IMG/VR virus record: IMGVR_UViG_3300045996_001613 | Coordinates: 1-64,000 of that record | From: a virus | DNA length: 64,000 nt | Reading direction: 5' to 3' (one strand) | Shown: positions 1-64,000 of the stretch, piece after piece | Layout: each line of letters starts with the position of its first letter | How positions within the stretch are numbered: the stretch's first letter is position 1 | The notes under the pieces: model-generated | What the model saw: the letters and a program-made list of their open reading frames with translations, nothing else | Told to the model about the DNA's origin: nothing | Databases searched by the model: none | Program-made: the position numbers and the translations under genes

Positions 1-53
1 AAAATGATGTCGCGGCGGAAATATTCGCCATCTTCTACGAAGAATCTACTCAA
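1..53 (-). CDS. 5' end of gene after tail tube (possible tail assembly chaperone), runs off window
   Basis: GGGAGGGAG RBS, TTG start, open frame to edge; synteny only. Confidence 0.35.
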   Translation of the reverse strand, partial: MSRFFVEDGEYFRRDII

Positions 54-134
54 TGCTCTCTCCCTCCCCAGGAAGTAATCAGGTTACGAGAAGCATTGTA
101 CTCTCCTTGGTACTGTTGTCAACTTTTGCATGGA

Positions 135-168
135 GAAGGGGGAGGCGCTAAAGCGACTCCCCCTCTTC
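135..168 (-). terminator. hairpin after tail tube gene
   Basis: AGGGGGAG...CTCCCCCT inverted repeat. Confidence 0.55.
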
Positions 169-183
169 AAACGACTCCGCTAC

Positions 184-1203
184 TTAGGTAGTGGGTGCGC
201 GATACACGTCCCCATCGTTGTCGTTGGTGATCGAGATCTCCATGAAGCCCGTCCCCGACTCGGTAAGAACCGGAGCAGCCGTAACCTCGACGCCGTTCAG
301 CGTCTCGCCCGCGTCAATCTCGACGGGGGCCTCGGTGTACTGCAGCCTCTTTAGGTCCACTTCAAAGGTGAACTTGTGGATTCCGGAAATCACTCCACCC
401 TCAGCCTTCAGCCGCAGACGCACATCCTCCGGCGTGTCGAGCAGAGACCGGCGATAGTGGCCCACGATGTCAGCCGCGGGGGTGAACGTTACCTCAGGCT
501 CGATGTTGCCCTCCGGCAGGTTCTCGACCTCCTTGGAGCCCAACACGAACTGGTCGGTGACGATGTTGTTGGAGTAGTCCAACGAGTAGTCGAGCAGAGG
601 CACCGATACCTCCGACCCGGCACCCACCGTCATGAGAGCCGACACCTGATGGTAGACCCACTTCCGCGTCAGGTCCTGCGGGATACCCGCGGGCTCGGTG
701 GCGGTGGGATCGAGGAGATATCCTACACAGGCAATCGTTGCCATGAGGTAGGCGTTGGCCTCGACCGATAGGTTCATCTCGTTACCCTTGACGCCGACAA
801 ACTTGTCGATTATGTCCACGTCCGGGTCCTTGTTGATCGTCCAGATCGTAGCAGGCAGCGGCCCCGGATTACCCCCGGCAATCGGGTTCCACACGTGCTT
901 CCAGACCGTGTCCGCGAGGACTACCGTGGTCGTGGGAGGACCCAAGACCATGCTGAGGAACAGGCCGAAGCTGTCGGGCCTAGCCGCAAGCTCGATGTCA
1001 CCCTCATAGACGCGTCCACCATACTCCTGCGCCGTCGGAGCCCGAGACCCTACGGTCTCGTCCAACTCGACAGCCTCGCGACTCAGTGTCAGCCCCTCGG
1101 TCGCCACAGGCGGAGAGAGGATGTTGGTCGCGGTTCCAGCGCGAGGCGTCTTGAGAGCCCCGTCCTCCTGCAATGCCGCATATACCCTATCAGCTTTGCT
1201 CAT
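184..1203 (-). CDS. major tail tube protein
   Basis: 339 aa, acidic, beta-rich, follows head-tail genes. Confidence 0.75.
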   Translation of the reverse strand: MSKADRVYAALQEDGALKTPRAGTATNILSPPVATEGLTLSREAVELDETVGSRAPTAQEYGGRVYEGDIELAARPDSFGLFLSMVLGPPTTTVVLADTVWKHVWNPIAGGNPGPLPATIWTINKDPDVDIIDKFVGVKGNEMNLSVEANAYLMATIACVGYLLDPTATEPAGIPQDLTRKWVYHQVSALMTVGAGSEVSVPLLDYSLDYSNNIVTDQFVLGSKEVENLPEGNIEPEVTFTPAADIVGHYRRSLLDTPEDVRLRLKAEGGVISGIHKFTFEVDLKRLQYTEAPVEIDAGETLNGVEVTAAPVLTESGTGFMEISITNDNDGDVYRAPTT

Positions 1204-1213
1204 GTCTTATTCC

Positions 1214-1534
1214 TTACTCTTCCTCAGAGCCCTGCTCTGACCCTCCAGAGACCACGGCACTCTCATTGAATGCCTCCATGGACCCCTTGTCACCACGCAC
1301 CGCAGCCTTCTCGTCGTCTTCCAACGCCTCGCGCTGCTCCGCGATCTTTTCCGAGATGGACTTGTCGCCCTCGCGGGACCATCCCTCAAAGATATCGAGA
1401 TAACGTGCTGTCTCCTCGTCTACCTCTATCTCCAACCCGTTCTGCGCGTAACGACTTCCGTCGTTGTACATCGCGATAGGGTCGAACGCGAGGTTGTCGG
1501 GACCGCTGTACTTCATGCTTACTGAGTCAGCCAT
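1214..1534 (-). CDS. hypothetical acidic virion-module protein
   Basis: 106 aa, in operon. Confidence 0.55.
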   Translation of the reverse strand: MADSVSMKYSGPDNLAFDPIAMYNDGSRYAQNGLEIEVDEETARYLDIFEGWSREGDKSISEKIAEQREALEDDEKAAVRGDKGSMEAFNESAVVSGGSEQGSEEE

Positions 1535-1951
1535 TTAGATACCCTCCTCGGCTCTTACGCCGATCCTCGTACTCTTGACGAGGTTTGATTCCACAGGAAA
1601 CGGTCTCCCGCCGTTTTCCCAAAACATCCTCTCTACCAGCCCGTTAAGCCCTAGTAGATTGGCCTCAACTTCCTGCTCCAACTTACGCTTGCGTATGTCG
1701 AGCACTACGTCTTGGATCATCTTGTGCGCCCTGTACGAATTGTCGCTTGGCACATATATATCGAATGTGTAGAGGTACGTGACCTCCACTATACGGGTTG
1801 CGAACTCACTGTCCTGCGGCCAGTCGAAGGACAGAACCCCAACCGGGGAGTTCGTTGTGGGGTATACCCCAACCTCCACTTCATTCAGATGCGGAGCCTT
1901 CACGAGGAACTTCTGTAGAGCCGTCTCTATGACATCGAGGTTACCGGCCAT
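1535..1951 (-). CDS. tail terminator/completion protein
   Basis: 138 aa; synteny. Confidence 0.55.
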   Translation of the reverse strand: MAGNLDVIETALQKFLVKAPHLNEVEVGVYPTTNSPVGVLSFDWPQDSEFATRIVEVTYLYTFDIYVPSDNSYRAHKMIQDVVLDIRKRKLEQEVEANLLGLNGLVERMFWENGGRPFPVESNLVKSTRIGVRAEEGI

Positions 1952-2456
1952 TCAGCGCCCTCACGATCTCTTGGTTGATGTTCTCTCTCATCTCGTCACT
2001 CGCCTCACTTAATGAGTCTTGCATAACCGGATCAGGCTTCTGTCCCGGATGAGTAACGTATGGGAGTGTCATCCACCTACCCATTCTCTCCCAATAGAAC
2101 CGCATCGTGTACCCCCTGCGTGGCGCAATGACGCGCTCGGGTGGAGCCGTGTCCCATGCACCTGCCCCAAGTTGGGGAAGCACTCCGTGTTCTACCCGGC
2201 TGGCATTGGGCCTGCGGTTGAATACCGAGAAGGTTAGATCCCTATCCCGTACCCCCGAGGCCTCAAAGCCCTGCAAAGTGTGTCCGGTTCGATTGTGTCC
2301 TCGTCGGACCCAATTCTCCCTTACCCTACCTAGTAGGATAACACGATTTCGTTCCTGTGCGCGACGTATCGCGTCACGAAAGTCGGGAGTAGGTAGCTGC
2401 CTGCCGAATATGAATCGGGCCTCGGATTTCACCCGCGTTCTGCGTACAGTCGCCAT
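1941..2456 (-). CDS. HK97 gp10-like neck/tail completion protein
   Basis: basic; RTG, VEHG and HPGQKPDP motifs. Confidence 0.7.
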   Translation of the reverse strand: MATVRRTRVKSEARFIFGRQLPTPDFRDAIRRAQERNRVILLGRVRENWVRRGHNRTGHTLQGFEASGVRDRDLTFSVFNRRPNASRVEHGVLPQLGAGAWDTAPPERVIAPRRGYTMRFYWERMGRWMTLPYVTHPGQKPDPVMQDSLSEASDEMRENINQEIVRALNGR

Positions 2457-3113
2457 CTATCGCCGTATCCCTCTAGGTGCCTTCCATGCCCGGAGCGCCG
2501 GCATTACCTCTGGCGGAAGTCTGTCGGGCATAAGCCCGATTACCGCGGGAGCGCCACCCTGCGCGAACGCTTGGGTGTACTGTGCTATGCCCCCCTTGTA
2601 CCACAGGCTCACAGCGCGAGCCGTCTGGAAATCAATCTCCTTCGGAACTTCCAGATATCCCCATGTACCCGTAACCTTGATGGTCATAGGGTACTGCTGG
2701 AAGTATGCACTCTTGTACGGACCTTTCAGGTTGACCGTGAAGAAGTCCGAGTGCTGCTCTGGCAGAGTCCGCGGATCTATCGGCTCAGATAGCCTCAAGT
2801 ATTGCCCCTTGCGGGGGTACCGCGACTCGGGTAGCAACCTATATTCGATTGTCAAGTCTTCCTCGTCTACTACCGAGGAAATTGTGACCGACTCGTCCAA
2901 GTAGACTATTCGGTCCTTCCACACGAGGAATTCTCGTGTCTCTGCGGGGAGTGGATCGGCTATGGTGAACAGACGCTTGGTTTCATGCCGGATCGCCTCA
3001 GAAGCCGCGGGAATCAAGATGTTCCCTATGAGTTCATCTCGGTCTTCCCTTTCCTCCTGTAGTAGAGCCTTAACATTATCAAGTGTCGTCAGGTTCTCTA
3101 ATTCCTCAGCCAC
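2457..3113 (-). CDS. head-tail adaptor (gp6/gp15-like)
   Basis: LTTLDNVKALL N-terminus; VTGTWGY..VP..I motif. Confidence 0.75.
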   Translation of the reverse strand: MAEELENLTTLDNVKALLQEEREDRDELIGNILIPAASEAIRHETKRLFTIADPLPAETREFLVWKDRIVYLDESVTISSVVDEEDLTIEYRLLPESRYPRKGQYLRLSEPIDPRTLPEQHSDFFTVNLKGPYKSAYFQQYPMTIKVTGTWGYLEVPKEIDFQTARAVSLWYKGGIAQYTQAFAQGGAPAVIGLMPDRLPPEVMPALRAWKAPRGIRR

Positions 3114-3403
3114 TACCGTATCCCGTATCGGTCTTCGTATTCTGCTAGGGCGTCCGGATCAAGTGCTTCCGATAATCTGGACACCTTCTCCTGCTTAGGA
3201 GTTTGGTATCCGGTGCCCCGTACGCGCTGCTCGCGCATGATCTCCGCAAGTTGCTTGACCGTGAAGCGATTCAAGCGATCCTCCGGAGCCTCCGGCCTGT
3301 GCGCCGGGGTGCGAGCCTCTATGACCTTGGTGTCATAGAAGGCGGGTGTGACTGCATTGCAGCCACACTGCCCTCTCGGGCCTTGACAGTCGTGCCAAGA
3401 CAC
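3113..3403 (-). CDS. hypothetical protein
   Basis: GTG start just after upstream stop; C-terminal helical hairpin. Confidence 0.45.
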   Translation of the reverse strand: MSWHDCQGPRGQCGCNAVTPAFYDTKVIEARTPAHRPEAPEDRLNRFTVKQLAEIMREQRVRGTGYQTPKQEKVSRLSEALDPDALAEYEDRYGIR

Positions 3404-3407
3404 GAAA

Positions 3408-3896
3408 TTACCGGCTGGGAACTCGCTGTCCGGCCTTCGAGTCCTCCGAGGACTCTCCAGACTCGGACTCGTCCGCGTCGGTGCCCTCGTTGGTCGACTC
3501 CTGTGGAGCCTGCCTGAGAGTGTTCGCCTCTGCACCCAAACGGAACGCGGGGTTCACCGGCTCGGGCTGCACGCCCGACTCACCAGTGGGATCACTGATG
3601 TCCGTATCACCCGCGGGGGAGTTGTTGGACGCAAACGCGTCTCCGAACTTCTGCCCCTGAGAAGACGAGGCACGAAGCGACTCGTCCACGGCGCTCACAC
3701 GATCATTGGTGGCCTCCGAGACCTCCTGATCGTATGCCTCCTGATCTTCCTCGTTGGCGTACTCGGCCTTGCCCTCACTAACGAGCTTCTTGGCGCTGTC
3801 GTCCGACGCGTCCACGTACTCCAGACCGAAGGCGTAGCTCTTGGAGCCATCTTCCTTCTCGTACGGAGTGTCTACTTTTGCTAAAACTTTAGCCAT
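3408..3896 (-). CDS. acidic low-complexity protein after capsid gene
   Basis: 162 aa with AGGAG RBS. Confidence 0.6.
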   Translation of the reverse strand: MAKVLAKVDTPYEKEDGSKSYAFGLEYVDASDDSAKKLVSEGKAEYANEEDQEAYDQEVSEATNDRVSAVDESLRASSSQGQKFGDAFASNNSPAGDTDISDPTGESGVQPEPVNPAFRLGAEANTLRQAPQESTNEGTDADESESGESSEDSKAGQRVPSR

Positions 3897-3951
3897 GCTG
3901 TCTCCTAGTGGTATTGAGGGGGATGCCTCTCCCCCTCAACTACTCCCCACC

Positions 3952-5445
3952 TTATACGGTGGTGAATGTGCCCTTGACGAATGCCTGCGGACGGATGGGA
4001 GCCATGCCCAACCTCTGCTCGGCCAGCACCGCGAGCATGTTGCTCGTGAAGAAGTCCTTGTGCTGGTCGGCAACCCTCACCGATGCATCCTCGCGGTCGA
4101 GCAGGTAGATACCCTGATCGAAGGCTCCGAGGAGGAAGGCGTTCTCCCTGATGCTCGTGGTCACGCGGACATTGAGCCTCCACAGACGCTCGATCCCACC
4201 GTCGACGACAGTCACCCACACATAGTGATTGTCGGTCCCCTTGGCAAGCTCGATATCCTCCCAATCGTTCGGGTGGATGAGCAGTGCGCTCGGGGGGAAC
4301 TGGCTGATCTGCGTCTTGGTGATGGCCCGACGGATGTGGTCGAGACGCCACACACCGTTCGCGTCAGCGGTTCCGGATGCTTGGTTGGCAAGCACCTGCA
4401 CGTTGGGGTTGTTCATAATCCCCTGCAAATTGGGGGAAACACCGTTTCCGTAGAGCAACTGCAACTCGACGCTAAGGTCGAGACCGGCAAGCAGCCTGTT
4501 GTTGATCAGTCCCTGCAACTGCGGTGCGTCAGAGAGAGTCTGGCGGTGCACTACCATGTAGTGCGCAACCGTCCCAATGGGGTACGACTTCTCCGTGAAC
4601 CCGAGCAGCGAGGCTTCGGGCTTCTGGGCACCGTGAGGCGTCATGCCTATCGCGTCCGCAACGACCGGATCGTTCGCGGCATAGGCAGCGCCCGTCGCGC
4701 TAGAGATGGTGACAACCCTCGTGGTCTCGTTGATCGCGGTAATGACCTTCGCGGCACTACGGGTCTGCGGAGCCGCAGCCGTAGCAAGGAAGATCTCCTG
4801 CCCCACGAAGAGACCGGACGTGGACTTAACCGTGATCGTGGTCGCGACGTTGGTCGCGGGCGCGTCCAACTCGGTATACACGTTCGCGTATCCCAACTCC
4901 TCGATGTAGGACACCGTGTCGGAGTTGGTCTGGATCACCGGAATCAACTGACGAATGTCGTTGACACGCTCCGGCTGGCTTATGATGCCTAGATCCTGCG
5001 GCTCGATGAGATGTCCCATCTGGCCGTATCCGGGACCATCTGTCGAGGTCAGAGCCTTGCGGCTCCTGTAGGGCTCAAAGCCCTGGAATCCCACGATGTC
5101 CGACTGCCCGCGGCCACCAGAAGCGATGAACTTCTTGAATGCCTCAGACCCGACGAACTCGGCCCCGATGTTCTTGCGCTCGACCCGGCCACCGAGGACG
5201 CGACCGTCCTCCGCGTTGATCTTGTTTACCTCTGCCTTTATCTCTTCCAGAGATCCAGTCAGATCCTCAAGACGGGAGTTGTACTCACCCATCTTGTTCA
5301 CTACGGCTTCGTCAACCGTAGTCCGAACGCCATCCTTGATTTCTTGGAACTGGCGCTCCTGCTCCTTGACGACGTCCTTCATCTCACCCGAGACGCGGTT
5401 GACCTCGCCAATTATCTGATCTCTAACAGTCTCAAGACCACTCAT
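3952..5445 (-). CDS. major capsid protein, HK97 fold, with N-terminal scaffold region and E-loop insertion
   Basis: coiled-coil N-terminus; QLLYGNG, IHPNDW, LGAF, LAEQRLG..PIRPQAF motifs. Confidence 0.92.
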   Translation of the reverse strand: MSGLETVRDQIIGEVNRVSGEMKDVVKEQERQFQEIKDGVRTTVDEAVVNKMGEYNSRLEDLTGSLEEIKAEVNKINAEDGRVLGGRVERKNIGAEFVGSEAFKKFIASGGRGQSDIVGFQGFEPYRSRKALTSTDGPGYGQMGHLIEPQDLGIISQPERVNDIRQLIPVIQTNSDTVSYIEELGYANVYTELDAPATNVATTITVKSTSGLFVGQEIFLATAAAPQTRSAAKVITAINETTRVVTISSATGAAYAANDPVVADAIGMTPHGAQKPEASLLGFTEKSYPIGTVAHYMVVHRQTLSDAPQLQGLINNRLLAGLDLSVELQLLYGNGVSPNLQGIMNNPNVQVLANQASGTADANGVWRLDHIRRAITKTQISQFPPSALLIHPNDWEDIELAKGTDNHYVWVTVVDGGIERLWRLNVRVTTSIRENAFLLGAFDQGIYLLDREDASVRVADQHKDFFTSNMLAVLAEQRLGMAPIRPQAFVKGTFTTV

Positions 5446-5453
5446 ACTCTCTC

Positions 5454-6248
5454 CTACTTAATGCTCAGTCCGCTGAGTTCCTTACTCAGCAGTATTCCGT
5501 CGAGTGCCGACTGCAGGGCGTCTTCCTCTTGCTTGGTAAGTACCTGCGGGTCGTCCTCCACCACTGGCGTCTCTGGCGTCTCGGGAGTGCTCTTTACCTG
5601 CGGCTTCCGAGAGTGTGCCTTGAGTGCCCTGCGATCCTCTTCACTGCCATAGAGAAGGGTCTTGAAATCGGAGAGGATGCTAAGTGCTGCATCCAGATCT
5701 CGCTCATCAATATCCTCTAGCTCGTTGGCCCGTTCAAGAATCTGATCCTTGCCCATTGCCTTCACCGTGAGAGCCATATCGTGATACTTCGCGACCTGTG
5801 CAATTCTCGCGGCCTCGTTCGCGGGGAACATCACAGGGGAGAACTCGTAGAGCTTCACTTCCTGAATGTGCCGAGTCCACGTATCTTCCTCGTACCACGC
5901 TTTGCCCTTGGGTATCGTGAACCCTACTGAGAGGGACTTCACCACACCGTCGCGCATGTATACAAGGCGATCCTTGTTCTCCTGTGTGTCGCTGGCCTCG
6001 CCAACCACCCACAGCCCGGTCTCGTCTTCAAACATCTTGGTCGGCATCCCGAACGGATCACGATGCCCCCACAAAATGACTATTTCATTGGAGCCCGCGG
6101 GACCCCTCTCCAAGACGGTCTTGCGATAGCAGCCCTTCTCCATGATGTCGCCAACAAGATCTTCATTGCCAAACGTGCTGCAATATCCTTCAAATTGACG
6201 CTTCTGGAGATTGACCTTAACTTCCCAATCAATGTACTTTACGATCAT
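5454..6248 (-). CDS. prohead maturation protease (HK97 gp4 type)
   Basis: FEGYCSTF, LWGH, LSVGF, LYEFSPVMFPAN motifs. Confidence 0.92.
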   Translation of the reverse strand: MIVKYIDWEVKVNLQKRQFEGYCSTFGNEDLVGDIMEKGCYRKTVLERGPAGSNEIVILWGHRDPFGMPTKMFEDETGLWVVGEASDTQENKDRLVYMRDGVVKSLSVGFTIPKGKAWYEEDTWTRHIQEVKLYEFSPVMFPANEAARIAQVAKYHDMALTVKAMGKDQILERANELEDIDERDLDAALSILSDFKTLLYGSEEDRRALKAHSRKPQVKSTPETPETPVVEDDPQVLTKQEEDALQSALDGILLSKELSGLSIK

Positions 6249-6367
6249 GCTTTCCAAGGCAGAACCACCTTGCTGAAATAATGCAAAGACCTGCACGTCT
6301 CATCCCGAGACGTGCCGGGTCCATGCTCCCCATCCCCTTGTACCGTAGTACAAGACCAAGCATAGCA

Positions 6368-6387
6368 TTCGACATATTTAGTGTCAA
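6368..6387 (-). promoter_or_regulatory. part of sigma70-type promoter for protease-capsid genes (-35 box and spacer)
   Basis: TTGACA-N17-TATGCT on minus strand. Confidence 0.55.
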
Positions 6388-6407
6388 CTGCTACGTAAGG
6401 TTTTAGT

Positions 6408-6509
6408 TTACTTCTTGCGCTTGCCACGCTTTGAACGCTTGCCACCGCGTCCGCCGCCACCACGCATGCGTGCGCGACCGTAGGCAGATATCTTGCGCTT
6501 GGTCTCCAT
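6408..6509 (-). CDS. 33-aa Arg/Lys/Gly-rich protamine-like peptide
   Basis: GGGGTG RBS; METKRKISAYGRARMRGGGGRGGKRSKRGKRKK; below ORF-track cutoff. Confidence 0.6.
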   Translation of the reverse strand: METKRKISAYGRARMRGGGGRGGKRSKRGKRKK

Positions 6510-6524
6510 GTTCACCCCCTAGAA

Positions 6525-6971
6525 TTAATACAGGGACTCTTCGTGAACCTCCCCACCGGAGTAGACGTCCACACTAATAGCCATCTCTACTGCCTCACGA
6601 GGACTCATTCCGTATCGCAGTGCAGCCAACGCGGGTGCGCTTCCGGTACCGATGGCATGAAACTCTTCCCTGACAGGCACCCCTATCCCCTGCCAATCAT
6701 ACAGGTACAGCCCCGACCTTGACAAGACCAAAGCCACCATTCCCTCGTCTTCGTACCTAGGGAGGCTGTCGCGGTCAGCCCCGTCCCTAAACCACTTTAC
6801 AAACGCGGCACAGTCAAAGATCCCGCCAGTCGCCCCGATTAACGCATTGTGATTTCTGTTGTCTACCCGGTGTATCTTCCTTAGTGGGTAGGGCAGTCCA
6901 TTACCCGCGGTCCCCTGAGAGTCCGCGGCCATCTTCACCAGTGGTCTCCTCTGTGCCACGATTGTTGTCAT
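6525..6971 (-). CDS. HslV/proteasome beta-like Ntn-hydrolase
   Basis: MTTIVA...AADSQGT start; AIGTGS..ALAAL; DVYSGG. Confidence 0.8.
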   Translation of the reverse strand: MTTIVAQRRPLVKMAADSQGTAGNGLPYPLRKIHRVDNRNHNALIGATGGIFDCAAFVKWFRDGADRDSLPRYEDEGMVALVLSRSGLYLYDWQGIGVPVREEFHAIGTGSAPALAALRYGMSPREAVEMAISVDVYSGGEVHEESLY

Positions 6972-8535
6972 TCTCTCTATCCTCTCTCTTGATCTCCTCG
7001 CGTATCTTTCGCAAATACTCCTGCGCTTTCTTGCGCCGCTTCTCGGTCTCCTCATCCGTCTGCGACGTATCCGTGTTAGGCGATCCCGCGGGGTTGTCCT
7101 GATCGGGGTTGTCCGACTCCCCTCCGTCGGGTCCGCTGTTGGGATCTCCTGATCCCGCGGGCTTCGTCTCTTCCTTGATAACGTTCTCCACGCTTCGCGA
7201 AGACGCCGGCAGGAATCCAACGTCCAACCCCTCCAACTCAGCATCGTAGAACCCGAGGCGCAATCTGCGGTTGAGTGCCTTGAATGGCACACCCTGACGC
7301 CCAAGTAGCACAGTGGACTTGGCCTTCTCGTGGAAGTTCTCCTGCAGCGCGTCCACGTTCATTGTGTCGTACCACAGAAGTATGTCTCCACCGAACTCCG
7401 CGGCCAGAGAACGGTTCAAGGCAGATTGCACGCGGTCGAGAGCCGGTATCACCAGATCGGTCCAATGCACCCGGCGGATCTCCTTCATCTCGGCTCCACC
7501 GCCGGACTGAGCCCCGGCTATGCGGGGGTCGACGCCAAACAGAGCACAGATAGCCTCGCGGTTCATCTTACGGCTGTTGATGAAGTCCATCTCTACCGGG
7601 GTCAAGGACAACTGGTAGTACTTCGCATTGTTTCCGATTAGCATCGGAGTCCGGGCGTTGTCCCGACCGTAGTACTGGATACGCATCTGATCGCGCATCA
7701 TTTCAAACTCGGTCTCGTCAATCTCGTCTTGGATCGCGAACACGCCGTCGGGTGCTGCGCGATTCTCTAGCGATTGCTTCTGCCACTTCACCGCTTCCAC
7801 GTCCATGTCAATAGTCATGGCCGCGGCCTTCAATATAGAGGCACCCCAATACAGGCTCGCGGGGTCGGGCAGCATCAGGTGCACGAGGTCTTCGTTCGGT
7901 ATCTTGCGGGGCTCGCGCTCGTCGGGAACGGTCATTTCGTAGTGCTTGATGAATTTCTGCTTGTCTGGCACCGGATTGAAGATGTCAGGAGGCATCACCC
8001 ACAACTCTAGCGGTAGACCCTCGGTCCCTCCGGTGACTCTGTTGGGGGCTCTAACCTTGGTTATTATGGAGTTTCCGCCTAGAAGGACGTGCTGGAAAAT
8101 CCTCTCGATCATGGTCTGCCTGTCGAGGAACGGGTTGGGTTTTTCCACCAATAGCTCTAGCGGGTGATCCGGCTCAGGCTCTAGGAAGTCCGACTTGGTG
8201 ATTCCATGCACACTATGTATATACGCGGCACGCTCACTGTCCGTGATGCCTTTCAGTTCCCACTGGAATTTCTTCTTCGCCTCGCGGCTGGAAAATCTCG
8301 AGACTCGCCACGGAACACTCGACGCGGGAGTTGCAATGCGATCTACGCAGATCTTTACCCACTCACTACGGTTGAACCCCTCTTCGATCCCCTTCTCCGT
8401 GGTCCACTTGGTCCACTTGGGCATGCTCCATACTCGGGAGGGCACGAGGACCCCTGCCCCGACCGACTTTCGCACGAGGCTCGGGTCTCCCGCGAGTGCG
8501 CGAGTGATCAGATTGAGGAATGGATTACCGGCCAT
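6901..8535 (-). CDS. portal protein (HK97 family)
   Basis: KPNP, LLGGN, EMDFI.SR, ICALFGVDP motifs. Confidence 0.93.
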   Translation of the reverse strand: MAGNPFLNLITRALAGDPSLVRKSVGAGVLVPSRVWSMPKWTKWTTEKGIEEGFNRSEWVKICVDRIATPASSVPWRVSRFSSREAKKKFQWELKGITDSERAAYIHSVHGITKSDFLEPEPDHPLELLVEKPNPFLDRQTMIERIFQHVLLGGNSIITKVRAPNRVTGGTEGLPLELWVMPPDIFNPVPDKQKFIKHYEMTVPDEREPRKIPNEDLVHLMLPDPASLYWGASILKAAAMTIDMDVEAVKWQKQSLENRAAPDGVFAIQDEIDETEFEMMRDQMRIQYYGRDNARTPMLIGNNAKYYQLSLTPVEMDFINSRKMNREAICALFGVDPRIAGAQSGGGAEMKEIRRVHWTDLVIPALDRVQSALNRSLAAEFGGDILLWYDTMNVDALQENFHEKAKSTVLLGRQGVPFKALNRRLRLGFYDAELEGLDVGFLPASSRSVENVIKEETKPAGSGDPNSGPDGGESDNPDQDNPAGSPNTDTSQTDEETEKRRKKAQEYLRKIREEIKREDRENDNNRGTEETTGEDGRGLSGDRG

Positions 8536-8791
8536 TTCTCCCCCTCATGACATCATACTGGTCTAGTGCGTCTCGCAGCATGCCCTTCGCGTCCCACGGA
8601 GATGCATATTTGTGACCACCATCCGTCGTGTAGATGTCTACCAGTGCACGCTCTCCGTCTACGTTAATCACGTCTATTACCATTCCAACCTTGACTACTA
8701 CAGCGCCGTCCTCGGCCATACTGGTACTTGCAGCCACTGCTTCTGCGGTGTCATGGATCAGTTCACCGATGCTTTGCGGACTCTCTTCCAT
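8525..8791 (-). CDS. hypothetical protein
   Basis: GGAGG RBS before MEESPQ. Confidence 0.55.
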   Translation of the reverse strand: MEESPQSIGELIHDTAEAVAASTSMAEDGAVVVKVGMVIDVINVDGERALVDIYTTDGGHKYASPWDAKGMLRDALDQYDVMRGRNGR

Positions 8792-9003
8792 TACACTGCC
8801 TCCATCCTCCTGTCGGGCATCTGATCCCAACAAATATCGCATAGCCAAATGGCTTTGCCTTCCTTATTCATCCCAACGGGTCCCCACCCGTACTTCTCTA
8901 TGCAATGCAATATTGCATATAATTCTGACTTGCCTTGGTGGGTCTCAGTGTGACCACACTTATTGCAACTCAGTGTAACAGTTGGTCTTGTTCTTTTCGC
9001 CAC
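8791..9003 (-). CDS. small Zn-finger protein
   Basis: CxxC...CxxC. Confidence 0.5.
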   Translation of the reverse strand: MAKRTRPTVTLSCNKCGHTETHQGKSELYAILHCIEKYGWGPVGMNKEGKAIWLCDICWDQMPDRRMEAV

Positions 9004-9004
9004 G

Positions 9005-10423
9005 CTAGATCCTCGCAATCAGTAGCCTGCCACTCCGCTTGCTGTTAGCTTCTTCCGCGAGTGCTCCGGCAACTACGGAGTCTGGCGTATGGTCATTGCC
9101 GTACAACATGTCGACGGTCAGATATTTGTGCTCCTCGTACATGAATTTGATGTAGGGAAACTCGTACTCCAACGCCTGACACTTGCCGACATACCTGTTG
9201 AGTAGCTTGTCCCTCCTCTTCTTGTTGCGGAAGTCCACCGGCTCCGAGTCCGTAAGCATGTAATCCTCGACCACCGACCCTATTCCGGTAACGTCGTGTG
9301 CGCTCTTTCCTCCAAACCGTTCTACCCTCTCGTCATGTTTCGCCACCATGTCCGGCCACTTGCGGCGACCGAGACGCATCCACGCGACCAGACGGTCGGG
9401 GCCTCCGCGACGGCGCTTCATCGAATGGATAACCGTCCAGTCAGAAGACTTGGCCCAATCCGTTCCGTGATAGTAGTCGTGCCCGTCGCCCATCATGGTG
9501 CCGGGTACGATGATCTCCTCGCCCTCGGCTCCTTCAAAGACTCCGAGTTCCCGTAGGAATAGTCCGGACAGGGTCTCTTCATCAAAGATCCTGCCCTCGG
9601 GATTCGGCTCTTGACCCTCGTACTCTGAGAGCCACATCGCCGCGGGAATCTCAGACTTCTTGTCCTCAACCTCCTGATCGTCCAGCCATCCACCGTTAGA
9701 CTGAAGGTTCTCCCTGTAGCACCACTCGTAGTATCCCCAACCGTTCATCTGCGCACGGCTGATAGCCTCGGTCATGGTCCCGTCTATATGCTGGTGAGTG
9801 GACGAACACACCGTCTGCGCCGGAACGTCGTTCGCGGCCATTGTCTGACCCATCGCGGAGTCGAAGATACTTTGGTCCATCTCGTCAATCTCGTCGAGCC
9901 GTAGCCTCTGAGGGTGTGGCCCACGGACAGATGTAGCAGATGCCATCAGAGCCCGAATGTACGCACCGTTGTCCAAGCGGATCTCCCTCTTGAACGATCC
10001 GAGCACCATGCTCGTCGGGGCGAACTTCGCGTCGAAGAACTTACCCTTTACTCGGGTGGAGGTACCCTGCAGATACCCCTGCACGTTCTGCGACTGCTCG
10101 CCAGATCCTCCGAGAAGGTTGATCATCGCGCCCATCGTGATCGCCTCTGTCAGGGTGAGTAGCGCGAGTAGCACTGTCTTGCCACCGAATCCTCGGGACG
10201 CTTTCCATACCGCGATGCGGTCGCGGGCGAAGTATGCATTAGCAAACGCGGTAAAGGGGGCTACGTGATGGGAGCATATCTGTTTCCGGGGTATGTCGAA
10301 TCCCAGGTATATCTCAACCCAATCATGCAGCCAGTCGTCGGTTTGGGGGCGTACGGTACGATACCGCTTAATCGCTTTCTTGCGGTCGCTCTCGTTGAGA
10401 CCCCTTAAATAGTTCTTCAGCAA
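9005..10423 (-). CDS. terL: terminase large subunit
   Basis: Walker A ASRGFGGKT, Walker B LRLDEID, RNase H-like GTDWA and D.PDS. Confidence 0.9.
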   Translation of the reverse strand: MLKNYLRGLNESDRKKAIKRYRTVRPQTDDWLHDWVEIYLGFDIPRKQICSHHVAPFTAFANAYFARDRIAVWKASRGFGGKTVLLALLTLTEAITMGAMINLLGGSGEQSQNVQGYLQGTSTRVKGKFFDAKFAPTSMVLGSFKREIRLDNGAYIRALMASATSVRGPHPQRLRLDEIDEMDQSIFDSAMGQTMAANDVPAQTVCSSTHQHIDGTMTEAISRAQMNGWGYYEWCYRENLQSNGGWLDDQEVEDKKSEIPAAMWLSEYEGQEPNPEGRIFDEETLSGLFLRELGVFEGAEGEEIIVPGTMMGDGHDYYHGTDWAKSSDWTVIHSMKRRRGGPDRLVAWMRLGRRKWPDMVAKHDERVERFGGKSAHDVTGIGSVVEDYMLTDSEPVDFRNKKRRDKLLNRYVGKCQALEYEFPYIKFMYEEHKYLTVDMLYGNDHTPDSVVAGALAEEANSKRSGRLLIARI

Positions 10424-10937
10424 GTTGATCCTCTGACATCCTGTCCAACTCTTCTTCCGGGGTCTGTCCCTGCGTGTCGTCGGACAGGTGTTTGGCTATG
10501 TCGAGTTGGATACGTAGGAGGTTCGATATTCCCGCGAGGGTGATCTTGTCCGGATCGACCTCTTGCACCTTGCTCATCAGCAAGTCTAGGGTGTTCTGCA
10601 CGGTGTCGAAGTTCTCGTATAGCTGAGTACGGAGTCGTTCGATACTCATGGCCTGCCGCTTGGCCTCCTGCTTGACACCCTGCTCTATCCCCTTGCGACG
10701 CTGCGCCGAGAGATGTGTGTCAAATGCGGTGGCACGATCTACCCAATCAAATCTGCGGCTCCACGCGAGGAAGGAACTGGACGGCTTGGGGCCGGAGGCA
10801 TTTTCGTGGTGCTCCTTGTACCTAGTCCACGCATTGTCCATATTCCGGACACGCGGGTCCAACAGCATGTAGCACTCAAACGCCTTATATTGGAGGGACG
10901 ATTCGTCCTCCCGTTTATCCCATGCCTCTTTAGCCAT
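10368..10937 (-). CDS. terS: terminase small subunit
   Basis: W..R..ES...Y.AF..Y and WSRRFDWVDRA HTH pattern; directly upstream of terL. Confidence 0.75.
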   Translation of the reverse strand: MAKEAWDKREDESSLQYKAFECYMLLDPRVRNMDNAWTRYKEHHENASGPKPSSSFLAWSRRFDWVDRATAFDTHLSAQRRKGIEQGVKQEAKRQAMSIERLRTQLYENFDTVQNTLDLLMSKVQEVDPDKITLAGISNLLRIQLDIAKHLSDDTQGQTPEEELDRMSEDQLAEELFKGSQRERPQESD

Positions 10938-11035
10938 ACACCCTCCCCCGAGGTAACGAAAGCATTGTACTTCTACCTAGGGTATTCCACAAGTCGGGGG
11001 TAGGAAAGGAATGCTCATCGGTTATAATGAGGATC

Positions 11036-11299
11036 ATGGACAAGCCATATGAAGAACTAGGTTGGGATAACTACAGCGGAGAGGCAAAGTGGTATACATT
11101 CAGGTCGAAGCCGATTGATTCGGGAGACTTCCTCGACGTTGAAGAACTTGCAGAGGCATTGTCAAACATCACCCTGAAGCGCTTGGTGGGTGAGCCCCTT
11201 AACACCTCAGAAGCCAACATCCTAGCCTTCACCCTAAACGCGGACTCATGCGCGATGGGGGCAAGATACGGACCCTACACACCGGAGGAAGAGGAATGA
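11036..11299 (+). CDS. hypothetical protein, probably leaderless
   Basis: ATG 7 nt after TATAAT. Confidence 0.55.
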   Translation: MDKPYEELGWDNYSGEAKWYTFRSKPIDSGDFLDVEELAEALSNITLKRLVGEPLNTSEANILAFTLNADSCAMGARYGPYTPEEEE

Positions 11300-11553
11300 A
11301 TCCTAAATACGTATTTACGCTGGGACAGGACACCGAGTCGGTGCAGTTCCGAATCAACGATGATGTCAACGACATAATCGTCAATAGCAACAGCCTGTCT
11401 GCTCAGAACATCAAGATGGGAGACCTAGCCGAGGTTCGGATGGACGGAGTGTCCGTATTCGGTATTTTGATCGGGGACAAGTCCAAAAAAGAAAACGGCA
11501 ACTGGTGGTTCCAACTGCTCCGAGTTAATCCCGGCGCAAATGCCGAGGAATAG
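11296..11553 (+). CDS. hypothetical protein
   Basis: RBS; ATGA coupling. Confidence 0.55.
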   Translation: MNPKYVFTLGQDTESVQFRINDDVNDIIVNSNSLSAQNIKMGDLAEVRMDGVSVFGILIGDKSKKENGNWWFQLLRVNPGANAEE

Positions 11554-11899
11554 AATCACCGTAAAACGTGTCCGAGAGGCGTACGCCCGGAAGCCGTTTT
11601 ATCCGATCTCAGGAGTTTTCCGAGATGGTCAAGCAGGGCGTTGTCCAATATCAGCCGTTGCGTCTGCTGAACGTCGGTCTGTATCCTATTACGCCCTTTC
11701 CGGAGTCAAGGATGGCAGCGACTACCTACGTCGTCTATCCGAAAGACTCGGAATATCCGAACAGTACCTCAAGTCCTTCGTAGATGGATACGACGGCATC
11801 CACGACTTCGACCCCGGAAGGCATACCAAGACTGGTTACGGTGACGGGTCAAGAGTACGAGCCCACATACCTCCGGAGGTGGATTATGTCGAAGGCTGA
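11540..11899 (+). CDS. hypothetical protein, paralogue of 34523-34933
   Basis: shared LG....YLK...DG and G..DG motifs. Confidence 0.6.
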   Translation: MPRNRITVKRVREAYARKPFYPISGVFRDGQAGRCPISAVASAERRSVSYYALSGVKDGSDYLRRLSERLGISEQYLKSFVDGYDGIHDFDPGRHTKTGYGDGSRVRAHIPPEVDYVEG

Positions 11900-12620
11900 C
11901 AATGTTACGCTCGGGATAAATAAATCTTGGAGGTCTCCTCCGATGCTAGAGTCTAGCCAGATCGACTTCTACCACCGATACTGCCGGGATTGCAAGCATC
12001 GCTTCGTGACCGACGATATAGAGAGGTTGGTCTGCGACCTCTGCCGAGAGAAGCGCATGGAGGCTCGGATAACGGATCTGTCCCTTCCGGGGGAATTGCA
12101 CGTCTATCACTGCGCCGAGTGCGACCTAGACTCTGTAGACTCTAGCTTCTGCCACCGCTGCGAGCCTGAGTGGTGTAACAAGGAGCGCGAGTATTCTCAG
12201 CAACAACACAACAAGCGAAGAATCCAAACCCTCAGCAAAGAGACGGTGTTCTGCTATCACTGCGGAGCCGGTCGAGACAAGCAGCATATGGATACCTTTG
12301 CCAAAGACGGGACGCTGCACTACCTGTGTAACCCCTCGACGTCGCAGGGGTGGAAGTGCATCGAAGCGGTGGTGCCTGAGCATATCCGCAGGGGCACCAG
12401 TGACATGCAGACCGAGATGGAGCGATACTTGGATCAGATCCAGAGTGAGATTGAGGATCAGATTGACAACTTGAACAAGGCGCAGTCGTCTATGGCGAGG
12501 GACATGTACGTCACCCCTATCGAAAGATCCTCGTCAATGGTAAAATTCACCGTATGTTGTATGGGATTCACGACGTGGGCCGTACTACTGGCGATAATAA
12601 TCCAGAGGTTCTTGATGTAG
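11886..12620 (+). CDS. multi Zn-finger protein with C-terminal membrane anchor
   Basis: several CxxC pairs, coiled coil, hydrophobic tail. Confidence 0.6.
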   Translation: MSKADNVTLGINKSWRSPPMLESSQIDFYHRYCRDCKHRFVTDDIERLVCDLCREKRMEARITDLSLPGELHVYHCAECDLDSVDSSFCHRCEPEWCNKEREYSQQQHNKRRIQTLSKETVFCYHCGAGRDKQHMDTFAKDGTLHYLCNPSTSQGWKCIEAVVPEHIRRGTSDMQTEMERYLDQIQSEIEDQIDNLNKAQSSMARDMYVTPIERSSSMVKFTVCCMGFTTWAVLLAIIIQRFLM

Positions 12621-12886
12621 CCGAACTCGTGTACAGGATCGGAGAGCGTGCCCCCATGGGAGTGTTAAAGAGAACGAGATTCAAAGAGGGATCGTATGTG
12701 CAAGTGCTTTTTGGCCGCAGCTACGGTGCACGCGGCACGGTGGAGATCCGTCCTCAGAACCTCTCCGAGAGGTCGACCATCGCGATCCGGATGGATGGGG
12801 ACGATGATCAGACCTTGAAATACTTCACCCCCGAGATGCTTATGGAGGTCGAGGAACTTGAGGGACACGAGGGAAGGGAGCTTTAG
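12554..12886 (+). CDS. KOW/SH3-like hypothetical protein (start uncertain)
   Basis: FKEGSYVQVLFG...GARGTV. Confidence 0.45.
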   Translation: MLYGIHDVGRTTGDNNPEVLDVAELVYRIGERAPMGVLKRTRFKEGSYVQVLFGRSYGARGTVEIRPQNLSERSTIAIRMDGDDDQTLKYFTPEMLMEVEELEGHEGREL

Positions 12887-13412
12887 GATAGTGGTGGTGC
12901 AGAAGCCGCAAGTCTACCTCGACGGGGCTATGATGCTGTACTGCAAGGGTGTAGCAATCAAGAGGAACGAGTATGAGGATGAACATGGACACATGGTCAA
13001 GAACCCCAATATTCAGGACGATCCTGACAAGAGCTATCATACTCATATGGTCGGGGCTATGGCGGAGGCTGCGGTGTCTCTTTACTACGGGATATCTCCA
13101 GATCTGACATACCGTACCGACGGCAAGGGGGGACGGGAAAAGGACCTTGTGATCAAGGATCGCACGGTCGAGGTCAAGGCGACAGAAAGGCCCGGACCCG
13201 CGAGGCTGATCGTGCCCAAGGGCAGGCTAAGAGAGTCTGATGTGTACTTCCTCGTGTATGTCAACATATCAGGACGGGTGTGCGTACTCAGAGGGTGGGC
13301 CGAGTGGCAGAGGGTCAGGGACTTCAATGAGCCCGAGGACAGGAAGCCGGGGGCTCTGAGGGGCAAGGGACTGTACACGGTACACGAAAGCAAACTACGG
13401 AGAGTCAAGTGA
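12858..13412 (+). CDS. PD-(D/E)XK nuclease-like protein
   Basis: GAMAE...D...VEVKAT. Confidence 0.6.
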   Translation: MRDTREGSFRIVVVQKPQVYLDGAMMLYCKGVAIKRNEYEDEHGHMVKNPNIQDDPDKSYHTHMVGAMAEAAVSLYYGISPDLTYRTDGKGGREKDLVIKDRTVEVKATERPGPARLIVPKGRLRESDVYFLVYVNISGRVCVLRGWAEWQRVRDFNEPEDRKPGALRGKGLYTVHESKLRRVK

Positions 13413-13618
13413 GCGTGAGGAAGGTTGGAGATTCCGTCTTGGAGATATTGGAGTCTGGGCCTGCAACGTGGCCGCAGATCAAGTCAAACATATGGTCAGA
13501 TGAGCGTTTGAAAGTAAAGATCGCAATGTTCAACTTAGTTGATAGCGGACAGGTAATCGTAGACCGTAATTCGACGGTAGGGGAAACATACTACCTATTA
13601 CGAAGGGACATGATGTAG
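13409..13618 (+). CDS. small winged-helix-like protein
   Basis: VLEILESGP.TW..I...LVDSGQV. Confidence 0.5.
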   Translation: MSVRKVGDSVLEILESGPATWPQIKSNIWSDERLKVKIAMFNLVDSGQVIVDRNSTVGETYYLLRRDMM

Positions 13619-13619
13619 C

Positions 13620-13910
13620 ATGGCAAACATCGAAGTAACCGAGATGAAGCAGGTCCAAGTGACGTCCAAGAATCTCACGGACATCCTAAAGTCGTCCACA
13701 CAGGTCGCGGACGTGGAGGAGAGTATGGGATTCCAGATGGTAGACATGGTCTTCCCGCCACCGCAAAGGGGAGGCGGCTTGATCATGTACTTTCAGCGCA
13801 GCAAGGGTGGCGGCGGTGGAGGCGGAAACGATGGTGGACAGGACCCCACTCCCGAGTATCCCGACGCGATGCCATACCCACACCCCTTCGCGGGAATGTT
13901 TGGAGGGTAG
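13620..13910 (+). CDS. hypothetical protein with poly-Gly linker
   Basis: 96 aa in operon. Confidence 0.5.
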   Translation: MANIEVTEMKQVQVTSKNLTDILKSSTQVADVEESMGFQMVDMVFPPPQRGGGLIMYFQRSKGGGGGGGNDGGQDPTPEYPDAMPYPHPFAGMFGG

Positions 13911-13913
13911 CGC

Positions 13914-14192
13914 GTGTACTTTGAGTTCGGGGCAAAGATAGTCCGGGTTATCGACGGGGATTCCGCGATAGTGGACTCCTACGTCACCAAGCAGGATGAA
14001 GTGACGCGTATCCGTTTCAAGGATCGCTTCTCCGCGGAACTGGATGATCCGGACGCTACGCAGCGGGATATTGCCGCGGCGGAAAAGAAGGCCGCGGAAG
14101 AGATGTTCCCGGTCGGGTGTGAAGTGAAGCTGACCAACACGCGAGCACACTGGACATATGACCGGCTGGAAGCGAGGGTGGATCGCACATGA
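13914..14192 (+). CDS. thermonuclease (SNase)-like protein
   Basis: VRVIDGDS, RIRF...SAEL, YDRL. Confidence 0.7.
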   Translation: MYFEFGAKIVRVIDGDSAIVDSYVTKQDEVTRIRFKDRFSAELDDPDATQRDIAAAEKKAAEEMFPVGCEVKLTNTRAHWTYDRLEARVDRT

Positions 14193-14654
14193 GTGGGTCC
14201 GAGCAGGTCCCCTCGGAGACGCTGATCACTGGACATCACGTAGCGGTGAGACGCTACACTGAGAACGAGGAGCCGATATTATGGAACGAGAGAGCGTAGT
14301 GGAGAAGTTCATGATGGTCGTGTTGGGTTTTGTCGCGGCCCTGTTTGTGTTGGGGCTCGGGGCCTTGGCTATGGAGATGCTGACGAACCCGGCCTGTGTG
14401 TTGGCGGTCTGCTCGTGAGGACCTTTCACGCGGTGTGTGTATTGCTTGCGATTGCCTCGTTTGTGATCGCGATGCTATACGCATATGGCCTCATGTTTCA
14501 CGGCATGGGACCTCTGCCTTGACTTACACTGTAACGGTGTACCAGAGCTAGATCTTGACAAAAGATTTCCTGGGCCGGAAAATGGAGTCCCAAGGAGGGA
14601 GGGGTTTGGGACATTCTCCGAGTCAGGACTGACTAAGAGATTGGTTGTTATTGA

Positions 14655-14936
14655 ATGGCTGTAACAGAAAGAGATCTCCCCGCGAACGAAGTGAGCACTC
14701 CCGGTAGGGGCAAAGTGCTGCCCTTTTTTAAGTCTATGATTGACGCTATTCTTGAGCCCTCAAGGAGGGCTCGGTATGTCCAAGACAGAAGAGGGTTCAT
14801 ATGGAGGAGAACAGCGCACTTGGCCCACCTCGGCAAGATAGCTAGCAAGGAAGACCCGATCCGGTTAGAGGTGATCGGGTGGACCACCCGAGAGATCCAG
14901 AGATACATGGCAGAACTCAAGACACTTGGTAAATAG
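14655..14936 (+). CDS. hypothetical protein
   Basis: 93 aa ORF. Confidence 0.4.
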   Translation: MAVTERDLPANEVSTPGRGKVLPFFKSMIDAILEPSRRARYVQDRRGFIWRRTAHLAHLGKIASKEDPIRLEVIGWTTREIQRYMAELKTLGK

Positions 14937-15014
14937 CATTGGCACCGACCACTATATGTGGTAGGGTGAGAGTGTGAAGAAAGTCGTCCATATAAGAAAA
15001 CAGGAGGTAACTTT

Positions 15015-15302
15015 ATGAAGAAACTGTTTGTAGTTCTAGCAATGATGGCAATGCTGTTGGCCGTCGCGGTGCCAGTGGTGGCACAGTCTGGCTCTCCCGA
15101 GCCTACGTCGCAGTACCAGTACAGCGCAAGCGCCTCGGCAAGCTCTGCACCCTCGGCGCAGTACAGCCAGTATCCCAACGAAGCACAGTATGGTGACGCT
15201 AGCGCCGGGTTCCTCCCGGATACGGGTGGGATACCACTCGCTGCGGTTGCCGGTGCTTTGCTGGTTGCAGGTGGTCTGATCGCACGGAAGATCGTTAGGT
15301 AG
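15015..15302 (+). CDS. secreted LPXTG (LPDTG) sortase-anchored surface protein
   Basis: signal peptide, Ser/Ala/Gln/Tyr spacer, LPDTG, hydrophobic helix, RKIVR tail. Confidence 0.85.
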   Translation: MKKLFVVLAMMAMLLAVAVPVVAQSGSPEPTSQYQYSASASASSAPSAQYSQYPNEAQYGDASAGFLPDTGGIPLAAVAGALLVAGGLIARKIVR

Positions 15303-15324
15303 CACCAACCAAAGGACGGCTTTG

Positions 15325-15350
15325 AAGGGACCCCTTCGGGGGTCCTTTTC
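15325..15350 (+). terminator. intrinsic terminator
   Basis: GGACCCC-TTCG-GGGGTCC then T-tract. Confidence 0.85.
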
Positions 15351-15351
15351 T

Positions 15352-15681
15352 TTACCCGTTTTCGTAGTGGAATCGTCGGTGGCAGTTGGCGCAGAGGACG
15401 TCGCACTTTGCGATCTCGGCTAGGATCTTGGCTAGGGTGAATCCCCTGTGTACCATGTCGCAGATCTTGTGTTCCTTGAAGTCCTCGTCCCTATGGTGAA
15501 AGTCCAGCACCGCGGGATGGTTCTCTCCACAGTTCTCGCAGCCGCGTTTGACCTTGATATCCAAGACCTGAGCGTGACGTTCTCTACGCCTCGCCTTGAC
15601 TCTATTGTGGTAATCGTTCGTGTGGTCGCGGTAGTGTTGTCGCTGCGCCTCTAGTTGCCGTGCCCGATCCTTGTATGGCAT
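15352..15681 (-). CDS. HNH endonuclease
   Basis: CENCG...LDFHH...LCANCHRRFH. Confidence 0.85.
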   Translation of the reverse strand: MPYKDRARQLEAQRQHYRDHTNDYHNRVKARRRERHAQVLDIKVKRGCENCGENHPAVLDFHHRDEDFKEHKICDMVHRGFTLAKILAEIAKCDVLCANCHRRFHYENG

Positions 15682-15704
15682 GTCAATAGTATACACGAAA
15701 ATAG

Positions 15705-15779
15705 TCAGGAGGGGGGAGGCTCGAACTCCCTCATTGTGGGCCACAACCACAAGCTCTAACCCGGTAAGCTACCTCCTGA
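15705..15779 (-). tRNA. tRNA-His (GUG), atypical
   Basis: cloverleaf; anticodon loop TT-GTG-GC; TTCGAG T-loop. Confidence 0.8.
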
Positions 15780-15782
15780 AAG

Positions 15783-15854
15783 TGGTCGGAGGTAGGTTTG
15801 AACTACCGTCTCCGGGATTTCACTCCGGCGCTATACCTCCTCAGCTACCCGACC
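15783..15854 (-). tRNA. tRNA-Phe (GAA)
   Basis: GGTCGGG/TCCGACC acceptor stem; loop GT-GAA-AT; TTCAAAC T-loop. Confidence 0.8.
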
Positions 15855-16115
15855 GCGTAGGTGTTACTACGGATGTCGGGGGCTAAATCGGTAGTTCAGG
15901 TTGAATGTTTTAAGAAGGAACGAGAGCCAGACAGATGTCAACGGTAAGCAGACGGCGAGCAAAGGAGGAAACGAAAAAATCTCGCCAGACGTCCGACTCT
16001 CATTCATGGCTGTATAGTACCACATACGCGGTTCTGTCAACCATAGTTTTCGGCAATAAAAATATCCGGGGCTTAATACAACCCCGGATACCCGATTCCT
16101 ATGATGCTTAGTATG

Positions 16116-16208
16116 CTACCGGCCCCTGGACCTATACTTCACGTTGAACCCCATCATGCGTAGCCAGTAGTTCCTCCACTGCACGTATGCCGCGAGTGCG
16201 CTTACCAT
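16116..16208 (-). CDS. 30-aa small protein
   Basis: GAGG RBS; MVSALAAYVQWRNYWLRMMGFNVKYRSRGR; followed by terminator hairpin. Confidence 0.35.
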   Translation of the reverse strand: MVSALAAYVQWRNYWLRMMGFNVKYRSRGR

Positions 16209-16231
16209 GTCCTCTTCACCATCATGACCTC

Positions 16232-16729
16232 CTATGGACGAACTCTACGGGCTCCATCATACCCTATAAGGTAGCGTCTTTCACTCTCGACCACGGCCCC
16301 AAAGTAGTTGCTTGCGTGGACAATTTTGCCCCGGCCTGTGGCTATTCCCACATGCGTCGGGGGACCCGCGGGACCATTCTCATCGTAGAACAGTACGTCT
16401 CCGGGACGGACCCTGCGGGGTTGCCATCCGTAGTACTTTTGCCCGAGGGGGGAGTATCCGATGGACACTCCCGTCGCGGCCCTGACCGCGTAGCCGGTCA
16501 ACTCACTACAGGTCCACGCGCCTCCGCTGTACCCGTAGGGGTCTCCGATCTGAGAACGGGCCTTCGCGACAATTGCCTTGCCGTACTTGTACCCCCCGCC
16601 TCGTGCGTCTGCCTCCTTCGGCTGAACGTCTGCAAGCATCACGCTGGCAATGCATATTATCGCAATGCACAGTGCTATGAATACAAACTTGAACACCTTG
16701 CTCGCCAACATGATGCTGCTTACCTCCAT
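16232..16729 (-). CDS. secreted NlpC/P60 peptidoglycan hydrolase
   Basis: signal/TM; G.PY...WTCS, PGDVLFY, THVGI, IVHAS. Confidence 0.9.
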   Translation of the reverse strand: MEVSSIMLASKVFKFVFIALCIAIICIASVMLADVQPKEADARGGGYKYGKAIVAKARSQIGDPYGYSGGAWTCSELTGYAVRAATGVSIGYSPLGQKYYGWQPRRVRPGDVLFYDENGPAGPPTHVGIATGRGKIVHASNYFGAVVESERRYLIGYDGARRVRP

Positions 16730-16866
16730 CTGTCCGCTTCTTTATAACAAAATGATAACAACGAACTAGCGGGGCGAAAAGGGGTGTAACGGAAACTTAA
16801 TAATCAACACATAGAAGTCAATAGAAGGGGGAGAGCCGGAGCCCTCCCCTATAACGGAAGTGCATG

Positions 16867-17052
16867 TTAGTCACACTTCTTGAGACCGCCAACAGACGTG
16901 TCAGCGTTCTGACCCGGCGGACACTTGCCCGTGGGATTCAGGTCGGGGTTACCTCGACCCGGACCCTCGTCTATCGCGCCCATGGCGGACGGAACAAACG
17001 AGGCCATTGCGAACAGAGTCGCGCCCATCAGAGTTGCTATCCTACGCTTCAT
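16867..17052 (-). CDS. small secreted peptide with two Cys
   Basis: GGAGG RBS, signal peptide, own terminator. Confidence 0.65.
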   Translation of the reverse strand: MKRRIATLMGATLFAMASFVPSAMGAIDEGPGRGNPDLNPTGKCPPGQNADTSVGGLKKCD

Positions 17053-17127
17053 ATACACCTCCCAACACAGAGCCTACGCGATCATTGTACTACTTTGCGC
17101 GTAGGCTCCTCAACTGACAGTGTATGT

Positions 17128-17559
17128 CTACTTGTTTGCGTAGTAGGGATCGTATCCCTGATTGATGCGGTACCGTACCTCGCCGTGCCCCGCGTAGGTC
17201 AGACCGATCTTGTCTGAGACGATCTGGTTCATGTCGAGCACTCGTCCCGTCCACACCGCGGGGCCGTAGTCGGTCACGGTGACGCCGTGTGCGCAGACCT
17301 GATAGCAGATGGTCAGCTTGGTGCCGGGGGGCAGTGTACGGCTCGCTACGGTCCAATCTTCCCACGTCAGTACATCTCCGTAGGCTGTGGTGTTCCCGTG
17401 TAGCGCGTAATACGATGCCTGTCCGTAGTACCACTCACCGTACGCTTGGGCTGGTGAGGGGTTGAGTCCCGCGGCCACTACCACTAGCGATAGCATGCCT
17501 CCTATGATGCGGTCTCGCCACCGCTTGCGCTTGCGTGCGAAGTCTCCAAACTTGTGCAT
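17128..17559 (-). CDS. secreted RlpA-like (DPBB) lytic transglycosylase
   Basis: GQASYY...TAYG, ASRTLPPGT, VTDYGP, RVLDM. Confidence 0.85.
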   Translation of the reverse strand: MHKFGDFARKRKRWRDRIIGGMLSLVVVAAGLNPSPAQAYGEWYYGQASYYALHGNTTAYGDVLTWEDWTVASRTLPPGTKLTICYQVCAHGVTVTDYGPAVWTGRVLDMNQIVSDKIGLTYAGHGEVRYRINQGYDPYYANK

Positions 17560-17595
17560 AGTTCCCTCCTTGGGATTGCTTACGCTGTCAGTATA

Positions 17596-17970
17596 TCAGG
17601 CTCCGCGACCGATGCGACCCCTTGGAAATCTACTAGGGTCTTTCCACGGAGCTAGGTCGTAGCCGAAGTAGTTCGGCGGCGGCGGCAAGGTGGTCGTGGG
17701 GCTTCTCGCTCCTTCAACAACGAACCCACTCTCAATCTCCACCGCGTCACGTAGGAAGAATGATCCCTCCTCTCCGGGCTGATCCTCGTACGAAAGCTCC
17801 AGCCCCTCTTGCTCACACACTCTCATCAGCATCTTGAAGTCCCAATGGGTGAGCGCCGTCGACCATATCTCGATCTTCCACTCCCCGTTAGCAAGGGGTA
17901 GGGTGCAGGTGGACGCGACGTGAGCCTCTGACAACTGTTCCGCGATCCTCATTGCCTTCTCTTTATTCAT
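17596..17970 (-). CDS. hypothetical leaderless protein
   Basis: TTGACC-N16-TATGAT promoter, ATG 6 nt downstream. Confidence 0.6.
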   Translation of the reverse strand: MNKEKAMRIAEQLSEAHVASTCTLPLANGEWKIEIWSTALTHWDFKMLMRVCEQEGLELSYEDQPGEEGSFFLRDAVEIESGFVVEGARSPTTTLPPPPNYFGYDLAPWKDPSRFPRGRIGRGA

Positions 17971-18062
17971 GCAACCATCATACCACGACGGAAACTTCGG
18001 TCAATAGTATCGGGAAAAGAGGAGACCCGAGGGGCCTCGGGTCTCAGTTTAGGTCCTACGAC

Positions 18063-18272
18063 CTAGTGTATGTCGCCGTGTGCGCTGTTCTCTGACACCT
18101 TCTCCGGTAGGCACAGGGGATGCGGCTGCTTGGCCGACTGCCCATGGTTGTGCTCATACCGCGTGACGCCGTTGCCCTTCGTGTTACACTCGTTATGCGC
18201 GAGTGCTGGCATCGCAAACATCGGCACCATGAAGGCCGCGGTCACTATTAGCGTGGCTATTTTCCTCGTCAT
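18063..18272 (-). CDS. small secreted His-rich peptide with two Cys
   Basis: GAGGAGG RBS, signal peptide ending ALA, own terminator. Confidence 0.7.
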   Translation of the reverse strand: MTRKIATLIVTAAFMVPMFAMPALAHNECNTKGNGVTRYEHNHGQSAKQPHPLCLPEKVSENSAHGDIH

Positions 18273-18386
18273 TACTCACCTCCTCGTTGGTCGAATTGGA
18301 AAATCCTCCAGTTTTAGAGGAGGATAATCAACAGTATTACGATCAAAAGTAGTACTACAACTCCGCCTATGGGATACATGCCCTAC

Positions 18387-18566
18387 TCACCGCCTTTGGG
18401 ATTCAGATAGCTCGTCTTTTACCGCGTCCTTTACCCCGCCGGAGCCCGATTCGGACTCCTCCTCGGGCGTTGGCTTAGGGGACGGAGACCTTACCGCTTG
18501 CTCCAACTCGTCCCTTACGTTATCCCTTACTCCGCCTGACCCTGTTTTGCTTCTGTCTTTATCCAT
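18387..18566 (-). CDS. 59-aa hydrophilic leaderless protein with internal repeat
   Basis: GSGGV[RK]D.V[RK]DEL twice; ATG 6 nt after TACGAT. Confidence 0.55.
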   Translation of the reverse strand: MDKDRSKTGSGGVRDNVRDELEQAVRSPSPKPTPEEESESGSGGVKDAVKDELSESQRR

Positions 18567-18747
18567 GGATACATCGTACCACATCTTACTATTGACCTGA
18601 ACGTGGATTTTTGGGGAATAAATTTGAAGGGTAGAGAGGGGATTTTCCGACCTTGCAACTTTTGCTACCCCACCCATACCCAGGCTCATGTAACCGCCGG
18701 CACATTCTCGAGATGTAACACGCGTATCAATTCCGTATATTGCGAAT

Positions 18748-18765
18748 TTGTGAACGGATTCACAA
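18748..18765. promoter_or_regulatory. Rex/CRP-type operator 1
   Basis: TTGTGAACGGATTCACAA. Confidence 0.7.
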
Positions 18766-18950
18766 CGGGCACCCTTGAAATGTGCGAGTCTCACGGTATG
18801 AACGAAATCAGCCAACAGAAAGGCACAGAAATTGCAAGCAAGCTCGCGGCGCACAATACCGCGGGTATATCGCCGCGTATCGCGGATTTCTCAGGATCTG
18901 GCAGGACTAACCATGTACGTACTACGTACGCGGGAGAAGGGAATATAGAC

Positions 18951-19607
18951 GTGTCTCAGGCAAGGCTTACTTTGGAGCTTGACTCCAAGGGTATCGCGAA
19001 AACTCCTGTTAAGTCTATTGATATAGAAGCATTTAAGTCTAACCTCATGAGCACATTCCGCAGTGCTACTAAGCAAGATGTATTGGATGGTCTTGCATGG
19101 TATGACACGGCTCTTGATTTCGTTAAGGCTCTTGCTGCTGGTAGCTCATATAGCATAGAGCAATGTGCTGCTGTAGTAGCAGCATGCAGCATGGGTACCA
19201 AGTGGGACGCTAATAAGACTATCGCAATTAAGGCTTTAGCAGAGCATAAAGCTAATAAGCCTATAACCGCGGGATGGGCGCACAAGAACAATATGTGTCA
19301 AGACATATTGGATGGTAAGCCTTGGGACGATACCCTTAAGGGTAAGACCGTGGACAAGGGTCACGGCAACAAGATCTATAACTTCTGCCTGAACATCTTG
19401 GGCGATGATAAGGCTTTCACTGCTGATATGTGGATGGCAAGGGCTGCATACGCAGACTGCATCAATGCTGATAAGGCAAGCGCCCCAAGCGGTAAGGTAC
19501 ATGATGCCATCTGTGAGGCAGGCAAGGAATGCGCCGATATCGTGGGTCTCGCACCCCGCAAATTTCAGGCCGCGGTGTGGGTAAGGGTAAGGGGTGAGGC
19601 TTATTAA
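18951..19607 (+). CDS. helical DNA-glycosylase-like phage protein (DUF7178-like; start uncertain)
   Basis: GLAWY, AAVVAACS...W..N, KI.NF..NI, T.D.WM.R, QAAVW. Confidence 0.6.
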   Translation: MSQARLTLELDSKGIAKTPVKSIDIEAFKSNLMSTFRSATKQDVLDGLAWYDTALDFVKALAAGSSYSIEQCAAVVAACSMGTKWDANKTIAIKALAEHKANKPITAGWAHKNNMCQDILDGKPWDDTLKGKTVDKGHGNKIYNFCLNILGDDKAFTADMWMARAAYADCINADKASAPSGKVHDAICEAGKECADIVGLAPRKFQAAVWVRVRGEAY

Positions 19608-19680
19608 GATAAGGGTATCAAGGGTATGAGGGTCATACCCTTATTGCACACAAGACTAGTGAACAAAGGAGATAAGGGTT

Positions 19681-22324
19681 ATGGTTATTGAGTTCTTTAT
19701 AACGGATGATACAGAAGGGATCGAGTACGGTCCGTTCGGCACCCCGCAAGAGGCTTATGATATAGATGTATCAATGGATATGTATAAGCCTGCAGTAGTA
19801 CGCCGGATAGATTGTGACTATCGTTCCGATGTTGAGGTAGACCGGGATGGGAATGATAAGCCTAGCTTAGACGCCCACTACGATAGGCTTAACGCTCGCG
19901 ATAGGGCTACGTACGGTATGAGCCCGCAGCAGATAGAGCGACACGACAGTATGTAACAAATGTATCCAGGGTGTAGCGTGCACCACGGCGTACGGGGCGA
20001 ACCCACTACACCCACTAGTAATAAGGGCTACGAGGTCAGGAGATAAGGGTATGTCCGCCACAACAGTCGAGGTCAAGAAGTACGGTGCATGCACCATCCG
20101 TATCAAGGTTACAGTGGTACGATGATAGCCTACAGGATCTATGAAGAAAGGGACGGGCAACTGTACCCACTGCAGCACAAGACACGCACCCCGGTACCCT
20201 TGAACGAATGGATGCAAGCAGACGTAAAGATGGCGCGTGATGGGTCAGGCAACAGATGGTACAAGGCGGGCTTCCACTCTGTACCTCGTATCGAAGATGC
20301 CGAGGCTTATATGCAGCATTTCAGGTCAGCCCGTCGCGAGAGGTTAAGGGTCGTCGAGGTCGAGGTTAGCAACACATGGAGCAAGGACCACTCGCCTGCC
20401 CCTGTGATCCTGTCGGAGTACATGTTGGTTAAGGGTATCGTAACTACGCAAAACACAGATTTCAATCCGAGGTCTCAGAGCTGTGATCTCGGGGAGGAGG
20501 CATAGCATGCTAGCGCAGGACGTAAAGCCTTTGGAGCGTGAGCTTCTGGACCACCTGTATCAGGTGTTGCTTGAAGCAGAGAACGATGAGCTACCGAACC
20601 CAGACCGGATACGCAAGGCACGCGCCGACTATGCCGCATGCGAGGAATGGTATGCAAGGAAGTACAGCGTAGACATGGAGGTTGCATCGTAATGCATGTT
20701 GCGAAGTACGAGATCAAGGCAGACGGGCGCAGGGTCGGCGTCGCGGATAAGCCTGATCAGGCCAGCGACGCGAGGAAGAAGTATCGCAACTATGGCTACA
20801 AGGTGGAGGTCAAGAAGTTCAGAGTGTGAACGAATTCACAGCGGGGGATAAGGGTAGGGCTTAGACTAGTGTCAACGGTAACGGAACGAACGGAGGACAG
20901 GATGCAGTACCTAGACCGGAACTACAGCAGCAAGGCCGCAGTCAAGAGGGCTCTGGCCGAGGGTGCCGAGATCAGGGTCAACGTGGTTGAGCCGCAGATC
21001 TCGGGCCGCAGCGTCAAGAGCAAGAAGTTCGGCACCGTGACCGAGCACACCGTCGCGGGTCCATGGTTTCCCCAGCCGCATAGCTGGTACGGCAACGTCC
21101 GCGTCAACGACGCGGGCCTCGTGGTCGAGGTCAAGTAATGGCGCAGACCGACGAGACCAAGGCGATCAAGGCAAAGGTACGGGCCGCGAAGCAGAATCTG
21201 CAGAAGGCAGAGAGGCTGATCCTCGACGCGGAAAAGGGCGAGGTCAGCGTGCACATCGGTAGCCTACTGGCCGCGGGATACGCGATGATGGCAACACACG
21301 ACGCGCAGGACGCGGAGCGCAACGCTCGCGGACTGCACGCGGCGACGGAGGACAGCTACCACGAGGAGGTCTCGGCGTAACGCCGGGACCTCTCTACCCG
21401 AAGGGAGCAGCAATGCCAGCCATCACCCCGGAGCAGATAGACCAGAAGTTCGGCGGACAGTACTCCGAGAACTACACCTTAGGCGTACGCCATGGGGTCA
21501 AGGCCGAGACCAGCGTAGTGCACGCGACCATCGGTCGCGCAGAGGACAACCTGTTCGCCACGACCGAGGCGCAGTGGGACTACCTCGACGGTTGGGTTCA
21601 GGGGCGCGTCGAGTGGGACGCGGCGGTTGAGGGCGATCAGGTCTACGAGCAGTATGCTCGGATGTTCACGGACGGCAAGTTCGACGTGACAGACATGGTG
21701 CGATTCTTCCTCGCGGACCTCGCGACGGAGGACGTGTACATCGCGATACCCGCGGCAGGCGACCCGTTCGCGGCTGCTCTGCGCGAGGCCGAGTGCGATA
21801 TGCTGGCTCTGTACCTCGACGACAAAATCACTGCCGACCAGTACCTCTATGCGAGGGGAGCGTAAGATGGAGCAGAAGTACGTCGTAGCCGAGCAAGACC
21901 CGAGCCTCAGCCCGAGCCGTGAACTCGGGCTGTCCTCCTCCGGTGTACGGATGGACCTGTACTCAGCCCTGTCGACGGCTGCGGAAGCAGCCCGCAGGTA
22001 CGGCACAGCACATGAGGTCCGCGTCGTGACCCGCGAGTATGACTCCGGCACGTTCGCGGTCGGGGCCAGCCGGTACACCGTCGACCCCTCGGAGGTCAGC
22101 GCATGAGCATGACTCTGACGGACGTACGCAACGCGGTACCAGCCATGACCGACGGCATGCTGGTGGAGCTATACTGCCAGTACAGCACCTTTGCCGACCG
22201 TAACCCTGACTCCGACGAGGGGCGATACAAGGCGAAAATGGAGATCGTAGACGCGGAGTCTAAGAAGAGGCACCGTCCACACGTGGACGCGAAGAAGGCG
22301 ACGAAGTGGGGGTATTGGAAGTGA
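19681..22324 (+). other. run of small hypothetical early genes (19681-19956, 20122-20505, 20507-20692, 20692-20829, 20902-21138, 21138-21380, 21413-21865, 21867-22106, 22103-22324)
   Basis: co-oriented, RBS-bearing, often translationally coupled ORFs. Confidence 0.65.
20825..20840. promoter_or_regulatory. Rex/CRP-type operator 2
   Basis: TGTGAACGAATTCACA. Confidence 0.7.
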
Positions 22325-23049
22325 ACATCGCAGTGCTATTCGACGGCGCAGGGCTCGCACGACTCGGGCTAGAGCAGGCGGGGCATACGTGCACCGGATA
22401 CGAGCTAGATCCGTGGAAGCACTACCTCTCGCAGTTCGTGGGCTCGGGGAATTCCGTGCTCGCGGACGTACGCGACGTGGACCTGTCCCCCTACGATGCA
22501 GTGTGGGCATCGCCCCCGTGCCAGTGGCACAGCAGCGCACGCACGCAAGGGGACCCGGTCTCGGGCTTCGCGACCGATCTCCTAGAGTGGTCTCTGAACC
22601 TCGACGTGGGTGTCCTGTGGGTGGAGAACATCATGAGCCAGACTGCCAGCCTCAATACGTGGGGCACCAAGTACAACGCGGCTCAGTTCCTATCCGTCCC
22701 CATCCAGAATCGCAACCGCATCGTCGGCGGTCACTATCGCGAGCCGTTTGTGTACGCGAGCTACCGGCGTACGTTCGCGGGGATCTGCCCCTGCATCACG
22801 GCCAGCGAGTACAAGGGCTGCGCCTCCGACACGCGCAGGGCGTCGCGCTACTACGGGCGTCGCCTGACTGTCGGGGAGTGTGCCGACCATCAGGGGCTCA
22901 CCATTCCCCCCGAGTGGCACACCGTACCCGAGGGATTCACGCCGGGACGTTGGAGGCAGAATCTCTACGAGGCGATTGGTAACGGGGTCCCCGTCTACAT
23001 GGCGCGTGGCTTCGGTGAGATGTACCCGGCGAAATCCAGGGGATTGTAA
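22321..23049 (+). CDS. DNA (cytosine-5) methyltransferase, short
   Basis: LFDGAG, SPPCQ, ENI, QNRNR, RRLT..EC...QG, IGNGV. Confidence 0.9.
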   Translation: MNIAVLFDGAGLARLGLEQAGHTCTGYELDPWKHYLSQFVGSGNSVLADVRDVDLSPYDAVWASPPCQWHSSARTQGDPVSGFATDLLEWSLNLDVGVLWVENIMSQTASLNTWGTKYNAAQFLSVPIQNRNRIVGGHYREPFVYASYRRTFAGICPCITASEYKGCASDTRRASRYYGRRLTVGECADHQGLTIPPEWHTVPEGFTPGRWRQNLYEAIGNGVPVYMARGFGEMYPAKSRGL

Positions 23050-23070
23050 CTGCCGGCACAAGCTCGAGAT

Positions 23071-23086
23071 TGTGAACGAATTCACA
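23071..23086. promoter_or_regulatory. Rex/CRP-type operator 3
   Basis: TGTGAACGAATTCACA upstream of a GATAAT -10 box. Confidence 0.7.
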
Positions 23087-23159
23087 GACAACGGTAGCCG
23101 AGTAGGAGATAATGCGGGAGCAATGAGAAGGACAACGACAAGGGGAGAGACATGTGAAC

Positions 23160-23466
23160 TCAGAGGGGCGAGCCTGACGGTCCTGACCCCAACAGGCGAG
23201 ACGGTCGGAGTACCAGACCGGCGGGGATGTGGGCGCGAGCCCGTGCATGAAAGAGAGCACACCCAGCGAGGGCCGCTGGTAAGGAGGCTCACATCCCCTG
23301 ATGGCGAGGCAGATACGGGCGCAGTGGTGCGAACGGCTCATGGGGCTGATCACCCCGGCAAGCCTAGTAGCACGGTGAAAATCCCACGGCTAACTGCCGT
23401 GCCGATGGCGACAATGGGGCTGATCACCCCGGAGTCGACCGGGAAAGCTGCGCCGGTATCTGCCCC
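23160..23466 (+). ncRNA. putative large structured RNA with twin UGAUCA-loop hairpins
   Basis: long helices 23223-34/23287-98 and 23308-24/23448-64; 19-nt repeat at 23340 and 23414. Confidence 0.65.
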
Positions 23467-23486
23467 GACCACGAATGGAGGAGCAC

Positions 23487-23669
23487 ATGAGACCGCCAGC
23501 ACGACATACGGTGGACGGGGTGCACAAGCGCACCGGGATGATAGTCACGGTGAAGCTGGGCTTCGCCTCTCACCGGGATGCGCACAACTACATAACCAAG
23601 CACCTGACCGAACTGCACGTCAGGGGAATAGACCCGGTGCACGTCGGGACGGACAGGACGGGCGCGTAA
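23487..23669 (+). CDS. small hypothetical protein inside ncRNA cluster
   Basis: GGAGGAG RBS; 60 aa. Confidence 0.55.
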   Translation: MRPPARHTVDGVHKRTGMIVTVKLGFASHRDAHNYITKHLTELHVRGIDPVHVGTDRTGA

Positions 23670-23738
23670 TGGGTTCGACGGGTGCAACGGGCGCGAGCGC
23701 CCAACACCCGGAGGAGAGTTCGATTCTCTCCGCGTCCA
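23660..23738 (+). ncRNA. mini-tmRNA (tRNA-like domain only)
   Basis: G3.U70 and A73 acceptor stem, stemless D-loop UAAUGGGUUCGA, helix 2a, 3-nt linker, T-arm. Confidence 0.8.
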
Positions 23739-23741
23739 CTA

Positions 23742-23872
23742 CGAGTCCCGGCATGGTACGGGAGAGACACGCTGAAACACCACGCACGGCCACTGCGGTA
23801 GTCATGACCCGCATGCTTTCAAAGTGTCTCTGGTTGAATATACGCGACTCTCCCACACCATGCCGGGGCTCG
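23742..23872 (+). ncRNA. putative structured RNA
   Basis: CGAGTCCCGGCATGGT pairs with ACCATGCCGGGGCTCG; nested helices. Confidence 0.55.
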
Positions 23873-23913
23873 GCTGTAGTCAACACCGACCGGGAGGTCT
23901 GACCGTGGACACT

Positions 23914-24750
23914 ATGGACCTGCACAACTGGCGTGAATGGAGCGCAGAGCAGTTCGCCCTCGACGCGGAGGCCGAGGTCTCCGAGGACGAGATAGCCGCG
24001 AGCTACGCGGCCACGAACCCCCACGAGGAGGTAGAGTAATGACCGGAGTACACGGCCCACTGGTCGTCCGCGAGGTCTGGATCGTCGGGCCAGTGATGTC
24101 GGAGTTCGTCGGCTTCATGAACCGCGTAAATTCCCGCATCAAGGTCGGCAGGATAGCCGAGCTAAATGGGTGGGAGGTATGGGATCGCGAGATAAACGAG
24201 ACACACGACACCTTTTGGCTGAGGGAGGCATCATGACCACCACGAGCATCGCGAAGGCCCGCCAACAACTCAAGCGGCAGTACCGGAAGATATCGACCGG
24301 CGTGCTCTATGGATGGATGGCCGTCTACCTCGTCGAGGACAACGAGTACATGTGCACCACAATCCGCGAGGTACTGCGGGAGAGGGGCGAGCAGATATGA
24401 TGCACCTAGAGTGGCATCTGGACAAGCTGAACGACGCGGCTAACGAACTAGCCCACAACGCCAAGCACCGCGAACTGACCGAGGAGGAGATCGTCGAGTT
24501 CAAGCAGGAGTTCACCGACCAGATCCGCAACCTGCAGGACGAGGTATCGTCCCTCGGAGGACACCTGACCGACGCGGTAAACGAACTGTACGAAATGCTG
24601 CCGAAGTGCGAACAGTGCGACGAGATCCTGACCGAGGACAACATCGCGGACACGGCAGACCTACGAGACGCGAAGGTCTGCGCCGACTGCCAGTACGACA
24701 TGGACCCCATGAACGACGTGAACTACGTCGGTCACCCGATGCACTACTAA
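23914..24750 (+). other. four small hypothetical genes (23914-24039, 24039-24236, 24233-24400, 24397-24750; last has Zn finger)
   Basis: coupled ORFs with RBS. Confidence 0.6.
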
Positions 24751-24751
24751 T

Positions 24752-24767
24752 TGTGAATTCGTTCACA
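24752..24767. promoter_or_regulatory. Rex/CRP-type operator 4
   Basis: TGTGAATTCGTTCACA, reverse complement of sites 2 and 3. Confidence 0.7.
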
Positions 24768-24830
24768 GATATCACGGCACAATTTGTTACACTTGAGGTC
24801 AACGGTAAGGACGATCAGGAGGTAGGCAAG

Positions 24831-25451
24831 ATGCAGTACAAGGTGGACCCGAAGATCCAAAAGCTCTGCGACGAGGGCGTGAAGTACATCGCGGAGTTCT
24901 TGGATCTAGTCGACACCCGCAAGCTGTACGAGTTCAAGATCCGGCAGTCTGATAGCGCACGCGCCATCCCCTGCGCGTATGGCAACTGCAAGTCTCCGCG
25001 TCGCTCGTCGATTCTCGGTGGCGGCAGCGGCCAGACCGCGGGATTCCGCATCTCAGTCTCCCTCAAGGGCAGCGACGACGATTTCCCGTGGGCTCCGGGC
25101 TCGTGGGGTCGACGGGGCTATCTCCGGCACGCGGGTGAAATCCACCACGGACATGTAGGCACTACGCTAGCCGAGCAGATGGTCTTCGTGTCCGGTCACG
25201 AGTTCCTGCACTACGCGGCCCTGTCGGGGCTGTGTCCGGTGCGATACAGCCAAGAGTACAACGCGGATCGGTTCGGATACGATATGATGCATTCCTTCCG
25301 AGAAGGCGTCGATCCGGTCTTCCTCGCGGAACACTTCGATACCAACATCTGCCACGACCCCGGACACTACGCGCATCAGGTGCCTACGCGAATCGCGCAT
25401 CAGCGAGCACCGTACGCGGCACTGCCCCCGACCATACGGAAGGGGATCTAG
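24831..25451 (+). CDS. zincin-like metallopeptidase
   Basis: HEFLH plus downstream E..AD. Confidence 0.55.
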   Translation: MQYKVDPKIQKLCDEGVKYIAEFLDLVDTRKLYEFKIRQSDSARAIPCAYGNCKSPRRSSILGGGSGQTAGFRISVSLKGSDDDFPWAPGSWGRRGYLRHAGEIHHGHVGTTLAEQMVFVSGHEFLHYAALSGLCPVRYSQEYNADRFGYDMMHSFREGVDPVFLAEHFDTNICHDPGHYAHQVPTRIAHQRAPYAALPPTIRKGI

Positions 25452-25553
25452 TGGCCGTCACGCTGATCGCGATGCTGTTCATCGCGGTGTTCATCGGGCT
25501 ACTGACCAAGCTGCCGGTAAGGTTCACCAACGAGTTCACAGGGGAGGACACCG

Positions 25554-26132
25554 ATGATTGATCCGATGAACGTCACCGACTTCGACCGCAGCGATGCAGA
25601 GCTAGAGGAGTTCTTTCTCTTCGCTGTGCTGGTCGCGAACAAGAACTCCGATAGGATGGCTCGGGCTCTGGATTTTCTGCTCCGGCAGGGTGAGCCGGGA
25701 GACTCCCCCTTTGACACGATCAGGCGCATGGTACTCGACGGCTCGATGCCCCTCCGCCTGATTCAGGCGAAGACCGGAGAGTATGGTCGACGCCTCAAGA
25801 CCCTGACCGAGGTCGCGACCGGCATGGTGCCAAACCTCCGCAATGCGGAGCCGGAGGACCTAGAGCAGATCCACGGCGTCGGGCTCAAGACGGCACGATT
25901 CTTCCTCATGCACAGCAGGCGCAACAGCCAGTACGCCGCGATAGACACTCACATCCTCAAGTACATGAGGGAGTTCTATGGGCACAAAGTTCCCAACCGT
26001 ACGCCCACCAACCGGGAGGAGTACCGGGAGCTAGAGGAATGGTTTGTCTTGCAGTGCGCCATCGAGGGCGTCACCCCCGCGGCGAAGGACCTAGAGGTAT
26101 GGAAGCTATACAGTGGGAGAGTAAGCGCATGA
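25554..26132 (+). CDS. HhH-GPD DNA glycosylase/AP lyase
   Basis: IHGVGLKTARFFL, AAIDTHILKYM, DL.VW. Confidence 0.8.
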   Translation: MIDPMNVTDFDRSDAELEEFFLFAVLVANKNSDRMARALDFLLRQGEPGDSPFDTIRRMVLDGSMPLRLIQAKTGEYGRRLKTLTEVATGMVPNLRNAEPEDLEQIHGVGLKTARFFLMHSRRNSQYAAIDTHILKYMREFYGHKVPNRTPTNREEYRELEEWFVLQCAIEGVTPAAKDLEVWKLYSGRVSA

Positions 26133-27856
26133 GCACCACGATAGACGGACAGAAGACTCGCGTCTCCATGGATGGCACGCTGCCCTCGGAGATAGAGGGT
26201 GCCGAGCACATCAGCACCCTGCGAGCCGGAGGACGTGGCCGCAGAACATGGTACCGGGCTCTGTACTACGTAGAGCAGGGGTACGTGGTCTACGACTACG
26301 CCTACCATGACCGGATGCCAGACGCGACAGTCGGCTGGCTCAAGGGATACATGGACCGGGAGACTGTGGGCCGCGAGCACGCGGAGTTCTCGGAGGCACT
26401 GACCGCGAGGGACGATGCGAAAGGGGGTGAAGAGTGAGCAGGATCACCGACCTCGTACTGACCGTAGTCCTCGGGCCACTGATTATCTACGGGATAGCCA
26501 CAACTGTAATCGAAATTCTTCTCTAGGAGGCTAGTGATGCAGGATACACAACCGTACCTCGCGACCGAGTGGGGAGGCCAGCAGTGGATTATCTTTGCGA
26601 AGGCGTACCCCCACGCGATGAATAAGGCGAACAAGGTAGGCATAGACCACAAGTATCTCCGGGAGATAGAGGAAGATGAGTATCCGGTCTCGTGGGACAA
26701 GGTCGGAGAGTACAGCTACCTCTCGTCGGGAAGTGCCGAGGTATGGCGCGTGTTCGACTACTGCCCCTTTGCTTCGACCCTCGACGGGTCACACCTGCCC
26801 GACGAGGAGCCGGGAGAGGTTGAGGGTGAGGACCTGACCCCTCCGTACATCAGCATGGGCTTGCCGGTCTTCCGCGTACGTGTGGAGCCCTTCGCAACCG
26901 GCGACGGATGGTCTGCCACTGTGCTGCTGTGGAAGAGAGAGGACGGCACGGGTCCGCAGGGCATGGACCCCGACGCGATACTCACGTCTCTCTCCAGTGA
27001 AGCGTTCTTCGCCTACCTCAACATCAAGCAGACCCTCGACAGCATGGGCGTGGCCGGGTTCATCGAGCCCGAGTTCGCACCACATGGATCACGCAAGGGG
27101 TTCTACAACATGGACTCCACGCAAGAGAGAATGCCACTCCAGGCACAAACCAATCAAGGAGGCAAGTAATGGCAAGACGAGAACTCGCGACCGCGATTGT
27201 GTCCGACACGATCCTGACCGTAGTCCGCAGGGACGTGGGCGACTACGCGCTAGAGATCGAGTACCCGAACGGGGATACCCTCAAGTACGGGTCCCTCGAC
27301 GTGCGTGATGTGTTCACCAGCATGGGCGACGAAGTGCGCCTGCTACTCCACAAGGAGGGGACGTTCAGCGAGGAAGAGAAGCACTTCCTCAAGATTATGG
27401 ACCGGCTTCCCGAGTCGGAGGAGGCGTGATGTACGAGGACCGTAGCGACTACGAGTTGTGCTCACTCTACTGCGACTACCACGAGTGGTTGGAAACAGGT
27501 AGCGATATAAAGCCCAACGTAAGGGAGAAATACGAAAACCACTTGGCCGAGATTATGCGAGAGATCGCACGTCGTTACAAGTGGGCGACGCAGACGGCAC
27601 ACTACAAGAAGGGGCAGTGATGGATTGCAAGCACCCCAAGGTGGCGCAGAGGTACGGCGTTACCGAACAGCCGCGGCACATCCCCGACGTGTTCACCGGA
27701 CTATGGCCGCAGTGGTACCAGTTCTGTACCCACTGCGGTGATCTGGTCGATGAACGGTGGGTACATCCCGACAAACTGACCGACGGGCAGTTATTCACCC
27801 TACTGATGAGCAATGCGGAGTGCGACGCTGTAGTACAACAATACGAGAGTCAATAG
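26129..27856 (+). other. hypothetical genes (26129-26437, 26534-27169, 27169-27429, 27426-27620, 27620-27856)
   Basis: co-oriented coupled ORFs. Confidence 0.6.
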
Positions 27857-28272
27857 TGGGAGGTAGCATGAACACCGTCGAGCAGGCGATACGTGCCAGC
27901 CTGACCCCCGAGCTATTAAAGCCGGAGTACCGGGGGTCAGACCGGCCATACGCGGGCCACTGCTACGTCGCGAGTGAGGCGTACTGGCATCTCCGTGGTC
28001 GCAGCCACGGCTACATCCCCCACCGGATCAAGCACGAGGGGTCGACGCACTGGTACCTCATGCGCCGCAACACCGGAGAGGTCATAGACCTGACCGCGGA
28101 GCAGTTCGAGACATCTGTTCCATACTCCGAGGGTGTGGGCTGCGGCTTCCTAACAAGCAAGCCGAGCAAGAGGGCACAGACCGTGATAGACCGGGTGCTA
28201 CTTCGCTTACTGATGCCCACTGTAGTACAATACGAGAGTCAATAGTAGGAGGTAACGTGAACACCATCGAGC
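27828..28272 (+). repeat. imperfect ~55-bp direct repeats at 27828-27883 and 28220-28272
   Basis: CTGTAGTACAA(CAA)TACGAGAGTCAATAGTRGGAGGTARCRTGAACACCRTCGAGC. Confidence 0.85.
27868..28245 (+). CDS. papain/transglutaminase-fold (YunG-like) protein
   Basis: GHCYVASEA, THWYL, IDLT.EQF candidate Cys-His-Asp triad. Confidence 0.6.
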   Translation: MNTVEQAIRASLTPELLKPEYRGSDRPYAGHCYVASEAYWHLRGRSHGYIPHRIKHEGSTHWYLMRRNTGEVIDLTAEQFETSVPYSEGVGCGFLTSKPSKRAQTVIDRVLLRLLMPTVVQYESQ

Positions 28273-31200
28273 GCAAGCAGAAGATAGAGGAACTGGTTGG
28301 AGAGGTCCTGATGCACGTGCGTGCCGACCTCACCCACGCGGAGAGCAATCTGCGCCTTCTCCGCCGCCAGTCGTCCGACAACAACGTGGACTGGTTTCTC
28401 GGAAACATCACGAAGCAGGCCACCCTAGCTGCGGCATCGCTGCAGGTCATGCTCAAACAACTAGACGAGAAGGGACTGACCACCGCGGAACTTGCGGCTG
28501 CGGTCGAGGAGAGGGAGTCCTTTCAGGAGGCATTGGAGTCCAGCCCTCAGGTCACGCCCGCGATGCTGCAGGACTGGTTCGGGGACAACCCCTCTGACGG
28601 GATGGCGAAGTACGGGGATGGTGGGATCGAAATCAACCCCGATCTCGGGGCCGAGTACAAGAGTGCATTGGGGGAGCACCAAAAGGCACAGGAGGAGATC
28701 GCGAAAGCCCGGCGGTTCCTCGACGTGGAGTCCGTAGTCGGGTATTCCAACGTCAGCCAGTGCGAGGAGACGGACGAGCCCCACGAGATCGAGGCGTTGG
28801 GTGACCCGTCCAACCCGGAGGAGGTCTCCCACTAGTGGGAGACCTGATCTACTTCCCCGGCTCTGATCCGGAGGAAAGGGAGAAGCGTGCTCGCAAGCTA
28901 GAGCGTGCGCGTAACAACCTCTTGGATATCTTCGACCATCTTGGCCTCGACGAGGCGAGGGTAGAGTACCTAGAGCTACTAGAAGAGGCGAAGAAACAGC
29001 GTCTCACGATTGAGTTCTTGGAGCGCAAGCATAGGATGGTCTCCAAGAACATACACGCCTACGAGCAGGAAGAGAGAATCGTTCTCAAGTTCGACAAGAC
29101 GGGGAGGTACGTAGGGTACGTGGATAGGGACACCGGGGAATTGAAGAAACATGTACGGGAGGAGACGTGAGGCACTGCTACTGCATCGGTCGCTGCCGGT
29201 GTCGAGCAGGATGCCTCGACGTAGTGATCAGCGTAATCTTTGGACCCATCATCATCCTGTGCATTGTGCTCGGGCTGATCGAGTGGCTGTTCGGATAGGA
29301 GATTAATGGTAGATACAGTTGAGTCCACGCCGCTGACCAAGATGCTCGACGAGGGTATCACGGCGCTGACGAAGGAAGAACTGATCGGACTGTGGGGGTA
29401 CTGCCGGAAGCACGGATACACCGCGACCGCGGAGTTAGCGGTCGAGGAGATGGGGGATAGGGGGATGGAACTGTGACGAAGAAGCAGTTTTTGCTGGTGC
29501 TCTTGGTCGGCGCGATAAATGGAATGCTGCTCGGTCTGATCCTGGGCATGCTGTACACGTGGAATATCTACAACTAGGAGAGCATATGACTGAAACGAGG
29601 AAGTCGCCAAAGACGAAGTGCGACGCGACCGGATACGTGCTCGGACAGCCGATTCGCGAGACCTTTGAGCACGACACGGACACCGGGCTCAGTGCCAACA
29701 GGCAGGCAGTGCTGTGGGCTCAGGAGAAGGGCGTCTCCGTACTAGAGACCGCGAAGCCCCCGTACCGCAACAAGGACAGGAACTACTACGCGACCAACCC
29801 CTCGACAGGGAAGATGAATCGGATCTCGTTCAACAAGGCGAAGATCATTACGGCTATGATCCCAGCCATGTTCGCGGAAGAGGGTGCCGAGTCGGAGGAG
29901 GACAAGCGCCAGATCGTCGAGAGAGTGATCCGACGGGAGATCTCGGGGGTACCCGAGTAATGACGCTCCTGTTTGCGTTTATCCTTTGGTTTGCCCTGAT
30001 GTGCTGCATGGCGGGTCCGTACCTCATGCTTCTGGTATGGGCATGCAACACCGCATGGGGGAAGAGATCTCCGCAATGGGTGTGGGGTGGCTCAATAGTC
30101 GTGGGGTATCCCCTACTGATGTGCGTTGCCGCGTACGTAGCAGGCTACTGGTACGTGATGCACTCATGACCACCTTTGAGAAGCTGTACGAGATCTATGG
30201 TATCTGGCTGGCTCTGCTGTTTACGCTGTTACTCGCGGGCGCGTGGGCCATGATCGAGATGTCCAAGTGGGCCGACCGAGAGGGGAGCATCAACGCGGTG
30301 GTCGTGGTGATTGCGTACGTGGTGCTCTGCATCGCGTGCACGTACGTGATAGTGACGTTGTGGGGGTTACCTGTATGAAGCTGGTCTACTGCCGAGAGTG
30401 CCAAGACGTATTCAAGCTCACTACCAAGGAACTCCGGTTCTGCGAATGCGGAGAAAGTGCCGGCAGTTACAAGCCGGATGGACTGCATGCGCTGATCTAC
30501 GGTGCCGCGATACCCCTCGGCTTTGACAACGGATCGCTCCTACGTGCCTTGCAACAAAGAGCACCAGGGGATTTCAAGCGCCCGAGGTATGGCACGAGGT
30601 TTGAGGCGTTCGTGATCCCCCACCAGACCCCGACCGTGAATGGAGGCAGATGGACGTAATGAAGACGCCGCGGTTCCGTAAAGAAATGGAGGTCGAGATC
30701 TGCCCCTTCCAACATGGCCGAATCTGTGCCGACGAGGACATTCTGCGTCTGGATGGACGACGGGGCACGGTAACCAATGTCAAGAATCACTCCCAAGGAC
30801 AGATCGTGTATGTACACGTCGAAATGGAGAGGGCCGCGATAGCCTACCTCACCGAGATACTGAAACCCATGGTTGAAAGTCAACGGTAGTCGAGTACAAT
30901 AGGTACAAGCGTCAATAGTGGCGCAGTAGCCATGTCGTGCAAGCGACACAAGGAGGCGAACATGGCGGAAAAGGTAGCGAGCACGCGACACTTCGTGTGC
31001 TCACCGGCAGTGGCGATGGGCCTCGCGAGGACCCTAGTCACCGGACTGCGGGACGAGGTTGCGGTCAAGTGCTTCAACCGTGAGCCGCAGAAAATGGCGG
31101 AAGCCCTGATGGAGTGGGCTGAGGAGAAGCGCATCCTCAAGGGCGAAGACCCCAACGACAACCTGCTTGCGTGGGCCATGCGTGAGGGACGGGGCAAGTG

Positions 31201-32115
31201 GAACCCCGACCCTGATCGGTACCAGCGCAACGCGGATCTGGTGGCGGCGTGAGCCTATATCAGGCTCTCATGCAGGAGGCGGAGGCACAACTGGCCTCTG
31301 CCTCCTCTTCTATGGACAAGCTGGATACAGTGATGTTCTGCCTCGGTCTCGACGACGAGGACTTTGAGGAAGAGGGGTATGAGGGTCGAGGCGAAGCCGA
31401 GGATATAGCCTTGGTTCACATACGCGGGGTTCAGGGGTCTTGGGGCCGCATGCTGGATCTCTTTGAGGCCGCGGTGATGCGAAGGATAGGAGACGCCCGT
31501 GAAGAAGGCGATACACGTATCCAAGGAGAGGATCAAGGCAAACCGGAAAGCGGGGAATAACTTCCCCTTCATTCGCGTGATCGCGGCGTCCGGTCGGGAC
31601 GGCTTCGGGCACAAGGCGTACTGGAACGGGCCGACCCTGTTGAGGAACTTCGCGAACCTCCCGGATGGGGAGCAGCATGTCCACGTCGAGACGGACGCAC
31701 TGGTCTTACTCACGAACGAAATATCCGGGGAAGAGCAGGTGTTTGAGTGATCACCGAGGAGCAGTTCGGCAAGCTGCCACGCTATGTGCAGCACGAACTT
31801 GAGAAGCTACGTGCCGACGTAGCGTGGTATAAGCATAAGTACGAGGCGATCAGCGGAAAGACCTCTCGCGTGTTTGTCAACCGTCGCCTCGGCTCTGAGA
31901 ACCCCGGCAACCTACACCTGCCGGAGGACGAGAGCATCACCTTCAAGGTGGAGGACGATACACATTACGTCGGGGATGGCGCGTACATCGAGGTTGAGCT
32001 ATCGAGTAGCCGGGACCACATCGAGGTTCGTGGACGAGACGGATTGCTCACGGCCCTCGACAGCAGCAACCGCATGCGGATCTACCACGGTAGGTCCCTG
32101 ACACCACTACGCTAG
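28257..32115 (+). other. hypothetical genes (28257-28835, 28835-29170, 29586-29960, membrane proteins 29960-30169 and 30166-30378, 30375-30659, 30650-30889, 30962-31252, 31249-31560, 31499-31750, 31747-32115)
   Basis: co-oriented coupled ORFs. Confidence 0.6.
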
Positions 32116-32123
32116 GAGGCAAC

Positions 32124-33347
32124 ATGACTGACACACTCATGGCACCCGAAGACTTCCTTACTGCAGCACTATCGGAGCAGGAGAGGGAAGAGAAGAAGGA
32201 ATTGGAACTACGCCACGAGAAGCGGTTACAGAACGGGTCCGCGATCAAGAACACCCTCCCCTACAAGGCGTTCGCGGCCCTCGGCGTGGACCCCGAAGAG
32301 GTTGTGACGACCGAGGGGACCTCAGAGGTATACACCACCGGATCATTCGTGATCGAGGGCGAGCGCATGGAGGTACAGTTCAACTGCTCGTCCGGCTCCG
32401 CCATGCGCCCTTCCGTGACCTTTACCATCCTCGACGTGCGATCTGACATCAACCTCACATCAGGCGTCGAGTACTTCGAGACAAATGTTACGAGGGTGGG
32501 TCGGGCCATTGCTCGGGCTCTGGTCAACATACGCACTATCCGGGACGCGGAACGTCGGCGCAAGGTGGACGTGATCAAGAACTACATACCTCAGCGGTTG
32601 GAGAAGGACCGCAATGCGGCCCGACAGAGGTTACATGACCTGAATCAGAGGGTCGCGGACGACACGGTGGAACTGGAAGAAGATGTCAAGACGGCCCTGT
32701 TCGCCGCGATCAAGGACGAGTTTGAGACGGTGGACAACCTGTACACGCAACGGGCCAAGGCCGCGGCTCAGGTCATGCAGCTTGCCCGAGCATACGCACA
32801 GGATCTCAACCGTTACGAGGGAGAGGTATTCGCGTGGGCGTCCAACAATACGGAGAAGCTGTGGTCTCCGTGGTCGGCACTCAAGATCGAGTACACCAAG
32901 GTCGCGGCCAACCTTGCATTCCCGGAGTTCTACAACGAGTACGAGGAGTTTCCCAACCTTGAACTAACCGACGAGATAGTGGTCCTGCCCGAGAAGGCGA
33001 ACGGCTGGTATCAGGAGATCAACTCCTACGGAGAGGTCAAGCTGATAGACGTACACGGGATCGTCAAGACCGAGCCTCTGAAATTCTCTGCCCCGTCCAC
33101 AGACCGGAAGCTGAGGTTCCACCAGACGTACAAGTGCTCGACTCCGGGTCGGACCTACTACGTGAACGTTCCACCCCTCGTCGAGGAAGAACCGACCGAG
33201 GTCCCCGTTGCTCCGGTCAACTGGCGGGAGAGGGTAGACATTGTAGACCTGTCGTCCATGCCCGACGAGACGATAGACTCGATCTACTCCGCGGGTGGCA
33301 ATAGGATCATAGAGGTTCTACGCAACGCTCTGGTCTACTGGCTGTAA
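32124..33347 (+). CDS. 407-aa hypothetical protein
   Basis: long ORF with AGGAGG RBS; no recognised motif. Confidence 0.75.
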   Translation: MTDTLMAPEDFLTAALSEQEREEKKELELRHEKRLQNGSAIKNTLPYKAFAALGVDPEEVVTTEGTSEVYTTGSFVIEGERMEVQFNCSSGSAMRPSVTFTILDVRSDINLTSGVEYFETNVTRVGRAIARALVNIRTIRDAERRRKVDVIKNYIPQRLEKDRNAARQRLHDLNQRVADDTVELEEDVKTALFAAIKDEFETVDNLYTQRAKAAAQVMQLARAYAQDLNRYEGEVFAWASNNTEKLWSPWSALKIEYTKVAANLAFPEFYNEYEEFPNLELTDEIVVLPEKANGWYQEINSYGEVKLIDVHGIVKTEPLKFSAPSTDRKLRFHQTYKCSTPGRTYYVNVPPLVEEEPTEVPVAPVNWRERVDIVDLSSMPDETIDSIYSAGGNRIIEVLRNALVYWL

Positions 33348-33398
33348 ACAAAGTAGCGTTTACGCTACAATGGTAGCAGTCAATAGACAGGAGACAGT

Positions 33399-33641
33399 AT
33401 GCACAAGAGAACGCTACCCTCTCTGGCCGAATTTATAGGGGTTACGAAGCAGAGGGTGCACAAGCTGAAGGACGAAGGGCGTATACCTAGCGCCGTGCAG
33501 GGAGTTGGCGGCAGATATACGGTAGATTGGGACCCACAGATTTTGCGTGGAAATCGCGAGCGTCCGGGTCCTGTGACCGAGTTCATCAAAGATTGGGAGA
33601 TGCGTAATAGCGTATCCCCGGAGGACAACACACTCACATGA
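33399..33641 (+). CDS. HTH DNA-binding protein
   Basis: LAEFIGVTKQRVHKL...GRIP. Confidence 0.7.
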   Translation: MHKRTLPSLAEFIGVTKQRVHKLKDEGRIPSAVQGVGGRYTVDWDPQILRGNRERPGPVTEFIKDWEMRNSVSPEDNTLT

Positions 33642-34048
33642 GCGTCGCACATATGATCATCGCCTCGGCGGGGTTAGGAATAACATTCGCATTCCTAACC
33701 CTGATCTCTTGGTACGTGATCACCACGGAGAGGTTCCGCCTCGACTTACGGTACAGACTCACCAAGTTCAAGCTCAAGTTGAAGTTTAAGAGGGATGAAG
33801 TCACCTGCGTTATATGCGGAGGCAAGGGTACATATCCCGCGGACGGGGCGTTCGGTAAGATCCAAGTCGAGTGCACCCGATGCGATGGCGATGGGTTCGC
33901 ATACGTCTACACCTACCGCTTCAAGTGGTGGACACCGTCCGACTCTGAGGGATTCCACGCGGACCAGGATCTCGTCGAAGCCGTGCTCGGGAAGTCCTCG
34001 GAGCACGTCATGACTAAAGAGATGGCTGAAGCAACGAGGGAGAGGTAG
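33638..34048 (+). CDS. membrane protein with DnaJ-type Zn finger
   Basis: TM helix; CxxCxGxG twice. Confidence 0.65.
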   Translation: MSVAHMIIASAGLGITFAFLTLISWYVITTERFRLDLRYRLTKFKLKLKFKRDEVTCVICGGKGTYPADGAFGKIQVECTRCDGDGFAYVYTYRFKWWTPSDSEGFHADQDLVEAVLGKSSEHVMTKEMAEATRER

Positions 34049-34522
34049 CGATGCAACAGACGCAGATGCTTCGACTCTACATGAAGTCAGGGAACATCGT
34101 CGAGATACCCGCGGCAGACTGGCACCTAGAGGGGAGCGTGGAGGGCTTGTTTAGGCTCAGGTGGGAGGTCTCGGACGATTCCGCTGAGAACCCCCTGCTG
34201 ACCAAGCTGATATGGGTGTCCCTGCCAGATATCGAAGCCGTAGTGGTACAGGATGTATCGTGACCTCCATGACACTGCGCCGTAACGGTAAGTGGCTCAC
34301 CCTACAGGCTCCCATCCCCTTCCACACACCCCACTTTACCGTTGACTGGTGCAAGAAGATCGCGTATACTATGCGTCAACGGAAGGCGTCCAGAGAAAGG
34401 ATAGAAGAGGCATTGCGGAAGTACGAGGTAGAGGACCCCGATACGCAATGGGGCGTCGGGGAAGACACTATCCAGCGCATACTTGAAGAGGTATGCCCCA
34501 CCCCGAAGGAGGAGCAGACTCT

Positions 34523-34933
34523 ATGGTAGAAGACTACCCACGTCTGACCCCGGCACGCATCGTTTCGACGCTGAACGATCACCCCCACATCTACCTTTCA
34601 GGCAGTGTGTGGCACGAGAGGTATAAGGGGGACGGCGACCGCAAGGACGATATCCGGCTTGGCCCGGTTAGCTTCCTTCTCGCCTCGGAGAAGGGGTTGA
34701 CCAGCGTGGTCGAGGTATACGCGGGCTCCGCAGGGGTTCCCGCGTATGTAAGAGAGAGGGTGTCCCGTCTTTTAGGCACCCCAGAGGACTACCTAAAGGG
34801 ACTCCTTGATGGGTTCGTTGATCCAGACGGACAGTTCGATCTAATGTGGGGAGACTATGCGATAGGGTTTATCGACGGCAATGTGGCCGCGGACCTGATC
34901 GAAGGCATAGACCCCGAACGGGAGGCAAGTTAA
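34523..34933 (+). CDS. hypothetical protein, paralogue of 11540-11899
   Basis: shared motifs. Confidence 0.6.
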   Translation: MVEDYPRLTPARIVSTLNDHPHIYLSGSVWHERYKGDGDRKDDIRLGPVSFLLASEKGLTSVVEVYAGSAGVPAYVRERVSRLLGTPEDYLKGLLDGFVDPDGQFDLMWGDYAIGFIDGNVAADLIEGIDPEREAS

Positions 34934-35412
34934 TGGAATACGTCACGAGTGTGGTGCTCGGAGAAGAGTACGAGTACAAACCGCTGAACATCAAGGGTAT
35001 CGCGAACGGCGTCAGCTTCTTCCAGCACGGCTGCGACCGCGTAGGGTTGGAGTACAACAACAGCGGTAGCATCGAGTTCATCGGCGTGGACGCTCTGTCC
35101 CTTGAGCCGAAGGACAACTCGACCTACGTCTCGGATGTAGTGGTCGGCAAGGAGTACAAGGACAAGCAGACCTCGATCAAGGGCATCGTTACAGCCCTCA
35201 CCTTCTACCAGCACGGGCAGGAGAGGGCTGAGTTGGAGTGGACCCACAAGGGAGAGGTCAAGACCGCGACGTTCGACGTCGAGCGTTTAGAGGGCAAGCC
35301 CGAGCAGTCTTCCATCTTCGGGCCGCGAAGTGAGCCGGTCTCTTCTCCGAAGTCAGGTGGTCCCGGACGCGGCGTGTCCAATGTCCGCCGCGGCGCAATC
35401 ACAAGGAGGTAG
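34933..35412 (+). CDS. protein with two tandem copies of a small beta domain
   Basis: YV..VV.G.EY......IKGI.....F.QHG..R..LE twice. Confidence 0.65.
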   Translation: MEYVTSVVLGEEYEYKPLNIKGIANGVSFFQHGCDRVGLEYNNSGSIEFIGVDALSLEPKDNSTYVSDVVVGKEYKDKQTSIKGIVTALTFYQHGQERAELEWTHKGEVKTATFDVERLEGKPEQSSIFGPRSEPVSSPKSGGPGRGVSNVRRGAITRR

Positions 35413-35414
35413 CA

Positions 35415-36086
35415 GTGCGCTACGCATTCTTCGGAAAGATGGGAAGCGGTAAGACTACCGCTGCTCAGTACCTCGTAGAGGAGCACGGCTTCAAACGCGT
35501 ATCCTTTGCGTCTCCTCTCAAGAAGATAGGAGAGCTAAAGGACATTCTCGTCCCCGACATGTACTACGATTGGCTGTACAAGTGGGCGATGGACCTTCTG
35601 CCCGACCGGGTATACGGCATGCATTTTACCGGATGGATGGAGGGTAAAAGCACGCGGGAGTGGCTAGTGGATAGGTGGATCGAGGACTTCCAAGAGTCCA
35701 AGGACACACGTGAACTACTCCAACGCATCGGCACCGACTCCGGTCGGAAGGCCAACCCGGAGATCTGGATCAACTACTTCGCGAGACACCTGCCTGATGG
35801 CAACCTCGTGGTAGATGATCTCAGGTTCCTCAACGAGGCGCAGGCACTCCGGGACCTGTCGTTCAAGCTGATCAAGCTAGAGCAGCCCGAAGAGGATCGC
35901 GTCGTACGCCTCGCGACGAGGGACGGGTTCTTCGACCCGGCTACGCAGGGCCACGCCAGCGAGACAGAGTTGTCCAACATCGAGGCCGACGCAGCCATCT
36001 TCAATGACAGGTACCTCGACCTCGACCAGTTCCATGCCGTGCTGGACGAGTTGGTACGGACCCGTCACGTACACGTTGGGGCCTAA
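35415..36086 (+). CDS. deoxynucleoside monophosphate kinase
   Basis: GKMGSGKTT, SFA.PLK, RELLQRIGTD, DLRF.NE, H.SE. Confidence 0.9.
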   Translation: MRYAFFGKMGSGKTTAAQYLVEEHGFKRVSFASPLKKIGELKDILVPDMYYDWLYKWAMDLLPDRVYGMHFTGWMEGKSTREWLVDRWIEDFQESKDTRELLQRIGTDSGRKANPEIWINYFARHLPDGNLVVDDLRFLNEAQALRDLSFKLIKLEQPEEDRVVRLATRDGFFDPATQGHASETELSNIEADAAIFNDRYLDLDQFHAVLDELVRTRHVHVGA

Positions 36087-36087
36087 C

Positions 36088-36711
36088 ATGCACATCCTAG
36101 GGATGGACATAGACAGCACAATCTGGGACTCCACCCTGTTCTATCACGACGCTCTTGAGGACATGGGTTATCCGAGGCTGTCACACGAGGACTTCATCTC
36201 ATGGGACTACCACTTCGACCGCTTTCCTCGCGAGGTAGTGTTGGAGATGTTTCGCCGTGCTCTCGATCCGAGCCGTCTGGACGAACGCCCCCTCTATCCC
36301 CATGTAGTAGAGGCGATACGTACGCTACGTGAAGACGTAGGGGTACAGATACACTTCATCACCCACAACGCGGAGCCTGACGCTCTGCGTACGCCGCTAA
36401 AGAAATGGCTCGCGGGGCGATTTGGGGGAGACGTGGGCCTCAGTACGTTCCACTTAAAGACGCCCAAGCTGCGTAAGCTGAACCAACTTGGGGCATTTGG
36501 CATGGTAGACGACAAGCCCGCATTCGCGGTCGAGGTCGCGGACGCGGGTCTCTGGTCCGCGTCCAAGGTACATCCGTACAACAAAGACGTTGTGCTGAAG
36601 GACGACAGGATCTTCGCCTTTAACGATTGGAGGGAGGTACCGTATGCGGTAGCACTCGCGATTGAGGGACGTGCGATACAGCAACTACAGACCATAGGAG
36701 GTCGAACATGA
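36088..36711 (+). CDS. HAD-family 5'(3')-deoxyribonucleotidase
   Basis: DIDST, IT, VDDKP, HPYN. Confidence 0.8.
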   Translation: MHILGMDIDSTIWDSTLFYHDALEDMGYPRLSHEDFISWDYHFDRFPREVVLEMFRRALDPSRLDERPLYPHVVEAIRTLREDVGVQIHFITHNAEPDALRTPLKKWLAGRFGGDVGLSTFHLKTPKLRKLNQLGAFGMVDDKPAFAVEVADAGLWSASKVHPYNKDVVLKDDRIFAFNDWREVPYAVALAIEGRAIQQLQTIGGRT

Positions 36712-37079
36712 GCACGACATTGACGACAGAGATAGAGGCGCAGGGGCTCGTCGCGGATACCGCGAGGGTCCTGGACTCGGTGAACGACGGATGGTGGAGG
36801 CGCATGAAGGACACGGGTCCGGGGTTCTCCGTCTTCTCCGCGGATAACTGCCCCTTACAGCAGATCTACGGAAGCTACATAGTAGGCCGCGAGGTACTGG
36901 AGGAGCAGCACGGCGTAGATCCGTCCCTGCTGCAGGGCACCGTATGTGCGCATTATGAAGATCCGTGGTTCGTCGAAGCGTGGCGCGAGGAGATCGCCAA
37001 GCGCAACAAAGAAGACGAGGTTCACGCGCTTACCACCGAGGAGGCGGAGGAACGCGAACTAGTCCTCGCGACTAGATAA
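36708..37079 (+). CDS. hypothetical protein
   Basis: 123 aa coupled ORF. Confidence 0.6.
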   Translation: MSTTLTTEIEAQGLVADTARVLDSVNDGWWRRMKDTGPGFSVFSADNCPLQQIYGSYIVGREVLEEQHGVDPSLLQGTVCAHYEDPWFVEAWREEIAKRNKEDEVHALTTEEAEERELVLATR

Positions 37080-37166
37080 TACGATAGCCGATAGTTAGTG
37101 GGGTCGGGGGCTTGGTCGCCCCGCAACAGCCGACCCCACTGCTTTAGCGATCCATAAAGGAGGACC

Positions 37167-37844
37167 GTGGCTTCTGAGGGGTACTACACCAAATTCTCGA
37201 ACTACGTCTTCGATCACATCATGCCCGAGTTGAGCCCCGCGGCTTTCAAGGTACTGATGTTCATCATACGCAGGACCCTCGGCTGGAGAAAGGAGTGCGA
37301 CGAGATCTCCTATTCTCAGTTCATGGAGGGCACCGGCATCGGATCGGAGCACACCATCAAGAAGGCTATAGACGAACTAGATAGCAAGGGCTACATCAAG
37401 GTAGACCGCGACCGGGGTGTGAGTAATTTCTACTCAATTAATACTCAAGTTTTGAGTGTCACGACCACTGTAGAAAGTGCAGAGGATACCACTGCACAAA
37501 GTGCAGAGGATGGCGGGGGGACCTCTGCAGAAAGTGCAGACACAAAAGAAAGTGGTAGGAAACCTTCGGTTTCCAACGATGAAGACATAGCTGTGACCGA
37601 GTTGCAGCGATGCGATAAGTTCCCCGATGAATACAAACCCAACATCCAGATGATCAGGCGCATTGCAAAGGATTACCCAAAGGTGAACGTAATCATGGCC
37701 GTGTCCTCCGCGGTCAACGCGATAGACGAGGGGGAAAAAGTACGTAGTCCCTACGGATTCCTGCGGTATTATTTCAAGAGAGAAGATGCGCTAAGAAAGA
37801 AATCATGGGAGGAACAGTACGCTGATGCAAACATCGTCAACTAA
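37167..37844 (+). CDS. replication initiator (lambda O-like winged HTH)
   Basis: GYYTKFSN, KVLMFIIRRT.GW, ISYSQF...TG; upstream of helicase. Confidence 0.85.
   Translation: MASEGYYTKFSNYVFDHIMPELSPAAFKVLMFIIRRTLGWRKECDEISYSQFMEGTGIGSEHTIKKAIDELDSKGYIKVDRDRGVSNFYSINTQVLSVTTTVESAEDTTAQSAEDGGGTSAESADTKESGRKPSVSNDEDIAVTELQRCDKFPDEYKPNIQMIRRIAKDYPKVNVIMAVSSAVNAIDEGEKVRSPYGFLRYYFKREDALRKKSWEEQYADANIVN
37464..37540. repeat. three iterons, probable replication origin
   Basis: ACCWCTGYASAAAGTGCAGA three times inside the initiator gene. Confidence 0.75.
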
Positions 37845-37849
37845 CTGCT

Positions 37850-39166
37850 ATGCCTGATCGACCCTCGTTCCGCCACAACCTAGACGCCGAAGACTACATC
37901 CTCGGAGCCATGATCACCAATCAGGGTATCCGCAAGCAGGCACTATCGGAGATGACACCCAAGGACTTCTACTCCGAGCAGAACCGCAACATCTTCATCG
38001 CCCTCACCGGACTGCATCAGTCCTCTCCGACCGTATCCGGTTGGGTAAACCCGAGAGATCTGGCCCTCGACAGCGTAGACGCGAGGAAGGTTGCGAACCT
38101 CATGGCCGCAGAGCCCTCGACGATCCGGTGGCGCGACTCCATGCAAGAGGTACGGCGACTCTCACAGATCCGGGATCTGGCTACCAATATGGCCGGTCTC
38201 AGCAAGGCGCTGATGGAGGAGGAGGACCCCGAGGCCATCGCGTCACGCTTCATGGGTACCCTAGAGGGACTGTTGTCCGGATCGCTGGCGCAGGGTGCCG
38301 AACACATATCAACGAAAACGCCGGCCTTTCTTGAGATTGCCAAGGAGGTACGAGAGAAGAAGGGACTCGTCGGCATACCCTCTCGTTTGCCTATACTCGA
38401 TAGGCATCTTCGGGGCTTCCGTCAAGGACACAACGTAGTGGTAGGAGCCCGCAGCGGACACGGCAAGACCACGCTCGCGACCACCATCGTCAAGAACGTC
38501 GCCTTACAGGGATACCGAGTGCTCGTGCAGTCTACGGAAATGACCCACGAGCAGTACATCGAACTCTTGGCCTGCGCCCATGCCAACGTATCCGAGCAGC
38601 AGTGGCAAGATGGCGAGATCAATGACGCCAAGTGGCGGCAGATCGAGAAGGCCACCGAGAAGCTAAATGACCTAGCCATCTATACCGACGACTACGCAGG
38701 AGCCACGCCCGACATGCTACGTCGCAACATCGTACGTGTGCAGCCTGACCTCGTGGTCATAGACTACCTACAGCGCATGAAGCTACCCCATACCCTCCGC
38801 GGACGGAGTGAGTACGAGGATGTCAGTACCCTGTCACTGGAAGTGGATCGGCTGAAGGGGATCTACAATGTGCCGCTGATCACCGTAGTGCAGTTGAGCC
38901 GCAAGTCGGAGGACCGCGATGATCACAGGCCCAGGATTTCCGATATCCGTTCCTCGGGACAGATCGAGCAGGATGCGAACACCATCCTACTGCTACATCG
39001 TCCGTCCAAGTATGACGAGGATGCGCCCTCTGATATGTCCATGCTGGAATGTGTGAAGAATCGCAGAGGTGCAGAGGACTGGACGATAAAGTTATACAAG
39101 CCCGGAGGCGTGCCGTTCTTGACCGACGATAAGGGAAGGGGTGTAGGGTATGGCGCTGAGTATTAA
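37850..39166 (+). CDS. dnaB: replicative DNA helicase
   Basis: GARSGHGKT, STEM, IDYLQ, QLSR, SGQIEQDA, KNRRG. Confidence 0.95.
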   Translation: MPDRPSFRHNLDAEDYILGAMITNQGIRKQALSEMTPKDFYSEQNRNIFIALTGLHQSSPTVSGWVNPRDLALDSVDARKVANLMAAEPSTIRWRDSMQEVRRLSQIRDLATNMAGLSKALMEEEDPEAIASRFMGTLEGLLSGSLAQGAEHISTKTPAFLEIAKEVREKKGLVGIPSRLPILDRHLRGFRQGHNVVVGARSGHGKTTLATTIVKNVALQGYRVLVQSTEMTHEQYIELLACAHANVSEQQWQDGEINDAKWRQIEKATEKLNDLAIYTDDYAGATPDMLRRNIVRVQPDLVVIDYLQRMKLPHTLRGRSEYEDVSTLSLEVDRLKGIYNVPLITVVQLSRKSEDRDDHRPRISDIRSSGQIEQDANTILLLHRPSKYDEDAPSDMSMLECVKNRRGAEDWTIKLYKPGGVPFLTDDKGRGVGYGAEY

Positions 39167-39413
39167 GATAGACCCACAGGAGGTATGGAGTAGGATCTAT
39201 GAGGAGTACTGGCGCAAGTTCTCCGAGATATCCGACGTCTCCCTTGTAGAAGACGAGGACCTACAAGGGGCAATGAGGGACGCGATGATGTCCATGACAC
39301 CCGAGTGGAAGGGAATAGAGACGCACGAGGATCTGGCCTCGACGATCTTCGACACGAGAGAAGTGATGGAGTTGACACTGAAGACGCAAAGGAGTAAGCG
39401 GCATGCGAGTTAA
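39150..39413 (+). CDS. hypothetical protein
   Basis: 87 aa coupled ORF. Confidence 0.5.
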   Translation: MALSIKIDPQEVWSRIYEEYWRKFSEISDVSLVEDEDLQGAMRDAMMSMTPEWKGIETHEDLASTIFDTREVMELTLKTQRSKRHAS

Positions 39414-39783
39414 GCCACACCTGAAGTACAACGACACGCAGGCAAGGTGCTCGTCCTGCAAACAGTGGAAGGATCACGACTGCTTCTACCAGCGACACAT
39501 AGGCGACACCGGACCTCCCGTATGGCCGCGGTGCAAGAAGTGCCGGGGCGTCGAGGAGGGCAAGTACCGTCCTAGCAAGAAGGATGCACAGAAGCCTAGT
39601 CCGGGTCTATGCGCGAATGGGACAGACTGCGTATGGTTTGAGCAGTTGGAGCAGCCAGCCCCCCTGCGTAAAACGGGTCGAGTGCACAACGTATGCGAGT
39701 CCTGCAACAGCCGCCGCATAGAAGGAGATGTCGCGAAGGCGCAGGAGAAAGCAGAGAAGGCTAAAAGGGCACAAAGGTATTGA
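39403..39783 (+). CDS. Zn-finger protein
   Basis: multiple CxxC. Confidence 0.6.
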   Translation: MRVKPHLKYNDTQARCSSCKQWKDHDCFYQRHIGDTGPPVWPRCKKCRGVEEGKYRPSKKDAQKPSPGLCANGTDCVWFEQLEQPAPLRKTGRVHNVCESCNSRRIEGDVAKAQEKAEKAKRAQRY

Positions 39784-39847
39784 GTAAAGGCGGAGTCAAT
39801 GGTATAATGCTCTGCATGGTACGAAGCGACAGAAAGGATTACGCACT

Positions 39848-40234
39848 ATGGTGAGTTTCAACCGTACCGTTCTCGCCGGGAACTTGACTCGTGACCCCGA
39901 GTTAAGGCACACCAAGGACGGCGTCGCCGTCGTCAACTTGGGACTGGCAGTCAACAGGGTCCGGTCGAAGAATGAGGAAGTGGACTTCTTCGACGTGACG
40001 GCTTGGAGAGAGTTGGCCGAGACAATCGCCAACTACAAGAAGAAGGGTGATCCCATCCTCCTTGAGGGCCGTCTGCAGTACCGTACGTGGGAGGACAAGG
40101 ACACCGGGGCCAAGCGGTCCAAGGTGGACGTTGTTGCCGACTCCGTACAGTTCCTCGGTCGAGGCGGAGCCGCGGAGGATAGCGGCAACGACACGACGGT
40201 GGATGAATCCGACTTTGAGGACATTCCCTTCTAG
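39848..40234 (+). CDS. ssb: single-stranded DNA-binding protein
   Basis: GNLTRDPELR, EGRLQ.R.W, acidic DIPF tail. Confidence 0.97.
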   Translation: MVSFNRTVLAGNLTRDPELRHTKDGVAVVNLGLAVNRVRSKNEEVDFFDVTAWRELAETIANYKKKGDPILLEGRLQYRTWEDKDTGAKRSKVDVVADSVQFLGRGGAAEDSGNDTTVDESDFEDIPF

Positions 40235-40743
40235 GCGGACAGGGACCGTGGACCTCACACGTAGGTTGGATTGGGCGACGCTACTTCCTTGCGTCGCCCC
40301 TTTGCTATTGGAGGACAGTTGAGTAAGAAGCGCAACGGAATCAGGATCTTGCCTATCGGGTTGAAATGGCAGAGCATCATCGCGACGGACGCAGTAATGA
40401 CCCTGCGGGGCAAGAAGGGCTACGCGATTCCTCTCATCACGTTGGGAGACTATGGGATAGTCCTTATGAGCCAGAAGAAGAAACATCGCAATGCATAGGC
40501 CACTGCCGATTACGCCCCTTGGGGCCGTGTGGATCGGACTGTACAACGCTACCATTTGCTCCGACCTCCGTTCCGCGGGGGCCTCGGACGTTGTAGAGGT
40601 TCTACCTCCGGGCCACGAACTGTCTATAGGGGAAGTGCAGGAGATTCTTGTCTCGCTGTGGGAAGATGGTTGGTTGCGGCTATATCAGATAGACCACTCG
40701 GGGGAACTTATGTTCTGTTTTCTTAGCACCCCCGATCCTGTTC

Positions 40744-41727
40744 ATGTCTAAACTCACACACCTAGACCTCTTCGCGGGTATCGCGGGGTTTACATATGGG
40801 TTTGAACGTGCTGGATTAGAGACCGTCGGGTTCTCCGAGATTGACAATTTGCCCAACAGGGTACTAGCTCGTCGATATCCGGGGATTCGCAACGAAGGAG
40901 ACATACATGGAATGGACGGCAGAGACTACCGAGGGGTCGACATCGTCACCTTCGGATCGCCGTGCCAAGACTTCTCACTGGCAGGAGAGCGCCGTGGACT
41001 TGACGGAGGTAAAAGCGGCATCCTACGCGAAGCCCTCCGAATCGTTCGCGACGCCCGACCACGACTCGCTATTTGGGAGAACGTCCCCGGTGCCCTTACC
41101 TCTAACAAGCGATGGGACTTTGCTGCCGTACTCGACGCGCTGGCTGAACTCGGGGCGATGGACATCGCGTGGCGAGTCTTGGACGCGCAATTCTTCGGAG
41201 TCCCCCAGCGTCGTAAGAGAGTCTTCCTTGTCGCGGATTTTGCAGGATTCCGTGCCGAGAAAATACTTTTTGACTCCAGTCGGAGCCCGCGGCCTACTCG
41301 CACGGTCCGAGCGCAGGGGCAAGAAATTGCCGGTACTCTTGGTGGAGGCTCTGGAGATCGCGGCTGGGCACCGGACACCGACCGAATGACGTTTATACCC
41401 GTGGGCACGCGCAACGGGGAGCAGAAGTTCATCGTGGAGGACGAGTCCCTACCCATCGCGATACACCTGACGCAGGACCCCATACATGGATACATTGCGC
41501 CGTGCATGTCCGCGGGAAATAAGCAGGGCTGCGCTACCATCGGGGTCTTCGACGGTGTAGGAGTGCGTCGACTCACGCCTCTGGAATGCGAGAGGCTGCA
41601 GGGCTTCCCGGATGGGTGGACCGATGTGGACGGGGCCAAGGACAATAAGAGATACAAAGCCCTCGGAAATGCTGTGTCTCCGGCGCAAACGACGTGGCTA
41701 GGGGAGCAGGTGGCACATGCCCTATAG
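40744..41727 (+). CDS. DNA (cytosine-5) methyltransferase
   Basis: DLFAGIAG, GSPCQDFS, ENV, PQRRKR, RLTPLECERLQGFP, LGNAV. Confidence 0.95.
   Translation: MSKLTHLDLFAGIAGFTYGFERAGLETVGFSEIDNLPNRVLARRYPGIRNEGDIHGMDGRDYRGVDIVTFGSPCQDFSLAGERRGLDGGKSGILREALRIVRDARPRLAIWENVPGALTSNKRWDFAAVLDALAELGAMDIAWRVLDAQFFGVPQRRKRVFLVADFAGFRAEKILFDSSRSPRPTRTVRAQGQEIAGTLGGGSGDRGWAPDTDRMTFIPVGTRNGEQKFIVEDESLPIAIHLTQDPIHGYIAPCMSAGNKQGCATIGVFDGVGVRRLTPLECERLQGFPDGWTDVDGAKDNKRYKALGNAVSPAQTTWLGEQVAHAL
40907..41389 (+). CDS. overprinted ORF inside the methyltransferase (EcoHK31I beta-like arrangement)
   Basis: GGAG RBS; SLS.IL...VP.KYFLTP....GLL.R..RRGK.LP motif. Confidence 0.6.
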   Translation: MEWTAETTEGSTSSPSDRRAKTSHWQESAVDLTEVKAASYAKPSESFATPDHDSLFGRTSPVPLPLTSDGTLLPYSTRWLNSGRWTSRGESWTRNSSESPSVVRESSLSRILQDSVPRKYFLTPVGARGLLARSERRGKKLPVLLVEALEIAAGHRTPTE

Positions 41728-42484
41728 TCGCGGTAAGCCCCTGATACAGATGTGGACCGACGGGTCGGTGCAGAAGCAGCACGGCCCCGGCGGGTACGGG
41801 GTGGTGATCCGATCCGGGTCCTACTACAACGAGACCTCAGGGGGTATGGGTTCCGCAACGAGTCAGCGTATGGAGCTAGTCGCGGCGTACGAGGGCATCA
41901 GGTTTGTCGAGTCCCTGTCTAGGTCAGGCGGCGTGCAGCAGATCGAGGTGCGCTCGGACAGCAAGTACCTCGTCGAGCAGATCTACTCGCCCAAGGTATT
42001 GAGACTCTACCAAGATGGCAGCTTGCATACTATTGCTAACGGGGACATGTGGGACAAGCTGTTGCAGCTACGCCAGTTCCACAACATCGAGTGGATCAAG
42101 GTCCCCGGACACGCGGGCATCGAGGAAAACGAGAGAGCACACGAACTGGCAAGAGAAGCGGTAGAATCAATAGTAGAGAAGACGAGGCTAGAGAAAGAGA
42201 AGGAGCAGAAGGATGTTGACCACGGTCGCAGCCTATATCGCTACATTGTGGAGAAGGGGATTGAAGATCCCGCGAAGGTCACAGCGACAAATCCTCGCAA
42301 CAAGAGAAGAGAAGAGGCGAAACTTCTCAATGTTCTTGGACCCGATGCTCATGTCCTTTTCTCCACCACCATCACAAAGAAGGCACTATGGCAGGGATAC
42401 GGGAAGCAGGGGAATCAGAGCAAGTATCCGCCGATGGATGTCGTAAGTATATGGGATGTACAACCGATCAAGGAGTGGGAGTGA
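41717..42484 (+). CDS. rnhA: ribonuclease HI with C-terminal extension
   Basis: WTDGS...GPGG, RMEL.A, SDSKY, VPGHAG..ENERA. Confidence 0.9.
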   Translation: MPYSRGKPLIQMWTDGSVQKQHGPGGYGVVIRSGSYYNETSGGMGSATSQRMELVAAYEGIRFVESLSRSGGVQQIEVRSDSKYLVEQIYSPKVLRLYQDGSLHTIANGDMWDKLLQLRQFHNIEWIKVPGHAGIEENERAHELAREAVESIVEKTRLEKEKEQKDVDHGRSLYRYIVEKGIEDPAKVTATNPRNKRREEAKLLNVLGPDAHVLFSTTITKKALWQGYGKQGNQSKYPPMDVVSIWDVQPIKEWE

Positions 42485-43446
42485 CAGACAAACAGGATAA
42501 GGCGAGAGTCAGGGCAGAGGAAGAGGCTGAGATCCTAGCAGCCCAAGCCGAGCAGGAGAGGGAGCAGATCGAGCAAGAGTATCGAGACCTCGCAAGGTAC
42601 ACCATGGTGTACTTCAACGCTCTGCTAACCTTTGGAGCCAAGCGTAGGGATATCATGATTTGTATGCTTGGCTTCCTTAACGAGGAGATCAAGCAGGTGC
42701 ATGACCGACGTCGCGAGCGTCTGGAGGACGAGTGATCGAGACACAAGATGTGTACAACGCGGGCGTGCCGGAAGGAGGGGCGACAGATCTGGCTATGAAT
42801 CTGGCGAAGGAGATGTCCGAACGTGGCGTAAGCGACGGGGCTGTGGTAAAGAGGATCATGGAGATCTTAGAGAACCCCTCTGAGGGATTCCTGAGTGGAC
42901 CGTGGGAAGCGCAAATGTTTGCGCGTGAGATATGGGACTTGAAGCGTACAGGGCGCTTCACAACAGAAGGGACGTAGCATGAGGGTTAGCAAGGAAAAAC
43001 TCGAGAATCAGGGCGTGTGGGCTGAGGGGCTAGGCCCGGAGTATGACGACTACAAGGAGATGTTCGCGCTGGACAACCTCGTGGACGTGTTCACCGGGGA
43101 GCAGTTGAAGGGCAGGCTGCACCAGAAGGTCGAGGAGGGAAAGAAGGGATGGGACGATCCGGAAACGGACTACGACTTTGAGGCTCTGATATCTCAAGCC
43201 GCGGGAGCCGGTAAGTGGGTAGACGTAGCGGTGTACGCCATGCTCGCATGGAATGACGAGCAGCCCGACGAGGATATATCGCCGCAAGACCTACCGGCGC
43301 AGCCTGATGGACCCGAGACCTTCGCGGGAGCGTCCCCGCCGGTTAGCTTTGACGGCGACGGCACCGCGATACGGGGGCTTGAAGCTCGTCCTGAGGGGAT
43401 AGAGAACGAGGCGGAGGGTCCTGGGGGCAGGTCTCGGGGTCACTAG
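42481..43446 (+). other. three hypothetical genes (42481-42735, 42732-42977, 42979-43446)
   Basis: coupled ORFs. Confidence 0.6.
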
Positions 43447-43448
43447 TC

Positions 43449-44855
43449 TTGGCGTATAAGGCGATCATAGCGCGAGTCTACACCCGTCCACACCCCAACG
43501 CGGATCGCATCCAGCTTGGGGAGTGCCGCGGCTATCAGGTAATCGTGGGCAAGGATGTAGAGGACGGGACCCTCGGAGTCCTGTTCCCTCCGGACGGTCA
43601 GTTGTCCCACGAGTTCTGCCTTGCGAATGAATTGTATGCAAGGCACCCCGAGACCGGGGAGAAGATGAAGGGGTTCTTTGACAAGAACCGTAGGGTCAGG
43701 GCTCAGAAGTTTCGCGGAGAGAAGTCAGAGGCGTTCTGGACGGGTCTGGAGAGCATTTACAAGATGGCGGGACTGCGGGACTGGCGGAAGGATCTACCCG
43801 AGGGCAAGGAACTCGACGAGTACCTTGGCATGTCCCTATGTCAGAAGTACGTCACCCCCGCGACGCGCAGGGCTCAGGCCAACAAACAGCAGGCGGCTCG
43901 ACGTGAGCTACCGAATTTCCACAAGCACTTCGACACGGATCAGTTGAAGAGGGAGATAGACTACATACCCGAGGGGGCGTTGCTGTACTTCACGGAGAAG
44001 TTACATGGCACGTCTCAGCGCAGCGCATACCTCACGGTCGAGTCTGACCACAAGCTGCCGTGGTTGCAGAGGCTCGGGTTGTGGTTGAGCCGCATTCCTT
44101 TTGCACCCCCAACGCAAGACGAACACCTGCTAGGCACGCGCAACGTAGTCCTCGGTCGGTACGAGGGCAAGAGCTACTACGGATCTGAGGGGTTTCGGTA
44201 TCGGCACCATGACCGCATTAAGGACAAGCTGCACCTTGGAGAGACGGTGTACTACGAGGTTGTCGGGTTTACCGGGCCTATCTCAGGAGTGCCCGAAGAC
44301 CCCTTCCGGGCGTGGGACGCGAACGTCGCGCCGATCATGCCCGCGGTCAGCACCAAGGCGCTAAGAGACCATTGGGTGTCTTCTCCTGATCAGAAGGTTG
44401 CCGAAAGCGTCAAGGGCCGGTTTCCCGAGATGTACGGCGACACTATGTGGTACACGTACGGCAATTGGGAAGCGGACAGTCCTGCAGCCCCTCGTGCGAT
44501 GGGTGGATCGGAGATCTACGTCTACCGCATCACGCAGCAGAATGCGCAGGGCATCGTGCTCGACCTATCGTGGGAACAGGTGAAGGGACGGTGCGAGGAG
44601 TTGGGCGTCCCGCATGTGCCAGAACTGGCGGCACACAAGCACCACTGGAGAACGGAAGCCCTTATGGAACATGCGGAACAACTGGCCGAGGGACCCTCGA
44701 CACTCGACAGGACTCACATACGCGAAGGCGTATGTGTCCGTTGGGAGAAGGGAAAGAAGATAGGTATACTAAAGCACAAGTCATTCGAGTTTCTAGTGCT
44801 GGAGGGCGTGGTGAAGACCGACGAGAACTATGTAGACTTGGAGGAATCCTCGTGA
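43449..44855 (+). CDS. RNA ligase (DRB0094/Rnl5-like, N-terminal OB domain)
   Basis: HPNADRI, EKLHGT (motif I), YYEVVG, REGVCV, KHKS.EF. Confidence 0.85.
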   Translation: MAYKAIIARVYTRPHPNADRIQLGECRGYQVIVGKDVEDGTLGVLFPPDGQLSHEFCLANELYARHPETGEKMKGFFDKNRRVRAQKFRGEKSEAFWTGLESIYKMAGLRDWRKDLPEGKELDEYLGMSLCQKYVTPATRRAQANKQQAARRELPNFHKHFDTDQLKREIDYIPEGALLYFTEKLHGTSQRSAYLTVESDHKLPWLQRLGLWLSRIPFAPPTQDEHLLGTRNVVLGRYEGKSYYGSEGFRYRHHDRIKDKLHLGETVYYEVVGFTGPISGVPEDPFRAWDANVAPIMPAVSTKALRDHWVSSPDQKVAESVKGRFPEMYGDTMWYTYGNWEADSPAAPRAMGGSEIYVYRITQQNAQGIVLDLSWEQVKGRCEELGVPHVPELAAHKHHWRTEALMEHAEQLAEGPSTLDRTHIREGVCVRWEKGKKIGILKHKSFEFLVLEGVVKTDENYVDLEESS

Positions 44856-45862
44856 GGGTGCGTGCGAAGAATAAAGAGGGAGTGACCATGGTGGTGCAGG
44901 AGGCCACGAATGCCACGATATACTCCTCTCGTATCCACCCCTCGGGCAGGGCGCTCCACGTCGAAGACGATCCGTTCCTCGACAAGCTGGTGTTGACGTT
45001 CCACGCGGAAGAGATACGGCAGCGCGTGAACTCCGCGGGGGAGATCGAGATCACCGTAGGCGGCAACTAGTGGAGAGCTACGTACAGGTCCTCTTCTATC
45101 ACTCCAACTCGTTTCTACACGGCGGCGGCGGTTCAATCTTGGCTGAAGCTAACATGGTGGTGCTGCCCCGTGAGGGAGAGTACGTAATTGTGAATGGCTG
45201 GGGGCGCGAGGGATTTGGAATCAGTCCGTATCTAAGAGCTAGGGTAACTGCGGTGGAACACCGGGTATTTGACCATACGGCGCGACAGCCGAGTGGCACC
45301 GCGTATGTGTACATCACACCAGTTGGAGGAGAAGAGAATGACGGGGAGAGTTCGGAAGATTGAGTGCAATCGCGACCGAGCAGCAACGCCGGAGGTCAGG
45401 AGGAAGATCAGCGGAGGCGGTGAGCACGAGGTCCTGATCATCCATGCGGACGTAGCGTACGCGGAGCATGAAAATGGGCGCGAAGGATTCTTCTGCATAG
45501 TATGCGGGGACGGCCCACTTACTCGTGTGCGTTCAGATAACAAATACACATCGAGGTAGACAATGGAGTTACTGATTCCCGGATGGATGGTTCTGTCCGC
45601 AGCGGCTCTCGGGGGTGCTGCGGGTGGGTTCGTTGTGGTGGGCCTGGTATGGCGCGAATACACGCGCATGGACATGGCTCGGCACAACTACATGGCCCGC
45701 ATGCTCACGGAACTGCGTAGCAAGCATAATGACTGGTCGGATCTCAGTGGAGAGGACATCTTCCGAGACGGCAAATACAGCCTATCTGAAAGAATTATGC
45801 ACCACCTGTTAGATCGACTATACGCGAGGGGTCGACCGTCAAAACCCACAAACAAGCCATAA
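44852..45862 (+). other. small hypothetical genes (44852-45070, 45070-45363, 45338-45559, membrane protein 45563-45862)
   Basis: co-oriented ORFs. Confidence 0.55.
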
Positions 45863-45880
45863 TAGGTGTAGAATGCATAT

Positions 45881-46240
45881 GTGAGTCGTCAGATCACATT
45901 CTGGTACGTTGGGGATATAGCTTCCAAATCAAACTACCGATTCGGGTACTCCAAGAAGGCGAAGGATGCGTGGGCGAAGATCAAGACCTACGAGACCAAG
46001 ATCGGGGAACTTGCGAACGAGGCCATGGTCCAGAAGGGATTTGTCTCTCGTAGGGGAGATGTAAAAGTGTCAATAGTAGCGTATAATCAGAAGGTTGACA
46101 TAGACAACGTGTTCAAGGCAACACTCGATGGCATGGAGGGTATATGCTACCTAAAGGATTCTCAGGTCTCTTCGGTCGCAGCAAGAAAGGCGAAGGACAA
46201 GAAGGGGAAGCGGGCGAGGATAACAGTGACTTGGCTCTAG
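45881..46240 (+). CDS. rusA: RusA-like Holliday junction resolvase
   Basis: SKSN, DIDN..K...DGM.G..Y..DSQV. Confidence 0.85.
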   Translation: MSRQITFWYVGDIASKSNYRFGYSKKAKDAWAKIKTYETKIGELANEAMVQKGFVSRRGDVKVSIVAYNQKVDIDNVFKATLDGMEGICYLKDSQVSSVAARKAKDKKGKRARITVTWL

Positions 46241-46471
46241 CCTCTCCGGGCAACGCACTCAAGTCCGTGGCTCATGCCTTCCGCGTAGTATTCTATGTGT
46301 TAGTAGTGATAATCTTCACTCTTTCCATAATGGGCGCTGGCATACACCTTGCCTTTCATGGGGTTGAAGTATCCTCAGACGCCTCGACGTGGTGGGGTGT
46401 GTGGTGGGGCGTCTTGTATACAGGGGCAGGGCTAGCACTGGTGGTCAGCATAGTGAAGTTGGGAGACTAAC

Positions 46472-46981
46472 ATGGCAGGTTTTAACCTAGAGAACTACAC
46501 AGGGTACGAGGCGGCACTAGATCAGGTACATAAGCTGGGGATCTCAAAGACTGACAGCAATGTGGTGCAGTTTCCCAATGAGGACAATGGGTGGACCGCG
46601 GTGGTGAAGGCCACTATCGTGCTGTCCGATGGCAGAGAGTTTAATGCCCTCGGAGACGCGAACTCAGACAGCATCAAGAGTGGGAGCATCAAGCCACACT
46701 ATATCCGCATGGCGGAGACTAGGGCTAAGGGGCGCGTGTACCGGGAGGCGATCAACGACGGTGGCGACCCGGATCTAGGGTCTGGAAAGATAAGCGGACA
46801 GCAGGCTGAGGATCTGATACTCAAGTCTCTCGACGTTCTCGGACAGGGTGGCCCCACTAGGGTCGCGCAGAGATACGGCAAGGACTACGTCGCGGATCTT
46901 ACTATGAAGGAAGCCGTACACGCGGGCAACATGCTCGACCGGCAGGTCGAAGAAGCCGCGGCAAAGGACGGTGAGGCATAG
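46472..46981 (+). CDS. Rad52/DdrA-like single-strand annealing protein
   Basis: VKATI.....F...GDA, RMAETRAKGR. Confidence 0.6.
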   Translation: MAGFNLENYTGYEAALDQVHKLGISKTDSNVVQFPNEDNGWTAVVKATIVLSDGREFNALGDANSDSIKSGSIKPHYIRMAETRAKGRVYREAINDGGDPDLGSGKISGQQAEDLILKSLDVLGQGGPTRVAQRYGKDYVADLTMKEAVHAGNMLDRQVEEAAAKDGEA

Positions 46982-47118
46982 CACCGCTTGTAGGTGCTAT
47001 CGAAGGTTGAGGGGCGCGAGAGAGCCCGAGAGAGATCGGGTGCGCCGTAGCAGGACGCTACGGCAACCGGACAGATGTCCGGAAAGCGAGGAGACGACAC
47101 CCCTCCTTTCCCTTCCGC
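46978..47118 (-). ncRNA. putative multi-branch structured RNA with own promoter
   Basis: TTGACG-N18-TAGAAT; closing helix plus three perfect hairpins; terminal hairpin. Confidence 0.55.
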
Positions 47119-47160
47119 CTTGCATTCTATGCTAAGTCAATGGAATACGTCAAGGAATAG

Positions 47161-47378
47161 GAAAGGCCCCCGGTGGAAGGGGCCTACCCGGTTACTTGGC
47201 TGATCACATTATACCACAAGAAAAGCCCCCGGCCTCACTCGGGGGCTTATGCAGGAGAAGAACTCCTACGCTGAACGATAGTATTATACCATAGGATAGC
47301 CAAAAGCCCCTCAACCAGAGGGGCCTCAGCCGTGGGACTGATTATGTGTCCTCACCTTTGCGCATACAGAGTATATCA
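47161..47378 (-). ncRNA. three tandem promoter-small RNA-terminator units
   Basis: TGn-TATA[AC]T boxes each followed within about 70 nt by a GC hairpin and U-tract. Confidence 0.6.
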
Positions 47379-47429
47379 CACTCTAGAGTGTGGTGTCCTC
47401 CGGTCGAATTATCGGACCCATTACACCCC

Positions 47430-48428
47430 TTACTGGTTATTAGCGCAGCGCACTATGTTATCGGGCAGTTCGCAGCCCTTGAACGTCTCCCCGTTGAAGT
47501 CATTGTTCACCACGTCTATGTTAGACAGGTTTACGCGATCCGACCGGCCCGAGTCTGACGCAATCCCCGCGAGGTTCTTGGCGTTGTTGTCAAACACGTT
47601 GCCCTGCACCAGCGCGTTCTGAGAGTCGCGTATACTGACGCCTCCGCGGGTAGCCTCGGTCGAGTTGCCATGTATGTAGTTATCCTCGATCAGAGCCCCG
47701 CCGCTGCAGTTCTCATAGCGCACACCGCCGCGTGTGTTGCCTTCTACGTCGACGTTATGAATCCAGAACCCGTTAGGATGGGTGGAACTTGGTGTGCAGC
47801 GCACGTCTCCCCATATGCCGTTGCCCTCATTGTCGTGCGCCCATCCACCGGACACCTCGATCACATTGATCGACTTGATACCCGAGGACGTGAAGCCGAG
47901 GGCCGCGGCGGAACCGTTGTTGTCGAACTCGACGTCAAAGAACTTGCCATTGGCGTTACTTACGCCCATAGCTTCATTGTTCGTGAACCGAGAGTTACGG
48001 ACCACGGTGTTCTGTCCCGCGGAGCCTAGAGCTAATCCTGCACCACTGCCCGCGGACCCATCAAAGTTAGCCCCCTGTACTTGCACCCAATTTTGCGCAT
48101 AGGGACCCTCCTTTGGCTTGATCACCTGATCGACGTTGTTAGTGCCGTTGACGATGCTAGTGATGTTCTCCGGATTGGTGCCGGCGACCGGACGGTTAGA
48201 CACGGTGCCGGGTACCCCCACGAGTTCGTCTCCCTTGCGGGGCGCGATGGTCGCGGAAGTATTGTACGTACAGGACCCGAGCTTGAATGTGGTGCCGATG
48301 TCCTTGGCGTCGTTATTCACCACATTCGCGAGGTTCGACCCGCAGGGCACGTTGACCGTACGCGAAGCGCCCATCGAGAAGACCGCGACCACCGCGATCA
48401 TCAGGGCTATTAGCATTACTTTCCTCAT
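47430..48428 (-). CDS. secreted right-handed parallel beta-helix protein
   Basis: signal peptide; Asn/Gly-rich repeats (HDNEGNGIW, IEDNYIHGN). Confidence 0.85.
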   Translation of the reverse strand: MRKVMLIALMIAVVAVFSMGASRTVNVPCGSNLANVVNNDAKDIGTTFKLGSCTYNTSATIAPRKGDELVGVPGTVSNRPVAGTNPENITSIVNGTNNVDQVIKPKEGPYAQNWVQVQGANFDGSAGSGAGLALGSAGQNTVVRNSRFTNNEAMGVSNANGKFFDVEFDNNGSAAALGFTSSGIKSINVIEVSGGWAHDNEGNGIWGDVRCTPSSTHPNGFWIHNVDVEGNTRGGVRYENCSGGALIEDNYIHGNSTEATRGGVSIRDSQNALVQGNVFDNNAKNLAGIASDSGRSDRVNLSNIDVVNNDFNGETFKGCELPDNIVRCANNQ

Positions 48429-48591
48429 TCATTCCTCCCTTGTTCGGACAGTTGCTTTTCATTCATTTTACGCTGCTTGCGTGACTCTTTCCACGTCTTG
48501 TGTCTTTGGCGCATGGCAAACAGGGTACCCAGCGCAGTGATAGTACCCGTTATGCACAGATAGAATTCTACAGAAGTCATTAGATTCCTAG

Positions 48592-48663
48592 TTGGGTATG
48601 TGGGGGTCGAACCCACCATTTCCGAGTTCCGAACCCGGAGTCACACCCCGCGACTTATACCCA
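48592..48663 (-). tRNA. tRNA-Pro (CGG), atypical
   Basis: TGGGTAT/ATACCCA stem; loop TT-CGG-AA; TTCGACC T-loop. Confidence 0.75.
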
Positions 48664-48843
48664 GCGATTACTCTGAACGTATATCGCTAGGTCGTGGTCG
48701 ATGTGAGTTTCCTGTGGTGATGTCCATAGGCCCATGATAACACATGATACGGCGCAGGCTCCCTCGTAACACACCTACGCCCTGAAGAGGACTCCATACG
48801 GGGAGTCGAACCCCACGCCTCTCCACCCGGTCCACACCCTACG

Positions 48844-48915
48844 TCGCGGGCTTGGGAATCGAACCCAATATCTCCGGCGTATGAAACCGGCGAGTTACCA
48901 TTTCTCCTGCCCGCA
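48844..48915 (-). tRNA. tRNA-Met/Ile2 (CAU)
   Basis: cloverleaf; loop TT-CAT-AC; TTCGATT T-loop. Confidence 0.85.
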
Positions 48916-49156
48916 ATGTGCCGGACGCGCCCTCGCTTCCCGGCGTGGGTACCCCGCTATGTCCACCCTTCCGTTTTACGGCCAAGGGCACGGCACCCGT
49001 CCCAATTTAGGCCGGACTCACCCCTCTGCTATCCGACTTGGGCCACTCCTCTTCACCTCGCGTGACCTCGCCCAACCGCGGCCTCCCACCATACGTACCG
49101 CGTATTTACAGGAACCGTCGGATGTCCCGCAACCCGTCCCACAGTGGAGACTCGTG
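48916..49156 (-). ncRNA. putative structured RNA between tRNA-Asn and tRNA-Met
   Basis: nested helices; no credible ORF. Confidence 0.45.
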
Positions 49157-49229
49157 CTGCGACGGTAGGAATCGAACCTACAACCTTCGCCTTAACAGGG
49201 CGCTGCTCTGCCTGTTGAGCTACACCGCA
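49157..49229 (-). tRNA. tRNA-Asn (GUU)
   Basis: canonical cloverleaf; loop CT-GTT-AA. Confidence 0.9.
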
Positions 49230-49295
49230 ATATTTCATTGTGGAGGGATCGCCCGCAACACGCCTCCAATGCGCCCCTACCCTAAAGCAAACCGA

Positions 49296-49715
49296 TCATG
49301 ACGCACCCGCCGCAAAGTTTCTGCCAAGGTATTCTATAGCCCTCGCGAGGTTTTGTCTATTATCCTTCATGAGCCCTATGCCGGTGTTGCAACTGTTGCA
49401 GAGAACCCCTCTCACAATATCCGTATCGTGGCAGTGGTCCACACGCATATTATTATTGTCGAGTTCTACGCTACAGATCGGGCATATGCTGCCTTGGTTT
49501 GCCACGATCTCGTCGCGTTCTTCTAAGGTCATGTTGTACTTATGTTTGAGATTAGCACGAAGCCGATACTCCCCCGAGTTCCAGTGCTTGATGCACTTGG
49601 AGCACTTCCAACGTGGATTGGCGAGAGCCGGTGTGCGCTGATAGGTAGTGAGTCCGTGGTGCTTACAGACCCTGTACGTGTATTCAAGAATGGGGGCGTT
49701 ACGCCTCTTTCTCAT
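49296..49715 (-). CDS. endonuclease VII-type HNH nuclease
   Basis: Q...CPIC, VDHCHDT..VRGVLCNSCN..IG. Confidence 0.9.
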   Translation of the reverse strand: MRKRRNAPILEYTYRVCKHHGLTTYQRTPALANPRWKCSKCIKHWNSGEYRLRANLKHKYNMTLEERDEIVANQGSICPICSVELDNNNMRVDHCHDTDIVRGVLCNSCNTGIGLMKDNRQNLARAIEYLGRNFAAGAS

Positions 49716-49989
49716 GCGCCACGCCCCCCTAGATTAATGCCGGTCCCTCGGGCACAACCGCGAATGATCGCGGCCCCTACGTCCGCTGACTCATGACCGG
49801 CCCTACCAACGTATTGCGGCGGCAACATTGAGATGGAGCCGCCGATAATATCAAGTTCAAGCCGGAGAGCCACTGTCGGTATCGGGAAGATCAGGCGACA
49901 GGAAACCCAGGATTTTTTTTCTCGCGGATTTTTCAACTCCTGCCGTTGACTCTCCGGCCCACCCATACTACTCTCCCCCTCCTTAGATT

Positions 49990-51015
49990 TCAAGACCCAC
50001 TTTTGAACCGTACATTGTGCTGGTCCTCTATGTACCCGTCCTCGTCCAGCCGGTACGCGACCGACCCGACGCGGCTGGCAACCCGTAGTTCCTCCTCGTA
50101 GTCGTCGCCCTCCGCGATGGCTGGGAGCCGTATTAATTCCATCTCCGCGGCCTCGGAGACCTCGCGGTGGTGAAGATGCCCGATGTAGTAGTAGTAGTGC
50201 TCGACGAAGGCGCGATCCTCCACGCTGGCAACCATACTGACAGCCGTACGACTCTTCTCATGGGCCGAGGGGCTGCTTAGGGAGTTGATTCCCTTGCCGT
50301 GGTCAAAGAAGTGCATGCACTTCCCCTCCTTGAACCACACTTTCTGATCGTTGCGGACGTTGACAGTGACGCCGGGAACGTTTCTATACCATGCGTCTAC
50401 TTCTCTATAAGTCAGGTGGAGAAAGATGTGATCGTGGTTGCCCTCGGTGAACTCTATCTCCACCTCGTCACAGACCTCCCGGAGCCTGTCTATGCGATAC
50501 TTCTCCGCCGCGGAACCCTCCTCTATGACCTTCTTGGCCCGCGTATCTTGGTGAAGTTGCGTGCCCGACTGCGTCTGCCCGTCAATCGCGTGCCAGAAGT
50601 CCCCGATATTTGTAGCGTAGATCTTCCGGCAGTGTCCGGGCTGGCGCAAGATCCACGCGGCTACATCGTCCGCGGTCTCACGTATGCGCTGACACGCGAT
50701 GTGGGTGTCGTAGTCCTCTCCCCACCCCTCCTTGCCCCACACGTACTTGCCTATGTGGGGATCGGCTATAGGTGCATGACACACCCAATCGGGACCCTCG
50801 TCTTTGACGTACTTGACCTTGCGTGGGCGCTTCTCCTCCTCACGCACAAAGCCCTCGTGAATGGCTTCTGCTGCCACGATGGACAGTTCCCGCCAGTCAT
50901 AGAGGGCTGCTTGTATTTTCTGTAGTTCGGTGTTTGCGCTAGTGAGTCTACTTTGGAATCGCTTTAGATCCCTCCGGTGTGCATCGTGGCTATACCACCA
51001 CTGTGCGCTTGCCAC
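49990..51015 (-). CDS. calcineurin-like metallophosphoesterase
   Basis: ADPHIG, GDFWH, GNHD, DHG, GHLH. Confidence 0.85.
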   Translation of the reverse strand: MASAQWWYSHDAHRRDLKRFQSRLTSANTELQKIQAALYDWRELSIVAAEAIHEGFVREEEKRPRKVKYVKDEGPDWVCHAPIADPHIGKYVWGKEGWGEDYDTHIACQRIRETADDVAAWILRQPGHCRKIYATNIGDFWHAIDGQTQSGTQLHQDTRAKKVIEEGSAAEKYRIDRLREVCDEVEIEFTEGNHDHIFLHLTYREVDAWYRNVPGVTVNVRNDQKVWFKEGKCMHFFDHGKGINSLSSPSAHEKSRTAVSMVASVEDRAFVEHYYYYIGHLHHREVSEAAEMELIRLPAIAEGDDYEEELRVASRVGSVAYRLDEDGYIEDQHNVRFKSGS

Positions 51016-51076
51016 TCGGACCTCCCGTATACCGCTTACACGTCGGGAGTATTATACCTCAACTATTGACGATTCT

Positions 51077-51481
51077 CTAGTTGAAATTTCCTTTAACGAT
51101 AGACTGTGGATTGTAGATCAGCGTGTCCAGCATGTCCCTTAGCTCTCGGCGCTGCTCTCTGTAGGACGGAACACGAGGATCGGATAGCCGGAAGGTGTTG
51201 GGTGCCATAGAGTAGTCTATGACTACCGGGATGTCCATGAACGAAGTGCTCTTTTCGCGCTCCAGACCACGAAGGAACGCACGAGCCATCGCCCCTTCGA
51301 GGTTTTTAAGCATGATACGATTAATCTCTTTTTCCAGCGCATCGCGGTCCTCTTCGTCCATGTTCTCTAGCATCTTACTCAGCTTGGGGGCGTCCGCATC
51401 TTGCACGGTCTTGAGGAAAGGGGCGAAGTCTCCGCCACCCTTCCCTCTCCTGAGACCGGGGTCTCCCGCATTAGGCATCAA
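51077..51481 (-). CDS. hypothetical protein
   Basis: 134 aa coupled ORF. Confidence 0.55.
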   Translation of the reverse strand: MMPNAGDPGLRRGKGGGDFAPFLKTVQDADAPKLSKMLENMDEEDRDALEKEINRIMLKNLEGAMARAFLRGLEREKSTSFMDIPVVIDYSMAPNTFRLSDPRVPSYREQRRELRDMLDTLIYNPQSIVKGNFN

Positions 51482-51719
51482 AACGATCCCCCTTGCGTCC
51501 GGGCTTTATCCCGAGGGATGCCTTGGAGCGCGTGTAACGCTGTGCCGTTAGCCCCGCGAGCACCTGCACGACCACTACTAGGGTCGCAAGTTGCTCCTCG
51601 GTGAGTGCGTTGTCCACGCCCGTCAGCGCGATTACCCCCGCGTTGATCGCCGCGGCAATAGCCTGACTAACCGGAATAGGATACTGCTTGAGCAGTTTCT
51701 TGATCTTCCTCATATTCAT
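51471..51719 (-). CDS. holin-like two-TM protein
   Basis: two hydrophobic helices, basic termini, follows endolysin. Confidence 0.65.
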   Translation of the reverse strand: MNMRKIKKLLKQYPIPVSQAIAAAINAGVIALTGVDNALTEEQLATLVVVVQVLAGLTAQRYTRSKASLGIKPGRKGDRFDA

Positions 51720-52366
51720 TGCTTACCTCCTCTCTGCTGACCTATCACGGCCATTACATCTTTAGTTGGTGCGTCGGGAGCCGTGACCCGACTAAGACGG
51801 TTTTTCCAATGTCGCTCTAGCCGAGCGAAGTCTACATCATAGGGGTTGTCCGGGTTGTTCGACCGTCCATTGCCATCGTTGTACGCCTCGATAGCGTTTA
51901 GGTAGTCATACCGCGACAAGAGGCTGTCGAGGAATCTGATCGCGACGCGCAGTTGGTAACGAACAACGTGTGCCCCACCTTCACGGTTCGCCTCGATTAC
52001 GAAGTCCTTCATCGTAAGCTGTGGGACTCCGACGCCGTTCTGTCCCCCACCTTCCTCGATATTAAGAAGCAGAGCAACCACCCGGTCCTGGGTCACCGGC
52101 ACGCGGCAATACGGGGGCTCCTCGGTCCACGAGGGTCCCCAATCGCATCCAAAGATGTTCCTAGCCCCACTCTCCTTTTCCGCGAGGGCCGCGATCCGGG
52201 CTACATTGATACGCTTGCTATTAAACTGCCGTACCTCGCTGACTAGGATGCTGCCGATAGGCTCATATGGACCTAGCCAGTCGTAGTGATTGGCAAAGTA
52301 GCGGTCAATTATCTGCACCTTGGCAGAATCCCTTACGCCGAACTCTAGTCTCGATCCGCCTCGCAT
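51716..52366 (-). CDS. lysozyme/transglycosylase-fold endolysin
   Basis: EKES, GVGVPQLT, AYN.G motifs. Confidence 0.75.
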   Translation of the reverse strand: MRGGSRLEFGVRDSAKVQIIDRYFANHYDWLGPYEPIGSILVSEVRQFNSKRINVARIAALAEKESGARNIFGCDWGPSWTEEPPYCRVPVTQDRVVALLLNIEEGGGQNGVGVPQLTMKDFVIEANREGGAHVVRYQLRVAIRFLDSLLSRYDYLNAIEAYNDGNGRSNNPDNPYDVDFARLERHWKNRLSRVTAPDAPTKDVMAVIGQQRGGKQ

Positions 52367-52959
52367 TACCACTCCCTCAGCCTGACCTGTGCAGCCCAAT
52401 CGAGCACAGTGATGTGTATATGGTAGTCATGCCTCGCGTCAGACCCCGCGGGTCCCGGCGGCGAGCCCTCCCACCACGTCTGGAACGTCACCGGGTTACG
52501 CACCCACATGCGACCCCGGTATATCGCCCACCAGATGTCCGGGGGGCTCTCATCGTTGAAGATATGCGACCACACCGCGGCACCTACATCTAGGGGCAGT
52601 GGATCTCCACGCCCCCCAAACCCCCATATGTCGTAGGAGGTCATATCCCTGTTCCACTCCGGCGGGTGTTGGAAGTACGTGTTTGCCCATATCTTGCCCT
52701 TGAATTGAGGCAGGTTCACCAGTTGGTGCAGATAGCTCTCGACGTCCGGGGGTCGCCAGTTGTAGTTCGTGGGGTGCGCCTTTACATACGGACCCGCGGT
52801 CGACCCGTCCTTACCCACACCGGGCTGCAAGATCACGGCCCGACGCCGCAGCGCCGCGTGCGTGTCTTCCTGCTGCTTGCGCTGTCTATTTCTGCGCTGT
52901 TTCAGGTTGCGCTTGCGCTGCTGGCGACGTAGTACGCGCTTCTGGCGCTTGGTAACCAC
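52366..52959 (-). CDS. putative Zn peptidoglycan peptidase (M15/DD-peptidase-like)
   Basis: TY..H.......SYD, IYRGRMW, HDYHIHI; basic N-terminus. Confidence 0.6.
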   Translation of the reverse strand: MVTKRQKRVLRRQQRKRNLKQRRNRQRKQQEDTHAALRRRAVILQPGVGKDGSTAGPYVKAHPTNYNWRPPDVESYLHQLVNLPQFKGKIWANTYFQHPPEWNRDMTSYDIWGFGGRGDPLPLDVGAAVWSHIFNDESPPDIWWAIYRGRMWVRNPVTFQTWWEGSPPGPAGSDARHDYHIHITVLDWAAQVRLREW

Positions 52960-52961
52960 TG

Positions 52962-53648
52962 CTACGCAGCCTTGGGCTCCGTTGAGGAGCAGCCTGTCCA
53001 TCCAGAGAGATAGGAGAGTTCCCGCATGGTGCGATCATGCATGTACACGATGCCGCCGTCCCCGTAGTCCGTTCCCCACGAGTTCTGGAATATCCAGATA
53101 GTGTTTCCGTCATGGAGTACGTAGAATCCTATGCAAAGTATCGCATGTCCTCCAACGAGAGGTCCGGTGGGGTAAATGAAGTTGTACCGATCCGGCTCGT
53201 ACATCCCGTCGAACCAGCGCATCGTCATGACCACTGGCCCCTTGTTCATTCTCATCCAGAGCTTTACGTCGTCGAGTGTTCTTGCCCACACGAATCTCTC
53301 GATGTATCCATAGCCGCGATAGATCTTCGCGCCCGCCTGATTACTGGTCCCCTCTTCTGGGGGCGTGTCGGCAAACTCGTCTATCGCTTGCGCCTCGGGA
53401 TAGAAGCGGAAGGCGTCCTCGTCGGTCAGGAGCGTCGCGGGCACGCGAGGCCCCGCGTTGATCTTGTGCGCCCATGCAAAGAGCACACAGGCCCCCTCCT
53501 GACCCTGATTCAGAGTGGGTCCGGGATCGTAGAATGGTGACGTCTGTATAGTGGCGGTCGCGGGGAACTCCGCGGCCATGAGATAGTTTAGAGCACGCTC
53601 ATCTACAACGTACTTCGCTCCCAATCCTTTACGTCCACGTTTACTCAT
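52962..53648 (-). CDS. papain-like (C1) cysteine peptidase
   Basis: NQG.EGACV, GGHAI, QNSWG..YG..G. Confidence 0.9.
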   Translation of the reverse strand: MSKRGRKGLGAKYVVDERALNYLMAAEFPATATIQTSPFYDPGPTLNQGQEGACVLFAWAHKINAGPRVPATLLTDEDAFRFYPEAQAIDEFADTPPEEGTSNQAGAKIYRGYGYIERFVWARTLDDVKLWMRMNKGPVVMTMRWFDGMYEPDRYNFIYPTGPLVGGHAILCIGFYVLHDGNTIWIFQNSWGTDYGDGGIVYMHDRTMRELSYLSGWTGCSSTEPKAA

Positions 53649-53682
53649 AATGGTATTGTACCAACCTTTGCTTTTATTGTAA

Positions 53683-54135
53683 CTAAGAGCCGTTCCTTCG
53701 TTCTCTTTGCCTCGCTATGTACATGTACCACCGTCGACGATAGTTTCGTATCCCCAAAAGTATCACGAACAGTAGAATCTGGATCGCGCCCATAAGCATC
53801 TCGGTACTTATGAGTAGAGAAGATATAAATATGGCACGGTCCTCTCCCGACTCGGTAGTGGGAGGGATCATAATCGCGATCAGTCCCGCGGAGGTAATAA
53901 CCAGATCCATAGGAACAAAGACCACGGACATAATGAACAAGCGAAAGGACAGGAATATAGAGCTATCACTTAGTATTTTCTCGGACTCCGTGGGCATGTC
54001 CGCTAATAGTCCAGCCCTCTCAGCAAGGTTTACTTGCCACTCTTCCCATGCTAGCAAGGGGATTATGACAGAAAGTATCAGGAGTAGGAATCCTATGCCT
54101 GTCCATGTATACGCGAGATAATCTGTTGCAGTCAC
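53683..54135 (-). CDS. three-TM membrane protein
   Basis: hydrophobic helices, basic C-terminus. Confidence 0.65.
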   Translation of the reverse strand: MTATDYLAYTWTGIGFLLLILSVIIPLLAWEEWQVNLAERAGLLADMPTESEKILSDSSIFLSFRLFIMSVVFVPMDLVITSAGLIAIMIPPTTESGEDRAIFISSLLISTEMLMGAIQILLFVILLGIRNYRRRWYMYIARQRERRNGS

Positions 54136-54401
54136 TACGATCCCTTCTTATCTTTAATTGACGCCTCCTTCGCCAAGGCTATTTCCCTTATGCGGAGGAC
54201 GTGCTGCTCAATCCTCTCGGCGCTGGTTTTTACGTTGTTAGTCTCTTTGCGTATTGCTTCTAGGTCTCTCTCGCTTAGATCGCCCTCTACCTCAAAGGTC
54301 TCGAATGCACGGTCTTCTTTGCAGAACAGATACCATACCCCCCCTCCTATAGACATTCCGAAGACCAAAATCGCAATGATTTGAAATATAACTATCGTCA
54401 C
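54135..54401 (-). CDS. membrane-anchored coiled-coil protein
   Basis: N-terminal TM. Confidence 0.6.
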   Translation of the reverse strand: MTIVIFQIIAILVFGMSIGGGVWYLFCKEDRAFETFEVEGDLSERDLEAIRKETNNVKTSAERIEQHVLRIREIALAKEASIKDKKGS

Positions 54402-54739
54402 TCTGGGCCTCCCTTGCTCAGTCTTCTGACATAAAGATCGGCCAACTCCACTGTAGCCCTCTGTCCCGCTTGGATAGCGGGTATGATCGAGTCACGATAC
54501 TGCGCCACCGTCGTTTCCAAGCTGGAAATGCGACTATTCTGGCTATCTATCGTCTTGTCGCGATCTTCTATGCGCTTGTCCTTCTCTTTATTGAGCAGCC
54601 AGAACAAAGCGGCGATGGCCGACAGTATAGGCAAAACCAGCGTGGTAATCAACCACTGCGGAGGGATTGTAAAGCCTCCGGATGATACTTGGATTAGAAG
54701 TCCCACTTGCGCCCCCTCGGTTATCAGGCAGTCTACCAT
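54398..54739 (-). CDS. membrane-anchored coiled-coil protein (holin-like)
   Basis: TM plus coiled coil upstream of lysis genes. Confidence 0.6.
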   Translation of the reverse strand: MVDCLITEGAQVGLLIQVSSGGFTIPPQWLITTLVLPILSAIAALFWLLNKEKDKRIEDRDKTIDSQNSRISSLETTVAQYRDSIIPAIQAGQRATVELADLYVRRLSKGGPE

Positions 54740-54755
54740 TTAATAAAACTTAAAA

Positions 54756-56039
54756 CTACGCCTCGCCGCGAATACCAACCATTCCCACCAGATCGATGCC
54801 TTCCGCGGCAGGAGGAGTGCCTGAGGCGATTGGGGGTAGGGTCAGAGACGTAGTGCTGGTACGCATATTGGTGTTGTGGCCGGTTGCTGTTCCCGCGGTG
54901 ACCGTTTGCCAAATAATCTGTATTAACAGATATTCGTTGGCAAATACGACGTCACTAGCAGGCGTGAGTATTGCCGAGAGGTGAGTGTCCCCGTTCGTCT
55001 GTGCAGCGGGCCACGTTACTTGGTCGCTGACCACGTCGGACCCTATCTGTGTGGGGCTGGACCCGGTTGCGCTTGCACTTCTGAAAAAGCGCACTCTGAT
55101 CGAGTGGGCTCCGGCTGACGCGGCGGTCCCCTTGCCGTGCCATAGGAAGTGCCAAGGCTTACCCGCGGGCAACGTCTTACTCAGTGGACCCACCACGATG
55201 CAGTCTCCACGAGCCGCGTCAGGCAAGGATGAGGGTATCGTAGTTACGAAGGAGGCACGAGGGATGATGAAGTTAGAGTCCATTAGAGCGTATCTGGGAA
55301 CCGGCGTGCTGTTGCCGTAGTTAAATCCGGTCCCTCCTCCCGCCGAGTCTATCGGACTGTCGTCAGACGTCGAATGGTGGTTGTTTACTCCCGACTCTAC
55401 TAATGGGGTAGCCAACCACTTGCGATCTATTGTCTCGGCTTCGGTGTCGGGATGCAGTATGACCGTAAACGCGGACCATGCAGATGAAGTGATGGTTATA
55501 CTGGAGTCTCCACACAGCCCCTCGGAGGCTAGGTTCTCAGAAGCTATCTGGCAGGACCTCACGGCACCATTCTGCTCCTGATGCACCGTGCCCGTCGCGG
55601 GGTCGCCCATAGCGTTAACTGAGTTGCACGCCCATCCCCGTACGAGAAGCGAATTTGCCGCGTAGCTGTACGTGCCGGGTGCTGTGGCCGTTGTGCTGTT
55701 TGCATTTCCCGTTTTGGGCCTAAAGTTTGCAATGGCTCGTGTCACGTGGCAGTTTTGAAAGGCCCCCGCGACCCAATTACCTACAGTGGCAGCGCTAATG
55801 GTAAAGCTCCAACTGGTCTCTCCGGCCCCAGCTTTACCCCACAGTGCGTAAAAGTTGTTGTTGCCGACGTTCTGCGCTCGTACTGAGGCCCATCCCGTCG
55901 GTTGCACTGTGACAAGAGCAGCGCTGTCCAGTATCAGGAAGGCGACAATCCAGTCCCCCTCTTGTGCACCCGGTACGCTGACAGCTTGGGTAGTAGAGGA
56001 GGCGTTAGACCCCTTGTTGGATGTCCGGAGGGACGGCAT
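54756..56039 (-). CDS. tail fibre/minor tail protein
   Basis: Thr/Ser/Ala/Gly-rich beta-sandwich pattern (GDWIVAF, PTGW). Confidence 0.65.
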   Translation of the reverse strand: MPSLRTSNKGSNASSTTQAVSVPGAQEGDWIVAFLILDSAALVTVQPTGWASVRAQNVGNNNFYALWGKAGAGETSWSFTISAATVGNWVAGAFQNCHVTRAIANFRPKTGNANSTTATAPGTYSYAANSLLVRGWACNSVNAMGDPATGTVHQEQNGAVRSCQIASENLASEGLCGDSSITITSSAWSAFTVILHPDTEAETIDRKWLATPLVESGVNNHHSTSDDSPIDSAGGGTGFNYGNSTPVPRYALMDSNFIIPRASFVTTIPSSLPDAARGDCIVVGPLSKTLPAGKPWHFLWHGKGTAASAGAHSIRVRFFRSASATGSSPTQIGSDVVSDQVTWPAAQTNGDTHLSAILTPASDVVFANEYLLIQIIWQTVTAGTATGHNTNMRTSTTSLTLPPIASGTPPAAEGIDLVGMVGIRGEA

Positions 56040-57337
56040 TACGCCTCTGTGACGCGGCAGGTGTTTCCGCGGCATGTAACCATCGAGTTCAGTATGGGCT
56101 GGAGCCAGGACTTAACCTGCTGGCCCTCTGCAGTATTGACAATGTTGGTCAACTCGTAGGGGTCCGCGTCGTCCCCGCCTATATCAAAGATCAGAATGGG
56201 CTCAGTTTTATTGGAGCGCTGAATGTAGGCGTACGCTTCGTTGGTTTGGTAGTCCATTGTACGGAGCATTTTCCAGCCTGATCCCGTAGATTCAATTAAC
56301 ACCTTGGTGCGCCAATCAGTAGGTACAACACCCGAGAAGGTGGGCACTAGGCTGCGCCCGTCCCAATCGGACCACGAGGCCCCTGCGAGGTCTGCAATGG
56401 TCGTAGGTATGTCTATGTGGGAGACTAGGGCAGGGCTCTTGACTCCCGCGGGAATCGTGGGACCCGTCGCGGTAAACGGAATCTTTACGGTTTCGTTCCA
56501 CCACTTATCTTTCTGGTACTGGTCGTGCTCGCCTAGCAGATAGCCGTTGTCGGCAACGTGTATTACGTAGGTGTTCTCCAGTTGTCCATTAGCCGCCAGA
56601 CTGGTGTAGATGCGGTCGATAGCCTCATCCAACTCCTGCACCTCCTCCAGCTTCCCTTCTTGTACCTGCTGCTGGGCCTCCCTCTCCGCGGGGCTCATCC
56701 CCGTCATGTTGGGGGTGATGGCTAAGGGAGTATCATCATGCAGGTGTTCGTACTCGGGCTCCGGCTTGTACGGGCTGTGAGGGCTTAGGTACGAAGCCGT
56801 GATAAAGAAGGGCTCGGGCCGGGTTGACTGCTGATTAAGAAACGACTCCACCCTGCTAGTGATAAGCTCAGAGCTATAGTGAGGCGGCTGGGCGAAGGTC
56901 CTAACTGTGCCAAACTCATTAAAGGTGTGAGACGGCTCGGTGTCGACAATCTTGTTTGCATGCACGAACCATGCACTCTGATCGTAGCCGGGGGGCAGGT
57001 CCAAGGGCATGTTGAAGTAACCGTTTTGGATCTTGCCAAAGTATCCCACTCGATACCCCATCGACTGCAACCGAGTGGCGGGAGTGTCGAGCAGTAGCCC
57101 CTTACTCTTTCCTGCAGAGTATCCGGTGTCCGTGTTGACTGTAACCCGGTGGGTGTGCTGGTGTTTGCCACAGATCATCGTCCATCGCGTCGGTGTGCAC
57201 AGAGGGGTCGAGCAAAACCCGTTATCGTAGTCTATGCCGCCGTCCACCATGTGATGAAACTTCTTGGGCATGACGTCGCGATGGTGGGTGTACTTCTTGG
57301 GATCATCGTCGGAAATCAACAGTACTATGTTGAACAT
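56039..57337 (-). CDS. sulfatase
   Basis: NIVLLISDD, CTPTR (CxPxR), GK, PHSP, DNG...GEH, K, DI.PT-like, DPYELTN. Confidence 0.92.
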   Translation of the reverse strand: MFNIVLLISDDDPKKYTHHRDVMPKKFHHMVDGGIDYDNGFCSTPLCTPTRWTMICGKHQHTHRVTVNTDTGYSAGKSKGLLLDTPATRLQSMGYRVGYFGKIQNGYFNMPLDLPPGYDQSAWFVHANKIVDTEPSHTFNEFGTVRTFAQPPHYSSELITSRVESFLNQQSTRPEPFFITASYLSPHSPYKPEPEYEHLHDDTPLAITPNMTGMSPAEREAQQQVQEGKLEEVQELDEAIDRIYTSLAANGQLENTYVIHVADNGYLLGEHDQYQKDKWWNETVKIPFTATGPTIPAGVKSPALVSHIDIPTTIADLAGASWSDWDGRSLVPTFSGVVPTDWRTKVLIESTGSGWKMLRTMDYQTNEAYAYIQRSNKTEPILIFDIGGDDADPYELTNIVNTAEGQQVKSWLQPILNSMVTCRGNTCRVTEA

Positions 57338-57368
57338 GTTGCACCTTTCTTTGGTATATGTGTTTGGT

Positions 57369-58421
57369 TTAGTAGGTTCCCCTCACCTTCACGGTGAGAT
57401 TGGCACCCGTCGTGCCGGTCCCTACTTGGTCTATGTCACAGGTGATTATCGACCCTACCCCCGGCTGCGTAATGTCCGGCAGGGCAGCGTTCACGCGATA
57501 GTTTCCCGCGGGAGTTATAGCCGGTCGATTGCCCTGCGTAGTGTACAGAGTAGTCTTTGCCCCCGTGCTCAGGTTGACCGAGTTTATATCCACAATCACA
57601 TTTTGAGTGGTCGGCTTGGTATCACAGTAGATAGACACCTCTGTGATAGTGGGCGTACCGCTGTTGGGCAGGTGCTCCCCACCCACTCCGACTTGCGTTG
57701 CGAGGTTGCCTCCATAGAAAAACGTTGCATTCCACTCTCGGGTAGTGGGTGCCCTCGCGTCTGATAGCCTAGAATCGTTTCCTGCCGCGGCCTGCTGCGC
57801 CCCGGTGCCGAGGGTACGGAACGAGGGTATTGCTGCCGCCGCGTCAGAGGGGAGGCGTACCCATCTGCCGACTCCTGCCCCGCCATAGTTCGCGTCCCAC
57901 ACTAGAAGGGCTCGGCTGTTGGGGGAGAACTGCCCTCCGCCAACTACTCGACTGGTAGCCTCGGTTGCGTTCAGGGAAAGGGTGAAGGCAGAACGGTTGA
58001 CCACGTGTATGAATTGACCGTCAAATCCCCCCGCGTCAACTGTTACGCCGGTCCTGTCTGCGGTGGCTGTGACAAGTATTACGCCGTCGGTTCCTACCGC
58101 TATGGCTCCCGAGGCCGCAATGGTCTGCAGGGCTCGTACCGAGGGGCGTACCGGATCTGCGCCTCCCCATCCGTGGCTAGATCCGTGGCTAGTGGGCGTT
58201 CTCGCGTCTGACAGCCTAGAATCGTTCCCCGCCGCGGCCTGTTGAGCACCAGTACCGAGAGTGCGAAGGGAGCCGGTGGCTGCAGCCGCGTCCACGGCCA
58301 TTGCGTCTCCCCCTCCCGGCTGGTGCGACGAAGCGTGGGAAGCGGGTGCTTCGCCAGCCTTACTTAGGTTGACCCCGTTGTGCGTAGGACGATCTGGACC
58401 AAAGAAGTCGTGATCACCCAT
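57369..58421 (-). CDS. tail fibre protein with internal repeat
   Basis: RTLGTGAQQAAAGNDSRLSDAR twice; H...H..GG.D motifs. Confidence 0.75.
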   Translation of the reverse strand: MGDHDFFGPDRPTHNGVNLSKAGEAPASHASSHQPGGGDAMAVDAAAATGSLRTLGTGAQQAAAGNDSRLSDARTPTSHGSSHGWGGADPVRPSVRALQTIAASGAIAVGTDGVILVTATADRTGVTVDAGGFDGQFIHVVNRSAFTLSLNATEATSRVVGGGQFSPNSRALLVWDANYGGAGVGRWVRLPSDAAAAIPSFRTLGTGAQQAAAGNDSRLSDARAPTTREWNATFFYGGNLATQVGVGGEHLPNSGTPTITEVSIYCDTKPTTQNVIVDINSVNLSTGAKTTLYTTQGNRPAITPAGNYRVNAALPDITQPGVGSIITCDIDQVGTGTTGANLTVKVRGTY

Positions 58422-59219
58422 TTATCCGCCTAGTATTACAACGCGAAACTGGTCCGTAGTGGGAGCCGTGCCATACATCAGGCGCACTGTGTTCGTGTCC
58501 GGTCGACGGACTCCCGGCTGGGCCGAGGCCCACGGGGTAGAGTTGTAGTACACCTCTACCCCGACATCCCTAGATCCGAAGTTGTGGGTGATGTCTATCT
58601 GGGTCGCGGACCCGTTGCCCACATTTGAGGCAAACTTCTTGGCCCTCGCGTTTATCAGGTTCGTGATGGTGGTGGAGAAGTTGGCATCGTCCCCTAGGGC
58701 CGCGGCTAACTCGTTTAGTGTATCGAGGGTGCCGGGAGACGAATCCACGAGGTTCGATATCGCGGTGTCTACATAGCTTTCCGAGGCCAAGTTCGCGACG
58801 GCTGTAGCAATCTGTCCGAACGCCGCGGCGTCCGTATTTGCCGTGCCGTTTGCGAGGTTGACAATCTTCTGTGAGTTAAGGTCAACACTAGCCGTGGGGT
58901 CAGCCATGTCCGACCATTTCTGCGCTAGTACTGCCGTCGCGAAGTCCGAGATGGTCGCGGCAAGCTGTGATCCCGTATGGTTGGCTCGCGCCAGATAGTA
59001 CGTGCCGTCCTGACCGTCCAAGGTCTCCGCATCCCCGCCGCCTCCCGCGGTGCCAAGTGTTATAACGGTGCTCCCGTCATACACCTTGACCGCGTTGGCC
59101 GAGGAGTCCCACCAGATCGACCCCTCCGTAGGCGTGCCGTGGTTTCCCGCGATAAGCTGGAGAACCAAGTTTAGCGCCTGATGCTTGTTGAACTCTACAT
59201 TATAAAGAAACTCTGTCAT
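58422..59219 (-). CDS. tail fibre-like protein
   Basis: RANHTG.Q, SP.TLDTLNELAAALGDD.NF, THN.G. Confidence 0.8.
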   Translation of the reverse strand: MTEFLYNVEFNKHQALNLVLQLIAGNHGTPTEGSIWWDSSANAVKVYDGSTVITLGTAGGGGDAETLDGQDGTYYLARANHTGSQLAATISDFATAVLAQKWSDMADPTASVDLNSQKIVNLANGTANTDAAAFGQIATAVANLASESYVDTAISNLVDSSPGTLDTLNELAAALGDDANFSTTITNLINARAKKFASNVGNGSATQIDITHNFGSRDVGVEVYYNSTPWASAQPGVRRPDTNTVRLMYGTAPTTDQFRVVILGG

Positions 59220-59231
59220 GATCCCTTTCCC

Positions 59232-59645
59232 CTAGTTACAGGACGCGGTACCGCTAAATGGTGCGCTAAAGTACAACGTCAATTGGTTGGAACTGTTGAA
59301 TACAACCCGTCCCTCCACCTTTTTCCCCGACGAATCCATTACAGTTACCGCGGGATATTTACCTAGATTGTGATTGACGGTCCATGTGGCAGATGCAGCA
59401 CCCTGCTCGTGCAGGTATTCCGCGTCTCCTCCGCCTCCGCCTTCCCCCTCGGCTACCGCTTCCCATGCGGAGCCCGTCCACACCTTGAGGGTAAGGCCCA
59501 CCCCATCGTCAATCCAGAAGTTTACTTGCGAGGGGTCGGGCGCAACGTTACCCTGATACAGTTTACCACGAGTTCCGTCTGCCAATGCATAGATAGGCAT
59601 GTCGTCGAAGTTGCCGGCACGCGCTATTACCTTCCCCTCGGTCAT
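59232..59645 (-). CDS. minor tail protein
   Basis: W.VNHNLGKYP.VTV. Confidence 0.65.
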   Translation of the reverse strand: MTEGKVIARAGNFDDMPIYALADGTRGKLYQGNVAPDPSQVNFWIDDGVGLTLKVWTGSAWEAVAEGEGGGGGDAEYLHEQGAASATWTVNHNLGKYPAVTVMDSSGKKVEGRVVFNSSNQLTLYFSAPFSGTASCN

Positions 59646-59995
59646 TACGCCTTCCTTGCTTCCGCGGTTATGAGCACGAGGTCCACTGGACGGTAGTCGT
59701 CGGACGTTCTACCCTCAATATCTATGAGGTACTTGCCCTTGCCCTTGTCGAGCAAAATGCGGAATCTCCACTCTCCGGGCCGGTCGGTGGGCTCTACGTC
59801 CCCATCCGTCAGGGTAAATACCTCCTGCGTCTTGTCCGGGTAAGTGACGGTGACGATGATCTCAGATACCTGAGCACCCGACAGCCACGCGGGATCGTTG
59901 GGACTCTCCTCCCGGTCGGGCTTCTCCGGGCTAATGCGCCTATCCCACATCTCCCATCGTACAGTTTGCGTCTCGTTTACGTATTGCTTTGCCAT
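59645..59995 (-). CDS. hypothetical virion-module protein
   Basis: 116 aa in operon. Confidence 0.6.
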   Translation of the reverse strand: MAKQYVNETQTVRWEMWDRRISPEKPDREESPNDPAWLSGAQVSEIIVTVTYPDKTQEVFTLTDGDVEPTDRPGEWRFRILLDKGKGKYLIDIEGRTSDDYRPVDLVLITAEARKA

Positions 59996-60337
59996 CTATT
60001 CCCCCGGCTCCAGTGTGGCCTCGCCGCTGATCTCCTGAAATATCTCTATATCAGACCCAATCTCATTGTCATGAGTCGCGGTTGCTGCTATCTCCTGATC
60101 CACCACGGCACTACCCTCCAATTCCCCGAACATCTCCGCGGACATCGCGGGCTGCTCCGGCGTATCTATCTCGACGGGAACCCACACTACCGGCTGGTCG
60201 TCCTCGTTGTACTCCACCAGCCCAACCGCGGGCCGGACCACCACCTGCCCGTCTTCATTCTCGTAGGCCGCGTACGAGTCCTCTGTGCGTATTACTACCT
60301 GACCCTGCGCGTTTAGCCACGTATACGGATCGGGCAT
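59996..60337 (-). CDS. acidic protein with N..GQ.VV repeats
   Basis: three short repeats. Confidence 0.6.
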   Translation of the reverse strand: MPDPYTWLNAQGQVVIRTEDSYAAYENEDGQVVVRPAVGLVEYNEDDQPVVWVPVEIDTPEQPAMSAEMFGELEGSAVVDQEIAATATHDNEIGSDIEIFQEISGEATLEPGE

Positions 60338-60987
60338 TACAGCCTCACAATACGGTTTGGCCCCTCGTCAAATATGTACACCTTGTCCGTGCCATTGAGG
60401 GTCATGGGGAATCCGGAGTTGACGACACGAGGCATCGCGACCGAATTGACCGCGACCGGGGCCGGGAGCGCGTCCACGGACACACTGCGAGACCCGACCG
60501 TCGCGGCGGCGGAGAGTGTCGCAGTCACTCCCCCTCCGAAGTCTAACACGGTCCCATCGGCAAGGGAACCGGAGAGCCGGTCTACCTTCAGCGTAGTATC
60601 CCCGGCACTCGCGGCCTCCGCGACGATCACCGGGTATTTACCGTCGAGGTACATCAGTATCGGGCTAGTGCTGTCGATGGGCGCACCCGTCCCGATCCTG
60701 CGAAAGATCACGATGCCCTCCGCGGGAGTGGCGCTAGTCGGTACGCTAGGAAAGAGCAGGTCATTCGCGTCCAAGGCACCGTTGACCACACTGCGCCCTG
60801 ACATGAGGATCTTGTCGTTCGTTACTGCACTGGAGGTAAAGTGTGGAGACACCGAACTGACAAATTCATGGTTCGCGTAGTCTGGTACATAGGTACCCCG
60901 TACCAATGCAGCCCAAATAGTAGAGGTCACCCAATTCGTGTCACCATTCAGTAGTTTGCTCGCGCCTTTACGGTATAGACCACTCAC
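60337..60987 (-). CDS. minor tail protein
   Basis: GGAGG RBS, GTG coupled to upstream TAG. Confidence 0.65.
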   Translation of the reverse strand: MSGLYRKGASKLLNGDTNWVTSTIWAALVRGTYVPDYANHEFVSSVSPHFTSSAVTNDKILMSGRSVVNGALDANDLLFPSVPTSATPAEGIVIFRRIGTGAPIDSTSPILMYLDGKYPVIVAEAASAGDTTLKVDRLSGSLADGTVLDFGGGVTATLSAAATVGSRSVSVDALPAPVAVNSVAMPRVVNSGFPMTLNGTDKVYIFDEGPNRIVRL

Positions 60988-61541
60988 TACGGTACCTCCA
61001 ATATCGCGGTAACCCAGCACCACACGCCGGGGTCGGTGTCCTCTTCGATATCGCCCGGAGAAGGACCCGAACCCTGGATCTCTTGTCCCGCGTGTAGAAT
61101 CTTTCGCGTCGGTTGCAATACGGCTCCTCGTGAGGGTATCTCGGTAGTATGGATGGGATACTGCCCAAAATATAGCTTGGGGGTCGCGGCAGCGGGCGTA
61201 TCGTTGAACAACTCGTACTCAATGATGAATAAACGACATCCCGCGGGCACGACATACAATACCTCGGCGTATGGCTCGGTCTGTTCCGTGTTTTCAACCG
61301 GCAGCACGCCCTTAAACGCGGCTATTCCGTGGTCTCCCGAGCCATTGCTCGGCGGCGGTGCGTCTGTATAGAGGGTGCGATCAATATATATGGGTGCGTT
61401 ACCCGAGCCCCCGCCTATCGTGCGCATAGCAAATGTGCCTAGGTGGTAGTCGGGCAGAGGATCGTAGGTGAATTGAAGGGGGCTTCCACGCACTATGGCG
61501 GAGGAAACTGACCTCGTGGGTTTCGTCCCAAAATCTGTCAT
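60987..61541 (-). CDS. virion-module protein
   Basis: LYVVPAG motif; synteny. Confidence 0.6.
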   Translation of the reverse strand: MTDFGTKPTRSVSSAIVRGSPLQFTYDPLPDYHLGTFAMRTIGGGSGNAPIYIDRTLYTDAPPPSNGSGDHGIAAFKGVLPVENTEQTEPYAEVLYVVPAGCRLFIIEYELFNDTPAAATPKLYFGQYPIHTTEIPSRGAVLQPTRKILHAGQEIQGSGPSPGDIEEDTDPGVWCWVTAILEVP

Positions 61542-61544
61542 GCG

Positions 61545-62489
61545 TTACGTAGCGTCTCTCTTCATCCACATATTACTTGCGCTGCTTGGCCCTGTTCCCG
61601 TAGCCCTTACATAGACATCAGCGCCGAGGGTCACGGTGTCTCCATTACGCGCTGTACTGCTCTGAGCTAGGATGTACCAGTCATACGCTTGCCCGCGATA
61701 TTGACCGTATAGGGTGGCTCCGCCACCGTGCTCTATCCTCGGTCTTCCCACCAAGATGCTGTCGCCGTGCAGACGGTCAACGTCGGTGTTATTTATGCCG
61801 CCAAGGGTAGGCTGCAAGGGGGTCGTAGTGGATGTTAGTTGAAAGTTGCTTGACTGCGACAGGGTTACGGTAGGCATCCTTGATATACCGCCGGACACAC
61901 CCGAGGTAGCCATACCAGTATCGTTCCCTCGCCACGCATAGAGGGGGAAGGGTTCCGACGGACTACTCGTCATGAGGCTCTCAAACAGACCCAGAGACGC
62001 CCCATCGTCCGTAGTTCCAAACTTGACATACACGTTAAGCTGGTCCTTGGTGGCTCTGATGTAGTACTCTAGTCCGGTAGTGGACAAGGCTCCGTTAGGG
62101 CCGAAATAGGTAACGCTGGTAGAGTCTATCGTGTACCCGTTGACCTCGTCGCCCCAACTCCCGTTCGCGTTGGGAGCCCCCGCAGATGAGCTTCCCTTGA
62201 CCGGGCGTATGGCCTTCTTGTTGGTCGCGTCCCATACCTCAAAACACTTCATGCGTACAAATTGCGCACCCCCACGATAGATTGCGCAGTAGAAGTCGGA
62301 CCCAAACGAGTTTGGATTAGTGACCCCCGATCCGCGATTGCGCCATATTCGATACGGGATGGTAGCAACCGTCACCTCTTCGACGAACTCCCACTGTCCG
62401 GTGTGATCGTTTAGTGTCCCCTCTATCTGTGCTAACAGTGCCGCCGCGGGGTCCGCGGTTGGTGCTATGCTTCCTTCACGAAATGCCAT
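61545..62489 (-). CDS. minor tail protein
   Basis: 314 aa Gly/Thr/Ser-rich; synteny. Confidence 0.65.
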   Translation of the reverse strand: MAFREGSIAPTADPAAALLAQIEGTLNDHTGQWEFVEEVTVATIPYRIWRNRGSGVTNPNSFGSDFYCAIYRGGAQFVRMKCFEVWDATNKKAIRPVKGSSSAGAPNANGSWGDEVNGYTIDSTSVTYFGPNGALSTTGLEYYIRATKDQLNVYVKFGTTDDGASLGLFESLMTSSPSEPFPLYAWRGNDTGMATSGVSGGISRMPTVTLSQSSNFQLTSTTTPLQPTLGGINNTDVDRLHGDSILVGRPRIEHGGGATLYGQYRGQAYDWYILAQSSTARNGDTVTLGADVYVRATGTGPSSASNMWMKRDAT

Positions 62490-62504
62490 TGAAATCTCTC
62501 TCCC

Positions 62505-63329
62505 CTAATGTAATATGCCCCATTTTAGCTTACTTGCATACCTTGCACCACCGTCACCACCGCCGCCGGTAATGTCTATAACCGTCTGGTTACTGGAGTT
62601 GTCGTCCCACGCATTTACGCCGGGACCCCTGAAGTCCATGTTGGGACGCTGTGTCAATGGTACGCCCTCGTTTTCTATGATGTGCCCGCCGCTTTGCTGG
62701 ATTGCTTCGACGATAGTTACATCGCCCACGGCACTGTCGGTCAGGTTGAAGTGGTCGTCCCTAAACCTCAACCTCGACCTCTGGCTCATAGAGGTTCCGC
62801 CGTCTTGGATGATGTGGCCTGCGAGCTTCGCTTCCAAGGGGTCGAGCATCGCGTCCGTCTCCGCCTCGGTGTAGTAGCGCGTGTCGTGGTTGTGCGTGGT
62901 GCTCGACTTAGTCGCGAGTAGTGCGTCTATCTCGGCATCGGAGTAGGTCTCGGCCTTGGTGTAGTAGTTGTCCAGAGCAGCGCCGACTTGCTCCCCGCCG
63001 AAGTCCTCGTGGAAGTACAGGACCTCCAACGTCGTGCCTGCAGGGATATTGGTGTTGGTTACCGTACCCGCGGCGTAGTTGATGGTGTAATTAGTCCCCT
63101 TGGTGTATACCAAACCATCCGACTGCCGGCGGACCTTCTCAGAATTCTTCACTAGGGTGGTGAATTCCAAGTCTATTAGTCCCGCGGCAGATGGAGCCGT
63201 CTTAACCTCGCTGTAATACTTCTCGGTCTCAGTCGAGCCCCCGAGCTTGATCATAGTCGAGTTGGCTTCGGGGTCCTGTCTCCGGCTCTTGCCGGTCTTC
63301 ATTCGTGCTAGTGAGTGTGGTACGGGCAC
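62505..63329 (-). CDS. tail fibre-like protein
   Basis: HNHDTRYYTEAE, YYTKAE, GHII...G....QR repeats. Confidence 0.75.
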   Translation of the reverse strand: MPVPHSLARMKTGKSRRQDPEANSTMIKLGGSTETEKYYSEVKTAPSAAGLIDLEFTTLVKNSEKVRRQSDGLVYTKGTNYTINYAAGTVTNTNIPAGTTLEVLYFHEDFGGEQVGAALDNYYTKAETYSDAEIDALLATKSSTTHNHDTRYYTEAETDAMLDPLEAKLAGHIIQDGGTSMSQRSRLRFRDDHFNLTDSAVGDVTIVEAIQQSGGHIIENEGVPLTQRPNMDFRGPGVNAWDDNSSNQTVIDITGGGGDGGARYASKLKWGILH

Positions 63330-63955
63330 TAGACTCCCCCTATCCCCATCGCGCTAATTGTTGGCGGCGACACCGCCACGGCCCTGCCGAGGAAGTAGTC
63401 CGCGTACCCGGAGTCCCGGTTGGCTAGACCCTGCTGGTGCGCCACTGCGCCATCCACGACTCCCTTGAATACACATTCGTGTATGCTGAGGTTTCCGTTA
63501 CTACTAAGGGAGTGGACGGTCTTCATTATCATGAACCTCATGTAGAAGTTTCTCGACGGCTTTGCGACGATTATCTGGTGTCTAAACCTCGCACGCATGT
63601 TTAGGGGCGTGGCTATGGTGACATTAAGCCCGGTCTTCATCATCGCGGCCTGCTGCTTCGCGTGATCTATGCATTGCTGGTCGGTCCACTCCGGGAGTGC
63701 CTGAATACGCAGAATGCTCGTCGGATCTACCGAGAACATTGTATCAACCGGCTCCAGCCACGAAAAGGAGGGGATCGCGACTACGCCACCCCGTACGCTC
63801 TCGGGCCTATAGACCTCGACGCCGAAGTGCACCTCCATCGCGTCGTAGTTGCGGGTAAACTCGATCAGGTCTATGTACTCATTATGCACCCAAAAGATGT
63901 CTAGTGGCTCGGGAGGCACGATCTCAATGTTGTAGTCACCGGGGTCGAAGACCAC
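63329..63955 (-). CDS. C-terminal part of a tail protein (likely extends beyond window)
   Basis: open frame towards window end; synteny. Confidence 0.55.
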   Translation of the reverse strand: MVFDPGDYNIEIVPPEPLDIFWVHNEYIDLIEFTRNYDAMEVHFGVEVYRPESVRGGVVAIPSFSWLEPVDTMFSVDPTSILRIQALPEWTDQQCIDHAKQQAAMMKTGLNVTIATPLNMRARFRHQIIVAKPSRNFYMRFMIMKTVHSLSSNGNLSIHECVFKGVVDGAVAHQQGLANRDSGYADYFLGRAVAVSPPTISAMGIGGV

Positions 63956-64000
63956 GTAACCGAGATAATCCGCCAGCCACCAGATCGCATCCCATATCCT

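Follow-up and report, generated by a model that had tools for sequence, protein, structure and literature searches.

A tag-less mini-tmRNA gene behind a palindromic operator in the early region of a phage genome

Within the window (the whole stretch of phage DNA that was analyzed, 64,000 nt), a mini-tmRNA of a known kind stands in an unusual, unconserved context. From the sequence we could identify this RNA gene, the architecture of the promoter that precedes it, and the coding character of ORF60, the small gene that runs into it. We hold, at about even confidence, that the locus makes up the first portion of an early phage operon with a decoy mini-tmRNA and not an RNA-only operon. A preliminary description had proposed an RNA operon ending at 23880 with three noncoding RNAs (a large RNA, the mini-tmRNA, and a hairpin RNA) and one 60-residue protein; all of the sequence features that it named were confirmed at their given positions, but as judged by sequence criteria, the mini-tmRNA is the only one of the three that is demonstrable as an RNA gene. 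The features of the locus are collected in Table 1.

Table 1. Features of the locus, in window coordinates
Feature	Position	Strand	Description
Palindrome TGTGAACGAATTCACA	23071-23086	.	16 bp; Rex/CRP-type, predicted regulator site of early promoter
-10-like hexamer GATAAT	23108-23113	+	21 nt past palindrome
Leader	23121-23157	+	Homologous to 5' UTRs of other palindrome-driven operons; SD-like AAGGGGAGAG
Domain A	23223-23298	+	Hairpin closed by 12-nt arms (92% complementary)
Domain B	23302-23470	+	Rod-shaped hairpin, ~170 nt; ends 6 nt before ORF60 SD
ORF60	23487-23669	+	60 aa; TAA stop 23667-23669; SD GGAGGAG 23477-23483
TLD-only (tag-less) tmRNA	23660-23741	+	82 nt; RF00023 match
Long hairpin	23742-23872	+	30-nt arms; 15 + 7 bp at base
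Four small protein genes	23905-24039, 24039-24236, 24233-24400, one ending 24750	+	Coding scores 0.39-0.71
Next palindrome copy	24752-24767	.	Marks start of following operon

The mini-tmRNA and its relatives

The mini-tmRNA matched RF00023 with 55.7 bits (gathering cutoff, 47; E 6.9e-21) over model positions 1 to 374, a 20-nt segment that folds into a single 5-bp hairpin standing in for 312 internal model positions; it has neither a tag reading frame nor pseudoknots. It was missed by ARAGORN and by a fast whole-window Rfam run. A 7-bp acceptor stem (GGGCGCG with CGCGUCC) containing G3:U70 and followed by the discriminator A73 supplies the alanine identity elements. Also present are a stemless D-loop with GG..UUCGAC, a T-arm with GUUCGAUUC, and helix 2a plus the small hairpin, with no anticodon arm. 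CCA is not encoded, which is normal for this phage, since none of its five tRNA genes encodes CCA. No SmpB gene was found in the phage genome, and the mini-tmRNA must therefore use host SmpB.

Two sources of variation bear on this structure. A freshwater run (X8) contributed two 151-nt contigs of a more closely related environmental variant, one covering the end of ORF60, the TLD, and an arm related to that of the downstream hairpin and the other carrying domain A; they are the sole sign of co-occurrence of parts of the locus outside the present genome. Differences from the window occupy 14 of 129 positions in the TLD region of X8 and include a compensatory pair (C33>U with G40>A), a C49>U change that gives a G-U pair, and C4>A in the acceptor stem, for which the partner position is not within the listed sequence. 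In a related phage, G003, both bases are changed in four of the five T-stem pairs relative to the present RNA, with pairing kept. Contigs from three further sources (X1-X3) were identical to the window and thus offer no variation to compare. With its Rfam score above the cutoff and its structure kept in X8 and G003, the proposed mini-tmRNA is upheld. It belongs to a family for which the viral loci that were fetched gave 79 distinct candidates, G3:U70 being present in 72; full-model tmRNA matches of 76 to 83 nt were found at 12 of 15 sampled TLD loci.

The genome is that of an uncultured soil phage, whose portal protein has its best cultured match at under 34% identity. Searches with the portal protein yielded three related contigs, of which only G003 reaches the early region; tmRNA matches were absent from G001 and weak in G002. 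G003 has the TLD but lacks the large RNA, ORF60, and the hairpin, and the early region as a whole is highly mosaic between the two phages. No relative was found when the locus was compared by blastn, in near and distant modes, with 50,697 phage records, and no match to the locus appeared among the public RNA runs listed. In viral contigs, the neighboring 150-aa gene had no relative, a 78-aa gene recovered G003 again and nothing else, and a 22-mer of domain A was not found; the one match there to the 19-nt repeat of domain B (L125) was a chance match within a protein gene. The pattern of TLD end plus hairpin arm was not found in metagenome contigs, and its one candidate in genome contigs (L187) was a chance match inside a membrane-protein gene. 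The rods had no match in the viral, metagenome, or phage collections.

The closest described system is the "TLD only" tmRNA of Mycobacterium phage DS6A (tmRNA Website), the only tag-less phage mini-tmRNA discussed in the papers searched. The two RNAs share their length (82 to 83 nt), the replacement of the mRNA-like domain by about 20 nt, an alanine-type acceptor stem without an encoded CCA, an identical 3' context (CCACUACGA), and a position just after a same-strand protein gene. The DS6A form scores 43.2 bits with the tmRNA model, fewer than the present RNA. Unlike the DS6A RNA, the present one lies between two long hairpins and behind its own palindrome-controlled promoter. The claim that DS6A-type RNAs are inhibitory reportedly goes back to Mao et al. 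(2009). Passages of two later papers report that a molecule of this type inhibits tmRNA (PMC4131195, PMC11915505), the wording in one referring to "a similar molecule" and that in the other to the DS6A form itself.

We infer that RNase P would cut at 23659/23660 and a 3' nuclease after A23738 to release the mini-tmRNA, which would gain CCA and would then be charged with alanine. Lacking any message part, it is most likely a competitor of host tmRNA for SmpB, EF-Tu, or stalled ribosomes; such competition would weaken trans-translation and ssrA tagging in the host at an early stage of infection, the effect reported for the DS6A-type molecule. A more doubtful reading leaves the rest of the locus unchanged and makes the mini-tmRNA a helper which, charged with alanine, frees stalled ribosomes together with host SmpB and without a degradation tag, such that phage proteins would escape ssrA-directed proteolysis while ribosomes recycle. 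The retention of every charging and ribosome-entry element (G3:U70, A73, T-arm, and D-loop) is consistent with this, as are the wide retention of the TLD-only form in phages and a passage stating that some organelles keep tag-less tmRNAs alongside SmpB, where a helping role is presumed (PMC11915505). However, a molecule without a resume codon and a stop codon has no known means of releasing peptidyl-RNA from the ribosome, and the published passages on molecules of such a kind report inhibition (PMC4131195, PMC11915505).

Promoter architecture, transcript, and rods

Four copies of the palindrome occur in the phage genome (at 18749, 20825, 23071, and 24752) versus none of a control pattern, and G003 has four copies in 14.6 kb versus 0.01 expected. 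At six of the eight sites in the two phages, a -10-like hexamer of the form nAnnnT lies 20 to 21 nt downstream. GATAAT was the sole sigma-70-like match within positions 22000 to 25000, where shuffles yield 0.7, and it predicts a transcription start near 23120, which puts the center of the palindrome at about -41.5. Class II CRP sites have the form TGTGA-N6-TCACA and are centered at -41.5; the phage palindrome fits that form exactly, with its center about 41.5 nt before the predicted start. It also comes within one position of the Rex operator consensus TTGTGAANNNNTTCACAA (PMC5355995 and other papers), the site at 23070-23087 reading TTGTGAACGAATTCACAG (17 of 18). In consensus half-sites and in recurrence at promoters, the palindrome thus has, at the sequence level, the properties of a Rex/CRP-type operator, and on this basis it is a real regulatory site. 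It differs from known Rex and CRP sites in lying in a phage genome in which a search found no Rex or CRP homologue, and the protein that reads it is probably a Rex- or CRP-type factor of the host. Equal palindrome-promoter geometry drives the TLD-like tmRNA gene of G003. Control by a palindromic operator and promoter, as originally proposed, is therefore borne out by the repetition of this geometry in both phages and by the GATAAT box at the position described.

The leader contains ATG TGA, a start codon followed directly by a stop, at 23152-23157, where the homologous place in other operons reads ATG CAG TAC. A 23-nt stretch common to the leader and G003 scored 33, which is within the range of shuffles (mean, 23.6; maximum, 37). 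Beyond the leader, no plus-strand frame scored as coding between 23080 and 23440, and the ORFs called on either strand over both noncoding stretches had codon scores of 0.00 or below; a 340-codon frame (22880-23902) and all minus-strand ORFs across the locus were rejected as genes on such scores.

No terminator-like site was found within 22000-25000, and no promoter-like site was found between 23113 and 24750. The parts of the locus thus appear to belong to one transcript, as had been suggested, with no terminator-like site between them; the large RNA shares the promoter at 23071-23113. The idea of an RNA operon fares less well, since nothing visible ends the unit at 23880; it probably continues through the four small protein genes to the palindrome at 24752. 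None of the four matched a Pfam or PHROG family at the curated cutoff.

Taken entire, the stretch 23110-23480 folds with a z-score of only -1.7 versus GC-matched tiles from the window, so the "large RNA" is unexceptional as a whole and only its rod is exceptional. The surroundings of domain A (23215-23300, 86 nt) have a fold z-score of -2.7. In domain B, two 19-nt direct repeats (23340-23358 and 23414-23432) pair with one another; the 173-nt rod at 23300-23472 has an MFE of -97.1 and a z-score of -7.8 versus shuffles and is the fourth best inverted repeat of the window. The best is the hairpin downstream of the mini-tmRNA (z -5.0 versus shuffles and -3.5 versus window tiles), which begins 4 nt past the discriminator base and is separated by 19 nt from the SD of the next gene (23892-23897). 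A related 5' hairpin arm directly follows the TLD in X8. As a trait of the TLD family, a strong downstream hairpin was not found: z-scores below -2 occurred in 3 of 76 loci, the present one included, versus 2% of controls. At E<=10, no Rfam family matched within 23100-23480, and only chance-level microRNA and snoRNA models matched over 23742-23872. Candidate identities for the rods (6S, ROOL, GOLLD, Y RNA/YrlA, and cobalamin riboswitch) were rejected, with no Rfam match at E<=10.

These results speak against three noncoding RNAs: the large RNA and the hairpin have no Rfam family and no G003 counterpart, and each lies directly upstream of an SD. We read both rods, from their sequence and position, as cis-acting processing or stability structures rather than as separate noncoding RNAs. 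Their predicted helices measure 15 + 7 bp in the hairpin and 17 + 22 bp in the domain B rod; an RNase III processing site has a helix of about 20 bp or more. Coliphage T7 has RNase III processing hairpins between its early genes, and 5' stem-loops that stabilize mRNAs are known. With these the rods share long imperfect helices of at least 20 bp that lie between genes, just ahead of ribosome-binding sites, on a predicted polycistronic transcript of the early region, although they have no sequence relation to the T7 hairpins. Because the rods are absent from G003, the only informative relative, no covariation backs their structure or role; the X8 contigs offer too little sequence for it.

ORF60 and the stop-codon overlap

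ORF60 begins 3 nt after GGAGGAG and has a codon score of 0.27, a value reached by 0.2% of 970 noncoding-frame windows. All three substitutions visible in X8 are synonymous and at third positions. A single-sequence AF2 model (pLDDT 78.7) predicts a small beta-beta-alpha-beta protein. The preliminary description of ORF60 as a protein gene agrees with its codon score and the synonymous changes in X8, and the ORF looks like an orphan with coding-like codon use. Among 5.8 billion proteins, only ORF60 itself was recovered, and among 1.84 billion, its sole remote match was a weak one to repeats of a 2,077-aa tail-fiber-like protein (E 8e-5). No relatives were found in viral contigs or among 419 pattern matches in metagenome contigs, and Pfam and PHROG gave no family and no ArfA match. 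Atlas matches scored 0.85 or below and are leads only; Foldseek searches of PDB and BFVD returned nothing at E<=0.001. A resemblance to small phage proteins of this fold, T7 Gp2 and Dmd among them, was weak and is not taken as evidence.

The last three codons and the stop of ORF60 lie inside the tmRNA-like gene, an overlap of 10 nt in which the stop is 7 nt in, and 5' maturation of the TLD must therefore remove the stop. A message cut at the 5' end of the mini-tmRNA would still encode 57 of the 60 residues. No change is listed for the stop codon in X8. Precedents for this arrangement exist. In Carsonella, according to the relevant passage of Hudson, Lau & Williams (2014; PMC4131195), the smpB stop codon lies inside ssrA, with the overlap in only half of the strains; common to both cases are a same-strand CDS stop inside a tmRNA gene and a maturation step that should leave a non-stop mRNA, whereas the Carsonella CDS is smpB itself and the present one is an orphan. 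A passage of the same paper describes ArfA as arising solely from a truncated mRNA that has no stop codon, under conditions in which tmRNA fails (PMC4131195). The principle would be the same, in that RNA processing removes the stop and the level of the product would depend on trans-translation activity; however, the predicted ORF60 fold is not a short basic tail peptide, and the cut here would be made by RNase P and not by RNase III or a terminator.

Such parallels lend some plausibility to the original proposal, in which three separate noncoding RNAs and ORF60 form a host-takeover module and RNase P renders the ORF60 message non-stop. In its developed form, ORF60 output would follow the state of trans-translation as in an ArfA-like gate, the protein accumulating only after tagging has been disabled by the mini-tmRNA. 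The placement of the stop within the TLD, the joint retention in X8 of the ORF60 end, TLD, and hairpin arm, and the rank of both rods among the strongest structures of the window also agree with the proposal. We nevertheless regard it as improbable, because the module is not a conserved unit and its parts occur independently in relatives: the TLD of G003 has neither the rods nor ORF60 beside it, and the upstream gene stops 12 nt short of it in G003 and 10 nt short of it in DS6A. Across the TLD family, 26 of the 70 members with enough upstream sequence have an ORF of at least 40 aa reading into the TLD, versus 77% at random positions, so the overlap is unenriched; nor does ORF60 have an ArfA domain or other family match, or either rod a known RNA family. 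RNase P processing would logically entail the non-stop feedback, which is a possibility only, because the overlap is absent from G003 and DS6A.

An equally slim chance attaches to the view that the locus is mosaic debris, a copied promoter and leader joined to an acquired patchwork in which selection acts on the TLD gene only, the rods being palindromes at the DNA level or scars of recombination and ORF60 a functionless captured gene fragment. The leader does copy other early leaders, its start codon now running into a stop; the region is mosaic relative to G003, where the rods are not conserved; and the one remote match of ORF60 is to tail-fiber-like repeats. Against this, ORF60 has a strong SD, genome-typical codons, and a confidently predicted fold, and the changes visible in X8 are all synonymous. 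Domain A has a single difference in the 127 nt shared with X8 (23180-23306), although the TLD region is far more divergent, and it would be unusual for so tightly packed an early region to carry some 500 nt of useless DNA. Least probable of all, and in our view very unlikely, is that rod, ORF60, mini-tmRNA, and rod form a self-contained sensor-effector device, an ArfA-like gate timed by the phage's own decoy RNA, in which each RNase P maturation of the mini-tmRNA would leave one ORF60 message without a stop, the protein would undergo tagging and destruction until the mini-tmRNA shuts down host trans-translation and would then accumulate, and the rods would fix the ends and lifetimes of the processed pieces.

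Proposed operon and its significance

In the early operon that we favor, the transcript would begin near 23120 with a recycled early-gene leader, followed by about 330 nt of noncoding RNA consisting of a hairpin and the 170-nt rod and then, in order, by ORF60, the 82-nt tag-less tmRNA, the second long hairpin, and the four small genes. The rods would serve as RNase III-type processing sites or 5' stabilizers; after processing, one would form the 5' end of the ORF60 message and the other that of the message downstream.

The negative result matters in its own right, two of the three proposed noncoding RNAs having no support as genes. The locus is a natural example of an RNA that can be made only at the cost of the preceding gene's stop codon, and a compact 0.8-kb fragment (23060-23910) carries the promoter, ORF60, the mini-tmRNA, and the overlap. 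In two related phages, a mini-tmRNA stands under a conserved early promoter of predicted Rex/CRP type, in keeping with a role as infection begins. Among the tools that phages direct at host ribosome rescue, tag-less mini-tmRNAs appear to be common, and most of them go unannotated.

A tag-less tmRNA of the DS6A kind

The mini-tmRNA (TLD) proposed in the preliminary description matches the tmRNA model RF00023 from end to end, with 20 nt replacing 312 internal model positions; it was missed by ARAGORN and by a fast Rfam run over the whole window. Its predicted fold comprises a 7-bp acceptor stem with G3:U70 and discriminator A, an unpaired GG..UUCGAC loop, a helix 2a with a 5-bp hairpin closing it, and a canonical T-arm. 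CCA is not encoded. A 151-nt contig from X8, a freshwater run with a closer environmental variant, covers 23613-23741 with 14 differences, 8 of them listed. Among the listed differences, C33>U and its partner G40>A are compensatory. C49>U turns a G-C into a G-U pair; of two loop changes, one brings the sequence back to the consensus GGAUUCGAC. For C4>A, in the acceptor stem, the listed differences do not include the partner position. G003, the sole informative relative phage (portal 65% identical), carries a 134-nt TLD-like gene (50.1 bits) in which the acceptor stem is unchanged and four of five T-stem pairs are changed on both sides, pairing kept. The above-threshold match, the compensatory change, and the preserved T-stem bear out the proposal, and we regard the mini-tmRNA, as judged from sequence, as real and of the kind known from mycobacteriophage DS6A.

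The DS6A RNA has the same design (83 nt) and the same 3' context, CCACUACGA, but scores 43.2 bits, below the cut-off of 47, against 55.7 for the mini-tmRNA. Passages of two reports term the DS6A RNA "TLD only" or CDS-less and ascribe to such a molecule an inhibition of endogenous tmRNA, perhaps via SmpB titration (PMC4131195, PMC11915505). An SmpB gene was not found in the phage genome. A pattern scan of viral contigs returned at least 119 TLD-like loci; the fetched loci held at least 79 distinct candidates of 65-95 nt with at least 6/7 acceptor pairs, 72/79 with G3:U70 and 19/79 encoding CCA. Twelve of 15 sampled loci gave full-model tmRNA matches of 76-83 nt, 11 of those above the cut-off; two matched more weakly or partially and one not at all. 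The TLD-only form is widespread.

Several further observations concern small RNAs. The G003 gene (L129 1501-1634) has a 47-nt extra insert and encodes CCA; just 3' of it, a weak match to a permuted-tmRNA model (L129 1603-1683; 25.9 bits, E 0.013) hints at the remains of a second 5' TLD half. Eight viral contigs (L140, L142, L153, L155, L157, L158, L162, and L170) carry a second kind of RNA of ~85 nt, with a GGGCGCG/CGCGUCC alanine-type acceptor and a T-arm, without the UUCGAC loop or an obvious anticodon arm, which may represent a further mini form. CCA is encoded by none of the five tRNA genes that ARAGORN found in the window (15704-15854, 48591-49229); three of their trailers start with CT, as does that of the mini-tmRNA. 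Alongside these genes stands a 468-aa RNA ligase (43449-44855; phrog_968, E 5e-58) that may serve tRNA repair.

The full record of this uncultured virus (83,577 bp) is complete, with direct terminal repeats; the window spans its bases 1-64000, and genes in the window include portal, major head, a DnaB-like helicase, the RNA ligase, and two C5 cytosine DNA methylases (22306-23049 and 40744-41727). Soil metagenome runs hold DNA near-identical to the window; no cultured phage is close, as blastn returned nothing and the best portal match stayed below 34% identity.

Features of the locus
Feature	Coordinates	Details
Palindrome	23071-23086	TGTGAACGAATTCACA
GATAAT, -10-like hexamer	23108-23113	part of sigma-70-like match
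Hairpin in large-RNA stretch	23223-23298	surrounding 86 nt (23215-23300), z -2.7
Rod	23300-23472	173 nt; -97.1 kcal/mol, z -7.8
ORF60	23487-23669	GGAGGAG 3 nt before ATG; TAA stop 23667-23669
Mini-tmRNA (TLD)	23660-23741	RF00023 end to end, 55.7 bits, cut-off 47, E 6.9e-21
Hairpin after mini-tmRNA	23742-23872	30-nt arms

A palindrome promoter shared by two phages

The palindromic operator and -10 box previously reported are both present where they had been placed. The palindrome occurs four times in the genome (18749-18764, 20825-20840, 23071-23086, and 24752-24767; a control pattern, 0), always at gene boundaries between 18.7 and 24.8 kb, and four times in 14.6 kb of G003, where 0.01 is expected (L166 4153, 6493, 9199, and 11959). 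The copy at the locus lies 21 nt downstream of the methylase gene ending at 23049. When the two phages are lined up, 6/8 sites have an nAnnnT hexamer ~20-22 nt 3' of the palindrome (TAGACT, GATAAT, TACACT, GAAAAT, TATACT, and TACACT), a spacing that places the palindrome centre at about -41.5; at sites 18749 and G003 4153, no hexamer stands out in that position. Within 22000-25000 there is one sigma-70-like match, and shuffles yield 0.7. Recurrence and spacing mark the palindrome as a conserved promoter element. It agrees with both the Rex operator consensus and TGTGA-N6-TCACA. The phage encodes no Rex or CRP homologue, so the factor reading the site would come from the host or be a phage protein yet to be recognised.

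In G003, one palindrome promoter precedes a 78-aa gene, whose orthologue in the window lies at 20902-21138, and then the TLD gene. Operator control of the mini-tmRNA, as earlier proposed, therefore appears common to both phages, but its local context is not. The leader at 23121-23157 can be aligned with the 5'UTRs of two other operons of this phage (20825 and 24752) and two of G003 (9199 and 11959), sharing the pattern CAAYGR.AAGGAC...GGAG...ATG. Where the other operons have ATG CAG TAC or GTG AAG (first gene MQY...), the locus has a start-stop, ATG TGA (23152-23157), behind an SD-like AAGGGGAGAG, and the promoter-leader module therefore looks like a duplicate that now heads non-coding sequence.

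ORF60 and the flanking structured RNA

In 23080-23440 the coding score is positive in none of the + frames, and ORFs called over the large-RNA stretch reach at most 0.00, whichever the strand. A 340-codon open frame (22880-23902) was rejected as a gene at a coding score of -0.12. The two 19-nt repeats of the rod pair with each other in the minimum-energy fold, and twin hairpins do not form; for 23110-23480 as a whole, z -4.1 against shuffles shrinks to z -1.7 when tiles from the window itself serve as the background. The stretch has no Rfam family at E<=10 and no G003 counterpart, and was not found in any collection searched; the one hint that it is conserved comes from an X8 contig matching 23180-23306 with one difference and diverging beyond. 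Of the three noncoding RNAs first proposed, the tmRNA model sustains the mini-tmRNA; the large RNA gains no backing from these searches as a separate gene.

ORF60, the 60-aa ORF, looks like a gene, though an orphan. Its codon score (0.27 in frame; -0.74 and -0.16 out of frame) is reached by 0.2% of 970 non-coding-frame 60-codon windows, and 30% of 194 coding windows score no higher. GC3 (0.78) is similar to that of its neighbours, and all three visible X8 differences (23645, 23657, and 23663) are third-position and synonymous. It matched only itself among 5.8 billion proteins, with no homologue in viral or metagenome contigs and no paralogue in the genome; phmmer against 1.84 billion representatives added a weak repeat match (E 8e-5) in P0002, a 2077-aa tail-fibre-like protein. 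The N-terminal half (23487-23534; HTVDGVHKRTGMIVTV) resembles a P0002 motif with six or more copies in residues 399-1367, the best repeat being identical at 10/16 positions. A confident single-sequence AlphaFold model (pLDDT 78.7) predicts a beta-beta-alpha-beta fold, for which fold searches found nothing at E<=0.001.

The hairpin after the mini-tmRNA is strong (z -5.0 against shuffles; z -3.5 against 488 GC-corrected window tiles); 131-nt tiles from 31179 and 45589 fold as strongly (z -3.8 and -3.4; GC-corrected tiles). Among inverted repeats of the 64-kb window it ranks first, with the basal arms of the rod fourth, so ORF60 and the TLD are flanked by the region's two most prominent long-range helices. 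Each helix ends shortly before an SD (rod 23470, SD 23477-23483; hairpin 23872, SD 23892-23897). The hairpin has no U-tract, no terminator-like site occurs in 22000-25000, and four genes with good coding scores precede the next promoter element, the palindrome at 24752. All this is most simply read as one early transcript on which rod and hairpin act in cis. T7 early RNA and 5' stem-loop stabilisers offer precedents, after which the two helices might serve for RNase III-type processing or might stabilise the 5' ends of pieces after excision of the tRNA-like RNA. A long downstream hairpin is not a general trait of the TLD family (z < -2 at 3/76 loci; controls, 2%), and the G003 spacer 3' of the TLD has no structure (z -0.65). 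For now, the large RNA and hairpin RNA are best regarded as structured segments of this one transcript.

Stop-codon overlap and the proposed feedback

Because the RF00023 match begins within ORF60, the ORF60 stop codon falls, as originally noted, in the D-loop region of the mini-tmRNA gene; it lies 7 nt in from the gene's 5' end. RNase P cuts tmRNA precursors. A cut at 23659/23660 would leave an upstream piece ending 7 nt before TAA and encoding 57/60 residues, a non-stop message, since the stop codon would be removed. A ribosome terminating at TAA would in turn unfold the acceptor stem, so that each transcript could yield either terminated ORF60 or mature mini-tmRNA. Precedents for stop-removal logic are the Carsonella smpB/ssrA overlap and arfA (PMC4131195). 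Unlike the locus, G003 and DS6A have gaps of 12 and 10 nt, respectively, between upstream gene and TLD. Across the family, same-strand ORFs of at least 40 aa read into the TLD in 26/70 members, more rarely than at random positions (77%). Feedback between mini-tmRNA maturation and ORF60 is logically sound but of low probability.

A conserved module is contradicted by G003, which has the TLD without a large-RNA counterpart, overlap, or structured spacer after it. All the features listed in the preliminary description exist where it put them, and its interpretation as an operator-controlled RNA operon with a feedback link is partly supported. What sequence analysis validates is that the DS6A-type family of TLD-only tmRNAs gains a new member, one with a conserved, apparently palindrome-controlled early promoter upstream and overlapped by the small orphan gene that precedes it.

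Follow-up and report, generated by a model that had tools for sequence, protein, structure and literature searches.

A structured non-coding region upstream of a small orphan gene in an uncultured soil phage: a possible leader RNA built around a direct repeat

A real and unusual structured non-coding region precedes a small orphan gene in the genome of an uncultured soil phage. It is long, non-coding and exceptionally well-folding, and on the sense strand it follows closely on a promoter-like site; for these reasons a structured RNA is its most natural reading. It is perhaps a little more probable than not that the element functions as an RNA of the + strand. The fuller proposal, that it is as a whole the cis-acting leader of an early cassette and serves RNA processing, stability or protein binding, is possible and is put forward tentatively. 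The sequence itself had been described correctly in an earlier note. As a single-sequence prediction without homologues, the structure described here has its worth as a lead and not as a result.

The phage is represented by an IMG/VR virus record of 83,577 bp, which carries 127-bp direct terminal repeats and is rated complete. The first 64 kb of this record constitute the window. The GC content is 56.6%. The identified genes of the phage include those for a major head protein, a portal, a DnaB-like helicase, an RNA ligase and two cytosine methyltransferases, and five tRNAs are present. The + strand carries the genes from ~18.6 to 47 kb, among them all the genes adjoining the element. Upstream, a methyltransferase gene extends to 23049, and the following gene to show a codon-position GC pattern begins at 23487. 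The features of this interval and its surroundings are collected in Table 1.

Table 1. Features of the element, its flanks and the matching contigs of a freshwater relative (window coordinates)
Feature	Position	Strand	Remarks
16-bp palindrome TGTGAACGAATTCACA, putative regulatory box	23071..23086	.	centre ~41.5 bp upstream of inferred start
Promoter-like site CAGACA-17-GATAAT	23085..23113	+	promoter scan: 1 site vs 0.2 expected in shuffles
5′ leader segment without significant structure	23120..23222	+	bipartite motif CAGAGGGG ... GACCCCAACAGGCGA, 23162-23199
Domain 1	23223..23298	+	predicted 8-12 bp closing helix enclosing two or three small hairpins, exposed UAAGGAGG
Domain 1 closing arms GGGGATGTGGGC / GCTCACATCCCC	23223-23234 / 23287-23298	+	12 nt, 92% complementary
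Domain 2	23305..23467	+	163-nt rod-like imperfect hairpin, 56 predicted pairs, 6 G-U
Domain 2 arms	23305-23324 / 23448-23467	+	20 nt, 90% complementary
19-mer copy 1, ATGGGGCTGATCACCCCGG	23340..23358	+	predicted pairing partner is copy 2
19-mer copy 2, ATGGGGCTGATCACCCCGG	23414..23432	+	predicted 16-bp duplex with copy 1
Small orphan gene, 60 aa	23487..23669	+	codon-position GC pattern; +0.29 bits per codon
Tag-less mini-tmRNA (tRNA-like domain only)	23660..23741	+	RF00023, 55.7 bits, gathering score 47
Second long hairpin, end of cassette	23742..23872	.	30-nt arms, 83% complementary
X7 contig 1	23180-23306		1 difference (126/127 identical), then 23 unrelated letters
X7 contig 2	23613-23741		14 differences (14/129)
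X7 contig 3	24052-24088		6 differences

Coding potential was scored by codon log-odds trained on ten annotated genes of the phage. On this scale real coding chunks reach +0.36 +/- 0.16 bits per codon and wrong frames -0.28 +/- 0.22. The flanking genes lie at +0.29 to +0.72, whereas all ORFs that cross the region fall between -0.28 and +0.11, including ORF 22880-23902 (-0.13), the antisense ORF 22937-23353 (-0.28) and a 25-codon ORF at 23301-23378 (+0.03, a value that favours neither class). The codon-position GC pattern is absent from ORF 22880-23902. Neither of the two long ORFs has a Pfam match, and both yield junk-like translations rich in Cys, Arg, Ser and Pro. A tmRNA-like tag frame was sought in the ORF translations and by eye, and none was seen. 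From the low codon scores, the negative Pfam searches and the junk-like translations we conclude that 23051-23486 is non-coding; the earlier claim that no credible gene is present holds for this interval.

The region folds far better than shuffled sequence. For 23150-23480 the minimum free energy (MFE) is -159.9 kcal/mol with a z-score of -6.0, and 0/100 shuffles are as stable; the reverse strand gives -159.4 and a z-score of -5.0. When the parts are folded separately against 300 shuffles each, the signal is unevenly distributed. The first segment, 23120-23222, has no significant structure (z +0.76 on the + strand, +0.6 on the - strand). Domain 1 has an MFE of -37.2 (z -3.3 on +, -3.0 on -) and domain 2 of -92.0 (z -6.7 on +, -6.0 on -), with 0/300 shuffles as stable in either case. 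The downstream ORF 23487-23659 scores -1.2 on + and -0.2 on -, and hairpin 23742-23872 scores -5.6 on + and -7.2 on -. The earlier description of about 300 nt of structured RNA is thereby narrowed: 23223-23467 folds beyond chance and 23120-23222 does not.

The genome itself provides a second scale. Among 522 GC-adjusted windows of 320 nt, window 23150, which was placed on purpose, ranks second with a z-score of -2.7, and the grid window 23201 ranks third; the first rank goes to window 64801, beyond the 64-kb window. The fold signal is real and comes mainly from domain 2, and on the genome's own scale it is strong and not extreme. Domain 2 and the downstream hairpin are both retained when the whole 786-nt cassette is folded. 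No strand preference of the fold was detected, with equal numbers of G-U pairs on the two strands (2 vs 2 in domain 1, 6 vs 6 in domain 2). Since MFE and G-U content are alike on both strands, a palindrome that acts at the DNA level fits equally well.

Both pairs of closing arms announced for the two domains are present where they had been placed. Within domain 1, the predicted small hairpins are GGGC-GCGA-GCCC, GUGC-10 nt-GCAC and CCAGCG-5 nt-CGCUGG. Pair probabilities in this domain are just 0.27-0.76, which implies alternative folds. Among local inverted repeats of the window, the two best are formed by the arms of domain 2 and by those of hairpin 23742-23872. The identical 19-mers reported at 23340 and 23414 are likewise exact, and no other perfect local direct repeat of at least 16 nt occurs in the 64-kb window. 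At up to 3 mismatches the window holds exactly these two copies, and the next-best site in the whole 83.6-kb genome has 4 mismatches. The copies are spaced by 74 bp (about 7 helical turns) and each has a TGATCA dyad core. A role of TGATCA in methylation or restriction was considered and dropped because GATC and TGATCA counts in the phage are unremarkable, with neither avoidance nor enrichment.

Domain 2 is predicted to form a rod composed of two long helices and a branched tip. The outer helix (23305-23325 / 23447-23467) has 19 predicted pairs interrupted by two 1x1 mismatches. The inner helix (23334-23357 / 23415-23437) has 22 predicted pairs with three single-base bulges, and an internal loop of ~8 x 9 nt, with 3 predicted pairs within it, separates the two. 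In this fold each 19-mer is the partner of the other: GGGG pairs with CCCC, UGAUCA with UGAUCA and CCCC with GGGG, with C23346 and C23420 bulged. The outer helix and the helix between the 19-mers have probabilities of 0.99-1.0 in the thermodynamic ensemble.

The earlier note had instead proposed that two arms of this domain end in hairpins with UGAUCA loops, suited to kissing. The hairpin in question, GGGG-CUGAUCA-CCCC, has a stem of 4-5 bp and a loop of 7 nt that includes the self-complementary hexamer UGAUCA. It is a model and not an observation, and both its copies have an ensemble probability of ~0. A forced twin-hairpin fold reaches -83.4 kcal/mol, 8.6 short of the rod; the folding software is blind to loop-loop contacts, and this gap excludes any bonus from them. 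On these calculations the rod and not the twin-hairpin state is the predicted ground state. Since the 19-mers are predicted to pair as an extended duplex, the self-complementarity of the palindrome is already spent in cis, and the kissing-loop claim finds no support. Folds of the nascent chain (ends at 23360 and 23400) indicate that the first local hairpin forms and is displaced after the second copy has been made.

As direct repeats the two copies match perfectly (19/19); as complements they are imperfect (two bulges). Both strands of the predicted duplex share one sequence, and the duplex is for this reason exactly two-fold symmetric; what such symmetry requires is direct 19/19 identity and not perfect complementarity. 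Selection for identity would accordingly agree with either of two designs, a pair of equivalent units or a site whose symmetry matches a homodimeric partner. The idea that the element presents two sites to a dimeric protein thus fails for separate hairpins and may survive, altered, as a two-fold symmetric duplex. An exactly symmetric bulged duplex built from a direct repeat would be an unusual and readily testable design.

Upstream of the element lies a 16-bp palindrome. With up to 1 mismatch allowed, the window contains 4 copies of it (18749, 20825, 23071 and 24752; 0.27 expected). The copy at 18749 has 1 mismatch. A related phage, G001, holds 3 exact copies. At 20825, 23071 and 24752 a -10-like hexamer follows ~21 nt past the palindrome, a class II-like spacing. 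From the promoter-like site we infer that transcription starts near 23120. The distance from the inferred start to the gene is 367 nt here, and a leader of this length would be exceptional, as the putative promoters at the palindromes of 20825 and 24752 would give 5′ UTRs of only ~30 nt.

The 60-aa gene product has no homologue besides itself, and Pfam and PHROG searches with it were empty. Its single-sequence AlphaFold model (pLDDT 78.7) adopts a beta-beta-alpha-beta fold. A neighbouring 65-aa protein likewise has no homologues but itself, an identical copy being encoded on a second contig. The leader, the 60-aa gene, the mini-tmRNA and the second hairpin look like a self-contained early cassette; a terminator-like site was sought and not found. 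An attachment-site reading of the locus was dropped: the mini-tmRNA has both ends, and a search of the phage for a tyrosine integrase found none.

These observations can be arranged into a tentative scheme. An early transcript would start at the palindrome-controlled promoter (23071-23113), on the + strand, to which all the neighbouring genes belong. Its non-coding 5′ part, 23120-23486 (~367 nt), would run on into the 60-aa gene, the mini-tmRNA and the long hairpin. The structured core, 23223-23467, would consist of the multi-hairpin domain 1 and the 163-nt rod of domain 2. The outer ~20-bp and inner ~22-bp helices of the rod are candidate dsRNA substrates, of a size recognised by homodimeric enzymes of the host, for example RNase III. 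Cleavage or binding at the rod would part the domain-1 RNA from the mRNA/mini-tmRNA part and might set the stability of each. The enzyme would have to come from the host, as neither an RNase III nor a dsRBD protein was found among the proteins of the phage.

Phage early transcripts contain hairpins processed by RNase III, as in the lambda N leader. Like the predicted rod, such sites are extended, imperfectly paired hairpins with about two helical turns, located between early polycistronic units and just upstream of a small early gene. However, the rod is longer, and its tip is more branched, than the classical sites. RNase III substrates contain near-continuous dsRNA of ~20 bp or more, a length that the predicted rod helices have. 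This helix length is the sole basis on which RNase III is named, and we do so with low confidence. The element fits best among the structured leaders or processing rods of phage early transcripts, as an unclassified variant.

If transcribed and functional, it would represent a structured RNA module, as yet unclassified, within an early phage cassette that is mostly RNA (leader, mini-tmRNA and hairpin). Such a cassette would offer a compact system for how phages turn RNA, rather than protein, on host translation and RNA surveillance. Observations that count against the leader reading include the equal folding on both strands, a genome z-score of -2.7, the negative search for a phage RNase III or dsRBD protein, the state of the nearest relative, G001, which lacks the two domains, the divergence of a freshwater relative, and the lack of such an element upstream of TLD-only genes in other phages. 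The last three are described below.

Searches for homologues of 23160-23470 retrieved none from IMG/VR, JGI metagenomes, GTDB genomes, INPHARED or PLSDB. In INPHARED, blastn gave no useful match, the one hit being 32 nt long with an E-value of 0.3, and the PLSDB plasmid search gave none. A scan of IMG/VR with a 15-mer core returned 56 stretches, with two copies in 0/56; a domain-1 18-mer returned 0 and a domain-1 17-mer 2 chance matches at gene boundaries. In JGI metagenome contigs an 18-mer matched 11 stretches, and in all of them similarity extends over at most 33 nt. The 17-mer core matched at least 120 stretches of GTDB contigs; among those listed all are single-copy, and the longest flank similarity is 41 nt at 85%. 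Among 401 genomes from the phylum of G005, 2/401 contain chance-level matches of 24-43 nt, and among three further genomes 0/3 have a match. Because homologues are missing from these collections, covariation has no basis. Against Rfam 15 (4227 models, including 6S, GOLLD, ROOL, T-box, riboswitches and ribozymes), 23160-23466 has no match at gathering thresholds, and with E-values up to 10 no family matches the element within 22950-24050. Some further resemblances were considered and none is claimed: likenesses to T-box, 6S and Y-RNA, and a mimic of an anticodon stem-loop, the loop CUGAUCA being similar to that of a GAU anticodon.

Relatives of the phage were reached through its proteins. The methyltransferase led to 2 loci and the portal to 3, in 4 records that are fragments 14-80% complete; domains 1 and 2 occur in 0/4 of them. 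In the nearest relative, G001, identity to the phage is 80% for the methyltransferase and 65% for the portal. Both domains are absent from the 39 kb at hand (47% complete), and the methyltransferase gene there leads directly into other genes. G001 has a mini-tmRNA of 134 nt with the same acceptor stem as here, downstream of a different gene. It shares with the leader only the bipartite motif at 23162-23199, including a 15-nt exact match, and in a scan of IMG/VR it is the sole other record with that motif. The early region is mosaic between the relatives.

A tag-less mini-tmRNA is known from mycobacteriophage DS6A (PMC4131195). The present locus resembles such a cassette with a tRNA-like domain only, and the element sits 190 nt upstream of its mini-tmRNA. 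With a T-arm/acceptor pattern as anchor we retrieved at least 119 stretches, 6 of which were viewed by eye. The matches listed are mostly tRNA-Ala genes or tmRNA 3′ ends, and none of the 40 longest BLAST matches listed around the T-arm pattern reaches outside the T-arm region. No upstream structured element is present at the other phage mini-tmRNA or TLD-only loci DS6A, L223, L269 and L249 (also L312). Since DS6A, G001 and these other loci lack an upstream structured region, the association of the structured element with the mini-tmRNA is not general.

The sequence was located in 7 runs, with no RNA run among them. Three soil studies contributed contigs, which match the window without a difference wherever they cover it; in runs X2 and X4 contig cover of the stretch is incomplete, a gap that carries no weight as evidence. 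A diverged relative is seen in the freshwater run X7, as three 151-nt contigs at depth 2, a single observation. The contrast between the first two contigs (1/127 vs 14/129 differences; Fisher p 7e-4) suggests constraint on domain 1 or recent exchange. Divergence begins at 23306/23307, which is the left arm of domain 2, and domain 2 must thus be replaced, rearranged or absent in this relative.

Absence from the closest relative, and a break that in X7 falls precisely on the left domain-2 arm, also suit a reading without any selected function. The element would then be a palindromic insertion or a recombination scar (a MITE-like or duplication product) in a mosaic early cassette, and its 20-nt terminal inverted arms agree with such an origin. 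However, it is single-copy in the phage, no target-site duplication was found at the arm ends, and the matches of the 17-mer core listed from at least 120 genome loci are isolated chance matches without flanking similarity. The identity of the contigs from three studies and the near invariance of 23180-23306 in the diverged X7 relative also stand against a scar. We consider this reading fairly unlikely. A MITE or other mobile palindromic element in the strict sense was rejected: inverted arms are present, but multiple copies are not, the 401-genome search having given chance-level matches only.

The equal folding of both strands is also expected if the repeat acts as DNA. The 19-bp sites may be operators to which a dimeric protein binds; this could be the 60-aa product, which would then regulate its own gene. 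There are two perfect copies and none else in the genome, each has a dyad core, and they lie upstream of a small orphan gene that looks real. The dyad is, however, one base off centre (GGGG-C-TGATCA-CCCC), and operators would leave the 20-nt arms of domain 2 and the further rod helices unexplained. No promoter-like site was found between the 19-mers and the 60-aa gene. The model of the 60-aa protein shows no recognisable DNA-binding fold either: in a Foldseek comparison with the PDB the best E-value is 0.47 and nothing is significant, and the leads from the protein atlas are sub-threshold. Operators are an unlikely explanation.

Closest to the earlier proposal is a stand-alone ncRNA in which the twin identical UGAUCA-loop hairpins kiss or drive homo-oligomerisation. 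GGGG-CUGAUCA-CCCC is a legitimate hairpin and the first to form on the growing chain, and the direct identity of the copies also suits two equivalent units. The energy gap is only 8.6 kcal/mol, much of which an unscored 6-bp loop-loop contact could offset. At equilibrium, however, the local hairpins are predicted at ~0 and the inter-copy helix at ~1.0. The element also has neither a family match nor a homologue, and the X7 relative keeps only the first bases of domain 2. We judge the kissing arrangement distinctly unlikely.

In the retroviral DIS a kissing complex converts into an extended duplex. The present hairpin is similar in that the UGAUCA palindrome sits in a short GC-closed hairpin loop, so that loop contacts and a symmetric-bulge duplex are both possible. 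It differs in that one molecule contains both copies, at a distance of 74 nt within a closed rod, and in that prediction makes the extended duplex the ground state. GOLLD and ROOL RNAs are several hundred nt in size and adjoin tRNA genes. The element is similarly a candidate large structured phage ncRNA adjoining a tRNA-like gene; unlike them, it has ~245 structured nt, no covariance-model match and no homologues among the collections searched. Large phage-associated RNAs of this kind form homo-oligomers (PMC12286853), which also speaks for oligomerisation here.

A rod-like RNA of 160-300 nt with an internal loop, as predicted here, calls to mind the 6S and Ms1 RNAs, and the element could be a decoy that ties up the RNA polymerase of the host in early infection. 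Domain 2 supplies a predicted rod, with the internal loop between two long helices. Homologues of Ms1 (~230-300 nt) escape both BLAST and Rfam across genera (PMC9130861), and the negative Rfam scan is for this reason weak evidence against a decoy. Neither 6S nor another family was matched, however, even at E-values up to 10. The ‘bubble’ is small and partly paired, and the element occupies a 5′ leader instead of a separate gene. A polymerase decoy is very improbable. The likenesses to DIS, GOLLD/ROOL, 6S/Ms1 and RNase III sites are of design only.

In a more elaborate idea the element is an undescribed phage ncRNA and the 19-mers act as a conformational or dimerisation switch. Twin hairpins on the nascent RNA and a kissing complex between them would pass into the two-fold symmetric duplex, and the element would, jointly with the co-transcribed mini-tmRNA, seize control of ribosome rescue or RNA turnover in the host early in infection. 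This must be regarded as a long shot.

Two readings are refuted outright. That 22880-23902, the antisense 22937-23353 or the 25-codon upstream ORF encodes a protein has next to no chance of being right: all three frames are open, a strong AAGGAGG stands 14 nt before the ATG at 23301 and GC is slightly higher at one codon position in 23140-23300, but the codon scores, Pfam results and translations reported above speak against it, and the 74-nt spacing puts the 19-mer copies out of frame with each other. A replication origin in the 23.3-kb region is contradicted by the lack of a GC-skew turn at 23.3 kb; iteron-like 24-nt repeats sit instead at 37464-37544, beside the DnaB-like helicase gene.

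The end of the small gene coding for a 60-residue protein and the beginning of the mini-tmRNA, which consists of a tRNA-like domain only and lacks a tag, occupy the same stretch of DNA. In the mini-tmRNA, the 5′ strand of the acceptor stem, 7 nt long (23660-23666), shares its sequence with the final codons of the gene (23658-23669), and the stop codon TAA (23667-23669) follows immediately 3′ of this strand. If the tRNA-like domain received its 5′ end by an RNase P-type cut, the mRNA of the 60-residue protein would lose its stop codon and become a non-stop mRNA. Non-stop mRNAs are substrates of the rescue system, which tag-less tmRNA is thought to inhibit. One 10-mer, GGGCGCGAGC, is common to the first hairpin of the leader's domain 1 (copy at 23231-23240) and the hairpin that caps the mini-tmRNA (copy at 23689-23698), which may be due to chance.

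The nearest related phage (G001) also carries a mini-tmRNA, which scores 50.1 bits against RF00023, encodes its CCA and has the GGGCGCG acceptor stem in common with the mini-tmRNA of the window. It is located behind a gene cassette with a palindrome promoter. Tag-less or very short tmRNA-like genes of about 67-112 nt are furthermore present in unrelated IMG/VR phages (loci L223, L269 and L249), and ARAGORN calls no tRNA at these three genes. Such genes seem to be a recurrent kind in phages.

In both the window phage and G001, a CRP-type palindrome stands at the head of early cassettes. Since this palindrome recurs and the genes behind the 20825 site, the 24752 site and one G001 site share the beginning ATGCAGTAC, our analysis suggests that early cassettes are shuffled while keeping the promoter and the start module in common.

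The long hairpin which follows the mini-tmRNA has a minimum free energy of -72.8 kcal/mol on the minus strand versus -62.7 kcal/mol on the plus strand (z of -7.2 versus -5.6), with nine versus three G-U pairs. This preference hints at antisense transcription or a role at the DNA level.

Coordinates of features in the window and in G001
Feature	Window	G001	Details
CRP-type palindrome	18749, 20825, 23071, 24752	L327 (mini-tmRNA locus) 1173-1188	TGTGAA-N4-TTCACA
G001 mini-tmRNA		L327 1501-1634 = G001:34088-34221	134 nt, longer than the window's copy
Long hairpin	23742-23872		3′ of mini-tmRNA; better folding on minus strand
Three tandem 24-nt repeats	37464-37544		identity 100, 92 and 75%
RNA ligase gene	43449-44855		phrog_968, E 5e-58

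Besides the mini-tmRNA, the phage possesses an RNA ligase gene and five tRNAs, and it seems to devote resources to RNA functions connected with tRNA and translation. The tandem 24-nt repeats, about 300 bp upstream of a DnaB-like helicase gene, could be either iterons of an origin or operator sites. Lastly, when the whole genome was scanned with adjustment for GC, folding energy was strongest outside the window, at 64801-65120 of the complete phage genome (z -3.0, MFE -159.4).

Follow-up and report, generated by a model that had tools for sequence, protein, structure and literature searches.

A predicted tag-less tmRNA consisting of the tRNA-like domain alone in an uncultured soil phage, and its covarying relatives in other viral contigs

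The window analyzed in this study is a stretch of 64,000 nucleotides from the virus record IMGVR_UViG_3300045996_001613. The record as a whole is 83,577 bp long with direct terminal repeats, belongs to an uncultured soil phage, and encodes an HK97-type capsid protein, a portal protein, DnaB, two C5 methylases, an RNA ligase and a sulfatase. No match in the GenBank phages exceeds about 33% identity for either the portal or the DnaB protein. Neither a tyrosine or serine recombinase nor SmpB is encoded in the record. Third-position GC content supports plus-strand genes on both sides of the locus of interest and displays no coding signal across 23640-23880, which places a 79-nt RNA gene in a gap of ~240 nt (table 1); the next gene downstream starts at ~23905. 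The 79-nt sequence agrees letter for letter with the one quoted in the original prediction, a sequence-only reading of the window which proposed a small tmRNA that has an intact tRNA-like domain (TLD) and no tag reading frame, and which is referred to here as the mini-tmRNA. Phage RNA repair enzymes usually counter host RNA-cleaving defences, and the presence of an RNA ligase is in keeping with additional interference in ribosome rescue by the phage.

Table 1. Features of the mini-tmRNA, its surroundings and selected genes of the phage (positions in the window).
Feature	Position	Strand	Evidence or remark
TLD-only (tag-less) tmRNA gene, CCA not encoded	23660..23738	+	79 nt; RF00023 match, fold
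Acceptor stem 5' strand, G1-G7, including G3.U70	23660..23666	+	Pairs with 23731-23737, 7/7 pairs
Stem-less D-loop UAAUGGGUUCGA, conserved GG and UUCGA	23667..23678	+	Aligned to the Rfam tmRNA consensus
Helix 2a	23679-23684 with 23705-23710	+	Encloses the 20-nt insert; RF00023 alignment and fold
Insert hairpin, 5 bp	23689-23693 with 23698-23702	+	Sits where full tmRNAs have the tag frame and pseudoknots
T-arm, 5-bp stem and 7-nt loop UUCGAUU	23714..23730	+	RF00023 alignment and fold
Acceptor stem 3' strand and discriminator A73 (23738)	23731..23738	+	Sequence; followed by the trailer CUACGA
60-aa ORF (64 aa from the ATG at 23475)	23487..23669	+	GGAGG before the ATG at 23487; GC3 0.74-0.84
Imperfect hairpin, 30-nt arms (83% complementary) separated by 71 nt	23742-23872	+	Starts 4 nt after the RNA
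C5 cytosine methylase genes	22306-23049, 40744-41727	+	Domain searches
RNA ligase gene	43449-44855	+	Pfam PF09414; phrog_968, E 5.3e-58
Sulfatase gene	56039-57337	-	Domain searches

When 23640-23900 is folded (z -3.29), the imperfect hairpin downstream of the mini-tmRNA persists, and one of its arm positions pairs as G.U only in the plus-strand RNA; the hairpin may serve in 3' processing, act like a terminator or constitute an RNA of its own. Upstream, a palindrome (TGTGAA-N4-TTCACA) is followed by CAGACA-17-GATAAT at 23071-23113 on the plus strand, the latter being the sole sigma-70-like match within 23000-24400, and by its sequence this stretch is a possible regulated promoter of the unit containing the mini-tmRNA. 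The following ~370 nt (23100-23470) carry a weak coding signal, an inverted repeat (23305-23324 with 23448-23467) and two occurrences of GGGGCTGATCACCCCGG, and may fold into a structured RNA ahead of the small ORF. The tRNA genes of the window lie at 15704-15854 and 48591-49229 (minus strand), and the tRNA-Pro gene ends in a trailer (CTAGGA) similar to that of the mini-tmRNA (CTACGA). A lone T-arm-like hairpin, GGGG-TTCGACT-CCCC, is located between tRNA-Met and tRNA-Pro (48790-48835, minus strand) at a place with no tRNA call, and may be the relic of a tRNA or some other piece with the shape of a tRNA. None of the five phage tRNA genes in the window encodes its CCA end, which makes the addition of CCA to the mini-tmRNA by the host plausible.

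Judged by sequence and predicted fold, the gene at 23660-23738 is a complete tmRNA tRNA-like domain without a tag frame, carried as a phage gene. The parts named in the original prediction are all present in the sequence: a seven-base-pair acceptor stem with G3.U70, the discriminator A73, a stem-less D-loop with UUCGA, helix 2a and a T-arm, together with the lack of an anticodon arm and of an encoded CCA (the 3' trailer begins with CUA). Two of its structural details were revised. The T-arm stands, and the three-nucleotide linker proposed between helix 2a and the T-arm is mostly a tandem G18.A53/A19.G52 extension of the helix, leaving a linker of a single nucleotide. The inner hairpin, described as 6 bp closed by a 2-nt loop, forms 5 bp around a loop of 4 nt in the computed fold. 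The tandem G.A pairs were assigned from the alignment to the Rfam consensus structure, in which GACGGGUG at the base of helix 2a is paired with CACCCGGA, so that G18 and A19 of the D-loop face G52 and A53 (23711-23712). The T-loop is of the GUUCGAUUC type on a 5-bp stem, as a tmRNA requires, and 25 nt precede the insert while 34 nt come after it. The fold has a minimum free energy of -38.6 kcal/mol (z -2.73; 3 of 200 shuffled sequences fold as well) and is retained inside 261 nt of context.

The remainder of a canonical tmRNA is absent. Only 20 nt separate the two strands of helix 2a, leaving no mRNA-like domain (resume codon, tag frame and stop), and pseudoknots PK1-PK4 are missing, the insert folding as a lone hairpin. 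A tag-like reading frame was found neither in the insert, nor in the flanks of the mini-tmRNA, nor in trans. The anticodon arm and the D-stem of a tRNA (RF00005) are likewise absent from the RNA. What the mini-tmRNA retains is precisely the portion of tmRNA to which SmpB, alanyl-tRNA synthetase (AlaRS) and EF-Tu bind.

A permissive search of 23500-23900 with the Rfam tmRNA model RF00023 returned 47.2 bits at 23660-23741 (E 9.4e-18), a borderline value relative to the gathering score of 47. The match spans model positions 1-374, with 20 nt in place of 312 central positions, which is the pattern that had been anticipated: both ends are matched and the middle is missing. Over the whole 83,577-bp record RF00023 gave a single match at the same place (55.7 bits, E 1.1e-22), and tmRNA is the best match of its clan at this site. 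The borderline score shows in the whole-window Rfam run at the gathering threshold, which reported five tRNAs only and missed the mini-tmRNA. ARAGORN likewise reported five tRNAs and no tmRNA in the window, with no call of any kind at the mini-tmRNA, as foreseen by the original prediction. Across the 44 loci with a mini-tmRNA assembled in this study (see below), ARAGORN made no call at the mini-tmRNA in 42 and a call of the wrong type in 2.

Searches for further members of the family in IMG/VR were based on sequence patterns and a covariance model. A loose pattern that fixes only the D-loop and T-loop motifs (with GGTTCGAC fixed) occurs in at least 115 IMG/VR stretches; most of the matches listed are not mini-tmRNAs and many look like the T-loops of neighbouring tRNA genes. 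A covariance model (R1) was built from six gap-free sequences, with the window sequence included and the RNA of Mycobacterium phage DS6A left out. Applied to 950,636 bases, R1 separated 13 matches of 45.7-92.7 bits from a next match at 34.4 bits, among the matches listed. The DS6A RNA scores 57.8 bits, and tRNAs reach at most 34.4 bits. The window mini-tmRNA scores 85.3 bits, a value that is not independent since its sequence is part of the seed; its independent support is the Rfam match.

A first alignment of 16 sequences (15 distinct) was taken from the loose pattern, among the matches listed, with the acceptor end left free. In the 15 distinct sequences, among the matches listed, 97.4% of the stem cells pair, compared with 67.2% (sd 2.1) in shuffled controls, of which 0 of 500 were as high, and 41-57% in slid controls. 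Fourteen of the 18 pairs change on both sides among these matches, and the pairs G1-C72, G2-C71 and G3.U70 are invariant in all 15 distinct sequences listed, an invariance that is informative because the pattern did not constrain the acceptor end. Acceptor pairs 4-7 covary, with changes on both sides and 100% pairing, as do all six pairs of helix 2a and four of the five stem pairs of the T-arm, where 100% of the cells are paired across the family. A stricter pattern that fixes GGGTTCGAC, the T-loop and TCCA yielded 38 IMG/VR loci, two of which (L126 and L140) fall below the R1 cut-off of E 1e-5; in the larger alignment the invariance of these three elements is forced by the pattern, and the size of the family is a lower bound. 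The larger set comprises at least 39 R1 matches from 41 sources, with 29 distinct sequences of 74-95 nt in which 98.1% of the stem cells are paired; both pair counts rest on model-fitted alignments, which favour the structure. The covariance-model search proposed by the original prediction revealed a covarying family in other viral contigs, to which the RNA of DS6A also belongs.

Members of the family come from contigs of 40-68% GC that have almost no genes in common with the window phage or with each other. No other member exceeds 67% identity to the window copy, whose inner hairpin is unlike the motif common in the family. As in the window record, SmpB is not encoded in five other large viral records that bear a mini-tmRNA. 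A search of bacterial genomes with the strict pattern gave 25 matches, of which 6 are real (at least 59 bits); the others score at most 39.5 bits or have no R1 match, and three of the rejected matches (L155, L163 and L166) resemble normal tRNAs whose anticodon is TGC. All five bacterial genomes that carry a mini-tmRNA also carry a full-length tmRNA. In one of the five, the mini-tmRNA and the host tmRNA have the same T-arm, and in the other four the two clearly differ. A blastn search of the GenBank phage collection with three types of mini-tmRNA retrieved only DS6A, a result that is no census, BLAST being weak for short RNAs.

Relatives of the window phage itself were sought at four levels, none of which gave a match: blastn of 23400-24000 against the GenBank phages, the protein encoded at 25554-26129 in IMG/VR, the protein encoded at 18603-19604 in metagenome contigs, and an RNA-specific pattern in metagenome contigs (0 matches). 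Soil metagenome contigs from three studies show 0 differences over the RNA, and one of them may be the source sample. The diverged pieces found in soil contigs all stem from the methylase gene of another organism; the methylase that these contigs carry has ~80% identity over 22772-23027, and its genomic surroundings differ. With no relatives of the phage found, the window copy gives no experimental handle.

The novelty implied by the original prediction is not supported, as a phage tmRNA of this kind has been in print since 2009/2014. An entry "Mycobacterium phage DS6A (TLD only)" is listed by Hudson, Lau and Williams 2014, citing Mao et al. 2009 (PMC4131195). The DS6A RNA (tmRNA Website tmID 11587) was located at NC_023744 28478-28557, between gp33 and gp34, where it is unannotated. 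It shares with the window RNA the seven-base-pair acceptor stem, G3.U70, A73, the stem-less D-loop, the capped helix 2a, the T-arm, a length of ~80 nt, the lack of an encoded CCA and even the 3' trailer CTACGA. Both RNAs are encoded between phage genes and belong to the same covariance-model family. The two sequences are, however, only 63% identical, the D-loop of DS6A (GGUGGUCGAC) and its inner hairpin are unlike those of the window, and the phages are unrelated, the window portal and DnaB having no GenBank phage match above the value given for them. Furthermore, the gene upstream of the DS6A RNA stops 10 nt before it, whereas the window ORF has its stop inside the RNA. In the open-access literature searched, DS6A is the only phage TLD-only tmRNA found and no broad family is described. 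The window RNA therefore belongs to a kind already published, as a new and very divergent member.

Three further systems can be compared with the window RNA. Full-length tmRNAs (RF00023; among phages, for example the ssrA of the mycobacteriophage Bxz1 group named in PMC4131195) match its tRNA-like domain end to end but also carry an mRNA-like domain, the resume codon, a tag frame and the pseudoknots. tmRNAs without a coding sequence (CDS-less) are described in PMC11915505 for the mitochondria of jakobids and oomycetes and for the plastids of Mallomonadaceae. These roughly match the tRNA-like domain and also lack a tag frame (~65 bp in the plastid cases), but according to that source they are the only tmRNA of the organelle and have a dedicated SmpB, whereas the phage mini-tmRNA would act beside a host tmRNA, which is kept in full in the five genomes tested. 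The closest match in boundaries is a laboratory construct: a TLD fragment of 25 residues from the 5' end and 34 from the 3' end, its halves joined by a small loop, binds SmpB in a Thermus thermophilus crystal (PDB 2CZJ; PMC3929946). The construct is man-made and has a UUCG loop, while the window RNA has a 20-nt hairpin cap and is known here from its sequence.

The mini-tmRNA locus is a real gene for a 79-base RNA and is probably functional. Based on the set of conserved parts and on the report for DS6A, it is moderately probable that this RNA is an alanylatable, SmpB-binding competitor of the host tmRNA that prevents tagging. In such a mechanism, the mini-tmRNA would be cut from an early-region transcript by host RNase P at the 5' end and by a 3' nuclease at the other, and a host enzyme would add CCA. 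It would then bind SmpB through the elbow formed by the D-loop and helix 2a, and AlaRS would charge it with alanine through G3.U70 and A73. The SmpB would have to be that of the host, as the record encodes none. The charged RNA would compete with the host tmRNA for SmpB and EF-Tu as well as for the vacant A site on stalled ribosomes. Since it has no resume codon and no tag frame, it would place no tag on proteins, those made from broken or processed messages would escape the degradation tag, and host trans-translation would be blunted during infection. Sequestration of SmpB, or entry into stalled ribosomes without tagging, has already been suggested for the DS6A RNA (PMC4131195, PMC11915505). 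The same two sources, citing Mao 2009, report that the DS6A RNA inhibits the E. coli tmRNA, and PMC4131195 gives this inhibition as independent of chargeability. In the family assembled here, the invariant alanine identity elements suggest from the sequence side that charging matters, and agree with a role that needs charging and entry into ribosomes no less well than with a simple titration of SmpB.

That conservation keeps alive a related reading, in which the RNA takes part in ribosome rescue. Alanyl-mini-tmRNA and SmpB would enter stalled ribosomes and accept the nascent chain, and a host factor, for instance peptidyl-tRNA hydrolase or a release factor of the ArfB type, would then release it. 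Ribosomes would be recycled and phage proteins made from truncated messages would survive with one (or a few) extra alanines, much as might happen with the CDS-less tmRNAs of mitochondria. This is a possible account, though a doubtful one. In its favour, G3.U70, A73 and the acceptor and T stems contacted by EF-Tu are invariant or strictly paired in all 15 distinct sequences among the matches listed, and titration of SmpB alone would need less than this conserved set. Fifteen of the 44 mini-tmRNAs lie within 200 nt of a tRNA gene, placed like working parts of translation, and several lie inside arrays of 10-24 tRNAs. Precedents exist as well: according to PMC3929946, which refers to Shimizu and Ueda 2006, the TLD.SmpB complex supports peptide-bond formation in vitro and makes polyalanine without mRNA, and according to PMC11915505 mitochondria keep CDS-less tmRNAs together with SmpB, CDS-less forms also occurring in some plastids. 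Yet the RNA offers no stop codon to end the reaction, no release factor gene adjoins any mini-tmRNA, and a search for a conserved partner gene among 45 loci found no ORF family within 4 kb that is common to more than three lineages. The sole experimental report, that on DS6A as related in citing papers, is one of inhibition. A function outside ribosome rescue, in which the tRNA-shaped RNA would act as bait for an RNA-targeting defence or as an alanyl donor for a non-ribosomal transferase, is unlikely. The RNA ligase of the phage hints at a contest with host RNA-cleaving defences, and SmpB-like domains are predicted in CoCoNuT defence systems (PMC11090510). Against this stand the absence of any defence or transferase gene linked to the RNA here or at the other loci and the fact that every conserved feature is one used by the known partners of tmRNA.

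The remaining explanation is that the sequence has no function at all and is either a piece of a captured ssrA gene undergoing decay or the remnant of an attachment site. An attachment site needs only the 3' part of ssrA, whereas both halves of the tRNA-like domain are present in the window RNA. It is true that ssrA is a frequent integration site of phages and that phages carry parts of the gene (PMC9004378). Against decay, the two halves covary across the family, with acceptor pairs 4-7 fully paired despite their changes, and the same deletion end-points (helix 2a plus a small cap) recur in contigs of 40-68% GC. The record, with its direct terminal repeats, encodes no integrase of either recombinase class. 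The random decay named in the original prediction as the result that would count against a working RNA was not found across the family; an integration-site remnant was rejected on the covarying stems and the absence of a tyrosine or serine recombinase, and a functionless fragment is very improbable.

Trans-translation is a near-universal quality-control system of bacteria, and a phage RNA that disables or re-routes it would be a compact tool of host takeover. The kind of RNA was known from one cultured phage; the window extends it to an unrelated phage from soil, with a copy that is very divergent. The census indicates that such RNAs are common in uncultured phage contigs, often beside tRNA genes and with the alanine identity elements kept, and this conservation bears on whether they soak up SmpB or actually enter ribosomes. 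The value of the window copy itself is mainly that of one more data point together with its unusual overlap with an ORF.

The 60-aa ORF upstream of the mini-tmRNA ends inside the RNA, its TAA stop (23667-23669) being positions 8-10 of the mini-tmRNA. The 64-aa form matched only itself among 5.8 billion proteins, and the 60-aa form belongs to no Pfam or PHROGs family. The best score in the ESM Atlas (0.85) is a lead only. An AF2 model of the product predicts a strand-strand-helix-strand arrangement (pLDDT 78.7), for which a Foldseek search with an E cut-off of 0.001 found nothing; its top-ranking entries (E ~0.5) are ribosomal, RNA-polymerase-binding and Dmd-like proteins of small size, and no meaning is read into them. 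If the mini-tmRNA is cut from a transcript that also includes the ORF, a cut by RNase P at 23660 would remove the stop codon of the ORF and thereby leave a non-stop mRNA that ends 7 nt before the stop. An arrangement with a non-stop message has a precedent in arfA (PMC10107115). By analogy, the ORF and the mini-tmRNA might form a self-sensing switch of the arfA type: while the host tmRNA is active the 60-aa product would be tagged and destroyed, and once tagging is blunted by the mini-tmRNA it would accumulate. If so, the phage would read out the state of host trans-translation and act on it. The entire basis of this proposal is the overlap, the coding signal of the ORF and the arfA precedent, and it is rather unlikely. 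Among the distinct family members, 8 of 34 have a same-strand frame of at least 50 codons that stops between -6 and +23 of the RNA. Some of these frames follow immediately after a tRNA gene, as in L034 and L141, and are unlikely to be genes, so that the overlap does not characterize the family.

Two minor observations were made at other loci. A 68-nt sequence at L089:2234-2301 (plus strand) has a tmRNA-type D-loop and T-arm together with G3-C70 and a discriminator T, scores 34.4 bits with R1, and may represent a tRNA-like RNA that lacks an anticodon and has a different identity. ARAGORN also identified suppressor-type tRNAs at three loci with a mini-tmRNA, with the anticodon CTA in L145 and TCA in L136 and L157, where read-through of stop codons may be linked with tampering of ribosome rescue.
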